Shown here: piece after piece, positions 1 through 64,000 of the stretch
How positions within the stretch are numbered: the first letter of the stretch is position 1
Layout of the letters: each line of letters starts with the position of its first letter
From: Octopus vulgaris
Taxonomy: Eukaryota
Assembly (NCBI GenBank): GCA_951406725.2
Contig: OX597816.1
Location: 99,324,001 to 99,388,000 of the forward strand
DNA: 64,000 nucleotides
Direction of reading: 5' to 3'
Notes under the pieces: model-generated
Told to the model about the DNA's origin: nothing
Seen by the model: only the letters and a program-made list of their open reading frames with translations
The model's database searches: none
Program-made: the position numbers and the translations under genes

Positions 1-68
<68 letters not shown>

Positions 69-69
69 C

Positions 70-233
70 ACGACGGACTCTTTCAGTTTCCATCTAACAA
101 ATCCACTCACAAGGCTTTGGTCGACCCGAGGCGATATTAGAAGACACTTGCCCAAAGTGCTATGCAGCGGGACTGAACCTGGGAGCATATAGTTGGTAAG
201 CAAGCCACTTCCTACACAACCACTCCTGCGCCT
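70..233 (-). mobile_element. tRNA-derived SINE family A, 5' head; the internal microsatellite at 1-62 probably belongs to it
   Basis: Reverse complement matches the copies at 14022 and 23752-24202, with A-box-like, B-box-like (GGTTCAGTCCC) and TGGGCAAGTGTCTT core motifs. Confidence 0.85.
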
Positions 234-439
234 ATGGATGTGTACCTTTAAAGAATGGCCCTATAAACAGTGAACAATAAACAGTTCACGTATATTCCAT
301 TCGAAGTTGCGTTAGAACAAGTACAATACAGTTTACTTAAGTGTATTACTTCACTTTACTTTCAATATATTTCTCTTTATCATAGATAGAGATGTTGTAA
401 CTTTAATTCAAGAAAAAACACCTAGTAAGTGATACCAAA

Positions 440-935
440 GCTTTTCTTTTATCATCGCCATAATATCATTACATCATCATCATTGTTACTATCGTCATGT
501 ATTTGTCGCTATCATAATCAACCACTTCGAAATTCTTTGTTCTTGAATCTTGTTCTTATCCTCACCATCATCATCAGAAATAACTGCATCCAGAAGCATT
601 AGTATCTTCAGCTTAATCAATATCATTATCAGCATTATAGCGATTTTCATCATCATCATCATCATCATCCTTTTATCAATTTTGCGATTGTCATTCTCAT
701 CAGCAGCAGTATCTTCGAGATCATCGACATGACGATCAGTACCACACAGATATTCATAATTATCCTGATTAATCTCATCATCATTATAATCAGCAGCAGC
801 AGTAGCAGCAACATCCGCATTATCATCTTCGTCATCTTTGTCTTCGTCACTACCATCATCATCACTATCACCATCATCATCATCGTCGTCATCGTCGTCG
901 TAATCGTCCTCGTCGTCGACAACGTCGTCATCAGT
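440..935. repeat. Degenerate (ATC/GTC)n trinucleotide low-complexity tract
   Basis: Runs of atc/gtc/agc; accounts for the Ile/Val/Met-rich spurious ORFs. Confidence 0.85.
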
Positions 936-1539
936 ATCAACATTTCACATGTCTCAAGGAGCATGGTGAAATCTTGTTCTGAATGTGAAGTGCTTCCGAA
1001 AAAAATTCTTCAAACAGTATAACAATTCTGAAGATTGCTTTCATTGAGTTGGATCCCTACTGTATTTTTATTAATCACACACATACACTAACACTCACAG
1101 ACACGCTCACTCACTCACTCACTTACACACATATATAACTACGTATATAAGTGTAAATATATATACAAATGCGATTATTAATATATAAACACACACATAT
1201 ACATATATATATATATACACTTTATATAACACACACAGACACACACATATGTGTGTGCGTGTATGTGTGGATACTTGGGGAAGTGTATCTATTTACACCC
1301 AAATAAATGTGCAAAAGATCAGATATCAGAAACGCGCAGGAACACACACAAGTATATTGATATTATATTAAATATACGTGTATGTATGCATGTATGTGCA
1401 TATGTACGTGAATACACAGATATGCGCGCACGCACACATGCACATTCTTACAGACACACATACATACAGGCATATTATATATGTATGTATGTTTGCATGT
1501 ACGTATGTATGTATGTATGTATGTATGTATGTATGTATG

Positions 1540-1589
<50 letters not shown>

Positions 1590-1774
1590 CGTGTAAATGG
1601 TTGCTTTGGCATCTTTCTTTTTTTCTGTTGTAATATATTTTTTCTTCAACACGACTTTTGAAGTGTCGTTCAACTAATCAATAATAATAATAATAATAAT
1701 AAAATTAGTTACATTATTATATCAAAAACACGAGATTTATTACTGTACTAAAAATAAGAATTATAAACTCAACT

Positions 1775-1843
1775 GGTAGTAGTGGCAGTAGTAGTAGTAG
1801 TAGCAGTAGCAGCAGTAGCAGCAGTAGTAGCAGCAGTAGTAGC

Positions 1844-1887
<44 letters not shown>

Positions 1888-1892
1888 CAGTA
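1775..1892. repeat. (GTA/GCA)n trinucleotide microsatellite
   Basis: Directly visible. Confidence 0.95.
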
Positions 1893-2479
1893 GAGGGAAG
1901 GGGAGGACGACGTAGAAATATACATGTAAACGTTACCACTTACATGAAAGCAAATGGATATTAAATGGACAAAAGTGTGACAATATGGAGAGGAAAAGGA
2001 GGAGAAACAATATGATTAGCGAATGCTGGAAATAATAATTTCATTGAGGTTGTTGATGATGACCATGATACAAATTAAGAAAATAGTCATGATAATGACA
2101 GTGATTATGATGATACGAATGGTGAGGATCATCAATATAATTTCTATCATCAATATAGTCATGATGATATGATTATGATGACGATAATGAATATTATATC
2201 CACGGTGGCTGTGATGATGATGATGGTAATGATGATTTATATCATGATTAGAATGATTATGTTTATGATAACAATGTTTATGACAAAGAGGTAGAAGTTG
2301 AAGAATAGGGAGAAGGGGCTTTTTTTTACCACTGAAATATTTCCTGCAACAACAGCGCGTTAAGATAATCTTGGAAACGTAACCGAAACATGCTAACGTT
2401 TAAATTTTTGCGCAATTTTCTTATTTACTTCTAAATTTAAAGCTTTTAACCCCTTAGGTTACTTTGTAATCTTGAACTG

Positions 2480-2848
2480 ATCACATGTGTATGAGTGTGT
2501 GTGTGTGTGCGCGCGGTTGCATTCATATATATGTGTATATATATATATCTATATATTTATCTATCTTTTTATCTGACTATCTAGCTCTTTATCTATCCAT
2601 ATATATATATATGCAAACATATATACAGAGATATATACATATATATATGCATATATATATAAATATAAATATATCTATATATATACACATATATATATGT
2701 ATATATACATTTATACATATATATATATATGAATATAGATATATATATATATGCAGACATATATATATATATATATATATACATACATACTAAACACATA
2801 TATGTATGTATGTATGTATGTATGTATATATGTATGTATGTATGTACA

Positions 2849-2884
<36 letters not shown>

Positions 2885-2890
2885 TGTACT
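2480..2890. repeat. Compound (TG)/(TA)/(TATG) microsatellite
   Basis: Directly visible. Confidence 0.9.
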
Positions 2891-3459
2891 GTGTGGTTAA
2901 GATTTCAACAAGTATATAACACTCGATCTGTTACGAATTTATAGATATAGTTATAATAAAAACCACAAGCCTTCTGAAATACAGCAATCCAAGGTTTCTT
3001 GGCTGGACGATACCATAGTTTGTTGATATGTGTGTTTCATAAACAATTCGATTTATAAGGTCGATAACGTGAATCGGTAGCCGCGTACATTTACTTTCTC
3101 AATCAAACACACAAACGCGCACGCGCGCATACACACGCCCACTCCTGCACAAATACTTTAAATATATTGAACGCTAACAAGGGTACATCAGTTTCTCTCT
3201 TCCGTGATTTTCATAGTGTCTATGAAGCACTGGTGCCGGAAAACTATTGTTACGACCGGACAGAACAAGCGTTACATTGGATCAGTGAAATGAAAATTCA
3301 GACACAGCAACCATCTTTCAACCCCAAAAAGGGATATACAACTACTCGTGGCATTAATCTAGAACTTTAAGGAAGATAACATCAGCCACAACATCCGATG
3401 GAAAAATAATAATAATAATAATAATAATGATAATAATAATAATAATGATGATAAAAACA

Positions 3460-3829
3460 GGCTTAGCGTTGAACCCGGTATGGAAGCCCTAAATCTAATA
3501 TGGACCATGATACCTTATTTGGAATATTTCTATTTTTAAGATGATGTATGTGACTAGCGAGGGTTGTGGATTTACTGCGTTTCTCGTATCTGAAAGAAGT
3601 GATAAGTGCAGAGAATGATTGTTTAAAATCCATAGTTGATCCTATATATGTTACTTGTAGAATTGTGTAGCTTGTTGAGGACGGTGTAATTGTAAATTAC
3701 GTTAGACCTTCTGCAACGGATTTTTAGAGGGGATAATGGTTCCAGGGCGGCAGTTACATGGTAGTGCATTGTGGGTATTATTCTCAGGAATGGGAGAAGT
3801 AATAATTTCGAAATTTCATTTTCACTACA
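3460..3829 (-). mobile_element. Penelope-like element, GIY-YIG endonuclease relic
   Basis: Minus strand translates, with one frameshift, CRRSNVIYNYTV...TYIGSTMDFKQSFSALITSFRYEKRSKSTTLASHIHHLKNRNIPNKVSWSILD, the PLE GIY-YIG pattern (NVIY...YIG...FK.R...SF....ST.LS.H...LK...W.IL). Confidence 0.8.
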
Positions 3830-3962
3830 ATACGTATGTATTTGTGTATGTGTTTTAAGAATTTTTGCGAAATTACAACAAAAAATATAAGTGCAACCTA
3901 ATAAAAGGAACTCGATACTATTTTATAATGTAGAAGAGTATTATATATTCATTTATTAAAGC
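3830..3962 (+). repeat. 133-bp direct duplication, copy 1 (copy 2 at 4639-4771)
   Basis: The two copies differ at one position (gcgaaatt vs gcgatatt). Confidence 0.95.
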
Positions 3963-4480
3963 ACACGGAATTAATATCTTCACACTATCCATTTGTAATA
4001 TCAAAATGCAAAAAAAAACTATCAGAATTTACAGACCATGGACAAGAAACCTCTCTACCAATTCTACACAGCACTTTCTTCGGATAATGGAACTGCAACT
4101 GTAACATCCAGAATATATTTCATTTTTATTTTCATATTTCCCTTTATACTTCCTATATACCTCCCTTTCCAAAATAACTTATATTGAACTCTACTATTTC
4201 CTTCTATTTAACTCACTTATATCGTCTCTAATGATGGAATATCCTTTATATCCCTGAAACAGCTGTAAGACTACTTTTTTTCTTTATAAATGTCCTAGAA
4301 ATTTCACACTGCCTTACCTTTGTTGTCTCATTTTATTTAACATATACTCGCTCACACACGACCTATGTTACTCTCCTCCCTCATACTATTATCGAACTGG
4401 GTGTCTAACTGCAGTTTTTCCGTAGCACTTATATACCTTTACCTGCCATTTTGGGTCTTCTGAATACCAAAACCTCTCAT
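3963..4480 (+). mobile_element. Probable Penelope-like element 3' end / pseudo-LTR with decayed hammerhead
   Basis: Contains the hammerhead-like motif at 4224-4271 and lies next to the GIY-YIG relic; extent approximate. Confidence 0.55.
4224..4271 (+). ncRNA. Minimal type-I hammerhead ribozyme, decayed (G5>A)
   Basis: GTCT-CTAATGA-TGGAATAT(CCTTT)ATATCCCT-GAAA-C-AGCT-GTA-AGAC: stem I GTCT/AGAC, imperfect stem II, palindromic stem III ACAGCTGT, GUA triplet. Confidence 0.7.
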
Positions 4481-4638
4481 ATTATATATACATACATACA
4501 CACATACATAATACACATATACATATATACATATGTATGTATACATATATACATATATATCGTACGCACGTATATACTACACGAATATATGTGTGTGTGT
4601 GTTTGAGTGTGTATGTCTATAAACGTGTTTATTTATAC

Positions 4639-4771
4639 ATACGTATGTATTTGTGTATGTGTTTTAAGAATTTTTGCGATATTACAACAAAAAATATAAG
4701 TGCAACCTAATAAAAGGAACTCGATACTATTTTATAATGTAGAAGAGTATTATATATTCATTTATTAAAGC
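4639..4771 (+). repeat. 133-bp direct duplication, copy 2
   Basis: Matches 3830-3962 with one mismatch. Confidence 0.95.
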
Positions 4772-5738
4772 TAAAAGTATTGGATAAAGATCACCACATT
4801 CAAAAGCACGAAAGATAGAAACTGAGGCACCCTTGTCAGCGTTCAATAGTTTCAAGTTATATGTGTATGTATGTGTGTATGTATGTGTGTATGTATGTAT
4901 TTATGTATGTAACTATGTATGTATGTATGTATGTATGTATGTTGGGTTGTGTAAATATGTGTACGCGCGAATATGTATGCGGTTATCGCTTCACGTTATC
5001 GACCTTATCAATTGAATAGTTTCCATTTATTTTAAATTAGATACATTTCGGTCAACATTTTAGATTGATAGACAAAATCGACATTTAATCTTCAAGGAAT
5101 TGCCACACTTCAATATTCAGATTTCAAGTATGTTTGTTACTAGTGGATTGTGTGTGTGTGTATGTATGTGCATGCGGGCGCATGTGTATGTATCCATGCT
5201 CGCGTCTCTGTGTGTATGAGTGTATGTTTGTGATGATGTGATTGTTACCAATCACAGTGAAAATTTCAATAAAATTTACATTTAAGTATTTAGAAGATAA
5301 AAAAAAATAAATATCGCCGTTTGCTTTGAAATTGCATTATTATATATTTTGCGCTTTATATTTGTAGTTTTTGCTGTTACGAGTTTATAAACTCTTGATA
5401 ATAATAAAGTATTTTGGGATGAAATTGTTGCTGTATGATAAATACACACACACACACACGCATAATATATAGATCGTTAACCGTAAAAGAAAAGTAATCT
5501 GTTATTTTAAATATGAAAGTATTCCATCAAAAGGATACTTACAGGATTCATATTCCCATGAGGATCAAAAATTGATCCAAGTTATTCGATTAATGTCCAC
5601 AGCTGATGTTTTTTCTAGTTTTATTCATTTTTTATATTTAGAAACTTACGTTATAAAGTGACTGTTATCCATTTTTAATATTTTGTGCATCATAATACGT
5701 AATCTCATTCATGTGTGATTGCATAGTCGTATATGTGC

Positions 5739-5780
<42 letters not shown>

Positions 5781-6589
5781 TTCGTTTTTGGATCTGGTTT
5801 GCAAGATATTTTATGTGAGTTCGTGTGCTGCAGCATATTCTGTTGTGTCTGGGAAGAGTCATTTTCTTTTTGTACTATTTAATTAACACACTTACCGGTA
5901 AAAATTCCACATATTTCTTATTTTCATTTTCCTAAAATTTTCGTTGCGTCTTGCAACCATTTTAACAGTCTTTACTCTGTCCATTATTTACACTACGTTC
6001 CTTTTTTTTTTTTGTGCGCATGTGTGTGGGTCAGTGTGTGTGTTTATGTGTGTATGTGCGTGCCTATGCATGTATGTATGCATGTATGTGTATGTATATA
6101 TGTAATGAATGTGTGTGCATCTGTATCTATGTATTCTGCATATTCATGCGCTTTCGTGTCCGTGTTTGTCTGTTTTTTTATGTATGTGTGTGTGCGTGTG
6201 TTTGTATATGTATGCACCTCTGTCTCCTTGTGTATGAATGTGTGAGTGTGTTTTGCAACTATGTACCGTGTTTGTATGTATGGATGTGCATCTCCACATG
6301 TGTGGACACGTGTCTCCATATGTGTCCTTGTGTGAAGTAAATGGTGTGTGAATATATGGTTGTGTGTTTCAGTCTTCATTTGTGTATGTGTGCTTGTCTG
6401 TTTATATAACCTATGTACCTAGCCTTCTGTATGTTGATCTGTTTATTTTCATATCCATATGCTTACATACTTGTGCATATATATACACCAAACATACACA
6501 CAGACATACATCTAGCTACATAACAGCCCACTAACTATTCTACTCTACCTGTGTAAACTGTGCGTATGGAGGTATGATACCTACTATGT

Positions 6590-6925
6590 ATATTTCCTAT
6601 TTAGTGTTGGGCAAGTTTCATTTATAAGGACGTAATCCCGTATTTATCTGAGTGTTGGGTCTTTTGGGTTCTTGGATAAGGAGCGGATGTCAAGTTGACA
6701 CAGGTAGCATCCATGTTGGTCTTAAGCATGTTGGTAGAGTATGGAGGACTGTTTTTTGTCGTCATAGGGTCTCATATATTCATTTAGTCGTTCCGCAATG
6801 CTCCTAGATATCTCCCCTATGTATGTCACGTTCATGTGACAAGCACCTTCTATGCATCTTATGCTGTAAACTACATTTCTAGTTCTACAGTTAATGCCGT
6901 TTGCGTTCAGTCTTAGATTACTGAA
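6590..6925 (-). mobile_element. Penelope-like element, GIY-YIG endonuclease C-terminal relic
   Basis: End of ORF 6722..7420 reads [48 protein letters not shown], then ..LDIRSLS..LR*IRDYVLINETCPTLNRK; internal stops. Confidence 0.85.
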
Positions 6926-6926
6926 T

Positions 6927-6967
<41 letters not shown>

Positions 6968-7128
6968 AATACATACATACACAGCATACATACATATATA
7001 TATATATATATGTATGTATGGATAGATATATGTATGCATGTATGCTGTGTATGTATGTATGTATGTATGTATGGATATATATATATGTATGCTGTGTATG
7101 TATGGATGTATATATATGTATGTATGGC

Positions 7129-7165
<37 letters not shown>

Positions 7166-7218
7166 ATGCTGTGTATGTATGGATGTATATATATATATAT
7201 GCAAGCTGTCTATGTATG

Positions 7219-7249
<31 letters not shown>

Positions 7250-7440
7250 GCAAGCTGTGTATGTATGGATGTATATATATATATATATATGCAAGCTGTG
7301 TATGTATGGATGTATATATATATATATATATGCATGCTGTGTATGTATGGATGTATATATATATATATATGCATGTATATATATATATATATATAAATAT
7401 ATACACATCCATCCATACATACATACACAGCATACATATG
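6926..7440. repeat. Compound minisatellite, unit ~GCTGTGTATGTATGGATG(TA)n
   Basis: About 7 units between ~7040 and 7370; reverse-complement units (CATACACAGCATACAT) near 6975-6995 and 7420-7437. Confidence 0.85.
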
Positions 7441-7592
7441 TAGAGTATAGATAAAATTGCGTCTAATGACATAATGTAATAGGTATATGCCCTAAATGCT
7501 CGGGTTCGCTTACCACGTATGTATGTAGTTTACCATGTGCTTACCACGTATATAGTGTAACATGTATGTATGTCATTATTCGGTTTATTTTA

Positions 7593-7795
7593 GGCGGCGA
7601 GCTGGCAGAAATGTTAGCAATCCGGGCGAAATGCTTAGCGGTATTTCGTCTGTGTCCAAATTCCTTCGGGGTCGACTTTGCATTTCATCCTTTCGGGGTC
7701 GATAAATTTAGTACCATTTATGTACTGGGGTCGGTCTAATCGACTGGCCCCATCCCCCGAAATTTGCGGCCTTGTGCGTTGAGTGGAAAAGAATA
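7593..7795 (+). mobile_element. tRNA-derived SINE family B
   Basis: GGCGGCGAGCTGGCAGAA head, GTCGACTTTGC.TTTCATCCTTTCGGGGTCGATAAA core, GGCCTTGTG...GAAAAGAAT tail; many copies in the window. Confidence 0.9.
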
Positions 7796-7953
7796 AGTGT
7801 CTGTAAGTGGTCCACGTGTGTACGGGTAGATGTAAGTAATGAACAGACAAAAGAAAAATGAACGGGCTAAACGAGTATTATTAATTTAGAGCATGGTATT
7901 TATAATTCAAAAATACTTGCATTGTTAGATTAAATAGGTGACGAAGAAGTGGT

Positions 7954-8035
7954 GCATAAAGTCTGAAACAGCTGTTTCTATAATAGCTGTGCATATGCAT
8001 AGCTATTCTAGAAACAGCTGCAAAAGACTTTATGC
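7954..8035. repeat. 82-bp imperfect palindrome
   Basis: 41-nt arms centred on GCAT|ATGC; 35/41 positions complementary by manual comparison. Confidence 0.9.
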
Positions 8036-8617
8036 GCAAAATGATGCCTCAATAATGCATTCGCTTTGGTCGTGGTAAGAAGATGAACAAAATGAACATC
8101 TCTTTCTTTAAACCATTGAGCAGCATCCAATCACCATTTCTAACATATTCTACAGCATATACTGAATAGTTTCAATCATCCGTTAATTAAAATTCTGTGT
8201 ATGAAGAGAGAGAGATAGATAGATAGATTAGAAATGAGTCAGATACATCACCACACTTGGCGCTTTCATCTGGCCCAAGTTAAAGTCACTGTTCAGCTGC
8301 TTTCATATTTCATTCAATTGTAACTATTATTGTGAAGCCTTGTTGACAAACTGTACGAATTCCAAGTCAGCAATTAATCACCGTAAGCGAGACATAATAG
8401 TACAGCCGTTCTGATAGAAAACAATTTATGAAAACTGTGTTTTCTGCTGAATCTTAAGAGGAAATCTGGTCACGGATTGGAACAATGGATTTTACCGAAA
8501 TTTAATCATTATCATCATCATTATTATTATCATTTATACTATATACAATTCTAAGATTCTGTGTATGCATGTGAGTACACAAAATAGACAAACAGGTACA
8601 GATATATCATAATGCGT

Positions 8618-8693
<76 letters not shown>

Positions 8694-10879
8694 GGCGGGT
8701 TTCTTTCGGTGTCCGTTTATGAAATATTATGAAATACTATATAGATTACGATATATTACGCCTTAATATTACATAGTGATCTAATATGTGGATTCACATT
8801 GCTTGCAAATTCCTTGAAAATAAATACGTGAATTAACTGGTTGCTACGGACATCGTTTGGGAGAAACAGAATATGGTGAATTAGATTGTGTTTGAGAGTG
8901 GATGGAAGGAGTAGGAGAAATGAAGAAGAGGGAAGGAGGAAAGAAAGAATGGAGGACAGATGAGGTGGAGGTGAGGATGGAGAATTTACAAGCAGAGTAG
9001 AAAAGGTTTCTCCGAATAATAGTTTGCTTTAGAAGAATTATGGAGGAATTAAAGTTATATGATACTACAGAAATACATGAGGGGTACAAATATTGCGAAA
9101 TATCGGACTACGGATTTGTATATTTCATGTGGTTTTGGTAAATTATCTTTGTAAATCTAATGTGAGGCAAATGAAGTCAACTGCGTAGTAATTTTGGAAG
9201 GACAATGAGATATTATGTTGTCTATATATTTACAAATTTAATAAAAAGTCATAACGACGTAATACATTAAAATCAGCTTATACACTTTCACCTTTACATT
9301 CCATTCTACAAAACAACGGTCACATTTATACGACAGCCACATGTTTTCTTCGAACAAACTTCTTCCGTAAATGTTATTTTGCTAAACCCGATCACCATTC
9401 AGTAAACAAACCACCTTCCGTTTTTATGTCCTCGCTTCTCTCCTCCTTTTCTCTCTTCCCAGTTTTCTTATTCTACCTTTTTCTCTAATATAAATCTCCT
9501 CCCCTCATTTCTATTAATCATTACAACAGCGTATACTCACCACCCATCAACTTATATCGCATTGTTTCAAAAAACATATTTGTTTTCAAAAAACATATTT
9601 GTTTTCAGTTATACTGTTACCATTCATTGTTTTAACAGCACGGCGTGCTGTAAAATGAGACTAGAACACGCTAATGAAGTCACAATTGTGTGTGTGTGTG
9701 TATGTACGTGCGTACATGCGTGTGTATTAGTATGTATGTGTACGTGCGTGCGTGTGTATGTATGTGTGCGCGAGCAGGGAGAAGATCTATGAGTTAGTGT
9801 TTGTATTGCATTATATTTCTAGGATCGAAGTGCAACCTTCCCTAATATTACATAATTTAGATGGGTAGCCGTGAAATATATTGCTTCATGACGTGCACCA
9901 ATATGAACATGTACTCATATTAGCACATGCTCACAAATTTATAGAGAAAGGTTATAATCAATTGAATCAACCTTTGCACACGACTGGTAATTGAAAGGAA
10001 GAAAGGCAATGTCCTATCTTGCAGGATTTTACACGTAAAAATGTGATAGAATATTGTAAGGCGTTTAATTCAGCATGATTACGTTCCTTTCACTCTACTG
10101 CATATTAAACAGGCTACTGGTATCAAAAAATAAGGACGAATAATGCTCCAATAAAGCTGAGAAAATGTCAGCCTCTGATTGAAGTTATTTTATATCATTT
10201 ATGCTACTGCCTTTAGGAGCGAGAATGAACATTGAAATATTCTAAGTTCCTTTTTTTTCTTGAAATTATAAGCCCCAATATGAAGTAAAAAAAAAACCTA
10301 CTTTATACATCAGCGAAAAGAATTAACCTGGGGCACCGTTTGGTGAAGATGTCGCAGATCCTGTTGATTCCAGTTTCTGAATAATCATTCCAGTCACACT
10401 AAGTTATTTTACCTCAGTTGTGTTTCTGAATGCCTTTTCGAATTTTGAAGTTTTAATTTATATATAAAAATCATTGTATTTACTTGTTAATTCAACAAAT
10501 AATCACTAAAATATAAGAACAGCCTTGATCTGCAACCTCAAACACCAAAATACTAATAAACGAAATGTTATGCATGTAATTGTAATAAAGAAATGTAGCT
10601 AACATTTTGAGATCGACTCTTCATTGGAGAATTATCTATAGATTTATAGTTTAATATCACACATTGATTTCTACTGCGTGAATAAACTCGTTGTTCTTTG
10701 GACAGAAACAATTACTTTACGTTGTGTCATTCACGGAAAATTTCTATAAATTTTATGATACGATCGAAAGGAATCTATAAAGAAATGAATGAGTTATATG
10801 CATTACAGCAGAAATATGTTGTACTTCTGAACAACATTCTTTACACATAAATACACACACACACACAGACACACATACA

Positions 10880-10928
<49 letters not shown>

Positions 10929-13014
10929 GATGCGCTTTTAATTTATAGCTGTGAAGCTTTGGGAAAGGGTATCGAAGGTTTATACAAAACAAACTGCACC
11001 AAAACTCGGTAAATATCACGATTTTCAAACATCTTTGTCACCTACGTTTGTTTGAGAAAATGGATATAGTGCAATAGAAAAAGCATCAAACTGCAAGAAA
11101 GTGATCAAGAGATCATTGTGTGTGTTTCCACAGAAAATAGAATATGAAAGTGAAATTTATGTAATAGCTGTCGCCTAAACAGCATTAAAGAAACCTTTCT
11201 GTTCATAGTTTTATCAGAAAACATTATTTTATACCCTACAAATTATGCAAGAGTTAGGAATAGGCCTCGTAAAGGTTTAGGTAAAAGCAATATTACCTGG
11301 GATAAATAAGTAGCATGTCTTCAGGTGCATCTTTTAGTCACCGAAACTTGGAGAAACTGAAGTTTAACACCAGCGAGATTCATGATTAGATTTTTTCTTT
11401 TCAACATTTGAAGAGTACTAAGAAACGTGTTTTTTTCTTTTTCACTTTTTATTTTTGAAGAGAAATGCTGTTGGCTGATGGAAGCAATTTTTAACACACT
11501 TTTCACTGTGTACAAATAATGTCTGATCGTCAGCCTTGACTTCTTAGATATATATCTAAATCTGAATCTAAAATGAACGGTTAAATATGCCACTATGCCA
11601 TATAAAAATACAAACTTAAGGAAAACTTAAGGAAAGTAAACAATTTTTTAAAGAAAAGAGTCACAAATAAGCTCAAAATAGATTTTCTTTAATCTATTTA
11701 GTTCTCCTCCAGGTAAAATATTTCACAAAGTTAATAAAATGGAAAGAAATTGAAAGAAAAAGTTTAGCTTTAAATTCGGCAAGTGATGTTGGGCAGAAAT
11801 CAAGTAAAATTCCATAGCCTCCAACTAATTCTGTAATTAAATCCCGTCAGCTCATGTGAAGAAAAACTAAATCTGCTTTGAAATAGGAAGAAACCAAAAA
11901 GGAAAATGTAAAAATCATAAAATGTCCACTTTGTGATTGAATTTTATTTCAGTTTTATTTATTTTTCAACTTCTGTGTTGTATTGTTTCCTTTTATTTTT
12001 CTTTGTATTTAAAATTATTCTATTTTCGTGGAGGTTGCTATTGTTAACTTTATTGAGGTTACTGCTATTGTTATTGTTATTATCGATATTATTATTGTTT
12101 TCCTGTTGTATTCTATCCTAACATTTAAAAAATAAACAATAAAAACACACCGCCTGAAAATTCCCAAAAATCGTTAGCTTAATTTCGGTAATTTATGTCT
12201 TGCAAATCGCAACCGGGCAACTTGGCATACCAAATTAACTGTTCTATGTCTGTTATATTTTAATATAATTAGTATATTTTAATCCAGACATAATGAACAG
12301 ATCACTGATTACAGAGTCAATAGGTTAACAAGAGAAAATGTTCAAGTTTCCTATTATCGATATTGTTTTGTGCCTCTGCTCAAGATACATTTGTCAAACA
12401 TTCATGACAACTGCAGGCTTCGAACAACCCGTTATTATTATACACTGCAGCAACACTGTAAAGTCAACTGATTTTTCAACAGTGAGGAATAAAATTTGTT
12501 CTATAGTTCAGATTCTTGTCTACGTACTTTAAGTACACTTCGTAATTTAATAGTTACAATATAGACGGGACGACAGTGGACCGGAATACTCTGCAAAGAC
12601 TCTGTGCGTTGTGTTCAATAACCAGCATTTCGCATAGCCGAATGATGAAGATATTTCAATTCTTTTATTAGTCGCCAAATAATATCATTTGTAGTAGTAG
12701 CCAAAGAACTACATAATGCTAGTCTTTTTTTCAAATTCTATAAGTCTAATTGTTTATCACTATTGTTTTTTATGGTTAATTATACAGGAGATAAGTCCAT
12801 GACTGCACTGATTAGCACTCTATTGCAGGTAATTTCATTCTCATTAAAAATTGTTCCTATTCCTATCAGCAGTTAAAATTACACTACTTAGAGTACGTTC
12901 TTAGGGCTAAGATGACTGAATTTCATTTTGATATCTACATAAAGCAGCAACGTGGATTGTACCTTACTATAGTACCTAAATGATTTCGAGTTCAATAGAT
13001 CTCATCAAAAACAA

Positions 13015-13260
13015 TCAAAGGTCTTTCTCGAGTTATAGGCACATAAGGCAGATTTCCTGGATTCTGTGGCGTATATAATAATCCCCATCTGTATGAGACG
13101 CCGGTCAGTCGCAGCATTACTTATTTTTGCCAGCTGAGTGAAGCAACGTGAAATGAAGTGCTTTGCTCACTATCAAAACGCATCGACCGGTACAGGTATC
13201 AAAGCCACACTCTAACGGACATGAGTGCAACACTCTAACCACTAAACTAAGCACCTCCAC
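13015..13260 (-). mobile_element. tRNA-derived SINE family C (degenerate)
   Basis: Minus strand GGAGGTGCTTAGTTTAGTGGTTAGAGTG A-box-like head followed by a GAGCAAAGCACTT core-like motif. Confidence 0.65.
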
Positions 13261-13577
13261 AATGGTTATTATAGTAAAGAATTATGTAACGCATAATTGC
13301 TTTCAGTGGGGACTTTTACCTTTCAGTGGCACCTATTTACATATAATCTTTTGATTATATGTACCTTATTCCATTACGACACAAATTCGTAACTGTAAAC
13401 CAGACTAATGAAGGATACACACGTACAGCTCTGTAAACTTTAGCTAAACGTACGTTGTACCCACTTCCAGATGGATAGATTATATGTGTGTATGTATGCA
13501 TATACACATTCACGCGCGCGCGCGCACACATACGCACGCACACACGCACGCACACACGCATGCATACACACAAACAT

Positions 13578-13712
13578 ATTCTTTTCTACTCTAGACACAA
13601 GGCCCGAAATTTGGGTGGGGAGGGGGCCAGTCGATTAGATCGACCCCAGAATGCAACTGGTACTTAATTTATCTACCCCAAAAGGAGGAAAGGCAAAGTC
13701 GACCTCGACGGA
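13578..13712 (-). mobile_element. SINE family B, 5'-truncated
   Basis: Reverse complement of the family B core and tail. Confidence 0.85.
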
Positions 13713-13950
13713 CAAAAACATATATTGTTATATTTGGAGATGGTCTTCTTCTGTGCATTAAGCACACGCACTATTTATTTGACCTTCATTTTATTATTAT
13801 TATTATCATTATTATTATTATTATTATTATTTGTCTGTTTGTCAGAGTACTTTTGTCACTCATTCTGGGATCTCTTTCGCAACTTTCTGTCCAACGTGTC
13901 CCCTCTTGTCCTGCCAACTCCATTATCGGAATCTTGTGAAACAAATAATT

Positions 13951-14021
<71 letters not shown>

Positions 14022-14024
<3 letters not shown>

Positions 14025-14347
14025 CACAGGAGTGGCTGTGTGGTAAGTAGCTTGCTAACCAACCACATGGTTCCGGGTTCAATCCCACTGCGTGGCATCT
14101 TGGGCAAGTGTCTTCTGCTATAGCCCCAATGCCTTGTGAGTGGATTTGGTAGACGGAAATTGAAAGAAGCCTGTCGTATATATGTATATATATATATATG
14201 TGTGTGTATGTGTTTGTCGTAAACACACCAGCAAAAGAGACCGATAGAATAAGTACTGGGCTTACAAAGAATAAGTCCCGGGGTCGATTTGCTCGACTAA
14301 AGGCGGTGCTCCAGCATGGCCGCAGTCAAATGACTGAAATAAGTAAA

Positions 14348-14350
<3 letters not shown>
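14022..14350 (+). mobile_element. SINE family A with internal microsatellite and internal deletion/micro-inversion
   Basis: A-box TGGCTGTGTGG, B-box GGTTCAATCCC, TTGGGCAAGTGTCTT, internal (TA)(TG), tail GGCGGTGCTCCAGCATGGCCGCAGTC..GTAAAAGA. Confidence 0.9.
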
Positions 14351-14397
<47 letters not shown>

Positions 14398-14506
14398 AGG
14401 GTGAAAATTGAATATTAATTTGATTAATATCAATTTAAAACCAGTCGTCTAGCATATTAAATACTGAAGGTTCAGAAAATTATATTACATTCATATACTT
14501 ATAAGC

Positions 14507-14596
<90 letters not shown>

Positions 14597-16595
14597 AATG
14601 TATGTATGTATGTATGTATGTGTAGCCAAATCGAAATCAAATACTTGGTATTCAGGTGACGGGTAATGCATGCTGGATGTCAGAACCAGACAAACGTCAT
14701 CTAAGACGTTTTGCAATATCTCATCGTGTCCCTTTGCTTTTTGAGATCAAATTTCATCTGAAACGTGTCCACCTTTCATTCTTCGCTAGTAGATGAAATA
14801 ATTTTCAGCAATACATTGTTTATCTATTCTGTCAACTTCGACCTATCGCTATAAATTTTTTGCCGTATGTCAATGTAAAGTAAAATCGATAATGTTTCGA
14901 CTGAATAGGAGAAATACTAGAATTGAAGACTTTTTCTAAAATATAATTCTGATTATTTTATGTAAATTTTATCTAAAATCAATTACAATAGTAATTTGTT
15001 TAAATTCAGATTTTGACAGTTTTAGGAATCGAATACTAAAGTGTTCTCTATACAGATATAATTCTTTATTCTTTGTTTATTGTTTATTGTCCACTGTAGA
15101 CGAGAGTCTGGTCCGAATACTCAGTTCGTGGTGGAGTAGTCGGTGTAAGATTATCAGAAGTAAGAAATACTAAAATGGTTATTCACCCTAAACCATTATT
15201 AAATGTATAGGAATGAAAAATACCGTTCAAAATCGATAACTCTACAGCATTAACTACATAGCAATCGCTTATCCTGCGTTTTTATACCGGTTAAGAAATC
15301 CAATTAAAAGAGCTGAGAAAGAAACAGGGCTTAGTGCCCCGCAGCATCTCGGTCTTGTTTAAAATTTTGAAAAACTGCGCCATTTTATAAAATGGATTTA
15401 AGTACGGAAGCCTAAGGAAGACGACAAAGTTGAATCGCTGTCGTGGTTTTGGAAGGAACTATCGGAAAGTGCGTTTTCGCAAAAGATGACGTGAGAGTGG
15501 TGATAATAATTGGTTTGTGGAGGCACAATGCCTATATTTTGAGCGGATAGGGTTATTCGATTACATCGACCCCAGTTCTTGATTGACATTTTATTTTATC
15601 AACCTCTGCCCCTTGGATGTAAAACAGAATTGATCTCGGTGGAATTTGAAATCAAAACATACAGAATCGGAGAGCAGTGAAGACAATCATGCATGCTGAT
15701 GATAATGAAAATGATGATGATGATGTAGTGGCAGAATATGTTGGTGATGCTGATACTGATTATATCATTACTGCTGCTACATATGTGAAAGTGTGTCTGC
15801 GTGTGCATATGAGTTATATAGGAATGTTTATACTTACGTAGGAAGAGAGAGAGAGAAAGAGAAGCATATATAATGCATGTTTGTATTTAGATATTCAGCT
15901 TATGCTGATTATTTTCTAAAATACATTTGTAAATTGATTCTTATTTAAAATGTACCCGCTACCAATGTTGGTGGAAGGAGACTTATTTACAATATCATAA
16001 TTTGAGCCTTATATACAGAAAATTTACCGACCTTAAACAATGCCACCCGGGACAAACCGCTTTCTTACGATCCTTCCCCGTTTAGTTACACAGGAGATCT
16101 ATCAACCAACATAACTACACGTCTCTATAACTACATCACTATATAAATTATATAGAACTACATAAGTTTACCTTCAAACTTTACAGAAGTTATGACGTTC
16201 TGGACTCAGACATTTTTCTCGTGATGGAATTAACGAAAAGTAAATGAAAATTTTTAGAACCTCATTTTTAAGATTATAATCTTTTGAACAAGATTTCCAG
16301 TATGTCTCTCGGAATATATTTATTCTAAAACCAGTCTGGAACTAGAAACACAACTGATTAATTTCTGAATCTTAAGTAATAAAATGACAAGAGAGAGGTC
16401 ATAAAGAACGAATACTAGGAATGTTTGGCTCTGGTATTATCTGAAGGATCTATGAAAGTTGGCATCTTCTGTCCATGACAAAAATAATGTTCTTTAAAAC
16501 AGCAGATAATATTGATTAAATGAAGAAATCAAATGAATACGTATCGGTCAAATATCAAAACTTCGTCATTGTAGTCGACTTAACAACGGTTTAAG

Positions 16596-16649
<54 letters not shown>

Positions 16650-16841
16650 TATTTGATCATGCAAATAAAACCATGTGTTTGTGCATATGCTATATTTATA
16701 TAATGTATACTACAATACTGATACGAAACAACTGCGATATTTTCAGTGCTTCAAGGTTACTTTCGAGTGAGAATGATACATGAAAAAGAAAACATATTAA
16801 TGTGTGGTATGCGTGTGTATGTGTGTGTATGTCTGTGTGTT

Positions 16842-16879
<38 letters not shown>

Positions 16880-17479
16880 ACACATACGTTAGTGTTTCAC
16901 ATACTTAATATAATTAATAGGAAGGCTAACTGAATGTCTCTTAGGCACAGTGATTAGTGACATTTGGGATATGTTAAGAATACAAGAGGAGAAAGAGAAA
17001 GGAGGAAGGACTAAGGGAGGAGAGAAGAAGGGGAGATAGAAAGGATAGAGAAAAGAAAAGGAAGCAGGTTAGAAGAAATAATATATCTGGGAACGGTTTG
17101 TCAATTACGGGTGGCTGGTGCTAATGACATTTCAAGATTCCGATTTTGTTTTTTGGAGTCAGAAAACAGGACAAGAGAAAAAGAAAAATGAAAGAAAGAA
17201 GAAAAGAAAGCGATGAAAGAGAAAGTAAAACTTCTAACAACCAATACATGCAGTTTCGCCCGGACTGTGATATTCACGACTATGACATTGGAAATACTGT
17301 TTGCAGTTAATATAAAGGTGTGTTGAAATCCGAGTGATGTGGGCATGTCTAAGACAGCTAATTCAAATATATAGGAATTTAAAATGAAATTTATTATGGT
17401 GTGAGCAATTTCAAATGGGTTGTGAAGATCCTTAATTACATTTATATTTGCAGTTAACAGATTTAATTGGCAATATAAG

Positions 17480-18930
17480 AGGGAGATTACATTACTGGGG
17501 ATGGCGAAGGAGAAACATGTCGACGTATGGAGACGTCAATATAGTAGCTGATGTTAAGATCAACCCTGATAAGTCAATGGGCTTGTGTCTCGGCACATTT
17601 AGAGTTACAAAATATCCTCAGCAACGAGGACACAGACTGACAGTGGACAACATTGTAGGATGTAGGACTAAGTAAACTCTTTAGGGTTCGATTATGTTCA
17701 GACTTTCAAGTGCACGAGAATTTGGCCCGATGAGGGATAGAGATGGCAAATACCTTTTAATCACCGCCTGATTAGATAAGGGGGTCTAGTATTCATGTTT
17801 TTTTGTGTTTTTTTTTTTTTTGAAAGGACACGTTGCACTGGTCAGGCTGTCCATCTACTGCCAATCCTCTTTGCACGGCGAATTAGGCATGACTGACTGC
17901 TTATGCCATGACCAAGACTCTGCTCTATGCAAAGATTACAAACAGTGAATGGGAACAATCACTGTTTGTTAGGGCATGTCATTCCTCAACTCGTTTCTGG
18001 GACGGTGCTACTTTCCTGAGTAAAGCAAAAACTGAAACTAGGCCCATGACTGCTATCGTCAAATGCTTATTGCCTAATATCATATGGGTAATGGGATCGG
18101 TAGATATTTCACTCCAGCAACTCATAAAGGAATAGCAGTGGATAAGAGTGACGATGTTGTCAAGGAAACTCTGAGCGTCGGCAAAAATGAACTCGTAGTT
18201 CGTTCACCATAGCTTGCAGACTACTATGGACAACTTGTAGAAGTCTTACGCCTAGTGGTGCTAGTGAGAGGTGCTCCATGTTTAAGATTCAATCTACACG
18301 CACGGAAGTGCTGTCAGACGCATTTCTATCCGATGAGCATTGAGCGAGAAGCAGTTCAGCGCGCATCCTCTCTTGTTGACTCGTGGAATTATACCGAACT
18401 GCTTTCACGTGTGGGGTGGCTATGAGTCTTTCGTGTTGATAATCTTTTTGCCCTCCTTTAACCACGCTAAAAAGGAGTTTTGACTATAGCGTAGGAGGTT
18501 GTGTGATGGACAGAGTTGAGAGATCTGAGGGAAAATATTACCTTCTTAGGCAGAGTCGTAAATTTTTTTAAAAATTTCATTTGCAGAGAATGGTAATGGT
18601 AGAGTAATCGATGCTGTCCGCCTATGAATTTTTACAAAGATAGGGAAAAGTGGTGAAACTGACAAGAGTGGGTGGAACTAGAGTATAAGACAGTTATAGG
18701 CGACATTTGCGCATGGTTGTTCTGGGTGATCTTGGACCTGTGGTGTAACACCGAGTTGGAGGTTTTCGCATATCGGTGTTAGAGCACCATCCTCTTTCAT
18801 TGTTTGTATTCTATGTATACTTGTATTTCATATTTCCCCACCCCAACGCTTTTGATTTTTCAATGCAAATTGCTACACTTTATGTATACCTTCGTGTTTG
18901 TCTCCCTCATACACAGATGGCAAATAAAAG
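17480..18930 (+). mobile_element. Tx1/L1-like non-LTR retrotransposon, decayed RT 3' region and 3' UTR
   Basis: MSTYGDVNIV (decayed AYADDV), VKINPDKSMGLCLGTFR (typical GAKIN..KS.GL.LG.WR), ELGM.. motif; ends near AATAAA at ~18923; many stops and frameshifts. Confidence 0.65.
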
Positions 18931-18987
18931 CATCCACCATCATCATTGCCACCATCATCATTGATATCATTATTATTATTATTATTA

Positions 18988-19020
<33 letters not shown>

Positions 19021-19543
19021 GTGCAAGATGTATAGTGAAAGATAATAGCGATAAGAAATCGTTGTGGAAATGGCTAGATCTGATAATATTCATAATAATG
19101 TGAGGTAAAGAATATTCATTGTAAAATATTTAGAATAATACAACTTTCTCTGCACTTCACCAGAAGTGTTGTAACAATAACCACTATCTCGATATTGTTA
19201 TTTTTAAATGTTTTAGATAGTTTGATATAGTGTAGACGACCCCATTGTTCTATATGTATATTATATAGCTACTGTTGTTATTATTATTATTTACTTTTTC
19301 TATTCTCGAGCGCATTATCGTTACAGTAATAAATATTTATCACTGATAACTTGTCGGACTAAGTGCCAAATAACAGATTATGTTGCTCTCCACATCTTCA
19401 GTTTATGCGAGCTTGTCTGTATGGGTGCTTACATGTGTGATTGTGTGTGTGTGTACAAAGTAAGATGGTTATATAGGTAGAGTATGTGGACCTATTTGTG
19501 TGTACTAGGTTTTATATAAGTATATATTTATACAAATATGTCC

Positions 19544-19585
<42 letters not shown>

Positions 19586-20086
19586 TATGTATATATATAC
19601 ATATATACCTTTAGCCCCCTATCTATGCATAAATATAAGTATTTATCTATACGTAACATAGATACATACATGTATGCATACGTAGATAGGCTACTTTTCT
19701 TTCTCTCCGTTGAAGCTGGAACAAGGAAGACGTGTTCTTTTTTGTCTCCTGTCCTAGCTTCATTTACGCGCACCTCATCATAACTTCATTTAGGCTTAGC
19801 AGCTCTTTCTGTTTGTGTTACCTATTTTAAACCTCCGCAAAATCTCAAATTTTATTTAATTTTCTTTGCGGGAGCAACTGTTTTATCAAAGGTGTATATT
19901 GTTGTTAAATGCTCGAAATACGGGACTTGAAGGACAGCCAACAACTGATGAAGGGTCGTACTTTATGTTGTTTGTTTTGTTTTCCATTTGTGTCTCTCGT
20001 TGTTTGAAAGCATAGTTCATGTTCCATGTTCTCGTGCTTCGCACTTTTTTATTGTACATGTTCCTTGACGTCCTGTGCCCACATAT

Positions 20087-20135
<49 letters not shown>

Positions 20136-20333
20136 TATATACACGTATAGATGTAAGTATGTATATATGCATATATATATTATTTATATTATTATATGAT
20201 TGAACGCCACGCAACCTCTTCCAAGTATATATATATATATACATAAATATATATACATAGATATATATACATAGATATATATACATAGATATTTATATAT
20301 ATACATATATATGTATGTATATATATATATATG

Positions 20334-20391
<58 letters not shown>

Positions 20392-20394
20392 TAA

Positions 20395-20590
20395 TCCAAA
20401 CAAGAAAACACAAAAAAACACAACAACGCGAGGACGTGGAACAAATATAGTATTATTGGACGCTCTGGAAAGAAGGAAAGAAGGAGGGCTTATCGTTTTG
20501 AGCGGAGCTCTTCGTCGGAAACATAGGAGAAGGAAAGATCCAGAGAAGGGAAGACAGAGGGAAAAAAATCGCCAACGGTACACACGAGGT
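20395..20590 (-). mobile_element. Short non-coding repeat with hammerhead-like motif, in a (TA)n tract (copy 1)
   Basis: Clearly homologous to 54718-54888 (AACACAACAACGCGAGGACGTGGAACAA...GAGCGGAGCTCTTC...AAAAAATCGCCAAC). Confidence 0.8.
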
Positions 20591-20602
20591 CACATGTATG
20601 TT

Positions 20603-20647
<45 letters not shown>

Positions 20648-21469
20648 ATGGAGGTACGCATGTATGTATGTATGCATGTATGAATGTATGCATACGTAAT
20701 TATTATATACACATGTGTCTACGAGTAACGTTAAGTATTTTTATTGTTTTGAAGAAAGCAAATAATGTTTGACTATACACACACACACACACATTCTCAC
20801 ACTCGCATGCACACACACTCACACACACACACACATATATATATGTGTGTGTATGTATATATAATATATATACATAAATATATACGTATATATAAATATA
20901 TATATATTATTTAATCATATATTTATGATGATTAAACTAAGGATGAACAAGTTTTCTCATTCATTCCACTTCAAATGGACAGCGTATGGCAAACCATAAC
21001 CAAGGATACTTCAGCTTCTTATAATACGCCTTTGTCGCTTTATCTTTGTTGGCCAATAGTGAAATTCTATCTTTTTTAATAAAAAAAAGTCTTGTGTAAA
21101 GCTAACATTTAGTAGCGATTCAATAAACGAATGTTTTCTTGGTATCCCTATTGTTTACTTGTGTGTGTGTGTGTTTGACTGTGTGCATTTGAGAATTCAT
21201 CTTCCCCATCTGTTGTTGTTGAGACCTAACTCGTATATTCATCATTTCTTCTTTGCTTTTAACTTCCCGCTTTTGAGTATTGTTATTTTGTGCTACCTCC
21301 TCGATATATCTTACCGACTCTGCTGTCATTTTCCTTTCTAATCTCATTCTCGTCTGATGCATATTATTTTGCCACATCAAATCACACTTAACTAAATCAA
21401 CATATGGTTTCTGTAGGCTTTCCGAATCAAACGAGCGTTCAACTGACTGGAAATGGGTCCCTCAATGAG

Positions 21470-22100
21470 TGATCTATTTAGATCGGCTATACCGATCACA
21501 GACTTATGATATATTACCAAACAACTGAACATCTCTACAATTTACGTTATTTGTATGAACTTCCTGATTGAATATCCTATCTTCACGACAAGTCGTGATT
21601 CGCCCAAGTCCACCTCGCGCTTCCGAATGATCCAGTTGAACCAGTCGATATTTGAAAATTTCTGAATAGTATTAACAAGTCCTTCCTTTTCATCCGTCTG
21701 TAATAAGATCGTAAAACAGATAACGCTCGTAGGTGTCCCTGATGCCATTTCAGATACCATTTCACAAACCTATTAATACTTATGAACAAGGTGTATCTGG
21801 CATTGTCCCGATGCATCTAGGAAGTCTGGATCATAAACAGCAAACAGCCTCAGTACACCACCTTGATTTATCCTAACATCTAGAATCACTAACCTTCCAT
21901 TAGAGCCTGATGAGATCATCATTATTTAGAAATTTAATATTTTCTTAAACAAAAAGTTCACCTCACAAGATTCAGGTCGATGGGATAAGTCTTAAATCTC
22001 ATACAGGGCTTCATAAGTGTGATTGGCCATGTGTCAGAAATCATAGACTAGCGGTAGCTAACCACATTCAAACCAAGTAACCTTATCTCTGAGGATTTAA
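21470..22100 (-). mobile_element. L1/Tx1-like LINE apurinic endonuclease (APE) relic
   Basis: Minus strand IRLLGLNV, GRLVILDVRINQGGVLRLFAVYDP, RWTWAN and a decayed (SD)HK motif appear in the expected APE order. Confidence 0.65.
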
Positions 22101-22499
22101 TGCTACTTCCTGGCACCCATCGATAGGCCATCGACATCGAAAAGTTTATTTTAAACCTAGCGTTAATGCACTCAAAGATAAATAGCCCTTTTATTCTGGA
22201 CCTCCAAAGGCAACTGCGGTGTTCAGAGGCCTAGGCTAAAAAAAGACTACATCTATACCTTACCTCCCTGATTAACATCATATTTTTTCTTCTTTTCTTT
22301 TTTCTAAGTTTGTCTGTACTTCCCATTGTCTAGTGAAGAACTGTAAAGTTGAAGAAATCTGAACGGAAAACGATAATTTTTTAAAGAGCTCAATCTTCCC
22401 AGTCTTTGCTGCGTTCCGGGGGCCATTTCAGCCATTGTTAGACATTTCTGAGACCCAACTTTCTTTTACTACCACTTGGTATCTGTAAGTGTTTATTAT

Positions 22500-23730
22500 A
22501 GAAACGAAATGCATTTATTTTCTAAAATTAAATGTTGTGAATACTAAATTACAGTTAGACAAGGTTGTGACATCTCGATTATAAATGCAGATACTTGTAA
22601 AAAAATTCGTAAACCGAGATTACGTAAAACAGCGAAAATAGCGCGTGGTGTTTCGGGCGATAAATTACATTTCATGAGCAAAATGTGTATCGACGTCACA
22701 TTTCGAGGAGAGACGCGCGAAGCAAAATTATTCGTTGTGATAATACAATCAATCTGTTTGGCACAGATTGGTTAGATTTATGACACCCATAAATCTTTAA
22801 TGAAATAACATAAATGGCTGTCCTGTTAAAAGCAAGTCTTCGGAAGAACTGAAGACAAAATTGAGAAAAATGTTCCCGTAAGTGTTATCAGAGGAATTGG
22901 GGCTATGTAGAAAGACGGAAGCTTATTTCCAAGTAAGTGAAAACGCTGTACCTATATTAAAATCAAACAGAAAACTACCGTTCGCGGAAACTGAAACCAT
23001 AAATAAAGAGTTGGACAGGCTCGAAAAGAGTGGAGTCATGAAAAAGGTAGATTACGCGAAGTGGGTGGCACCCACGGCATGTATTTAGAAAATAATAACA
23101 TTAGGCTGTGTGCCGATATCTCTAGATGATTTGAACGACTGCTTAAAAACATATCACCATCCACTCCTGACTGCAAAGGACATTTCTTCAAATTTAAATG
23201 GTGGAAACATTTTTTCCAAATTAGATCTGTCTGAAGCCTGTTTACATATAAAGGTAAATGAAAAATGCTCAAAGTACTTGACAATAAGTACACACAGACG
23301 ATTGTACAGATACATACGATTACCTTTTGGATTAAGAGTGGCACCAGCAATATTTCAGCAAATCATTGATATTATGTTATCTGATTGTGAATTTGCAATC
23401 TCGGATTTGGACGATATTTTGATCTAGAGTAATTCTCGTGAACAGTGTGCGGAACACATGAAAGCTGTGTTTAAGAAAATTAAAGTTTCCGGGTTCGCTT
23501 TGACTGAAGGAAAATGAGAATTCTTTCTACTCTAAATTAAGTACTTAGGGCAAATAAATGATAAAAGTGGTAGACGTCCTGACCCGCCGAAGGCAGATGC
23601 AATAAGCAATATTCCTTCGTTGGAAACATTCCAACTTTACAAACATTTCTTGGATTGGCAAACTATCATCAAACTTACATTTCGAATATGCACAAGTTAA
23701 AAGCTCCTTTGAACGACTTATTAAAAAAAA
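22500..23730 (+). mobile_element. Ty3/Gypsy LTR retrotransposon pol relic (protease + RT), pseudogenised
   Basis: LQLD(T)GCDISIIN protease motif with a frameshift at ~22561; INKELDRLEKSGV..VDYAKWVAP; FSKLDLSEA..LTISTHR.LYRYIRLPFGLRVAPAIFQQ..SDLDDILI (YLDD>DLDD); IKYLGQI; FLGLANY; stops present; no LTR identified. Confidence 0.92.
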
Positions 23731-23751
23731 AATATATATATATATATACTC

Positions 23752-24002
23752 ATTACTCTTTTACTCTTTTACTTGTTTCAGTCATTTGACTGCGGCCATA
23801 TTGGAGCACCGCCTTTAGTCGAGCAAATTGACCCCAGGACTTATTCTGTGTAAGCCTAGTACTTATTCTTTCGGTTTTCTTTTGTCGAACCGCTAAGTTA
23901 TGGGGACGTAAACACACCAGCTTCGGTTGTCCATCGATGTTGGGGGGACAAATACAGACACACACACACACACATACAAACAGACGCCCGCGCACACACA
24001 CG

Positions 24003-24042
<40 letters not shown>

Positions 24043-24202
24043 CGACGGGCTTCTTTCAGTTCCCGTCTACCAAATTCACTCACACGGCTTTGGTCGTCCC
24101 GAGGCTATAGTAGAAGACACTTGCCCAAGGTACCACGCAGTGGGACTGAACCCGGAACCATGTGGTTGGGAAGCAAGCTACTTACCACACAGCCACTCCT
24201 AT
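23752..24202 (-). mobile_element. SINE family A, full length with internal (CA)n(TA)n microsatellite
   Basis: Reverse complement of the 14022 copy, plus the middle segment missing there; abuts the end of the Gypsy relic. Confidence 0.9.
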
Positions 24203-24210
24203 ATACATAA

Positions 24211-24272
<62 letters not shown>

Positions 24273-25706
24273 ACGAGAATTCGATCACACCAACACTAGC
24301 CAAGAGCAGAAGACATTTGCCCAATCCACTGTGATGTTGCATCAAACATCGTGTCAAGTGAACATTTTAAGTGAAATAATATTCTGCTAACTATATACCA
24401 AATTGTTTATATTTCTGTTATGCTTAATTGACAGTGTAATTGCTGTGTAATTTCAGTCTTCAATTGATACAAATTTATCCATATCATATTTCATATACTG
24501 ATAATGCTCTATTAACATTGAGACCACGAAAAATGTCCTTCTTTAGAGCTGTCGACACAGCTATAAATCATTCATTTAACGTTTCCGCTTCGGAATCATT
24601 TAATTGGTATTTTAATAATGAGAATATTTTCCTTTGACTGCAATATAGCATTAGCTATATTATTAATAGAAGAAATATAGAAGAACGAAAAAAATATGTT
24701 CAGTCTAGTAATATGCTGAAATAGAAATTGTGTAATATATAAACATACCGAAGGGATTATCATTGAAACACTATATAAAGGCGCTCAATGAAGCAATCAA
24801 AATACGCAGTCCGAGATTGAGTAAAGACAAAAACAAAGAGAAAAAGGAATATATATAAATGGATATAAATGAAAGGCAATAAGGAAATCTACGAATTCTT
24901 CATAATCCGATAATATAGTTTTAGAGCTTACTCACATGGGAAAAATAATTGTCATTTTGACCTCTGTCGATAAATTGATCTCTCGAAAAGACGGTTAAAT
25001 GTTAATAGAAGCAAATAAAAGAATTTTACTTTAGAGAAAGAGAAAGAGGGAGGGAGATTGCGTAGCAGTGGCAACAGTTGGCGTCTTTGGACTTAACTGG
25101 TAATTACTAAGAATCCTCAAATGACATTCTAGATTGAAGTTGTCGGGATGACGCCAGGTTGTGGCAAGCACAGTAAAAGAATAAACGCCTGCAAGATATA
25201 TTTTATATTTTAGCTAATAAAAACAGCTTATCGTCTATGAATTGGTGAAGAAGAGGAAATCATCACATCAGCATAACCAACCGATATTTTTAATGAATAT
25301 TTTTGACCAAATATATTTTATGGAAATGGGTATCAATATGTTGCGAAAACTTGAATATATGCCCAAAGGGTGGATATGGAAATGGTATAAGCAAAAGACA
25401 GCTGTAGAAATATTACCGTCACTCACAAATATAGTGTGTAGGTGTTGTTTGTATACATTCTTAAGTAGCTACAAATCTGTATGCTTGTTCATAAATCAAG
25501 GTGTGTGTGTGTGTGTGTATGGGTTTGTATGTGTGTTGAATGTATTTAAAGTTTATAGAAATGCGCATAAGTAGCGTCTCAGACACAAGTAAGCGGGTAT
25601 AGCAAAAGCTTTGAGAAAATAAATTGGAAAAAAAATGGAAGATGCGTACAACAAATCAGAAATTGGTATACATGTGTGTATATAAATATTCATATTTGTA
25701 TATACA

Positions 25707-25759
<53 letters not shown>

Positions 25760-25989
25760 CATACATACATACATACATACATACATACATACATACATAC
25801 ATACATACATAGAAATATAGATAGAGAGCGGGAGAGATACACACAAATACCTATATAAATATGAACGTGTATATATATATATATATATACAAACTGTTAC
25901 AAAAGTTACATATACAAATTACATACATGATGTAGTCAACGCTTGCATGCTGAATGTTTCACAAGTTTGCTTCAAAAAATCATATCTCG

Positions 25990-26220
25990 GGCACGATACT
26001 ACTGTGTAAAACCACAACGTCGATGTGAAGTCCTTTTTGCGGTGGCCTCTCGCTTCGACGGTGGGCATTCTTGAATTTGCTCCAAAGTTTTGCAAAAATA
26101 CAGGGCATAATCTAGTTCAACATCACCCGAACTCAGCAAGACTAACAGGTGAGCAATTTTTAACCATAAAGGCAGCAGTGCGCCAATCTTACCTTTAGAG
26201 GGATGCATAAAAACATCACA
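25990..26220 (-). mobile_element. Putative CR1/L2-type ORF N-terminus relic with 2A-like motif and PHD-like remnant
   Basis: KGKIGALLP...HLLVLLSSGDVELDYALYFCK...SHRRCGF in ORF 25999..26346. Confidence 0.45.
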
Positions 26221-26589
26221 TATTCCTCCAATATGTGAAATTTCATGGATGATAAATCGGCTATTGAATGTGTAATTCGACCACCGACAGGGCGGTGAGA
26301 TTAACGATGGATCTTCTACCAGGCAGTGCCTCAATAGCCTGACCACAATGTTTCACTGTTTCATGGGTTATTCAAATTTTGTCAAGATCCTGATTATAGA
26401 CCTCTGTCAGTATTTCTCGTTAGATAGCAGACAAAGATACCTAGATCACAGTCCACAAATGCAAGAAGAATCAACACAGAAAATTATATTCAAAAAGAAA
26501 TTGGTACATGTATTAGTTTATCTGTTTTAAAGACTGAAATGAGAGATCTGAAAAGGAAATATTTCTCTGTATAGTTTATGTCTCGCGAT

Positions 26590-26990
26590 TTTCTCGAGTG
26601 ATTAATTATAGAACATGCAATTTAGTGTCGAAATTCCTTCGGAACACTGCTGGGGAATCTATAAGGGGCTACTGCGTAGTAATGCTTAATTTAATTTAGT
26701 GCTCCAATGACCTCTGGAGTATTGAATGTTATGTTGGATATATGTTTGAACTCGCCTTCGTTGCTACTGGCTAATCAACCTGAATGCGATCACTGAAGAT
26801 GAACAGTATTATTTCTACCAAATCTCTGCTATTTGTTTGGCAACATTGTGGAGAGTGCTTCTATCATCTATCATTAGCTAGACAGAACAGTTATTCTACA
26901 TTTGTTGGCAAATAATAAGAATGCTTTGGGATTGTGTTTAGTTTTCTTATGACATTTCCTCTTCGCTCTTTTATTGTTGATGCATGTTTC
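26590..26990 (-). mobile_element. CR1-like non-LTR RT N-terminal relic
   Basis: Minus strand ITFNTPEVIGALN*IK..AVAPYRFPSSVPKEF...IA resembles EV..AL..LK...A.GPDG.P..VLKE; highly decayed. Confidence 0.4.
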
Positions 26991-27293
26991 TGTGCAGCTT
27001 TGTTAATGATACTTTTGCACCCCAAGTATTCTTATTGTATTTCTTCATAGGTGTCGCTGGTTGTAGTATTATAGATTATTATTTTGTTTAATCGTTTGAC
27101 TTTTTTCATTATACTTTGCATTCGAAGTATTGCAGAGATATAGGTGCTAAAATATTGTAAAATTTGAAACATTAAACCACCTTTCTTATTTTCCAAGCAG
27201 GTGTTCACTACAAAGACAAAATAATTAATCCGTTCCTTCTTTAGATAGTTTGTTGTGCCTACTCACATATTGACATTGATACACACATACACA

Positions 27294-27325
<32 letters not shown>

Positions 27326-27512
27326 TACGCATACACACACATAAGTGAACTGATGTGAATTCGTGTGCTGAAACAAATTTTGTGTCTTGGGAGGTGCATT
27401 ACGCAAACAATAATAGACACACACACACTGGTTCAATGTCCGTCCTTGTTAGTCAATTTTGAATAAATAAATAATCGACTAAATAATCAAACGTTTGTTT
27501 AATGGGGAGCCA

Positions 27513-27545
27513 TGTCACTGATGAGGTCGCGAAAGGGCTTTGACA
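27513..27545 (+). ncRNA. Minimal type-I hammerhead ribozyme with intact catalytic core
   Basis: TGTCA-CTGATGA-G(GTCG)C-GAAA-G(GG)C-T-T-TGACA: perfect 5-bp stem I and all conserved core nucleotides; stems II and III minimal; predicted cut after 27540. Confidence 0.6.
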
Positions 27546-28627
27546 AACAACCTTTCGATTGTTTAACCAACACATTACGCAACTAACAATAACGAAATTA
27601 TATTGAACTAGTGCACGTATTTGAGGGTAATTTACATAATGACCCTTCCATGGCACTAGAAAAAACTTCTTTCCAAAAACGGTTAGTAACACCCTCATTT
27701 TCATAACATTGTTTTAAAAAGATAATTTGTTTAGAAAAGTGACCATAACACTTCGAAAACTGTCTTAATATATATATAAAAACGTACAAAAAAACAGAGT
27801 AGCTGAGGGAGGGGGGAGAGAGGGAGAGAAGAGTGTAGCATTTTGCTTGGAGCATTGTGAGAAAAGTTAAATGGATTAAGAAATAATGCGTTGAAACCAT
27901 TTCAATGCTTAAAAAGGATTAATAATTCATTAAATCTTTGTATTTTCGGGCGTAGCACTCATCTATAGAAATGATAGTGTACCAAGTAGCTACATATTTC
28001 AGTGAGGTGGAGTTAAATTCTCACACGTTTGGAATCGACGGCATTAATACCATATAAGTATTGGAGTCTATTTGAACGACTGTACCCCTTCACACAAGAT
28101 GTTGCGCTGTACGAATGGTAGACATTATTATTAGCCATCACATTGCACCTCAACTCGTCCTTAAATATTACATTTAGTTCTTTTTTTTTTTTTTGATAAT
28201 TTTATAAATGTTATGGCGTAAACTTTTTCATTATTCTTCGATTTTTCTATTGATATTGTTTGTGACTATTATTGAACTTGAATTTCCTTTTCCCGACTAA
28301 ACTCGCGCTGATAAAGATCTAGTTTTGTTGTTCTTGATTTAGCAGTTATTGTTTGACTTATTTCTTAGTTATTGATCTTTTACTTTCGTTAATTAGTTGT
28401 GTATTTCCCTATATAATTAAATAATAATAATAATAACAATAACAATGATGATGGTGGTGGTGGTGGTGGTGGTGGTGATAATTTCTTCGTTATCAGTATT
28501 ATTGTTGTTGTTCTTATGATTTATATTGTTATTTCTATTTTTTATTATAATACTGATGTTGAAGTGTCTATATTTTTATCGTGTGATTCCGTTTACTGTT
28601 TGTTGCCATTTTAAATTTACTTTGATA

Positions 28628-28649
28628 TCATTACTATTATTATTATTAA

Positions 28650-28722
<73 letters not shown>

Positions 28723-28760
28723 TGCTGTCGTTGTCGTAGTACTATGTAATAATAATAATG
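28628..28760. repeat. (TTA)/(GTA)n microsatellite
   Basis: Directly visible. Confidence 0.95.
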
Positions 28761-28869
28761 TATTGTTCATTAGGATACTAAAGTGTGAGGAACGTACAAG
28801 GACAGAATATGAAGCAGAGTGTTTGAGGGAATAAAAATTGGTAATGACAGAAAACAACGCAATGTCAAG

Positions 28870-29990
28870 AAAGAAAACCATTTGTCTCTAACTGGTCAAG
28901 GATTTCTAGAAATTATTCATATTCTCCTTGCTGAAAATCCTCCTTAGACTAGCAAATTGATTCTTAAGAACGTTCATGTTTCCTCACAAGTATGTCGTCA
29001 TTCTTCCCACAACTAGTCGTCAAGAAAAAGCTTACGTGGAAGTCCGATTAGCGGTTTTTCCTGACTAGCAAAGGGCTTTGAACGCCTATTAATATTCCTG
29101 ATGCCAAATTCAGTCTTCGAGTGACAAAGGGGTACCGCTTCATCAAAGGAACGAGCTATGGTAAAACATAACCTAAGAGTGAGAACACTATCTCACAGTG
29201 CAGAAACCTGTGAGGATGATGTATCTTCAGTGCATATGTGTGCATTTTTAACCGTGGCATATGGAATTCACATACAGGAGTGAAAAGACTACCTGGCAGG
29301 TGGAACGACTCTTTTCCACAAGAGGAGGAGGCAACACTCTGTTCTGATTAAATAATATAGCATGTAGTAGTATACAACGTAGGATATGTACGGGCTTGTT
29401 TACCTCAGCTTGATTTTCCAGTGATAGCTTCCTTTCCATTCATTTAAACTTAAACAGCTATTCTGGGCAGAAAATCCTTTGTGACTTTTATTCCCCTCGC
29501 GTGTGTTGCGTTTAGATATTAAAGACTCGTCGTGAGCTAGTTCCCTCAACACTTGTTACAAGGCACAGCACTAGGATTTTTCCTTTTAGCTGGATTTGCA
29601 GGGTTGTCAGAAATTATGTGCCCGTAGAGATAGAACCATACAGTGACAAATGCCACGTCATCACTAAATACCCTCGCATATTATGCGACGAAAACAGATG
29701 CCAGTCCAAGGCGATGGCTGTCGCCGATATTTTTAAGATGATTTAAATCAAGATTTTTTGGCTCCAACTACTATGGGATTAATCTATGACGCGCTAACTC
29801 AACTTGCCTTTCTTCGAGGTCTCATAGTTTAGGTAACTCTTATGGTTCAATATGTTTACTCTTGAGTGATGTTAGGAATTTTACTCCGTATATTGGCAAG
29901 AGTTGCCTTTGGAGAGCACAATGAAGGCTTCTCTGTTTTTTGACATTGAAACATAGGAATATTGTTTTCGCTCTTGCATATATATACCAG
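28870..29990 (-). mobile_element. Tx1/L1-like RT relic
   Basis: Minus strand ARVFSDDVAFV (YADD-like) near 29640-29680, followed by ERKLSLENQAEVN (typical RKLSLKGRAEV). Confidence 0.5.
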
Positions 29991-30559
29991 CTTCAAATAG
30001 ATAAACACTTTCCTCTTGAAAGGAAGGTCTTTTTCCTATCTAAATATCCTAAATCCAAAGTTTGACTATTGTAAGTTACATTTCCAAAAGGCAAGCGAGG
30101 CTCTTCTCTCAAATTGCTATCATTTAAAAATAGTTACTATTCGTTTAGAAAATGTATGTGTATTGTTGTTATTTATGCTAAAATTACCTATAGAGCTGTT
30201 CTCGCGGAAATGTCGTTATTCTCTCCTCAAAAAGTTTTTGTTTTTATTTTGCTTTTTTTCATATTTTGTAGTTATTACAGCAGTAGGCACGTTATAAATT
30301 ATATTTAGCATTCATGAGTATGACGATGCCATTTATACATGCACACCAGCAAGATAGGAAAGCAGAACTCTTTCAATGTTTATTGCGTATGAGGACACTG
30401 TTAAATCTAATTTCATCCAAAAAGTTATATTTTAAGATTTTTCAGTCGCCGATATTTCTCTTTCAAAGTTAATAACATCATCTCAACGTCAGGAATAATA
30501 AACTTACTAATGTTCTGCCACCTTATTAAAATTCTGCTTCACAAACAGAGCATAATCTC

Positions 30560-31660
30560 AAAACATATGTAGTCATAATTAACCATTTTTTATAAAGATT
30601 CTTGGCTCGTCTGATTCTTAAACCTTTTCTACATCCACTCTTGGATCATGTAGCCAGCTCCCATAAGGTCATTCAGAGGCTCCACCGACTCTCTCTGGTG
30701 ACACACAAGCATAGACGGTTTACTTTCAGCTTTGATATAGCATCTCTCTCCACCTCTGTATCTGCCTTTGCAGCTGTATGTCTTGTCACCGACTACACTC
30801 GTTTCTAACCAACGCTGCTATAATTTCACCGCCACGGACATTTGACATCCAGTCACACAGGACTGCTTACCATGACGCGTTTGAACATTAAAATGTTGTG
30901 CACTCGTCACCTACATTTCCTAAACTTTCTCCACGGGGTACATAGATGACATACTTTTATCCTTATATCTTCACCCGCCGAAGCAAATGCTATCTTTGAT
31001 GCACTCAATAATATTGTTGCTTTCACTAATACTCTACAAAACTGTCGCTACTTACATTTATACTCAGCAATGTAGATGATATCACCACACGACGCTGTGG
31101 TGATATAGCCTATGGGTATCTCGTAATATACTTTAAAGAAACTTACCCCAACATTTATATCTAAAATAAAGTACAGAGGATGAGCGCTAAACAGTGCCAA
31201 ATAAAATGTAATGTTATTACAAGTCCGAATGTGCTTGAGGTACTTCTGAACTGGGGGACAAGCTATTCACTGCGTTTTGTCACGGAAAATATATCCCCTT
31301 TGTTGACAAATAGTGTATGGTGTATATATATTGCAATTAAAATAAATTCTTACGCATTCGTAATGATGCATAGAGCGAGCCATTTATATCTCACATTTCA
31401 AAAATATTTTGAAAATTAATGGTTCACCCATCGCCAACAAGGTTTATATCGTAAAATACAGAAAAACTCTGGATGAACAACGATTTCTTTAAACTACCAT
31501 AACTTAGCGAGGCACTCACCATCACCACTCGCAAAGTTACTTTCAGAAAAGAGCTATACATACGCCTCGCTCACTCTGAGTCCTCCTTACGTTGAATCCT
31601 TGCCAAAAACACCTCTGTGACACCAACAGCATGTATGTGTCAACACAATGTTCTCTCCGT
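30560..31660 (+). mobile_element. Penelope-like element RT relic
   Basis: LARLILKPFL...FSFDIASLSTSV (typical SFDV.SLFT.VP), GYIDDIL at ~30936-30956, later FLKLP-like and IRLAH..SLR segments. Confidence 0.7.
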
Positions 31661-32557
31661 TTGAAAAATATATATTTACGTGAATATGTAATGTACCAGG
31701 TAAGTTGCAATAAGTGCGTTATTCGTTGGTTAAGGAAAAAATCGACAACTGCTGTAATTGTGAAATAAGATTATCTATTCTAACCACTGATCGAAATATT
31801 GGCACCTTGAGAATTGAATAGGCTATTCTCATTAAACAACATAAACCAGAAATGAACAACAGAACAGAACCGAACCGAATGGCGTGAATTGTTTTTCCTT
31901 TTGCTACCTCGCTTTACGTACCTACTCAAATTGCTAACTTTTTCTTCCCACATATACAGCATCGTTTAACCAACAGTATCTGAAAACATTTCTCGAATCC
32001 TTACCCACGGGATAACCTTACCTTATAAATTTCAGCCAATGTTAAATGATGTTTCTCACCAGCCATATATACACATGATCTTACTTGTCATGTCACACCA
32101 CCTACCGCTGCTACTGTTCCCACATCATCACGTTACCTGTTACCTCTGATAGAAACTACCTCAAACAACGACAAATACTAATACTGTCGGGTGTACAAGC
32201 TAATTCATGAAATGCCTTTCACCGCAATATATTAGAATAACAATATATTTCTCCAAACTCATTGAGTATTTACTTTCTTGTATTTAGAAATAGAATTTTT
32301 TTCGAAAAGTTTATAGAATCATTAAGTATCATATGTAAGGTAATATATTTTTCGCCTTAAATATACTTATTAACACCCCTTCAAACCTGCATTGCTTAAA
32401 TATGTTTGCAAACATTCCATTTATACATATTGCAATGTTTGAAGAAGTATTACAATACTCCTGTGTTTTTAATGAAACACAGACTTTTCAGAATCCAGAA
32501 CCTCGAAGAGCGAAATCAAAACACATCTGAACTGGTCAACAAACAATAATAATAATA

Positions 32558-32778
32558 ATCCTCTCTACTATAGGCACAATGCCTGAAATTTGGGTGGGGA
32601 GGGGGGAGTTAAGTCGATTAGATCGACGCCAGTACGCAACTGGTACTTAAGTTATCGACCTCGAAAAAATGAAAGGCAAATTCAACCTCAGCCGAATTTG
32701 AATTCAGAATGTAGCAACGGGTGAAATACAGCTAAGCATTTCTCCCGGCGTGCTAACGATTCTGCCAGCTCGTCGCCT
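32558..32778 (-). mobile_element. SINE family B, full length
   Basis: Reverse complement of the family B consensus, flanked by AAT repeats. Confidence 0.9.
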
Positions 32779-33659
32779 TAAATAATAACAATAATAATAG
32801 GTGATCGTGATATTGAAGTAGTGAAATTGAAGTGGTTTTGTATTATGCTATTGCTTGTTTCTGTTAATATTTGTTGCTGGCTTTGAAAAGTAATCGTTAT
32901 CAATGACTAGACAAAAAAAAACAATTGCAAATTATCTATGGATAGAATGAAGCATAAATAAGTACCATTGGCTTTCTAGTGTATTGTATAGGTGAACAAG
33001 GCTGTATAACCACTTCTACTATTTCATCAATTTTTCGAGAAGCCTTCGTTTGTTTCTAATTTGTTTTACTCTATATTTTGTCTTTATAAAAAACTTGGAA
33101 AATCTATATTAAACTTCTCTTACAATTTTGATTGGAAACACAATCTTCATCTTTGTGTATAGAAAAGAGAATTATGGTATTTCCAGCATCACGTGTGCTC
33201 TACACAAAATTTCCATTGAAAAGCTACCATTTTAGTTACTTTTACTTTTGTTCTTGTTATGGTTGTGGTTGTTGGTGTTGTAGGGTGTTGAATGTAGGGA
33301 GCGGGAAAATAAAACAAATCAATCACTTATTATAGATATAAAAGTGGCATAAAATCGAACTGTTTTGACATTGATTATTCAATACTGCTCTTTTTTATAT
33401 TTTGTGTTTTATTAATGTTGTATGGGACATACGTAATGAAAACAAAAAGAATAACGGTATGTGAAGGGAGTTATAAATGCATAAGAGTATTTAGTTACGT
33501 CTCCTTATGTTTTGAGTTCTAACCCCAATAAGGACGACTTTGCATTTCATAACTCTAGGGCCAATAAAAAGTATTGGGGTCAAGTCATTTGTTCGTACCA
33601 TTCCTCTCCGATTGTGTGGCGTGTAACTGTTAGAAATTATTGTTGTTGTTGTTGCAATT

Positions 33660-34350
33660 ATTGGGTCACCGAGCAGGCAGAACATATAAAGCGCCGGACA
33701 AAATGCTCTGCGATTCCACCGAAGTCAGCTTTAGCTTTCAGCTTTCTGGGTCGGAATTATGTAGACAGCAGGTTACTACCTGTAGCCTTAGGTATCCACA
33801 AATTTTCAGCAGTCTTTCAAGTGCTTAGAAACCTCCTAATAATCCATGCTGTCCCTACGGGACAAACTTTCTGCAGAAATTTTACCAGGCATTTTATTTT
33901 AGTCTCCCTCAGCCATTTGTCTATATCTTGGCTTACTGATACCAACGCACCAATAATTTTAGGCAATACCTTTACTTCTCACATGCTCCAAATTCTTCCT
34001 ATTTCAAATTCTAGGGGATTGTATTTCTTTTTGTTTTTTCCTCTTTTTTACGATCCTGGAATCAGATGGGTATGATGGGTTAATAAGTAGCCAACTTCGT
34101 TTTCCAAATCTATTATTGTAATATCTAGTCTATTGTTTTTTTTTTATTTTCTTGTCCGTTTGAATTGCGAAGTCCCACAACATCTTACATTTCCCCGACT
34201 CAAGTACTCTTTCGACTCGATGATTGTACAATGTGCTTCCAGCTTCAAATCGTCATTTCTGGTACAGTCCCCATTGTAAAACTGTTACAACCTGGTCGCG
34301 CCTCCATTTCTTATATTCTTCCTGTGCCGACATGGAGCACTCTGTTACTT
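33660..34350 (-). mobile_element. R4/Dong-clade non-LTR retrotransposon 3' end (restriction-like endonuclease), decayed
   Basis: KMLWDFAIQTDK..NRLDI, then KYNPLEFEIGRIWSM*EVKVLPKIIGALVSV...LQKVCPVGTAWIIRRFL*. Confidence 0.8.
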
Positions 34351-34429
34351 TCTGAGTTCAAAGGTTGATTTTGCCTTTCATTCCCTCAACCTACTGGTCT
34401 TGTGCCTTTAGTAGAAAGGATCATTACTA

Positions 34430-34821
34430 TTTTGATGTAAACCTTAGCTTCTTTTTCTGAGTATGATGGAAAGTGTCAGCTGTCCACACCCAGCAGACTA
34501 AGTTGACACTTGTTTACTGATCATGTTTCAAGAACCTTGCAGAGAACTCTTGCAGTTCCAAGCAATGATAGTTTTTCGTAGGTGTTCTATTTTTACATTG
34601 GTACCAATCTTGTTTTGAGCTATGCTGGTAGCTGAGTACTGATACTTCCAAGCGCGCCAATCACTACCGGTATGATGTCTATTCTCTTCATTACCCACAT
34701 CATGCAAATTTCCCACTTTAATTCCCTATAGTTATTCATTTTTCTTCTTTTTCTCCGAGCCTGTTGTCATCGAAACATGCTATCCCGGTTATCACGCATG
34801 TTTTTTCTTTTTTGTCCGCCA
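34430..34821 (-). mobile_element. R4/Dong-clade 3' end, second 5'-truncated copy
   Basis: DKKEKTCVITGIAC..DNRLGEKEEK / YRELKWEICMMWVMKRIDIIPVVIGALGSIS..GTARVLCKVLET*; begins directly after a (TAA)n tract. Confidence 0.8.
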
Positions 34822-35513
<692 letters not shown>

Positions 35514-35803
35514 GGAACAATAATCAGAGTGCGACTGTTATCGAATGAACAATATTTCGACACTTCATGTGTCTTCCACAAATTCAAAATAATCATCTCA
35601 ATGTACTTCACTTTGGTAATATTTAAGGATTGACGTTACTTCTCCCGAAGGTAAAGGAATAATAAGAACAGTGCGATTGTTATCGAATGAACAGTATTTC
35701 TATCTAGATTGAGATGATTATTTTGAACATGTGGAAGACATATGAGGTGTCGAAATATTCTTCCTTTACCTTCGGGAGGAGTAACGTCAATCCTTTAATA
35801 TTA
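35514..35803. repeat. Foldback/MITE-like composite of inverted and direct repeats
   Basis: A 35514-35558 repeated directly at 35656-35700; B 35551-35602 inverted at 35708-35759; C 35617-35659 inverted at 35761-35803. Confidence 0.85.
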
Positions 35804-35812
35804 TTATTGTTA

Positions 35813-36905
35813 TTCAGTAGTTTTATTTTTATAGCGTGCTTTCACTTCACTACCGAGCGCAGCTCTGTAAGCCTTGAGTATGTGTTGTGATTTGTTGTGA
35901 TGCTCTGATGGTTACTGTATTGAAAGTGATTTCCTTAGGATGTGTGCAGTGGTCAGTAGCGCAATTTTCTGTATGTTATATGTGTTTGTAAGTCCTGGTG
36001 TTTTTGTTATGTATTTGTCTGAATATTTTTTATCATACCTAATGTGCCTACTATGATAGGAATTGTTTCTGTTTTTAGATTCCATATTCGAGTTACCTCT
36101 ATTTCCAGGTCTTTGTAATTTGAAAGTTTCTCCATTTCTTTTAGAGACACGTTGTCATCTGCTGGTATTGATGCATCAATTAGAAAGCATTTTTTCCTTC
36201 ATTATCTCTGACAACTATATCTGGCCTGTTGGCCTTAATTTCTCTGTGTGTATTAGCATATCCCAGAGTATGGTTGCTTTCTCGTTTTCTGTGACCTTTT
36301 CTGGTGTGTGCTTATACCATCTTTTTTCTGTTGTCATTCCATAATATTGGCATAGCTTCCAGTGTATGTAGGTCCTAACTCTGTCGTGCCAGTGAATATA
36401 TTCCTTCTTAGCCAGGGCTGGGCAGCCAGAGATAATAGGAATTATTGTTTCTCGTCCATCTCCACATATTCTGCAGTTACTTGTTATGTTTCTTTTCATT
36501 ATATGTTTTTGGTAATTCCTGGTGGGGAGGCTTTGGTCTTGTGCTCCGTCTCTGCTTTGAGTCCTGAGCTTCTCAACCATTGCTGGGGTTTTTCTTTGTC
36601 TATTTCTTTTGGATTTAGTTTTGTCCAGTATTTGCCATGAAGGTGCTTCTATTGCCATCGTTTTATCATGGTCCGTTGCTGTTCTAGTTTTAGCTTGGAT
36701 TTCATTTGTTTTATAGCTTATGTTTCTTCTTCTTCTTATTATTATTATTATTTGTTAGGTGGTATGGTTTCTTGTTTGTATTTGTCAGCTTCCTTAAATA
36801 CTGAGAAGTTTTTTTTTGTTTTGCTCGTGTTTTGCCGCTATTTGTATCAGTTTTTCTTGCTTCTGAAGTAAATATTTTTGCAGTCCTATGGTGGTTATTT
36901 TATAA
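35813..36905 (-). mobile_element. R4/Dong-clade non-LTR retrotransposon, 3' ~1.1 kb (zinc knuckle + restriction-like endonuclease)
   Basis: AQDQSLPTRNY..CRICGDGRETI..IISGCPALAKKEYIHWHDRV..IHWKLC..ILWD, then NRPDIVV..KCFLID..KLSNYKDLEIE..TAHILRK; (TAA)-type repeats at both ends. Confidence 0.9.
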
Positions 36906-36909
36906 TAGC

Positions 36910-36962
<53 letters not shown>

Positions 36963-36963
36963 T

Positions 36964-37385
36964 ACGTTCTCATTTCAAATTCCGCCAAGGTCAGCTTTGC
37001 TTTCCATCTTTTCGAAGTTGATAAAATAAAGTATCAGTCAAGTAACGGGTTGGTGGCATCAATTTCACCCACACCCTTTAAAGTTGCTGACTTTGCGCCT
37101 TCATTAGAAATTCACATTATCATCGTCGTCGTCATCATCTCCATTGCTGCTGCTGCTGCTGCTGCTGTTGTTGTTGTTGTTGTTTTGTTGTTGGCAGAAT
37201 CGTTAGAACATCAGACGAAATGCCTTGCTGTATCTGTTACCGAGCTTAAATCCCGCTGTGGCCACCTTCATCTTTCATTCCGCCGGGGTCAATAAAATAA
37301 AGCAGCATTAAAATACTGAAGTCGATAGTATTAGTCTACACCCTACCCTTAAACTTCCTGGCTGTGTGTCTGGTTTAGGGATAAT
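36964..37385 (+). mobile_element. Two degenerate SINE family B copies in tandem
   Basis: TTACGTTCTCATTTCAAATTCCGCC..GATAAAATAAAGTA and TGGCAGAATCGTTAG..GGGGTCAATAAAATAAAG. Confidence 0.65.
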
Positions 37386-37829
37386 TGTTCTCCCTACCCT
37401 CACCAACTTATGATTTATTTAAATTTACAAGGCTAAATCTGGTAAAAGAGTTTTCTCGTGTCTTGCTATGCAATGACCTTCGAAATGTTTAAAGCTCACC
37501 CCTTTACAATGATGCAAAAAAGTAGTCATTGAATATTATTTTAATTTACATTTCAGGAACAATTTGTTTACTTGTAAGTTGACATTGCTTCTTCTGGGTT
37601 AAGAAGTTTTAGCCACAAACGTAGTGGTACTGAATGTTTCCGAAGAATTTCGGGGAAAAGAAACTGAAAATAAAAATGTAGATTTAAGAATAAAGACAAA
37701 CAAGTAGATATCGAGAATTAAACATGCAAACACTGTTACGTACGTACATAATAATACTAGAAATATAGAAAATAACCATTCTACTGACAGAAACTTTTCT
37801 TGGTGCGAATTTTCTCACATTTTCACATA

Positions 37830-38800
37830 TTTAATGTTATAGCCGAAGTTTTAGCAAAGAATGCAATAACAACAAATGTGACCTGGAGGCATGTGTCAGC
37901 TCCCGGAGAAAGGCAAACGTGGAAGGCATATGTTATATGAAACACTATTTCCTTCTGCGATGAATACACTGAAATACGAGTGAGGAATAAAATGACTTAC
38001 CTCGGTTTTTCTAAAATCAGTGAGTTTGCATACGCATCTAAAGGAACAAGCAGAAAAGTACTATGAACTTATATGGACTCCTTTAACTGGGATAAAGTGT
38101 ATGGAAGTATGTTTCGCCTCTAAAACCGAGGAGCTACCAATGTAACACTCGGTGATGGTGCATCACACAGAAACCCACCGGCTGGTATCGATGTATATGG
38201 AGCAAATGCAACATAAAAGTCACGTCCGATGGCATTAGTGAAGACGTTGCCACTTGACAGATGATTTCTGTAGCTCAGTACTGACAAGTGGTCAATGTGA
38301 CGATGGCACACAGCATGTAATAAGGATGTGCTTTCATCGGCATGCAGGATTTGATAACCTCTGAAACCACAAAAGTGCAGTGGAGCTATACTTAACAGGT
38401 AGGGGTGGTGCAAAAAGGAAATCAATTAGATTATGGTTCAAAACAAAAAGCCCGGTTGCTACACGTGTAGATGTGAGAATTAATTGGAGGGTTTCTTCCC
38501 AAATAATGAGAAAACATATACAAGAAGGGAGTGGTATGCAGTAGTAGACTCAGCAGTAAAATCAGCAGACTCCGAAAAGGCTATTTCAAACGAACCAGCG
38601 GTCACTGCTTCAAGTATGACAACTGAAATTACTTCACCTTCAATGCCAAAAGTCGGCTATGAGAAAGCAGAGTGATCCCCTTCACTGGTCACAACGATTA
38701 ATACCACTTCATTTGTTTTGAGATGATGAACAGCGAGGACAAATTATCGAGGTAAATGAAATGGGAAGAAAAACTGAAGGCTACTAAGCAGACTGAAGAA
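37830..38800 (+). mobile_element. Possible decayed LINE ORF1 (Tx1-like)
   Basis: Higher-complexity, coding-like block with RGATNVTLG..RLV and QVVNVT fragments; weak motif recall only. Confidence 0.3.
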
Positions 38801-41229
38801 AGAAAATAGAAAAAAATGTGCTGCGATGTTTGCAAGAAATTCGAATAAGAGATAGTTGATGAAACCTGCTCCAGTTGTCTTTTTAAAAGACTAGTGAATC
38901 TACCTAGAGAACGGAAGAAAATCTCATGTTGTATAGAAATACCAGTATCATTCTCTAGTACCGGGAAAGGAAGATAATCGTAATCGTGGGTATCCTTATC
39001 TAATCTAGGTGGCGGTTTCTAACACGTGTGTGGGTGGTTTGTCCTTATTTGTTTCAATACATTTATTTACATGTGTGTGTGTTTGTGTGTGTGTGTGCTA
39101 TAAAACTTTACAACACACACACATCTCAACCCCACTTGCGTTTTAATGTACATTTACATATGTACATTCCAATACGTCATGAAAACCCTTACAACATATT
39201 TTGTATGAATGCATGTGATCTTATTGCAAATAAGTGAATGCAGTAGTAGTAGTATAGTAGTAGTAGTAGCCATGGTAGGGAGTGCGGCAGCAGCTGCGGG
39301 CAAATGCTTTGCGGTATTTCTTTCGGCTCCTTACATTCTCATTTCAAATAGCTCCGAGATCAACCCTTTCATCGCTCTAGAGTCGGCAAAATTAACTGTC
39401 AATGAAGTACTTGGTCGGTGAACATCGACCTACCCACCTAACCTAATTTTAGATCTTGTGGCCAATTTAGAAACAATTTATGTTATTAAGTTTAAAAGTG
39501 ATGACACAATGAATGGCATTGCGCTTATTTTGACTTATAGTATTTAATTTATTTACTTTAGATTGTGAGTTCAAACCCAACTGAGACTAACTTCGCCCGT
39601 TATCAGACCGGTTTTTAAAACAATTACGAGTCGTTGCACCGTCGACAGAATACGAACCAGTAACTTATTATTCAATTTTCCTGTAGCATATCGACTTGAT
39701 CATTTACTCCCATCTAGCTTAGGTACTAAACCACATTGCTTTTGTATTTCTGTAAAAATGTCATAGTTAAAGAAAATAACCTCTGTACCAAAATCATGTA
39801 TATTTTAAGAAATGTGTCGAAACGTCTTCGAAATGATTGAACATGTTATTGACTGACAACGTAGTTTTATATCAAAGGTCGTGTGTCTCGCGAGATTTGT
39901 TTTGAAATTAGGAAAAGATGAAAGAATCTATGATAAAGAAGGAAAATGTCTGTCATAGAAGTAAAGAAAGAAAGCTATTAAGACGAATAGTGGAGACAGA
40001 ATGAAATAAAGAAATAAACAAACTAGAAACATTGGGAATGAAAAGAAAAAGGTAAAAGAAAGAGACAAAGAAACAAAAGATAAGAAAACTAAAAGGAGGT
40101 GAAGAAGAGAAAATGGAAGAATGATAAAGGAAGATAAAGGAAAAAAATTAAATAAAACGGTAAACAAGAAAATATAGAGAAAATATGCGTTTTAGAAGAC
40201 AAAGACAAACAATTGGCTTTTTCTAAACTAGATTTATTTTTGCTGACAATTTAATCCAAAGTTGCTGAGTTCACGTGTGGTTTCTGTCTAGTTCCACCTT
40301 CAAGGAATAAATATGGTATTAAAACTTTAAATTTAAAAGATAATTGTACCTTCCAAAGACATTCAAGTATTGAAACGTCATTAAACTGTCAATGAAAAAT
40401 CTCCATAATTCAGAATAGTAAAGAAGTCTTCATAATTTAATGTTTTAAAACACACACACACACATACATACATACATACATACATACATACATACATACA
40501 TACATACATACATACATACATACATACGCGTCTACGCATGTGTATGCTCTGTGTCTGTATAGGCTAATGCTTTAAAACTTAACAAAAAACGGTTTATCCA
40601 ACATACATTGGTAAACTAAAGTGATTTATAGTACCATAGTATGTTGATTTTGTGAAATGTTATACATAAACAGATATGAATTATGATGAAGTCTCAAGTA
40701 CTTTTTCCCGTATTTTCAGTTCTATTCTACATTGATATTATAGAAGCAAAACGAAGACCGTGTCATCTATGCAACTGTCATAGCACAAATCCACAGGGAT
40801 CTAAATTGGATACTGCAATTTCACTTAATAATCATTAATAGCAGGTTATACGCAACATTAAGCTGTCTTTTACCGTGATACAACTAGAAACGTTGAGTTG
40901 TTCGAACTTAACTATGCTGTTTGAGCAGAAACGCCAACCTTCATTAGATTACGTGACTGACGTTCATATCGACCATTCTATACTTTACTATATTAATTTC
41001 CATTTCAAATGCACTAAAGGCCTACATTATTATTTCACTCAAGAGACTGGACGCTAATTATTTTATCATAGATATATATTGTTGAGCATTGAGCCACTTT
41101 TTATATTTAAGACCGTATTACTCCAATACACAATTTAACCCCGAATATATATTGGTTTTAACATTCCTGAAAGACTATACACTATGTTCTCACTACTGAG
41201 GTAAGATTTTACCAGGTGAGATTTGGTTT

Positions 41230-41760
41230 AACGGAAGGAGAATATAAATATTTGGGATTCGATAAGAGTGACGGAGTACATCTGTAACGCTCACTACAGA
41301 AAAATCAGGAAATAAAATGTTTATGTAGCCGGAGTTGATTTGGAAAGTTGGGTCTGAAACTTGAAAGATATCGTCACGTGACAACTACCAAATATACGTC
41401 ACATATTGCTTTAAGCTATGAGAGATTTGAAGTACGAAACATTATAGAATTAATTTGACAAAACTTATATCATTGAATATTAACTATATTTGCTGACACA
41501 CAAGACAGATACGCATCTCCAATCATTGAGAAATAAAGGTAGAAAGTTTTGCATAAACGTGTGAATTGAAGTAGACATATATTCAGTTTCAAGTGCTTCC
41601 TACTATCGGTTCGAAAGAAAACATGGTGGAAGAGAGACAGCGGAAAAGACACAGTGAATACGATATATTTAACTAACAAAATTGCTGAAGGTGTTTTCAT
41701 TACAGTGTAAACAATGGGAGAGATATTGAGCATAACGAAAGGATGATAAGACAATAGCTT
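41230..41760 (+). mobile_element. Possible R4/RTE-type RT relic
   Basis: GEYKYLGFDKSDGV (YKYLG motif) at ~41237-41278; the rest is decayed. Confidence 0.35.
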
Positions 41761-42398
41761 TCAACAGTGTCAGCAAGTTCATAAATTAATATAATACAAA
41801 TAGAAGAAGCAGGAAAGAGAAAGATCTCTGATAAAAATGTTGGCTATGGATAAATACTAAGACCGTATTGTGACCACTGTAGACCATCCATGATATTTAT
41901 ATCTCACTATTTTTTCTATTCCAGAATATCCCGTCGACCAGCTGTATCACCGTGTATGTACTATCCTAAGTAAGAGCACAGAGATCGTCCCTTGGCTTTC
42001 ACAAATCCATTCAACTGTTATTCCCTTAACAGTGGCATCAATAACAACTATTTACTCCACATGTTCGCAACTTCCAAAGAAAAACTATAAAAAGGATAAA
42101 TAAAATTTCTGCGTCCAGGTAGGCCACTCTCAATTATTACTAGCAGAATTACCACACGAAAATTTATGTAACTTTACATATAAATATGTATGCGGACGAG
42201 CGCGCACGTGTGTATGTGTGTGCGTGTTTGTATATGTGTATGTATGAGAGAGAGAGAGAGAAGGGGCCTTTATCTGCAAATGCCCCCTTAGGTTTCACGG
42301 TAATCGCTTTGTGTGTTTCTAATTAGCAATTTTCATATTCCTCATAACATATACATACATACATATTTATATAAAATACATATATATATGTATTATGC

Positions 42399-42435
<37 letters not shown>

Positions 42436-43117
42436 ATGTGTGTGTACAGGCATGCGTTCGTGCGTGTGGTGGGGTGTACAGAATTAACAATTCGCTGTTT
42501 CTGATTTAGTTTTCCGTGTTCATTCCATTTTACTTTGACATTCTCGTTAGTAAGTCAGGCTACACATTTCACTAAAGCCTAAGTAAGTAATGTTTTCCTA
42601 CTCCGTTAAATATTTTCGTCATTCAATAATAGATTTTGTAATGTAAGCAATGCTGATGTTAGCAAAGCTGATTTTCCTGGACAACGAACCAACTGTTAGA
42701 ACTATTAAAAAGAAGAAACAAGGAGCCGGGAAAATACTGCATCTTCAATAGATTTAAAATTCACATTTTAACACGTCGTAAAATAATGAAAACTATAAAA
42801 ACGGTTTGAATATATGATTAAAAAAAACAATATTATGACAGTAACCAGAAATGTATATGTGTTTTTGTGTGTGTCTGTATGTTTGTATGCGTGTGTACGT
42901 AGTGGTCTTACAGGAAGCTGCATATATTGTAGTAGAGACAGGAAACGAAAGAGATTTGGTGCTCAGAGAGAGATAATCGTTACTAAGCATATTCATCTTC
43001 TTTTTGTCCCTTGGGGAGAAAATGTATATATATATATACGAATTAGCAGTAATACCTGTCGTTGATCGGGTAATTTACTTTTACTGTTTCTCGGGCTGGG
43101 AAGCTGGAAAAATGCAT

Positions 43118-44560
43118 ATATCATGTAGAAGAATAGTTCTACGGAATCCAGTTGACTGCAATGGCACTGACAAGGCTGTAGGTCAAGTGGACCATGATTG
43201 TTCATATAGAAAAAGCATTGCACGTCGTGCGTTTGTTTGACGATCTTTTTTAAGTAAACATATTTTGATTAGGAATATCAGTAAGTAATAGTCAAATGAA
43301 ATTACAAATGCTGTGTCCTGTCTGTGTTAGTGCTGAAATTCCGACAATATAGTGCAGGAATGGAAGGCAAATCAACAGTAAGTAATAGTCCAATGAAATT
43401 ACAGATGCTGTGTCCTGTCAATCGGATTAAGGTTTACTCGTCCTGTACGTGTGTATTATATAAAAACATATAATAAATGAAGTAGTAAAAAGATGGATCT
43501 CATATACGAATCTTTGTCCTTCAAGTAGCAATCCAGCAACTTTTAGTGTTTGGCCCTAACTTTTATTAATGGTCATATCAGAAGCAAAAAGCTAGACAAA
43601 TAGGTATATCATATAGAAGAATATCTTTACGACATCCAGGTGATTGCGATGGTACTGAAAAGACTACAGGTCAAATGGAACATCCATTTGTCACTGTTCC
43701 TTTTGACGTTTGAATAGGCGGTATATCGTAAATGAAGCTAGAAGAATAGCTATATCATATAGAAGAATAGCTTTATGGAATCCAGGTGGCTGTGCAATGG
43801 CACTGAAAAGGCCACAGGTGAAGTGGAAGACACATTTGTCATGGTTTCTTTTGACATTTGAATTGGACCGTATGTCCAAGGAGAATTGAAAGATTCAGTT
43901 TCGAATCTGAACAAGGGTGAGACTACGATTATAGATTTAGGTTTGTACGTGTTTCATCCTCGTTTTCTGCGGCACGTCGTTCGTTTGTTTGGTGTTCGTT
44001 TTTGACGGTCTTTTTTAAGTAGACATTTTTTGATAAGAAATATCAGTAAGTAATAATCAAATGATATTATAAATGCTGTGTCCTGTCTGTGTTAGTGCTG
44101 AAATTCCGACACCATGTTACAGGAATGGAAGGCAAGGCAACAATAAGTAATAGTCCAATAAGATTGCAGATGCTGTGTCCTGCCAGTCAGATTTAGGTTT
44201 ATTCTCCCTGTATGTGTGTATCATATAAGAGAAAAACATGTAATAATTGAAGTAGAAAAAAGAGAGATTTCATATACGAACTTCTGTTTGTTCTTCAAGT
44301 TGTAATCCAGCAACTTTTAGTGTTTGACACTGACTTACTGACTTTTATTAATGCTCATGGCAAAAGAAAGTGGGATAGGAAACTGTAAAGGCTTAAATTT
44401 GAATGGGACATTACATGGTATAACTGGTATGCGGGGAATGAAGATGGTGTCACGTTTACCACAACCAGTGAGAATATTTGCCTCGACACTCCAAGTCCTT
44501 GTAATAGCATTCGTGTATATGGAGGAAGATTTGGGTATCTTGTACCGGTACTGAGTAGTA
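43118..44560. mobile_element. Duplicated non-autonomous Helitron-derived mosaic with PIF1-helicase fragments
   Basis: Minus 44290-44500 VEANILTGCGKRDTIFIPRIPVIP..FKFKPLQFPIPLSFAMSINKSQ/QTLKVAGLQLEE; minus 43515-43585 MTINKS*GQTLKVAGLLLE; units 43118-43595 and 43752-44370 are homologous. Confidence 0.85.
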
Positions 44561-44599
44561 TAATGCACATATAATAATCAAGTCAGACCAAGTAAAGAT

Positions 44600-45790
44600 A
44601 TGATGAATACATTTAATACGTACGTTTTAAAAGCTTTAATCTAACAATCTTATTTGAAAATGGAATTACCATTGTTAATTTTCTTGACGTAACCTTAGAC
44701 ATAATTTCTCAATCATACCGCCACGGCCAAAGTCCAAACGAGACAATATATCCACAGATTCTCTAATCATCCAATTTCAGTTAGGAACAGGATAATTAAG
44801 TATATCTATATTAGGGTCGATAATCTTTCCTTCAACCAAAAGATTTTCCAGAATGATGCAGAATATTACTATGACGCCCTAAAGCTAAATGATTATGATC
44901 AAATAATGTCATGATAACACTAAACATAAGCAAGCTACTTGCACTAATAATCAGACGAGTTGAATTAACACACTAACTACGGACTCTTCCAAACTTAGTA
45001 ATGGCTTTAAGGCAGCCCCTCAAGCACTAAGTACATCTGATGCATCTATTACACTACATACGTCTCGACATCGATTAGCTACCTATGCATGTAATTGTAG
45101 CTATGATTTAAGATCGAATAATAGGAAAACTAAACGATGAGAAAGTAGTGAACCTCTGAATGCCGAGCTTCCCATAACTATATCAAACCCTGAAGCCAGC
45201 CGAAAGCATAAAAACACCAGCAAAACCAAAACTGGTATAATAGTTTAATAAACTATATAGTTTAATAAAACTAAAACCTCTTTTCTGGAGACCTTTTGTG
45301 ATCTACAAGTAAAAAATTCCCCCATTCATCATAGGTACCACGGTAATTTTAACAGAAAAACTCTTCTACGATCACGAATTTATAAGTTATCATAACTGAA
45401 TATCATAAGTACAAACTAAAATATAATTCTAAATACCCACCCCTGTTAACCAATGTGAGAAAATTAAGCCCAAATCTTCAATCCAAAGGTCGCATTGAAA
45501 TGGAAACTAAGACTGACCCATCCACTGCGCCTTCGGTGATAATTTCCCGCAACCGCTGACTTTGGTATTACCACACTCCCCATAACTTACCCAGACACTA
45601 ACACCGAACATCTCACCACATCCCAACCAGGAACTATAGTTAAAGGAAACGCTGTATTCTATCAACAAACCATGCACTCGAACACAAATATAATTTCAAA
45701 CCTGGAAAAAAGTGTCCCTTGAATGGCAGCTGCGCTCAAGTTAATGTGAGGTTTGAGTGATACATTTACCAAAGGAGTGTGTATGTTACC
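44600..45790 (+). mobile_element. Penelope-like element relic (RT C-terminus to start of GIY-YIG)
   Basis: FKSFNLTI..IVNFLDVTLDI..YIHRFSNHP..NLS..IFQNDAEYYYDALK; HRYHGNFNRKT; KCPLNGSCAQVNV. Confidence 0.85.
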
Positions 45791-45817
45791 CTTATGTTGA
45801 TAATATTTATGCTTTTG

Positions 45818-46025
45818 TGAGCTGGCAGAAATGTTAGCACGCCGGACAAAATGCTTAGCGGTATTTCGTCAGTCTTTACGTTCTGAGTTCACTTTTATGC
45901 CGAGGACGACTTTGCTTTTCATTCTTTTGGGGTCGATAAATTAAGTACCAGTTGCGTATTGGGGTTGACCTAATCGACTGGCCCCCTACTCAAAAATTTC
46001 GGGCCTTGTGCCAAGAGTAGAAAAG
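45818..46025 (+). mobile_element. SINE family B with 16-bp target-site duplication
   Basis: Flanked by AATATTTATGC(T/A)TTTG at 45802-45817 and 46026-46041. Confidence 0.92.
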
Positions 46026-46749
46026 AATATTTATGCATTTGCGTTTTTTTTTTTTAAGCTTTGGATCATTCTCCCATTTCCATTTTAATTCCTTATAATC
46101 TATATTGATATGCATATTTTTAATGACATTTTGCAGAAATAACGTTTTTGAAGTCTTTAATATCCTTGTTGTGGAGTTATTGTGACTTGATTGTGAAGAT
46201 TTTAAAATTTTCCAGCGTTGATTTGCCTGTTAATTTCTTCCGTACAATTCTAGAATTCTTTAACGTCCTATATATTCCTAATATACTGTCCCACTGCATC
46301 TGAGACAAATAGTGTGTGCTGTTAAGTTTTTAGGTGAGTGACCAAGCATCTAAAGTTTACGAATTGCTTCTCAACTGAAAATATTCTTCAAAATGATAGT
46401 CTGCCTTTCAGATAACTCAATGTGAGACAGGTTCTTTTTAGCGTAGATCTGGTCAAGCTTACGGTGAGTAAAGAGACAAAATGTCTTTTCTATCCAATGC
46501 TAGCAAGAGTATCTTAGGTGAAACTTACATACAATTTGAGATTTGTTTCTTATTTTCCTGGTGCCTATGTTTTAAATAGAGATTAGGATGCATATACACA
46601 CACATATTTATATGCATATATATACATACACATGGACATATATAATAATTCATATACGTATATACACACATATACATTTATAAATATGTTGATACATACA
46701 CATACCACTTCAAAAAATGTTGACCTAACTTGATTGAAAATAAAAGCAA

Positions 46750-47420
46750 TCCGAGAACTGATAGAATGGTTAGAACATCGGAGAAGATACCTAGGGGAAT
46801 GTGTTCCGTCCTTTTACATTCTGAGTTCAAATCGAGTCGAGATCAATTATTATTTTACTCCCTCCGGAGTCAATAAAATTAAAATTAATCATCAGTCAAG
46901 TATTGGGGTTGATGTACTTGACTTCCCAAGAAAATTACTGACCTTGTGCCCCAATTAAAAATAAATTATTACTCTCTGTAAACTAATGTTATTATAGAGG
47001 AAATCATAGATGTAGCGACGTACTAAAGGCCTTCTGTACTTAGTTCTGACTCATTGTTCTAGATTCAAATCCCGTCGAGATTAACTTTGTCTTGTACTTT
47101 GTCTTTGTCTTGTCATTAAAATAAGTATCAGTTAAGTACTAATCACACCAAATTGTGCGGGGTTTTGTCAATGTCAGAAATCAATAGCATTAGCTGTAAA
47201 AATGGTCTTTAACTTACAGAGTCGGTGGAGCGTTGGACTAAAACTTTGCCGTATTGATAGCCATATAATTCAAATGTTCTAATTTCAAATGCTGCCGAGA
47301 TAATGTCGCGTTTTATCGTACCGGTGTCGATAGCGTAAAGTGCAGTCCAGTACGGGATTGATTCAATCATCACTAAACCTATTCTCAGCTTCCAAAATAT
47401 GTGATCTTGGCTTTTGCCAG
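46750..47420 (+). mobile_element. Cluster of degenerate SINE family B copies
   Basis: TTCTGAGTTCAAAT, TTCTAGATTCAAAT and TTCTAATTTCAAAT B-box variants with downstream core remnants. Confidence 0.55.
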
Positions 47421-48011
47421 TATATAATTCAGATACTATAGTTTTCTCACATTCCACAAATATTTCTATTACACCAAAATTCTCAATACAACACACATTG
47501 CGCTAAATTTGAATACGAGTTATGTGAAAGCATCGATATAAATTTCTAATTGAACAAACATCATCATCGAATATTCGATCGCATCAATAATGTCATCTGC
47601 AATGTATCAGTCGACACAACGACATTCCTCTTTCTTTAATGTTTCGATCGAATTCATGTATACAACAGACATTACTTCATTTTCATTTGCCATCTAGTCA
47701 GTAATGCAGTTTTGTATCATAAATTATTGACATAACTATTGACTCATCATCATTCAAATGTTGCATCCGTGCTGATGAAGCTGAATGATATGATGTTACG
47801 AGGCACAGATTTATCTCTGAAGCATATAACATACATACTTCTCTCCCTCTCTCTCTATCTATCTATCTATCCATCTCTCTTCTATTTCCATTCATTCTCT
47901 CTCTTTTTAAATATGTGCGCGAGTGTGTAGAAGAATGAATGAATGCGTGTATGCCTCAACTTGTGTAGCTTATAATAGAAATACACGTGTGTATTATGTG
48001 AATATAACAAT

Positions 48012-48860
48012 CCTTTCTCCTAGAGAAACGAGGCTTGAAATTCTATAAAGGCGTGGATTTATCGATTACATCAACGCCAGTGTACAACTGATAGTTACAG
48101 GATCGACTCTGAAAAAATGAAAGGCAAAGTCGACCTCGGTGGAATTTGAACTCAGAACGTAAAGACGAACGAAATGCCACAGAGTATTTTATTCGGTGTG
48201 CTAACGATTCTGCTAGCTCGCCGCTATGTGGATACACCGGAAAAGAGAAACTGACAGAAAGCATGAGATGTATATTCATTTCAATTTTGGCGCAAGATCA
48301 CTAATTTCAGGGGAGAGGATAAGTGCTTTGCATCGATCCCAGTGCTCAACTGACACGTATTTTATTGATCCCCAAAGGATGAAAGGCGAAGTCGACCTCG
48401 GTGGAATTTGAACTAAAAACCTAAAGACTGACGTAATGCTGCTAAGAACTTCATCCGGCGTCCTAAAAGCTCTGTCAGTTCGCCGTCTACAGGAGATAAA
48501 TAGGATATTTACATACATACATACATACATAACGTGTATATGTATGTAGATATCTATACACATTTACATACACATAAGCATATAACTTCCGTCAAATGCA
48601 AGTATAACTGTAAAGAAATAGTCGCATTGGACAGCAAAGAAATACTGGTGTCAAATATTGGCACAAGGCCTGCAATTTCGGAAAAGTGTTTAAGTCGATT
48701 ACAGTAATTTTAATATTCAAATACTATTTATTTTATCGACACCGAAAGGATGAAAAGCAAAGTCGGCCTCGGCGGAATTTGAACTCGGTACTTAAAGACG
48801 GACGAAATGCCGTTAAGCATTTTGTCCAGAGTACAAACGATTCTACTAGCTCGCCGCTTT
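48012..48860 (-). mobile_element. Three SINE family B copies, same orientation (48012-48225, 48285-48487, 48650-48860)
   Basis: Each has GAAAGGC(A/G)AAGTCG(A/G)CCTCGG.GGAATTTGAACT or a close variant; the third is flanked by ACAGCAAAGAAATA(C/T)TGGT at 48631-48649 and 48861-48879. Confidence 0.85.
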
Positions 48861-51134
48861 ACAGCAAAGAAATATTGGTTTTTAATTTTGACACAAGCCA
48901 AAAAACATTAAGTACATTGAAATATGGAATACCTGCAAACAGATTTTTCTGAAAAAATTATAAATTCACATTTATGCTCATTTATGCTATATTAGCTGAT
49001 GTCTCATTGGAAATCTCATTAAGAGTTTTCAAATAAACAGAGCTACTAGCTAATGTTTTTTTTATAAATGCCGTCTTTAAGCGATACAATAAAAAATATT
49101 TAGGTCTAGTTCAACATGGAACACACCGTCTTATTACCAAAATTTCAGCGATTGGGTATTGTTTCTTTGCGAGAAACTAGCTCCTTCCTAAAATAAAGGA
49201 ACAAACTATTGTTACTTTTGTTAATAAATGCAGTCAAAAGTGATCATTTATGTCGAATATTCAGTTAAATATGATAAAATAGAAATATCGCGTAGCAAGG
49301 AGTGAGTGTAAGTATCACGAAATATGCTCAGAGATTAGTTTCTTTCGACATATACAGTACAGTTTCGTCTTTCAATAAAGTTAAAGGAAGCAACGCTACA
49401 AATAATACTGGTAAAAAGAAATGGCCTCTAGGTGATCGCGTATCATCCTAGAAATAACACTCTAATTTCCTTCATGTGCAACTTCACCATCCTTATGATT
49501 AAAAGCTGATGGTGTAGCTGCTATATTGTGTAAGAAAGCAAAAGTTAAGATGGTCATTCGAATGCACTTGTTCATTGTTACCTGATCAGGACTAGCATAC
49601 AACTAAACAACAACAATGATAATTTAATCTTTGAATCAACTTTAACTACAAATTTGTTCTAATTTGATTACAAGTTTACTCTTTGAATCTATAAATCTGA
49701 GACGTGTGTAAAAGATCAAGAACTATTCTAGAAAAAAAATTATATAGAAGTGTTAATTGCTCTTGGTTCAGAACTTTAACTGTCAGTATTATCTGTGGAT
49801 TAAAGCAATAAAGTCTATATGAGCTGACGTTATATATATATATTATAATGAAATATACATTAATGATAGATATGCATTATTAAAGTTGTTTAAGAAAATC
49901 CAGTTGTAGATACTTTTTAACTGCTAAACAAACTGAGGCAATGTACACGTAACTGTTCTGGCCAAATACACAATGATTTGAGCTCACTCGTAGTTCAACA
50001 TTCTATCAGCTGCATAGCAAATGTATGGCATCAAAAATAGACCGCTGAATAACATACTTTATTGTATATGGTTACTTTCCTTTATATTCTAATTTTAAAT
50101 TTGCCTAGGTTTTCTCTCTTACCTCTAAGGAAAGTGCTGTACTCGATATACTCGAATCTACCATTAAAGGCGGTGCTGTACTATGGCCAGATTCCAGTGA
50201 GTGGACCAGTAAAAGATAAAAGAAACCACATATAACGCAAGTAGCCTAATATAACATCCATTCAGCCATTTATTTCATCTTCACTACTCTATAAGGAAAA
50301 ACGTTCTTTCGAAATACATTGTATTAAATTGCTGAAAGATGCCACCCTACTACTTAATGGAGGGAAACATTTAAACCACAGTTTATCATCATAATACATT
50401 AGTGTTTCTTGACTTCGGTGCTTCAGGACATCTTCGTAATATGTAGGTTATACAAGTTGAGTAATTTAAATCGATGCATACATTCTTCTAAAGAAGTTTA
50501 GTGAGAATTTCAGCCGCAAAATGATAGGAATTTTTATACCGAGTAAGATATAGTGTGTGATTAAAATATGATGGACTGAACATTTTCATCATTTTCTTGA
50601 AAGAAAGTGAAGAAAAATCTATTCAGATCAGCATTCATGGAAGAAATAATAGTTGCTTCAATACATCAATGCGAAATTAATGCTGTAGGATTGACTATAT
50701 GATAACTTAAAGTCCGATTTCCTGTCAACGCGGAGACAGATGTTGTTGAAATATGAATAAGTGGACGCCAGTTTGAAATCAATGAACCAAGAATATATTA
50801 CATTGCATTATGAAGTATAAATAACCTATTTCCTACAGTTAGTAGTGTTATGTGGTTCAGGTAAATTTTGACTTTCAGCTTCTATCTGTTGGAAGCTCTT
50901 CACTTGTGCACTTTACTAAAGCAATGAATATTATTAACAGACAAATATAAATTATCAACACTTATGTCAAAAGATAAAATATATACGCTACAGAATATTT
51001 TGCTTCTTTGTTTTTCTTTTTGTGTTACTTTCGAAACATGAAGACACAAGGAGCATTCGTCTATTCTTTTAAAAGAACATAAAATTAGATTAGCATAAAA
51101 TTAGAATAATTTCATAAATAATTATTTCTTATTG

Positions 51135-51730
51135 CGGCACGCGGTTGGCAATTTTAAGGACGTTTGGTCGATATCAGCCCTAGTAAATTGCTTGTAATAT
51201 ATATTTCATCAGTCCTGAAGAGAAGAGATGACCTCAGTAGGATTTCAATCCAGAACATAAATGAACAAAACCAAAAGTCTAACATTTCCAATGAATAACG
51301 ATTCTACCAATCCACCACCATACGCATAAAGACTGAAATTTTAGGGTATGGGTGAACCGATTACTTCGGCTGCAGTGATTAGCTGGTACTTATTTATCGA
51401 TCCCGAAAGTATGAAAGGCAAAGACGACCTCAGAACTAATAACTTATAGACAAACGAAATGCCGTTAATCGTGTTGTCCGATGTGTTAATGATTCGGCCA
51501 GCTCACCGCCATTACAGGTTCACTAATAGAAATCATGTCTCCAGTCTTTCCGCAAGGTCAGCACATTTTGAAAAAAAGAGGGTGATTTAGTCGATTAAGT
51601 CGTCTCCAGCACTTGGCTAGTACTTCAATTTATCGACCCCAGATGGATAAAATGCAATGTTAAATTCGGGTTGATTTGAATTCAGAACGTAAAGAGACGG
51701 AAACAAGTAATGCAATACATTTGCTCGACG
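51135..51730 (-). mobile_element. Three degenerate SINE family B copies head-to-tail
   Basis: Repeated GTACTT..TTTATCGA..GAAAGGCAAAG and GATTC..CCA..TC.CC.CC segments. Confidence 0.7.
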
Positions 51731-52031
51731 CTTGGGTAGGAAATAAATGTCAGTTAAATCTCAGTACCCGGAAGTAAAATGCTATAAAATGTGTTGAAAG
51801 CTGAAACTTCTTAAAGAATTTCGTGTAGTCGATACAGATTTGCTTTATATGTATGCGCGTATGCATCAACATATTTCAGTGTTCAGTCACATTTTCTTTA
51901 TACATTGGGAAAGAGTGTCCTTCAGTACAGTTTCCGATTCACCAATATATTACGACTAGAATTTCACTGAAAAATAACTGTGCAAGAATTAACCATATGT
52001 AGGTGATACACATACATTTATACATAATATC

Positions 52032-52109
<78 letters not shown>

Positions 52110-52167
52110 GACATGACTATACATATATATACACATTAAATATGCAAATAGAGATGCATACACATGC

Positions 52168-52201
<34 letters not shown>

Positions 52202-52218
52202 ATCTATCCATGTATCTA

Positions 52219-52257
<39 letters not shown>

Positions 52258-52287
52258 TCTGTATCTAGAAAATGTATACACACATTG

Positions 52288-52334
52288 AATGAAATGTATT
52301 TAAATCATCGGTGATTATTTAAATACATTTCATT
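52288..52334. repeat. 18-bp perfect inverted repeat with 11-nt spacer
   Basis: AATGAAATGTATTTAAAT / ATTTAAATACATTTCATT. Confidence 0.85.
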
Positions 52335-53001
52335 TTCAAAATTTAAGAGAATCAACAGACAGAATTTAATCTTTCATGAACGCTTGCTTTCCAACTGATG
52401 TCCGTTCTGGTCCAGGCATTGCTATTGATGCGAAACAATAAAATCACAAACAAGAAATATTTCAAACCCCGTTCTATGGCTACCATCAAGTGGTTGACTG
52501 TTGCCGGTTTTCTACCGTAAATTTTATCTTTTAAATATCCTTATATAAGCCTAGTACTTTGCGTTTCGGTGACCGGAGAACGTATTCTACCGAACCACTT
52601 CTTCCAATCCACTTTTTTGACAATCAGGGAGTTCCGCACCTTACTTCGGTCCGGATCATTTTCGTTGAAAGCATCATCTGTTCTTGAAATGTAGCTTTTC
52701 TAATGCTAGTATTACAATATGCGATGGACCCTTGATTTAAAAATTCGTATTTCATAACCCGCTTGCCTCACAGATTTTCTTGAAGTCTGGCAATATGTTT
52801 CTGGTACGCTGTCTTGCTTAGAGAGAATCGTCAATATCTGCGGTCTCCTGGAACTTTACTTGTTGGCATTCTGAAAAATACCATCGGCTCCAAACTTATC
52901 CTTAATTCAAGTGATGGTAAGTCACGTTGGTGGACCTGTTTTGAAACACCCTCTTTAACTGTCTTTGCACTTTCCCACTTCCAGTAGCCCTTTAGAACAG
53001 A

Positions 53002-53968
53002 CTAGCACTATGACCCGGCAACGCCGGGTCATAGAGCTAGTTTTGTGTTTTGTTTGTTTTCGGAAATTGTGTTCGCCTTTCTATCGCATATGTTTTTTGA
53101 CGCGTTTGACTGAGCCTCTGCAGACTCTGAGCCCACCTAGAGGTGCAGCCGCACTGGGTAATTAATCATCGCAAATTTGGCAGCTTTGTTGAAGGTGAAG
53201 GAGGAGCATGTTAGAAAATCGATAAAGACCACCATGAAAGCAAACCTTCACCAACAAAATTAAATGAATAATCAGGGCTGACAAAGTTTTCAAATTCCCT
53301 AGCGAGCGGAAAAGTGTGACTGGAAATTAATTAGCATCTCAATTTTCACTCGTATCTCAAAACATAAAAGCATGAAATTTCGCTTAAGAAAATCTTTGTA
53401 TCTTAGGTCATTCGTACCTCAAGTTAGGGCTAAAAGAAAAGGTTGCAGTCAATTTAAATGGGGAAAGTCGCACGGAAAAGTTTTATTGAGTTTCCACTGA
53501 TTGATTGGCAATTTTGGTAAACTTGAATCAAATTAAGATTTCTTGCACCAAAAGGATCACCCTGATAACCCTATGCCCCTGCTGTGTAGGTAGCAAGTGA
53601 CTCAATCTTAGGCTGAATGCAAATAAATAAAAGTTATTTTTATGAAAATCCCTTGGGGCGGGGGTCAACTTAACCATTTTTCATTTTTAATCCTACTTGA
53701 ATGAAACATCCTGGGCTCCCGCTGGATAACTTAAATCAACCGAAAGCATAAATAGATTCATTGAATGGATAACTTGTGAGTATAAAGGGTCGGTTTATCG
53801 ATTTTTTTAATGGCTTTCTGGGGTGACTGAGGAAATGTAAAGATCTTCACGACCACCCTGAGACAGTTTTGAATGCCCATAGAAAATGCGAGCCTTTTAC
53901 GTGAAAAACTGGGGATTTGTATAAAGGACACACAGATACACAGACATTTTGCCGTTTATAGATATAAA
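53002..53968 (-). mobile_element. Non-autonomous Helitron (~967 bp)
   Basis: Minus 5' end A|TTTATATCTATAAACGG (decayed TCTATATATATAAA); 3' end GC-rich hairpin GACCCGGC-GTT-GCCGGGTC then GTGCTAG|T, consistent with A^T insertion without TSD. Confidence 0.75.
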
Positions 53969-54085
53969 TTTTATTTGTTAAAAGATTAGTCTCACTCTTT
54001 ATCAATTTTAGTGAATTAAAGCTAAAAAAAATGAAAATTAAGTGAATCATCGACCATTAAATGTGTATACATTTTAAGAAACACC

Positions 54086-54161
<76 letters not shown>

Positions 54162-54218
54162 ATTATGATGATCGTAAACAAACAAACGAAGATTGCGTTA
54201 GAAACGTTGAGATATCTT

Positions 54219-54493
54219 ATATAAGAATTATAGGAATGGAGTAGATAAAATCCGGGTTACACATGTTTCATAGCGAGCGGAACCTCGGAAGTGGTAATTA
54301 TCCAAGCGAGATGATCGAATCACCGTGTGTTAACATATACCACCTTGTAAAGTTCATTTAATCAAGATACCCTTGACCTTACAAGTAGCTTGCGGTATAC
54401 ACCTCGCTTCGATATATACCATTTTCGAGGTTCCGCTTGCTATGAAACATATGTAGCCCGGATCTTATCTACTCTCTTCCTTAACTCTTGTAT
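54219..54493. repeat. ~90-bp inverted repeat pair (54219-54310 / 54403-54493)
   Basis: GAGTAGATAAAATCCGGGTTACACATGTTTCATAGCGAGCGGAACCTCG matches the reverse complement of CGAGGTTCCGCTTGCTATGAAACATATGTAGCCCGGATCTTATCTACTC. Confidence 0.9.
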
Positions 54494-54717
54494 CGTTATT
54501 ATTCGCATGTCGTGGTTGCCAACCCTGGTTACCTAACGTGAAATATAAAATATTGCCTTTTTAGTTTATCGTACATCGATATGAAAAATCCTCAGCTTTC
54601 CGCCTCCATAAACTAAATTTGTGACTGAAAGTTATTTTTTATATTTACTACGGTTTGCTTGAAGCTAACATTCTTCCTACACCCCTATATTAGAATCTTT
54701 ATATATATATATATATA

Positions 54718-54888
54718 ATCCAAACATGAAAACACAACAACGCGAGGACGTGGAACAAGTATAGTGTTATTGGATACTCAGGAAAGGAAGGAAGGAAAGA
54801 AGGATTTAACGTTTCGAGCGGAGCTCTTCAGAAACATAGGAAAAGGAAAAATCCAAGGAAGGGAAGACGGAGGGAAAAAATCGCCAAC
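54718..54888 (-). mobile_element. Short non-coding repeat with hammerhead-like motif, in a (TA)n tract (copy 2)
   Basis: Homologous to 20395-20590; minus strand GTTT-CTGAA-GAGC-TCC-GCTC-GAAAC-GTT-AAAT. Confidence 0.8.
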
Positions 54889-55366
54889 ATACATATATAT
54901 ATATATATATATGCGTATAAGGGTGTGTGTACGGGAGTTTTACAGTAGTCAACGAGCAAGTACTCTTTATGCTGTATCTTATGTCCAGTAGCCTAACTGT
55001 GAGATGAAGACCTTATGTACCTGTATGAAATGTGATCTGGGGTCGGTATCATTGAATAAACCATTAAAAGGCAATGCACTAACAAGGCCAAACTTGTATT
55101 ATTTCAGCAAAAATTATAGTACTTCATGCTTAGCTGTCCATTACAGTCATGTTTATACTTAAATTTATTATGTTGACTATTTTACATAATAGTCTTTTTT
55201 GTTTTTTTGTTTTTTTCTTTCGCAGAGTCTGCTTTCTTTAACCGGATATTTTTACTTTCATCTTGATCGAAATTGCTTCATGATTTCCATTCCGGTTTAC
55301 ATGTGGTTATAACTAATCAAATCTTTCAAGATAATATCATCATCGGTTATTTCCTAGATATTCATA

Positions 55367-55399
<33 letters not shown>

Positions 55400-55731
55400 C
55401 TTTCCCTCTCTCTATCTTCCTCTCTCTTTCTCTCGCCTTCTCCCCCCCCCTCTTTCTCTTTCTCTCTTTTATACAATTAATATTATCTGTCCTCACTATT
55501 GCATTACCCCCATTTTTTCACCCTCAAATAATTTCTGGCCTTCAACCTGTATAGAAAAAGAAATCGATACATTACGAAATTGATACGTTCTGTATTTCCG
55601 TTGTGATATGCTTTCCGTTATACAATTTATATGTAATATTAAAACATTAATTTTCGCTTTACCCATATATTTCTGGCTAACAAATGCTTACAAATTTATA
55701 GAAGTAAATTACATCTTCTGAATAAGTCTGT

Positions 55732-55930
55732 TTGGCACAAGACCAGCAATGTCGAGAGGAAAGATAAGTCAATTACATTGATCCCAGTACTTGACTGCTA
55801 CTTATTTTATCGACCCGAAAGGATGGAAGTCAAAGTCAGTTTTGGCAGCATTTGAACTCAGATCGTAAAGCACCATCATAAATGTCACTATGTATTTTGT
55901 CTGGCGGAGTAACTATTCCGGCAGCAAACT
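55732..55930 (-). mobile_element. Degenerate SINE family B
   Basis: TTGGCACAAGACC...TTTTATCGACCCGAAAGGATGGAAG...TTTGAACTCAG. Confidence 0.7.
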
Positions 55931-58900
55931 ACCATAAAGTTCGGTGCTCCTGATCTCTCCAGTCACTTTCCGTTGACCTCATTACATTCACGTCTTCAAC
56001 AAGCTGAGAAGAGTGAATGTTTAAATTAAAATTTGAAGAACAGTATCTGAAGCTATCTTCATCTTTGATATCCAGGGTTACTGTTTTTTTTTTTTATCAG
56101 ACGTTAGTTTTTTTGTGACATCTATGACTACCCAATCATACTACCCAATCGTTTACTGATCAAAGAGAGCAGTGATCACCGCTTTCTATTCCTACCCATC
56201 TAATGCTTTCAGACGGTTTATCTCGTACTGTATGATACTCATTTTTTAAGGCAATAAGGCATGGTTTGGATGATATTTAACTGTCATTTCAAGAATGTTG
56301 AACAGTTACAGTAAGTTTTTCTTCATTGTCAGCAGTATATTGCATATAAGTTATTTTAATGTTTCATATAACTTGACTATCAAACTTCCATACATTTACA
56401 TGTATGTGTCGTATGACAACTACAAATATCCAAGTCGCTGTGTAAACTCTATTTGAAGTAAAGTTCACAAAACGGAAAACCATTTTGGGAATATTATTGA
56501 ACTAACTTCTGTTGGTAGCGACCATCACTAGTTTCCTTGGACTACAGTGTTTTACTTTGATAAGATAGATCGATACAGTTTAAATCAATATTGACATTAT
56601 TTTCGCTGTGGGAAGACTAAAATCCAATAGCCTTACTTCATACAGAAACTTCGTTTCCATTCTTTACCGTAGGACATTAAGAACAAGCAAAGTTATCTAT
56701 TTATTTAAATAGAGCATAAGTCTAACTGTTGTAAGGTAAAGATGTCAATGGTTAAATTGACCTCAACCTGTTACTGGTATTGCTTTTATCAACGAAGAAG
56801 AGAAAAGAGCAAAGTTAAATCTGGCAGTGACAAAGGGGCACAACTAAATTAATCTGAAACACTGTAAGACATTTAATCTGGTATTTCACTGCTTTTAATC
56901 AATATCACCCTAAATATCAATACTGATTGAAATACGTCAAAGGTGTTCTTAATAACCTGCGAAATATTTAATTGATCAGATTATGTTTATACAACGAATT
57001 TCGATGCAAACAAAGCGATAAAGTTATTGAAATTTTTATTGAAAATCTTGGTTTTAATTATATGATGCGGTGAACTTGTATTGGTTATTCCTGAACTTAT
57101 TTTTAAAAATTGCCAAAATATTAGCTCTACGTTGATTAAAAAGATAATTACATTTGAAAAAAGCATAAAATCACCTTGAAATTAAAGTTTGCAAATATTC
57201 TTTGAATTTTGGTTCTATATAAATCACATATGAACCAATCTGGAGTTTCTGTCTACTTTTCTTCTCAATGTGTGACTTCAGGTCAATACTGGCATTGAGC
57301 AATTTTGGTTCGCTACAAACAGAATGACTACTACACAGGGTTAATTTAACCGACTATAGATAACCTGATCAAACAACATTGTCTTTATGCAAAAGAAATC
57401 CAGCATCATACGGCATATATATATATATTTAAAATGTCATTTTGTCATGTAATGCCTTCGAGAAAGTTATGCATGACGTATCAGTTATCATTTTTTCATA
57501 ACACTTACAGGTAACTACTAACCATTTATGGTATCGCATGGTAACCTTATACACAAAATATTACCAAAACTGAATCTCAAAGACCAAGCTTCCTACTTAG
57601 CATTAGGAAACACGGCAGTTCAGAATATGACAACTAAAACAAACCATGGTGGGTACCCTATATATCTGGAACGTATCACTACGACATGAGAAAACATTCT
57701 AGACCCATCCACAGAAAACTCAAGCTGATTGCAAACCATTTCTCAAAACACTTATTCACTAATTCACCCACTCTATGTGTCTTCTACTTATATCTTCTAA
57801 CAACAATGCTTGAGTTTCTCTAACAATTGTCCCTTGTCCTAACCAGCTTGATGCAACTTCTTTACCTCTTATCATTCGTGTTGTTTTATACATAACAAAG
57901 CTAGGTATACACAGATCCCTAAAGCAGATATTCAAGCCAACGAAAAAACGCAACTTAAGAAATCATCCGCATAATTGCTCTACTTGCTACAAATAGTAGA
58001 TAGGTTTTCGTCAAATTACACCCAACAGTCTTGAAATAGTTGTAGGGGTCGCTAAAGATTTTAGTCCTAGTTAGTAATACATGAGTAAAGAGCAGTAGAG
58101 TCATGATAGGAACGCTTAAATCTACTCAGTTAATCTGAAATTTCATGCTTTCTCACTACTTCTCTGCAGTTATTGAACTATTATAGAGGTTGAATCAAAT
58201 TAATCCGATATCACCTACGAGGATTAGTGAATAATTATTCTACTTCTTCAGACTTGATGATAAGAAAATAAGTATATATTAATCTTCATGTATAGATTGG
58301 CTAGAATGCTGTATAGAGAGTCTTGCAGTATTTACTCAAGCTCTCCTCATTCTGATTTTAAAGCCTGCCCAAATTCATTTTACTATGATCCATCCAGATT
58401 CGCTAAAAATACCATTCAAGTACTGCTGTCAGTCTCTCCCTCTTTATTCCGGAATCGACATTGCATCCGGTGAAGTTTTCTGGGAGACGTCACTTACCCC
58501 AGAACCAGCGAAGAGTTGATCGAGGGGCTTGCAACCTCTTCCTATTGAACTACTGATACGCTTCAGGAACTGCTCGAATAAAAAGTTGTAAGCAACGCCA
58601 ATGCTGAGATTTAGACTCATAAAACTATGACCGTAACATTAATAATACAAATCTTCATTCATAGCGAACTCAGAAACCTTAGAATAGATCAATAGAGTAA
58701 AACTAAAGAGTCAATAAAAGTTCTGTTGAAATTGGAATCTATAATAGTGTTTGCCTAGCAGCTGTTTTTATTTAGAAAACAAATTAAAGATTGTAAAATA
58801 TAATGTTTCGTTTCGCGTCTCTTGAGATTAACTTCTGCGCGTTTATTTCTTCCATTCTTTGCATTTCTCTCCAATTAGTAATTCATAAATAGAATAGTTT

Positions 58901-59285
58901 CATAAAACAAGATATTTGATAAGTGATAGGACAGGCATATGAAAATATGTAGGACGCTGGTAAATTTCGAAATGTTTGGCATGCACACTGAAATCAGCTT
59001 GACACGTAGGATAATTACTAAGCTGGCTACCGTGGCAAATAGAATTCTATGAATCTATATTACGTTTTAAGCAAAAAAAAATATGGTTTCTGATCATATC
59101 ATTCCGCATTATTCAAAGAAATTAAATAAGTTAAATAAGTATAAATTAATTCAACTACACTCCTTCAAAAATTGTTCAAATAAATAATTTGACGTTGACA
59201 GAATCAAGTTGCGTCCAAAATTACTAAAGATAAATTCACGAGAAATAACGCAACAGTAACACACACACACATGCTGTATGTATGT

Positions 59286-59346
<61 letters not shown>

Positions 59347-59352
<6 letters not shown>

Positions 59353-59571
59353 TCACCAAAAGTCACCTGACAGTAAATCAAAACCATTTAATTCCAAGAT
59401 ATATTTATGTTTAACAATTGAGTGAACTCAATAAAAGTATCTAAATATGAAACATCATAAAAATTGTTCAAACCGAAGCCCTTCTTGGCCAATACATTTT
59501 TTTTCAATTCGAGTCGATACTGAATTACAGATAGTATTTATAGAATTGTGGTTTACTTTTGGCCAATCCTG
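59347..59571. mobile_element. Tc1/mariner-type MITE (~225 bp) in a TA microsatellite
   Basis: Imperfect TIRs AGGGTTCACCAAAAGTCACC / GGTTTACTTTTGGCCAATCCTG with TA flanks. Confidence 0.65.
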
Positions 59572-59585
59572 TATGTATGTATGTA

Positions 59586-59621
<36 letters not shown>

Positions 59622-59945
59622 TGTATGCATGTATGTATATGCATATGCATAAGTGTGTGTGTGTGTGCGTGCGTGCGTGTATGTATATTAGTATGTATAT
59701 GTAGGACGGCATTTTGTTCGGCGTGCTAACGATTCTCCAGCTTGCCGCCTATTGTAAATGAGTATTGAGTAAAACACACATATTAATGAGTAAAAGTTAG
59801 TTGTGATATTATGCCTTGCTCCTAAAGTTTAGCGGAACAAGGAAAGCAGTGTGGCTTCTGCCAAAGCTCTCAAATTCACTGTAGCGGGTGAATACATAGT
59901 TCTTTACGAATCTAATACCTTGTTATATACCATATCTTCCATTGC

Positions 59946-60592
59946 AAAATAATGCCTAATCAAGACAAACTATTTTTACAAAAATTATAGCAAGCACTTT
60001 GGAATAACAGATATGGCTGTATATTTCGTTTCATAACCACGTGACTTGGATTCACTGCATGGCCCCTTTGGAAATGGTCCTTTATTATAACTTCTAGTTG
60101 AACGTTTTAAGTGAAAATTGGCTAACAGAAACCGAGAAGAACTACTGTGAATTTCCTCTCCACAAGAACATGCGAATGCGTTTCTGAAGCATTGAAATAT
60201 ATCATTTTTATTCTGCTCGAACTCAAATCTAACCAAAGTTTATTTTGACTTTTATCATTTCTAGCTCGATAGAATAAGTTCCTATATAATATAATGCATC
60301 AGACGGATCCATTTCTCAAACCCATCCCAACAGTAATTAATTTCGAGTTTAGAGCTAAAATATAATTGTTAATTTCTTGGTGATTAATGTAACAAAATGG
60401 AACATTCTTTTCATAATTCTTGCTTACCGGATCAAGATGCTATAAGTAAAGCCGTTATCCTGCAAAGTCTGATCCCAGTAAATAAGCGTTTCCAATGCAG
60501 GGATTTTAACGAACTACACAGTCATATCTGTTATTCCAAAATGCTTATTATAATTTCTGTAAGAATAGTTTGTCTTGATTAGGCATTATTTT
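59946..60592. mobile_element. Element with 85-bp terminal inverted repeats (MITE/foldback)
   Basis: 59946-60030 vs 60508-60592: 8 mismatches in 85 bp by manual alignment. Confidence 0.8.
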
Positions 60593-60609
60593 AGTCAAAT
60601 TAAATCATA

Positions 60610-60792
60610 AGGCCAACAATTTCGGAGGGAGAGAGTAAGTCGATTACATAGGACCCAGTGCTCAACTGGTATTTGTTTCATCGATACCGAAAGGATGAAA
60701 GGCAAAATCAACCCCAGGACATATGAACCCATAACGTAAAGACAGACGAAATGCCACTAAGCATTTTGCCCGGCCTGCCAGCTTGCCACTTT
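60610..60792 (-). mobile_element. SINE family B
   Basis: GAAAGGATGAAAGGCAAA...GACGAAATGCCACTAAGCATTTTGCCCGG..GCCAGCTTGCC. Confidence 0.8.
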
Positions 60793-60829
60793 AATTAAAG
60801 CAACATTTTAATAATGATTTATTACTTTC

Positions 60830-61085
60830 TGTTATTGGTGTGGTTCAGCTTTAGTCGATCTCATCTATAGCCAAAGGCATTCCATCCGTGACTACAACGT
60901 CGTTTTTTTTTCATTTTGGACAGTGTATCTGGAACTACGATATGGAATGTATCCTTTTTTTATTAATTCATTTATTTATTTATTTATCTATTATTTATTG
61001 AAGCTTAGAAGTTGTGTTAAGAGGGGAATTTGATTAACATGTCTAGCAGGCTGAATGATCACGCACAGGCTTTCTCGCTACTACG
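60830..61085 (-). mobile_element. Repeat family D (SINE-like, AAC tail); probable related copies near 49440-49618, 56100-56330, 57960-58130, 62590-62770
   Basis: Degenerate shared motifs GG(A)TGG..GGAATGCCTTTG and CTAGAAAT..CCAAAT..CTCAA; highly diverged. Confidence 0.4.
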
Positions 61086-62799
61086 CTTCTTGTTTATTTA
61101 CAATTGGGAAATTAAACAACCGTTTACTGACTCGTAAATATTGAATTCAAAGAGAAAGCAATTGTATAAAGCAACAGTAACCGTTTTACGGTATCACTTG
61201 CAAATGACAAAAAAAAACATTGCAATTCAATATCTGTAGTAGCAAGAACCAACAGAAAAGCAACAACATGAAGAGTTACAATAACAACAGAAAAGAAAAA
61301 CAACAACAAAACAAGATACTATTTGCCAATGACGTTATCTCAATATGTTACATTTTATCTTGAGAGTTTCTTTATTCTTCAGTGTAATATTTACATTATA
61401 ATATTATTAAGATAGTATTTACCTCTTTTTAAAATTTTATTTTTGTTTTTCCTTCTTATTGGTATTTTCTTAAATTTTTTTTTATTTAATACACAATATT
61501 TCTGTTTCGTAAATTGCCATTTTCCATTCAAGCAATCCATCTTAGGATGGTGCGTGCTGTGTCAGGTATATGTCAGTTTAGTCGATCATTAGTGCTCTCT
61601 CCATTTAGCTATCGACTCAACGTTCTGTTTCGTTGAAGCTCTTTCCACATTTTTTTCCGCTAAATTATATTGTTTACAACAGATAACTCAATATGTAGGA
61701 ATACTGAAAGATGAACTTAATGATTATGGTTTCACATTCTGTGACTGACTATACATTATAGACATCGTTTTATTCTCAACAACAAAGTCCACTTAAGTGT
61801 GAGTGCTGGAGTGCAATAGCTATAAGATCAGTAGTTTTTCGTTTATTTGTAGAGTTCTTAAGTTTAACTCTTCTCAAATGGGGAAAATAATTGCGAAAAT
61901 TCGGCACCATATCCAGAAGTATATCTGCTTTCATATTCTTATTGCTATGGAAAGTGATAATCAACTGCTTCTCTCTGTCCTTTTGTATTACAAAAATGAT
62001 TAGCTTTATTTGTTAGGATTAAATAGAATCTTTTCCAGTGCTGCTGCTGCTACTATTACTTCTACATCCCTCTATTATTTCTTCTGAACATATTCCTTTT
62101 ATGGCTTCTTCACTTAAACCGTTGTATTTTCAACTCAGCTCTGCAGCATCCTAGTTATACCTACTACCATCCCTGGTTTTAAACGTTGTGCACAATATCC
62201 TCATTACAAATATTTTCCCTTCAAACATTTACTGACAAGAGTTTAGAATGGTTGATGTTAATTTTTCATGCATATATAATCAGGCTTGATGATTATATAT
62301 GCTACAGAGACAGCTAGATCTATACAAGTATTTTTTCAAAAGCCAATAAGTTCTTTTCTTGTGCAAATGACCAATGGTCTTAATCTCACTGTCAACAGAA
62401 CTGATCATTCATTAATGGATCACTCTGGTCATATAAAATCAGATTCAAATAAAGAAGAAGTTTTTAAATTGCTTTTAAATTGTGTATATTCTGAGTGTCC
62501 TATAAGTTAGCATATCACTGATTGCATTTATTTCATCGGTTTCACATTTTTTCTACTGTTATAAACATTATGCAGTATTGATGTCCAAATCAGCGACCAA
62601 CTGTCTCTAGAGACACATCCAAGTATTGTAAAATGTGGAAATATTTCATAATACAATCCTAGATCAACCGCTTTTGAAAATAAGACGGGTTTGTTTCGAT
62701 AGAACGCCTTTGCTCACGAGCTTGTTCGATTATGACTGACCTAGTTATTACTAAACAGCAACTGTAACCAGAACAATATTTTATAAAAATTATACCTTG

Positions 62800-63432
62800 C
62801 GGTATTAATTCCGAGTTTTATGTTCTGAGTTCAGATCCCGCGAAGGTCAGCTTTCTTTTTCATCCCTTCAGTTTCATTCCTTTCATCCCTTAAATTACTA
62901 GTACTGGAGCTGGTGGTTTTGATTAATAATCTCCCCTCAAATTTCTTGGTCAGAAACCATCATTTAAACTTGTGCAATTTATTGTATAAATCGTTATTGA
63001 AGTAGGCATTAATATGATGCCATTATTGTTTTTAACTATATAGAATATTTGAAGTACTTCAGTACTTGACTGGCACTCTATATTATCGACCCCGGAAGAA
63101 TAAAAGAGAAAATCGGGTTTGGTGGAATTTGGACAAAGAATATAAAGAGCCGTAACCAAATACAGCTAGGCATTTTCTTTGATACTTTTGCAATTCTAGT
63201 ATAGAGAGGATCATCAATTAAGGCGACGAGCTGGCAGAATTATTAGCACACCGCGCAAAATGCTTAGCAGCGTTTCTTCCATCTGTACGTTCTGAGTTCT
63301 AATTCCGCCGAAGTCGACTGTGCCTTTCATTCTTTCGAGGTCGATAAAATAAATACCAGTTGAGCACTGGGGTTGATGTAATCGGCATAGCCCCGCCCCC
63401 GAAATTTCTGGCCTTGTGCCAAATTTTGAAAC
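62800..63432. mobile_element. SINE family B cluster: degenerate + (62800-62950), degenerate - (63050-63190), well-preserved + (63222-63432)
   Basis: The 63222 copy reads GGCGACGAGCTGGCAGAA..GTTCTGAGTTCTAATTCCGCCG..GGCCTTGTGCC. Confidence 0.85.
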
Positions 63433-64000
63433 TTATATAAAGAATAGCATTATCTGCTTCATTTGTGTGTATGTGTGCGTGTGCATGTATGTGTTCGTAT
63501 GCAGGTATGAAAGGAGAGAGAGAGAGGGACAGAGAAAAGGAGAAAGAAACCCTCTGTGTATGTGTGCGTGTGTATGCGTGTTATAAGTTGCTCGTGATTC
63601 TAGTTTAAAACTATGGAGTAGAATCGGATCGTGTGTAACTAAGTGGTAATATTCTGAAAGTATCCATCATCTATACAACATAAATAAGCAATGAAGTGAG
63701 ACAAAATGTCAGCGAGAAGCCTTACTTGGAAACTTGATCTCGGGATTGGTAGTTCAACACACTGTTATTTGTTAGCTTCGGAATTATGAGGGTGTATATG
63801 TTTTATGAGTTATCACACAGAAAAAGAAAATTATATAATTCAATAACAAAAAGGGTAAAATAATTGCAACCTGAAATTTCTAAAATACGAATGAATGAGT
63901 ATAAATACCAGTATTTTGTATTATTACGCTTGAATTCACAAAAACACTATGGGGATTTAAGGGGGAAAAATGTATATCAAGAACAATACGATTTGAAGTT

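What the first reader, a model, noticed from the sequence alone, without database searches (positions are those of the whole stretch)
20395..20590. Retrozyme-like family: short non-coding hammerhead-bearing repeat in (TA)n tracts (second copy at 54718-54888)
Seen: two ~170-190 bp homologous, ORF-less elements 34 kb apart, both on the minus strand and flanked by (TA)n. Copy 1 reads GTTT-CCGACGA-A-GAGC-TCC-GCTC-AAAAC-GAT-AAGC and copy 2 reads GTTT-CTGA---A-GAGC-TCC-GCTC-GAAAC-GTT-AAAT. Their defects are complementary, giving the consensus GTTT-CTGACGA-A-GAGC(TCC)GCTC-GAAAC-GTT-AAAC: a type-I hammerhead with an extra A after A9 and a loopless palindromic helix III (ACGT) that could form only in a dimer. 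Known: an extra A at this position is tolerated in the CChMVd viroid hammerhead. Inferred: a non-autonomous, ribozyme-processed retroelement, possibly via circular RNA, mobilised by Penelope RT and favouring TA microsatellites. Both copies here look inactive.
Basis: partly seen in the sequence, partly recalled or inferred. Interest (0 to 1): 0.75.

Follow-up and report, generated by a model that had tools for sequence, protein, structure and literature searches.

The report
Solo Penelope ends, drifting hammerhead cores
The two repeats are the lone end-pieces of a known kind of protein-coding jumping gene (a Penelope-like element) with its usual stripped-down self-cutting RNA motif, but most copies were made straight through the predicted cut site and the youngest intact elements found carry altered catalytic letters, so the motif likely cuts weakly or not at all here.

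Summary
Both copies are real (86% alike, minus strand, in TA tracts) and belong to a family of more than 10,000 copies. They are not a retrozyme. They are the 3'-terminal ~170-205 nt (pseudo-LTR end) of autonomous Penelope-like elements: the same unit lies behind an RT + GIY-YIG gene in 18 of 20 selected loci and flanks intact elements as a direct repeat; no tandem arrays were seen. The ribozyme fits the 2014 minimal PLE hammerhead descriptor, extra A and ACGU helix III included. Two points go beyond that. (1) Of 70 copies found by a 3'-only probe, 44 start 85-113 nt upstream of the predicted cut, 1 at it, 4 further up: likely run-off copies of an uncut RNA from a fixed start. The scan noted such fixed starts in other genomes. 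(2) Copy 1's CCGACGA is not decay: U4C is fixed in a young intact lineage, a sister lineage has A6U, and these cores outnumber canonical ones 27,483 to 4,715 in exact-pattern counts, while helix I, N7 and H17 still follow hammerhead rules. Cleavage is untested; a key paper (Lunse 2017) could not be read.

The parts
20390..20595 (-). Copy 1: solo terminal unit (206 nt) of a Neptune/Nematis-type Penelope-like element, U4C subfamily; 5' end about 103 nt upstream of the predicted cut, the commonest start
   Evidence: (94% to the inverted unit beside a truncated ORF in L204, 90.5% to the downstream repeat of L208, 89% to L202)
20488..20522 (-). Minimal type I hammerhead motif of copy 1: U4C (subfamily trait) plus private G12A and U16.1A; predicted inactive; predicted cut between 20492 and 20491
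20089..20389 (.). TA-rich tract at the fixed 3' end of copy 1 (insertion target)
20596..20690 (.). TA/TG microsatellite at the 5' junction of copy 1
54717..54888 (-). Copy 2: solo terminal unit (about 172 nt), canonical-core subfamily; 5' end about 84 nt upstream of the predicted cut
   Evidence: 89% to the units behind the EN gene in L201 and L206
54804..54835 (-). Hammerhead motif of copy 2 with a private 3-nt deletion in the CUGANGA box; predicted inactive
54699..54716 (.). (TA)n at the 3' end of copy 2
54889..54912 (.). (TA)n at the 5' junction of copy 2

Best explanation
The two repeats are dead solo end-pieces of autonomous Penelope-like retrotransposons (RT plus GIY-YIG endonuclease), likely written into TA microsatellites by the element's own enzyme as short run-off copies of an RNA that was not cut at its hammerhead. 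Shown: the unit is the last ~200 nt of a 1-3 kb CA-rich 3' region behind the gene, and is repeated in front of the gene in full-length elements; its 3' end is fixed at a site where the element's own sequence continues with TTATA; most 5' ends fall in a narrow zone with a sharp limit about 113 nt upstream of the predicted cut. Inferred: the endonuclease nicks (TA)n, the nicked strand primes on the UUAUA stretch, and the RT copies to the 5' end of the RNA, which would be a transcription start inside the pseudo-LTR; either the leader of the full-length transcript or a transcript from a downstream or solo unit can be the template. Inferred: the hammerhead is a weak, dimer-dependent or non-cutting motif in these lineages, since copies run through the cut site and young intact lineages carry U4C or A6U.
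For: Parent: L076 shows GIY-YIG end, T-rich stretch, 1.4 kb CA-rich body, unit, (TA)n. 18 of 20 loci taken from 150 hits of that endonuclease (18 from the top 30, chosen partly, 2 for long frames) have the unit 0.5-3 kb downstream on the same strand, 2 of the 18 only its 3' half; an unrelated PLE family gave 1 of 40, with foreign sequence between. L210: unit, 1,061-codon open frame, unit, then an inverted unit; repeats 98.7% identical over 1,136 bp; 1,004 homologues at E<=1e-20 with RVT_1 and GIY-YIG domains. Ends: 3' end followed by TA in 22 of 30 and 26 of 29 copies; 5' ends in 70 copies found by a core-independent probe: 44 at -85 to -113, 22 shorter, 4 longer, 1 within 5 nt of the cut. A 25-nt probe just beyond that limit has 15 exact matches against 10,091 for the 3' probe. 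Tandems: 9 same-strand pairs under 1.2 kb among 196 motif contexts, 8 with a TA run between, 1 a chimera of two lineages. Motif fits the RNAmotif descriptor and consensus of Cervera and de la Pena 2014. Cores: canonical 4,715, U4C 8,983, non-A6 18,500 (97 of 100 listed are U), controls 0; near-identical families carry U4C (40 of 40 hits 99-100%) and A6U (40 of 40 hits 98-100%; three two-repeat elements, repeats 98.7-99.8% identical).
Against: No transcription start or cleavage was measured. The initiator-like word at the 5' limit (consensus recalled, not from a call) is not kept in all subfamilies. Short homology to the TA/TG target could help pile ends near -103, and alignment to only 9 references underestimates a few ends. 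Solos outnumber long copies so strongly that some copying from solos is possible. The motif still obeys hammerhead rules (helix I pair 4 standard in 142 of 149 with a G-C to C-G switch between lineages, position 17 not G in 146 of 149, N7 free), which argues for some retained function; a cut-and-religated circle would also leave no ends at the cut. No fully intact element of the exact subfamily of either window copy was found (best 89-94%). Pfam scores of the ORF are below cut-off, and Neptune versus Nematis was not resolved by a tree.
Confidence: 0.85

Rival explanations
1. SINE-like amplification: some solo units that keep the internal promoter are transcribed on their own into the flanking (TA)n and are re-copied in trans by the PLE enzyme, so part of the family is non-autonomous (but linear and not ribozyme-processed).
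For: 66 of 70 sampled copies are solo-sized and stop at one limit; the pseudo-LTR holds the promoter in D. virilis Penelope and pLTRs suffice for mobilisation in trans in a rotifer.
Against: Most solos start downstream of the limit and would have lost the start; each solo sequence type has gene-linked counterparts, and the same short-copy excess appears in the sister lineage, as expected of a by-product of the autonomous mechanism.
Confidence: 0.25
2. Non-LTR retrozyme: tandem units are cut by dimeric hammerheads, circularise, and the circle is reverse transcribed.
For: The intact motif exists in 1,738 exact copies; retrozymes derive from PLE pLTRs and leave monomers (bioRxiv 2026.07.22.740005); unit length is in the retrozyme range.
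Against: No head-to-tail repeats among 196 motif contexts; both ends are fixed about 100 nt from the cut, with no circular permutations seen; the unit is continuous with an RT gene; retrozymes mostly carry canonical hammerheads with loop-loop contacts.
Confidence: 0.05
3. Solos are ordinary random 5' truncations or recombination leftovers of full-length elements, and the clustering of starts is due to microhomology with the target.
For: Longer copies of every length exist; many 5' junctions show 2-3 nt shared with (TA)n; solo pLTRs were ascribed to recombination or deletion in a rotifer.
Against: Only 11 of 70 copies end in the ~85 nt from the probe to -55, 35 end in the 14 nt from -100 to -113, and 4 pass it; the true direct repeats are over 1 kb long, so recombination would leave longer solos.
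Confidence: 0.12
4. The ribozyme is functional in vivo even with U4C or A6U: it cuts slowly, as a dimer or with protein help, to process a fraction of tandem precursors, and weak cores are favoured because fast cutting would destroy the template.
For: Helix I covariation, H17 and free N7 persist in all lineages; U4C supports viroid infectivity and A6C keeps low, Mn-dependent activity; PLE minimal hammerheads cut weakly as dimers.
Against: 1 of 70 copies begins at the cut; two different core positions changed in two successful lineages. This rival concerns the ribozyme only and is compatible with the solo pseudo-LTR verdict.
Confidence: 0.45

Closest known systems
Minimal type I hammerheads (min-HHR) in pLTRs of metazoan Penelope-like elements (Cervera and de la Pena 2014, PMC4209133; parts 1-2 of 4 of the text and passages of one supplement read)
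   Same: Short helix I, CUGANGA plus one extra nucleotide, G10.1-C11.1, GAAANNUH with palindromic positions 15.2-16.2, U-rich 5' flank; mostly dispersed single copies, some opposite-strand pairs, few in full elements.
   Different: Their descriptor demands CUGANGA, so the U4C and A6U cores that dominate this genome and its young elements would be missed; the fixed 5' start of solos is not in the parts read.
EN+ Penelope-like elements of the Neptune/Nematis type (Craig et al. 2021, PMC8557442; introduction, passages and supplement hits read; Arkhipova et al. 2013, PMC3846280, passages)
   Same: RT, CX4CX2C linker, C-terminal GIY-YIG with CCHH motif, direct and inverted pLTRs, hammerhead near the 3' end, (TA)n targets.
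   Different: 1-3 kb CA-rich 3' region; the octopus rows found in the Craig supplement (2 of 4 hits seen) are Naiads, with N-terminal EN, not this family. Whether Repbase or Dfam hold it could not be checked.
Metazoan non-LTR retrozymes (Cervera and de la Pena 2020, PMC7229834, passages; Li et al. bioRxiv 10.64898/2026.07.22.740005, part 1 of 5 and passages)
   Same: Short, non-coding, type I hammerhead, related to PLE pLTRs, monomers scattered over the genome.
   Different: Defined by tandem units with a ribozyme in each and by circular RNA; here no tandems were seen, and the unit is part of a coding element.
Natural hammerhead core variants U4C (viroid) and A6C (phage Bcep176) (Perreault et al. 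2011, PMC3088659; Naghdi et al. 2020, PMC7151607; passages)
   Same: Changes at positions 4 and 6 that lower activity but occur in nature.
   Different: There rare single cases; here fixed in whole lineages with thousands of copies, and A6U rather than A6C.

Membership tests
PLE minimal hammerhead (min-HHR) | CUGANGA box with optional extra nucleotide | tested here: met
   Met by the canonical subfamily (1,738 and 4,715 exact matches; descriptor); not met by the U4C and A6U lineages nor by either window copy.
PLE minimal hammerhead (min-HHR) | Helix II of 3-7 bp closed by G10.1-C11.1, GAAANNUH with palindromic helix III, helix I of 3-7 bp | tested here: met
   GAGC/GCUC, GAAACGUH, 4-bp helix I with pair 4 standard in 142 of 149 contexts, pairs 5-6 not.
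PLE minimal hammerhead (min-HHR) | Self-cleavage as a dimer | not testable with these tools
   No assay; genomic 5' ends do not pile at the cut (1 of 70).
EN+ Penelope-like element (pLTR of) | Unit lies at the 3' end of an RT + C-terminal GIY-YIG gene and is repeated in front of it | tested here: met
   L210, L208, L352, L354, L358.
EN+ Penelope-like element (pLTR of) | Inverted and partial-tandem insertions | tested here: met
   L204, L210, L202, L091, L015.
Neptune or Nematis clade | Zn-finger-like CX2-5CxxC linker before the EN; (TA)n targets | tested here: met
   CX4CX2C in the L210 and L358 proteins; TA flanks; definition.
Neptune or Nematis clade | Placement in the RT phylogeny with named references | not tested
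   No named reference among the 120 homologues listed.
Non-LTR retrozyme | Head-to-tail tandem units, each with a hammerhead | tested here: not met
   0 among 196 motif contexts in the loci held; a sample, not the whole genome.
Non-LTR retrozyme | Independence from a coding element | tested here: not met
   Continuous with the RT-EN gene in 18 of 20 selected loci.
Non-LTR retrozyme | Unit-length circular RNA | not testable with these tools
   Only assembled contigs of runs of uncertain type were available.

The most novel reading that the evidence does not exclude
In this genome the currently spreading Penelope-like lineages have given up, or strongly damped, hammerhead catalysis: one lineage replaced a canonical core by U4C at its youngest tip, its sister fixed A6U, both kept the fold, and the element's RNA is copied uncut from a fixed start. 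The motif would then serve as a structural signal (for the RT or for translation) or as a deliberately slow switch, and CUGANGA-based screens miss most such motifs in animal genomes.
Probability: 0.4. Interest if true: 0.62.

Novelty: new variant of a known kind. Interest (0 to 1): 0.36.

Why it matters
As given, the finding is an ordinary member of a class described in 2014. What it adds bears on an open question, since Craig et al. 2021 call hammerhead function in EN+ PLEs unclear. This genome offers a natural series within one element group: canonical, U4C and A6U cores, with intact young elements for the last two and tens of thousands of insertions whose ends record the template. That makes it directly testable whether cutting is needed for Penelope transposition, and suggests that published counts built on CUGANGA undercount these motifs several-fold.

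Tried and rejected
1) A second PLE family (ORF in L096; fragment in the window at 6898-5778) first looked like the parent because it abuts the unit in L078, L081 and L130. Rejected: it has its own 3' end without the motif, and only 1 of 40 loci had the unit downstream on the same strand, with unrelated sequence between. 2) L194's upstream unit is not a true pLTR (76% to the downstream unit, TA run before the gene). 3) Rfam: no hammerhead among the 150 listed of 215 matches. 4) Monomer and two-strand folding neither beat shuffles nor gave the hammerhead dimer; the lowest-energy folds pair the 5' core strand with the ACGU palindrome; not used as evidence. 5) Expression: no RNA holder listed; contigs of four runs of guessed type cover the unit but cannot show starts, ends or circles. 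6) Nearest-neighbour identity by core type is biased by how loci were fetched and was dropped; age rests and on repeat identity. A young canonical subfamily was not found (best non-self 92-93%; 94%) but is not excluded, as both queries are themselves aged. 7) No solved structure matched the ORF. 8) Lunse, Weinberg and Breaker 2017 (PMC5785218), the other main paper on PLE hammerhead variants, is not held; I saw only its citation and a review's summary. It may already describe U4C or A6U cores. Searches for these terms with 'hammerhead' gave only Perreault 2011 and a twister paper, seen as a listing; no paper on this family turned up. One of the Cervera 2014 supplement files could not be searched. 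Repbase and Dfam were not available.

Full report
Observation. The genome is 2.8 Gb in 227 contigs and very rich in microsatellites; I take it to be octopus-like, which is an inference. Copy 2 drew 3,323 candidates, of which the 40 scored were 89-94% identical apart from itself.

The ribozyme. The motif has a 4-bp helix I, CUGACGA plus one extra A, a 4-bp helix II closed by G-C, and GAAACGUH. This is the descriptor and consensus of the minimal hammerheads that Cervera and de la Pena (PMC4209133) found in Penelope pseudo-LTRs, where the extra nucleotide and the palindromic helix III are listed as conserved traits and where most motifs are single, some in opposite-strand pairs. Across 149 distinct motif contexts in the loci then held, pair 4 of helix I is standard in 142 (G-C 62, G-U 39, C-G 37, A-U 4) while pairs 5 and 6 are not, position 17 is A, C or U in 146, and position 7 takes all four letters. 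My search patterns fixed other positions, and the G-C to C-G switch is probably one event between two lineages. Rfam and folding energy do not detect the motif.

Finding the parent. Copies share a fixed 3' end and differ at the 5' end. A probe further upstream had only 15 matches, and these ran into a shared CA-rich body. A first candidate parent, a PLE family with a fragment in this window, was rejected: it has its own 3' end and the unit followed it in 1 of 40 loci, by chance. The true link is L076: GIY-YIG endonuclease end, T-rich stretch, 1.4 kb CA-rich region, unit, (TA)n. Of 20 loci chosen from 150 hits of that endonuclease (18 from the top 30, partly on the basis, and 2 for long frames), 18 have the unit 0.5-3 kb downstream on the same strand, 2 of them only its 3' half. 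L210 is complete: unit, 1,061-codon frame with RT, CX4CX2C linker and GIY-YIG, unit, (TA)n, inverted unit; its direct repeats are 98.7% identical over 1,136 bp. L208 has the same layout with a broken frame. Pfam hits are weak, but 1,004 database proteins match at E<=1e-20, with RVT_1 and GIY-YIG domains among those listed. The linker and TA targeting point to the Neptune/Nematis type. Copy 1 is 89-94% and copy 2 89% identical to units beside such genes. Among 196 motif contexts there were 9 same-strand pairs under 1.2 kb: 8 with a TA run between and one chimera of two lineages; a further pair 239 nt apart in L082 is two subfamilies split by a TA run. So this is the pseudo-LTR end of coding elements, not a retrozyme as defined in PMC7229834 and bioRxiv 2026.07.22.740005.

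How the solos likely arise. The 3' end lies about 105 nt past the predicted cut, where full-length elements continue with TTATA into the leader of the gene; TA follows it in 22 of 30 and 26 of 29 copies. To avoid selecting for the core I took the first 70 listed of the 10,091 matches to the 3' probe. Relative to the cut, 44 start at -85 to -113 (35 at -100 to -113), 22 are shorter, 4 are longer, and 1 is within 5 nt of the cut; two of the 70 are arms of one inverted insertion, and a few ends are underestimated. The true repeats exceed 1 kb, so recombination does not explain this size. The simplest reading, inferred, is target-primed copying that begins on the UUAUA stretch and runs off an RNA 5' end inside the pseudo-LTR; D. 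virilis Penelope starts transcription within its pseudo-LTR (PMC2377424, passages). The template was uncut, or cut and rejoined. Whether solos are themselves re-copied in trans is open (compare PMC3846280). After reaching this result I saw that the scan had noted solo PLE ends with fixed starts in other genomes; those are unchecked notes.

Core variants. Copy 1's CCGACGA is inherited, not decay. With one pattern frame, canonical cores number 4,715, U4C 8,983 and non-A6 18,500, of which 97 of the 100 listed are A6U. These are exact-match counts, which favour young copies. U4C is in both repeats of L210, whose end has 40 of 40 scored hits at 99-100%. A6U marks a sister lineage (61% protein identity): 40 of 40 hits at 98-100%, the gene upstream in 14 of 20 fetched loci, three elements with two repeats 98.7-99.8% alike and one uninterrupted frame. 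A tree of the endonuclease region (27 element rows, 4 outgroup rows) puts six U4C elements in one tip clade (98/95) above canonical ones, one further U4C row outside it, and the A6U lineage apart. A canonical query found nothing closer than 92-93%, which does not exclude a young canonical subfamily. In print, U4C and A6C are rare natural variants of lowered activity (PMC3088659, PMC7151607); the 2014 descriptor requires CUGANGA. I found no report of such cores fixed in PLE lineages, but Lunse et al. 2017 could not be read.

Verdict. Both window copies are dead: copy 1 by G12A and U16.1A, copy 2 by a 3-nt deletion. The element is a known kind. The fixed start and the lineage-wide core changes are the parts worth following, since hammerhead function in these elements is stated to be unclear. 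Public runs gave no usable RNA evidence, and nothing here shows cleavage or circles.

Noticed in passing
window 6898-5778 (minus): 5'-truncated copy of a different PLE family (GIY-YIG end, CA-rich 3' region, own 3' end at a TA tract). No CUGANGA-type motif was seen behind its gene in 40 loci; its protein is only about 22% identical to the parent family.
   Followed up: partly
L358, L352, L354; pattern: Young, intact sister lineage with an A6U core and free N7; about 18,500 exact-pattern copies, the most abundant form of the motif found in this genome.
   Followed up: yes
L076 5420-6330 (reverse-complemented locus), L194, L204, L327: Units or gene ends of different subfamilies are joined head-to-head or end-to-end, suggesting template switching between related RNAs or repeated insertion into the same TA tract.
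   Followed up: no
L091, L015, L223/L224, L240/L241, L287/L288: Short fold-back insertions made of two inverted units, the typical PLE inverted structure in miniature.
   Followed up: no
window 54219-54493: A 275-bp imperfect palindrome (72% self-complementary) 220 bp from copy 2; a smaller one at 7954-8035. Possibly MITE-like.
   Followed up: no
window 46-227, 13958-14399, 23717-24270; and 7585-7804, 32552-32785, 45819-46031, 48004-48874, 60606-60778, 63218-63439: Two other dispersed short repeat families with several copies in the window, probably SINEs (label from recall).
   Followed up: no
window 23089-23427 (+) and 36215-36754 (-): Fragments that look like an LTR-retrotransposon RT and the C-terminus of a non-LTR RT (judged by eye).
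   Followed up: no
window 43236-44369: Nested repeat: a 148-bp tandem (1.9 copies) inside a larger 350-bp direct repeat at 83% identity.
   Followed up: no
L196, L208, L210, L358 motifs: The lowest-energy monomer folds pair the 5' core strand with the ACGU palindrome, a possible off-state hairpin; U4C and A6U would each add a pair in one register. Speculative.
   Followed up: partly

What the first reader, a model, noticed from the sequence alone, without database searches (positions are those of the whole stretch)
27513..27545. Ultra-minimal hammerhead ribozyme with a fully intact catalytic core
Seen: TGTCA-CUGAUGA-G(GUCG)C-GAAA-G(GG)C-U-U-UGACA, with all invariant core positions (C3-A9, G10.1:C11.1, G12-A15.1, U16.1, H17) enclosed by a perfect 5-bp stem I. 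Known: Penelope-like elements and animal retrozymes carry minimal type-I hammerheads whose very short, usually palindromic helix III works as a dimer. Inferred: this is such a motif, one substitution away from a palindromic helix III (AGCGCT). Its 1-bp stem II is unusually small, and no Penelope ORF is adjacent, so it may mark an uncharacterised non-autonomous element.
Basis: partly seen in the sequence, partly recalled or inferred. Interest (0 to 1): 0.7.

Follow-up and report, generated by a model that had tools for sequence, protein, structure and literature searches.

The report
Damaged Penelope hammerhead ribozyme copy
This is a worn copy of the self-cutting RNA motif carried by an old Penelope-like jumping gene; its unusually tiny size comes from a 10-base deletion that has hit several copies, so it is likely damage rather than a new minimal ribozyme design.

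Summary
The motif is at 27513-27545 as described and is not chance (0 hits in 300 simulated windows). It is not a designed ultra-minimal ribozyme. It lies in the terminal repeat (pLTR) of an old Penelope-like family. Most copies carry the published PLE minimal hammerhead: an extra G after A9 and a 5-bp helix II. The window copy lacks 10 nt between two CGAA repeats. The same deletion is in 4 of 100 listed copies. Five such copies are rejected as one clade (AU p=0.0001), though a shared origin with one of them is not excluded. The locus is a head-to-head pair of 5'-truncated pLTRs, as in 21 of 61 copies. Longer copies run upstream into a decayed RT-end/GIY-YIG ORF. Helix III derives from a GA loop, not AGCGCT. 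Cleavage in vivo is unlikely. A more interesting side result: a young relative (3,349 exact matches) has A9→C, and 0 of 30 copies start at the cut site.

The parts
27281..27341 (.). (CA)n microsatellite at the left edge of the insertion, likely the target site
   Evidence: microsatellite insertion bias of PLEs in PMC8557442 (passages)
27351..27504 (-). inverted, 5'-truncated copy of the family pLTR (3' part with part of the tail; no hammerhead)
   Evidence: 114 of 145 aligned letters identical to copy L035
27512..27656 (+). 5'-truncated pLTR copy that carries the hammerhead; head-to-head with the left arm; has further internal deletions; right end uncertain (alignment runs weakly to 27684)
   Evidence: 133 of 168 aligned letters identical to L035
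27513..27517 (+). helix I, 5' strand
   Evidence: compensated in a subfamily (AGTCA/TGACT) and in the young relative
27518..27524 (+). core C3-A9 (CUGAUGA)
27525..27530 (+). in the family register: extra G between A9 and 10.1, plus the 5' strand of helix II; in this copy only one G-C pair can form
27530..27533 (+). single CGAA left by a 10-nt deletion between two CGAA direct repeats (loop II and the 3' strand of helix II lost)
   Evidence: loop begins CGAA/TGAA in 25 of 54 full-length copies
27531..27540 (+). G12-A15.1, helix III remnant (G-GG-C), U16.1 and U17; predicted cut after 27540
   Evidence: family loop is GA
27541..27545 (+). helix I, 3' strand

Best explanation
The motif is the type-I minimal hammerhead of an old Penelope-like retrotransposon family, in a 5'-truncated head-to-head pLTR insertion, and its 1-bp helix II is a 10-nt deletion that likely arose by slippage between two CGAA repeats and likely leaves this copy inactive in the cell. 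Shown: family membership, the 5-bp helix II of the other copies, the deletion and its recurrence, the inverted insertion structure, and the link of the pLTR to an RT-end/GIY-YIG ORF. Inferred: the ancestral motif would cut, weakly, as a dimer of two pLTR copies in one transcript, with helix III extended across the two (A-U, G-C, tandem G·A, C-G, U-A). Also inferred: the window copy cannot do this, because it has no tandem partner, its helix II is gone, its helix-III loop is GG, and it is predicted to misfold.
For: Copies with a 5-bp helix II: 35 matches; 106 matches; of 100 listed, 96 are 35-38 nt long, 4 are exactly 10 nt shorter, none in between; 54 of 61 full length; extra G in 57 of 61. 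The helices covary among 22 hand-picked representatives of this and sister families: helix II 92.5% of cells paired; cells with a change on both sides 29 vs 14.1 shuffled, 0 of 500. Five short copies need 5 changes on the ML tree and are rejected as one clade, AU p=0.000135. The analogous helix-II collapse occurs twice among 30 shortened copies of the young relative. Inverted 5'-truncated copy directly upstream in 21 of 61 copies, the PLE arrangement of PMC8557442 Fig. 2. Upstream of the pLTR, copies L132 and L134 are collinear over 1,664 nt at 70.6% and match residues 884-1301 of an intact relative; GIY-YIG PF01541 E=0.0006 on a 35-aa piece, below the curated cut-off. Predicted probability of the hammerhead fold: about 1e-5 for the window monomer, 1.6e-2 for intact copy L034. 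Forced helix-III dimer: +1.7 kcal/mol for the window, -1.7 for the family. The copy is old: end branch 0.28, about 79% identical to a family copy.
Against: The tree is weak: 4 of 58 branches are starred and they force only 2 origins. Window + L056 (same 26-mer, same GG loop) are not rejected as a pair (p=0.29), nor window + L057 (p=0.14), so a short form may have been copied once or twice. Engineered miniribozymes with exactly a G10.1-C11.1 pair and a 4-nt linker cut well in vitro when helices I and III are long (PMC544870, passages). A natural 1-bp stem II has been reported once (PMC3088659, passage). The window copy keeps a canonical core, which only 11 of 61 aligned copies and 0 of 12 copies found without regard to the hammerhead do. 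Some helix-II covariation (C-G to U-A) could be paired CpG decay, and two of five measures do not beat the shuffles. Nearest-neighbour energies do not model the hammerhead core.
Confidence: 0.82

Rival explanations
1. The 10-nt-shorter form is a small, once-mobile sublineage: a natural miniribozyme (single G-C pair, GUCG linker) that still cut, or did not need to, and was retrotransposed as such.
For: Short form at 4 of 100 listed places, all exactly -10. Window and L056 share an identical 26-mer including the rarer GG loop (G at that place in 5 of 61). The pair is not rejected as a clade. Engineered miniribozymes work.
Against: All five short copies together are rejected. One sits in a starred subfamily of full-length copies. 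The window's best identities downstream of the hammerhead are to full-length copies (75% to L040 over 100 columns; 55% to L057). A direct repeat explains recurrence without selection.
Confidence: 0.12
2. The locus has been co-opted by the host as a functional self-cleaving element in a transcript.
For: Intact core in an old copy. The locus is present with 1 difference in two runs under different organism labels.
Against: It was picked because its core is intact. The flanks in the same runs are just as conserved. Misfolding is predicted alone and inside the long hairpin formed by the two arms. No dimer partner nearby.
Confidence: 0.03
3. Chance match, or the spacer of a MITE-like DNA transposon with terminal inverted repeats.
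For: The motif lies between long imperfect inverted repeats.
Against: 0 of 300 simulations give the descriptor. The arms are two copies of one unit of variable length, and that unit continues into a Penelope ORF.
Confidence: 0.02

Closest known systems
Minimal type-I hammerheads (min-HHR) in pLTRs of metazoan Penelope-like elements (Cervera and De la Pena 2014, PMC4209133; parts 1-2 of 4 read, supplements not seen)
   Same: Type I; 4-5-bp helix I; unpaired nucleotide between 9 and 10.1; G10.1-C11.1; paired 15.2-16.2 with a tiny loop; in a pLTR; mostly solitary truncated copies; U3-A8 variant in a sister family.
   Different: Family helix II is 5 bp (the paper gives 6-8 bp for its examples) and 1 bp in this copy. 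Loop III is GA (GG here), not a Watson-Crick palindrome. Most copies of the family have U3·G8.
C-terminal-endonuclease PLEs of the Neptune/Nematis type (Craig et al. 2021, PMC8557442; passages read)
   Same: [quoted passage not shown] Head-to-head 5'-truncated insertions with an optional tail.
   Different: No intact ORF of the focal family was found. Neptune versus Nematis was not resolved by a tree.
Engineered miniribozymes (PMC544870; passages read)
   Same: Helix II reduced to one G10.1-C11.1 pair with a 4-nt linker.
   Different: They act in trans with 12-nt arms forming stable helices I and III; here helix I is 5 bp and helix III 2 bp.
Small dimer-cleaving PLE hammerheads of Lunse, Weinberg and Breaker (RNA Biol; only the title seen, in a reference list; paper not held)
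   Same: By title: small PLE-associated hammerhead variants that cleave as dimers.
   Different: Could not check whether short-helix-II or A9 variants are already in that set.
Non-LTR retrozymes (bioRxiv 10.64898/2026.07.22.740005; part 1 of 5 read)
   Same: Type-I hammerhead related to PLE pLTRs.
   Different: Retrozymes are tandem arrays; this is a head-to-head pair with one hammerhead.

Membership tests
PLE minimal type-I hammerhead | Core C3-U4-G5-A6-N7-G8-A9, G12-A13-A14-A15.1, U16.1-H17 | tested here: met
   11 of 61 family copies keep it
PLE minimal type-I hammerhead | Short helix I (4-5 bp) | tested here: met
   5 bp; compensated among subfamilies
PLE minimal type-I hammerhead | Unpaired nucleotide between 9 and 10.1, and G10.1-C11.1 | tested here: met
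   extra G in 57 of 61 copies; in the window copy either G27525 or G27526 can pair with C27530
PLE minimal type-I hammerhead | Stable, long helix II | tested here: not met
   1 bp in the window copy. The family has 5 bp (54 of 61 copies full length), so the family is a member and this copy a damaged one.
PLE minimal type-I hammerhead | Palindromic 15.2-16.2 and loop 3 for dimer formation | tested here: inconclusive
   15.2-16.2 is G-C; loop is GG here, GA in the family; forced dimer +1.7 vs -1.7 kcal/mol
PLE minimal type-I hammerhead | Location in the pLTR of a PLE | tested here: met
PLE minimal type-I hammerhead | Self-cleavage as a dimer | not testable with these tools
   needs in vitro transcription
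EN+ Penelope-like element (Neptune/Nematis type) | Single ORF with RT and C-terminal GIY-YIG | tested here: met
   Family copies match residues 884-1301 of the intact relative. The relative gives RVT_1 E=5.5e-4 and GIY-YIG E=3.5e-4, both below Pfam cut-offs. L140 GIY-YIG is above cut-off.
EN+ Penelope-like element (Neptune/Nematis type) | CX2-5CxxC linker between RT and EN | tested here: inconclusive
   present in relative L136; only partly legible in decayed family copy L083
EN+ Penelope-like element (Neptune/Nematis type) | 5'-truncated insertions with an inverted copy at the 5' end | tested here: met
   window; 21 of 61 copies
EN+ Penelope-like element (Neptune/Nematis type) | RT phylogeny within a named clade | not tested
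   no reference RT set on hand
Non-LTR retrozyme | Head-to-tail tandem units, each with a hammerhead | tested here: not met
   no tandem array at the locus; one hammerhead only
Miniribozyme (engineered; works-like comparison only) | Single G10.1-C11.1 pair with a 4-nt linker | tested here: met
   against PMC544870
Miniribozyme (engineered; works-like comparison only) | Long stable helices I and III | tested here: not met
   5 bp and 2 bp

The most novel reading that the evidence does not exclude
In this Penelope clade the hammerhead fold is kept by compensatory changes while its 'invariant' catalytic core drifts in the source elements: U3·G8 in most of the old family, C3·A8 and U3-A8 in sister lineages, and A9→C in a young family with thousands of copies and intact pLTR-ORF-pLTR elements, none of whose 30 sampled copies begins at the cut site. 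Helix II also collapses again and again to a natural miniribozyme. Cutting would then be weak or dispensable and the fold would serve another role, such as protein binding or template switching. That gives a ready natural series for testing what PLE hammerheads are for.
Probability: 0.3. Interest if true: 0.6.

Novelty: new member of a known kind. Interest (0 to 1): 0.24.

Why it matters
As found, it is one decayed copy of a known kind of motif, and a caution: motif scans of old repeat copies return 'ultra-minimal' ribozymes made by hairpin deletion. The value lies in the family context. PMC8557442 (passage) says the function of hammerheads in EN+ PLEs is unclear and that they may merely parasitise them. 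A still-young family with a non-canonical A9 and a series of relatives with other core states makes that question testable with a few transcription assays.

Tried and rejected
Rfam: no hammerhead hit. The first two same-strand copies 3.2 kb apart (L035) enclose no ORF and are not a full element. MITE reading rejected. The 17-mer starting at C3 is single-copy, which first suggested a private deletion; one search showed other short copies. Of the 7 matches, two (L058, L059; 2 mismatches each) did not pass the score filter as short-form rows and are not in the tree. Eight duplicate loci were also skipped. RNA: no RNA holder listed; one possibly-RNA run gave no cover of the unique part; neither is evidence on expression, which stays open. 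PDB sequence search of the relative's ORF gave nothing useful. Pfam on the whole 1,312-aa ORF gave 0 families; the low-complexity-free part gave weak RT and GIY-YIG hits. Non-circularly permuted wiring, as in other notes on this genome, was not needed: the motif is plain type I. In alignment A2 six rows with a shorter loop III are 2 columns out of register on the 3' side, so the helix-I and helix-III counts are unreliable. Papers: the Lunse et al. dimer paper and a paper on stem-loop II shortening (recalled) are not held. The search 'hammerhead' + 'A9C' found 0 papers; 'hammerhead ribozyme' + 'octopus' found 5, 4 listed, none by title on this family. Supplements of PMC4209133 and the Lunse data set, not seen, may already list such variants.

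Full report
Observation. Rfam does not recognise it. Contigs of two public runs of one study span it with one other letter and no gap, so the short form is not an assembly error. The window is part of a 2.8-Gb genome in 227 contigs. Earlier notes call it octopus-like; I did not test that.

It is part of a repeat. A DNA search with 27350-27700 gave 47 matches from 40 scored of 637 candidates, at about 75-80% identity. Alignment showed two copies of one unit lying head to head in the window: 27351-27504 on the minus strand and 27512-27656 on the plus strand, each about 79% identical to copy L035. The hammerhead belongs to the plus-strand copy. In other copies the same motif reads helix I, core, an extra G, a 5-bp helix II with a 5-nt loop, GAAA, G-GA-C, U-U, helix I. 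Among 61 aligned copies, 54 have the full helix-II segment, 57 the extra G and 55 an A at the second loop-III place. Most of these 61 were found with patterns or queries covering the hammerhead, so they over-represent well-kept motifs; 12 were found through the 3' part only. This anatomy is the PLE min-HHR of Cervera and De la Pena (PMC4209133, parts 1-2 of 4 read).

The 1-bp helix II is a deletion. The window copy lacks 10 nt. In the family, CGAA stands at the end of the 5' strand of helix II and again 10 nt later at 11.1-14 (loop begins CGAA or TGAA in 25 of 54 full-length copies); the window keeps one CGAA. A variable-gap pattern gave 106 matches. Of the 100 listed, 96 are 35-38 nt long, 4 (the window among them) are exactly 10 nt shorter, and none is intermediate. 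A mismatch-tolerant search found 7 short candidates, of which 5 passed the filter into the alignment. On a tree built from the columns from G12 onward, these 5 need 5 changes and are rejected as one clade (AU p=0.000135); only 4 of 58 branches are starred and they force 2 origins. Pair tests are weaker: window + L056 p=0.29, window + L057 p=0.14, window + L054 p=0.04. L056 shares the whole 26-mer with the window, so one shared origin for that pair is open. In a young relative the analogous collapse occurs in 2 of 30 shortened copies, against at least 3,349 full-length ones. Slippage across a hairpin flanked by a short direct repeat is the likely cause (inference from general knowledge).

The carrier is a Penelope-like element. 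21 of 61 copies have an inverted, 5'-truncated copy directly upstream, the arrangement drawn for PLEs in PMC8557442 (passages). Two copies shared sequence further upstream. A search with it led to copies whose upstream part translates to a decayed GIY-YIG end (PF01541 E=0.0006, below cut-off). L132 and L134 are collinear for 1,664 nt at 70.6%, and family copies match residues 884-1301 of an intact relative, L136. L136 is pLTR - 1,312-aa ORF - pLTR, with a DKSG motif, weak RVT_1 and GIY-YIG hits and a CX4CxxC linker, which by PMC8557442 points to the Neptune/Nematis type. No intact ORF of the focal family was found.

How it likely worked, and whether it still does. The family's helices I and II and the 3-8 pair show two-sided changes across 22 chosen representatives (29 cells vs 14.1 shuffled, 0 of 500; two of five measures not above shuffles; part could be CpG decay). 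By the published model, such motifs cut slowly and only as dimers. The family's A-G-GA-C-U can pair with a second copy through tandem G·A pairs (-1.7 kcal/mol); the window's GG version gives +1.7 in the same geometry. The window monomer is predicted to adopt the hammerhead fold with probability about 1e-5, against 1.6e-2 for intact copy L034, and two monomers pair through a palindrome that covers G12 and A13. In context the two arms form a long hairpin around it. Against a flat 'dead': engineered miniribozymes with one G-C pair and a 4-nt linker cut fast when their arms are long (PMC544870, passages), and one natural 1-bp stem II is on record (PMC3088659, passage). The motif may therefore cut in a tube if helix III is supplied. 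Expression is untested.

A side result of more interest. The core is not constant in this clade. In the focal family 31 of 35 close matches have U3 with G8, and 5 of 61 aligned copies have C3 with A8. A sister family has U3-A8. The young family has C at position 9 in 95 of the first 100 listed of 3,349 exact matches (3 A, 2 T). Of 30 young copies picked by a pattern just 3' of the cut, all extend at least 30 nt upstream and none starts at the cut (several are the two halves of one insertion). This fits weak or dispensable cleavage, but also re-ligation or cutting that removes RNAs from the copied pool. I found no paper with 'hammerhead' and 'A9C', but the most relevant data set (Lunse et al.) was not available. 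The idea of testing copy starts came from earlier notes on other families.

Verdict. Real motif, known kind, damaged copy. Observation confirmed; interpretation partly supported; interest low for the finding itself and moderate for the core drift in its relatives.

Noticed in passing
L136 (G000:C1:59392500-59398000), hammerheads at 5029-5084 and 431-486, minus strand: Young, intact pLTR-ORF-pLTR Penelope-like element (1,312 aa, with a long Asn-rich insert) whose hammerhead has A9→C; 3,349 exact matches, C9 in 95 of the first 100; 0 of 30 copies start at the cut site.
   Followed up: partly
window 5780-6900, minus strand (GIY-YIG remnant 6587-6898; hammerhead remnant 5921-5975): A second, sister-family Penelope remnant in the window; its family has a U3-A8 core, a 5-bp helix II and a palindromic AAUU helix III.
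   Followed up: partly
focal family, e.g. L004, L016, L018, L024: Subfamily with compensated helix I (AGTCA/TGACT) but a C3·A8 mismatch in the core; most other copies have U3·G8.
   Followed up: partly
window 54812-54831, minus strand: Another hammerhead-like core (4-bp helix I, palindromic ACGU helix III), probably of a different PLE family.
   Followed up: no
L005, L007, L012, L029, L030, L035:3295-3335: Several other type-I hammerhead-like motifs with palindromic helix III lie in the flanks of fetched loci, so this genome holds many PLE hammerhead families.
   Followed up: no
window 36215-36754, minus strand: 179-aa open frame with a Cys/His motif; looks like the 3' end of a non-LTR retrotransposon ORF (recalled resemblance; no Pfam hit).
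   Followed up: partly
window 43589-43863: 148-bp unit repeated 1.9 times at 82% identity.
   Followed up: no
L035 (G000:C18:26460265 and 26463471): Two closely related family copies 3.2 kb apart on one strand with no ORF between them; probably a local duplication.
   Followed up: partly
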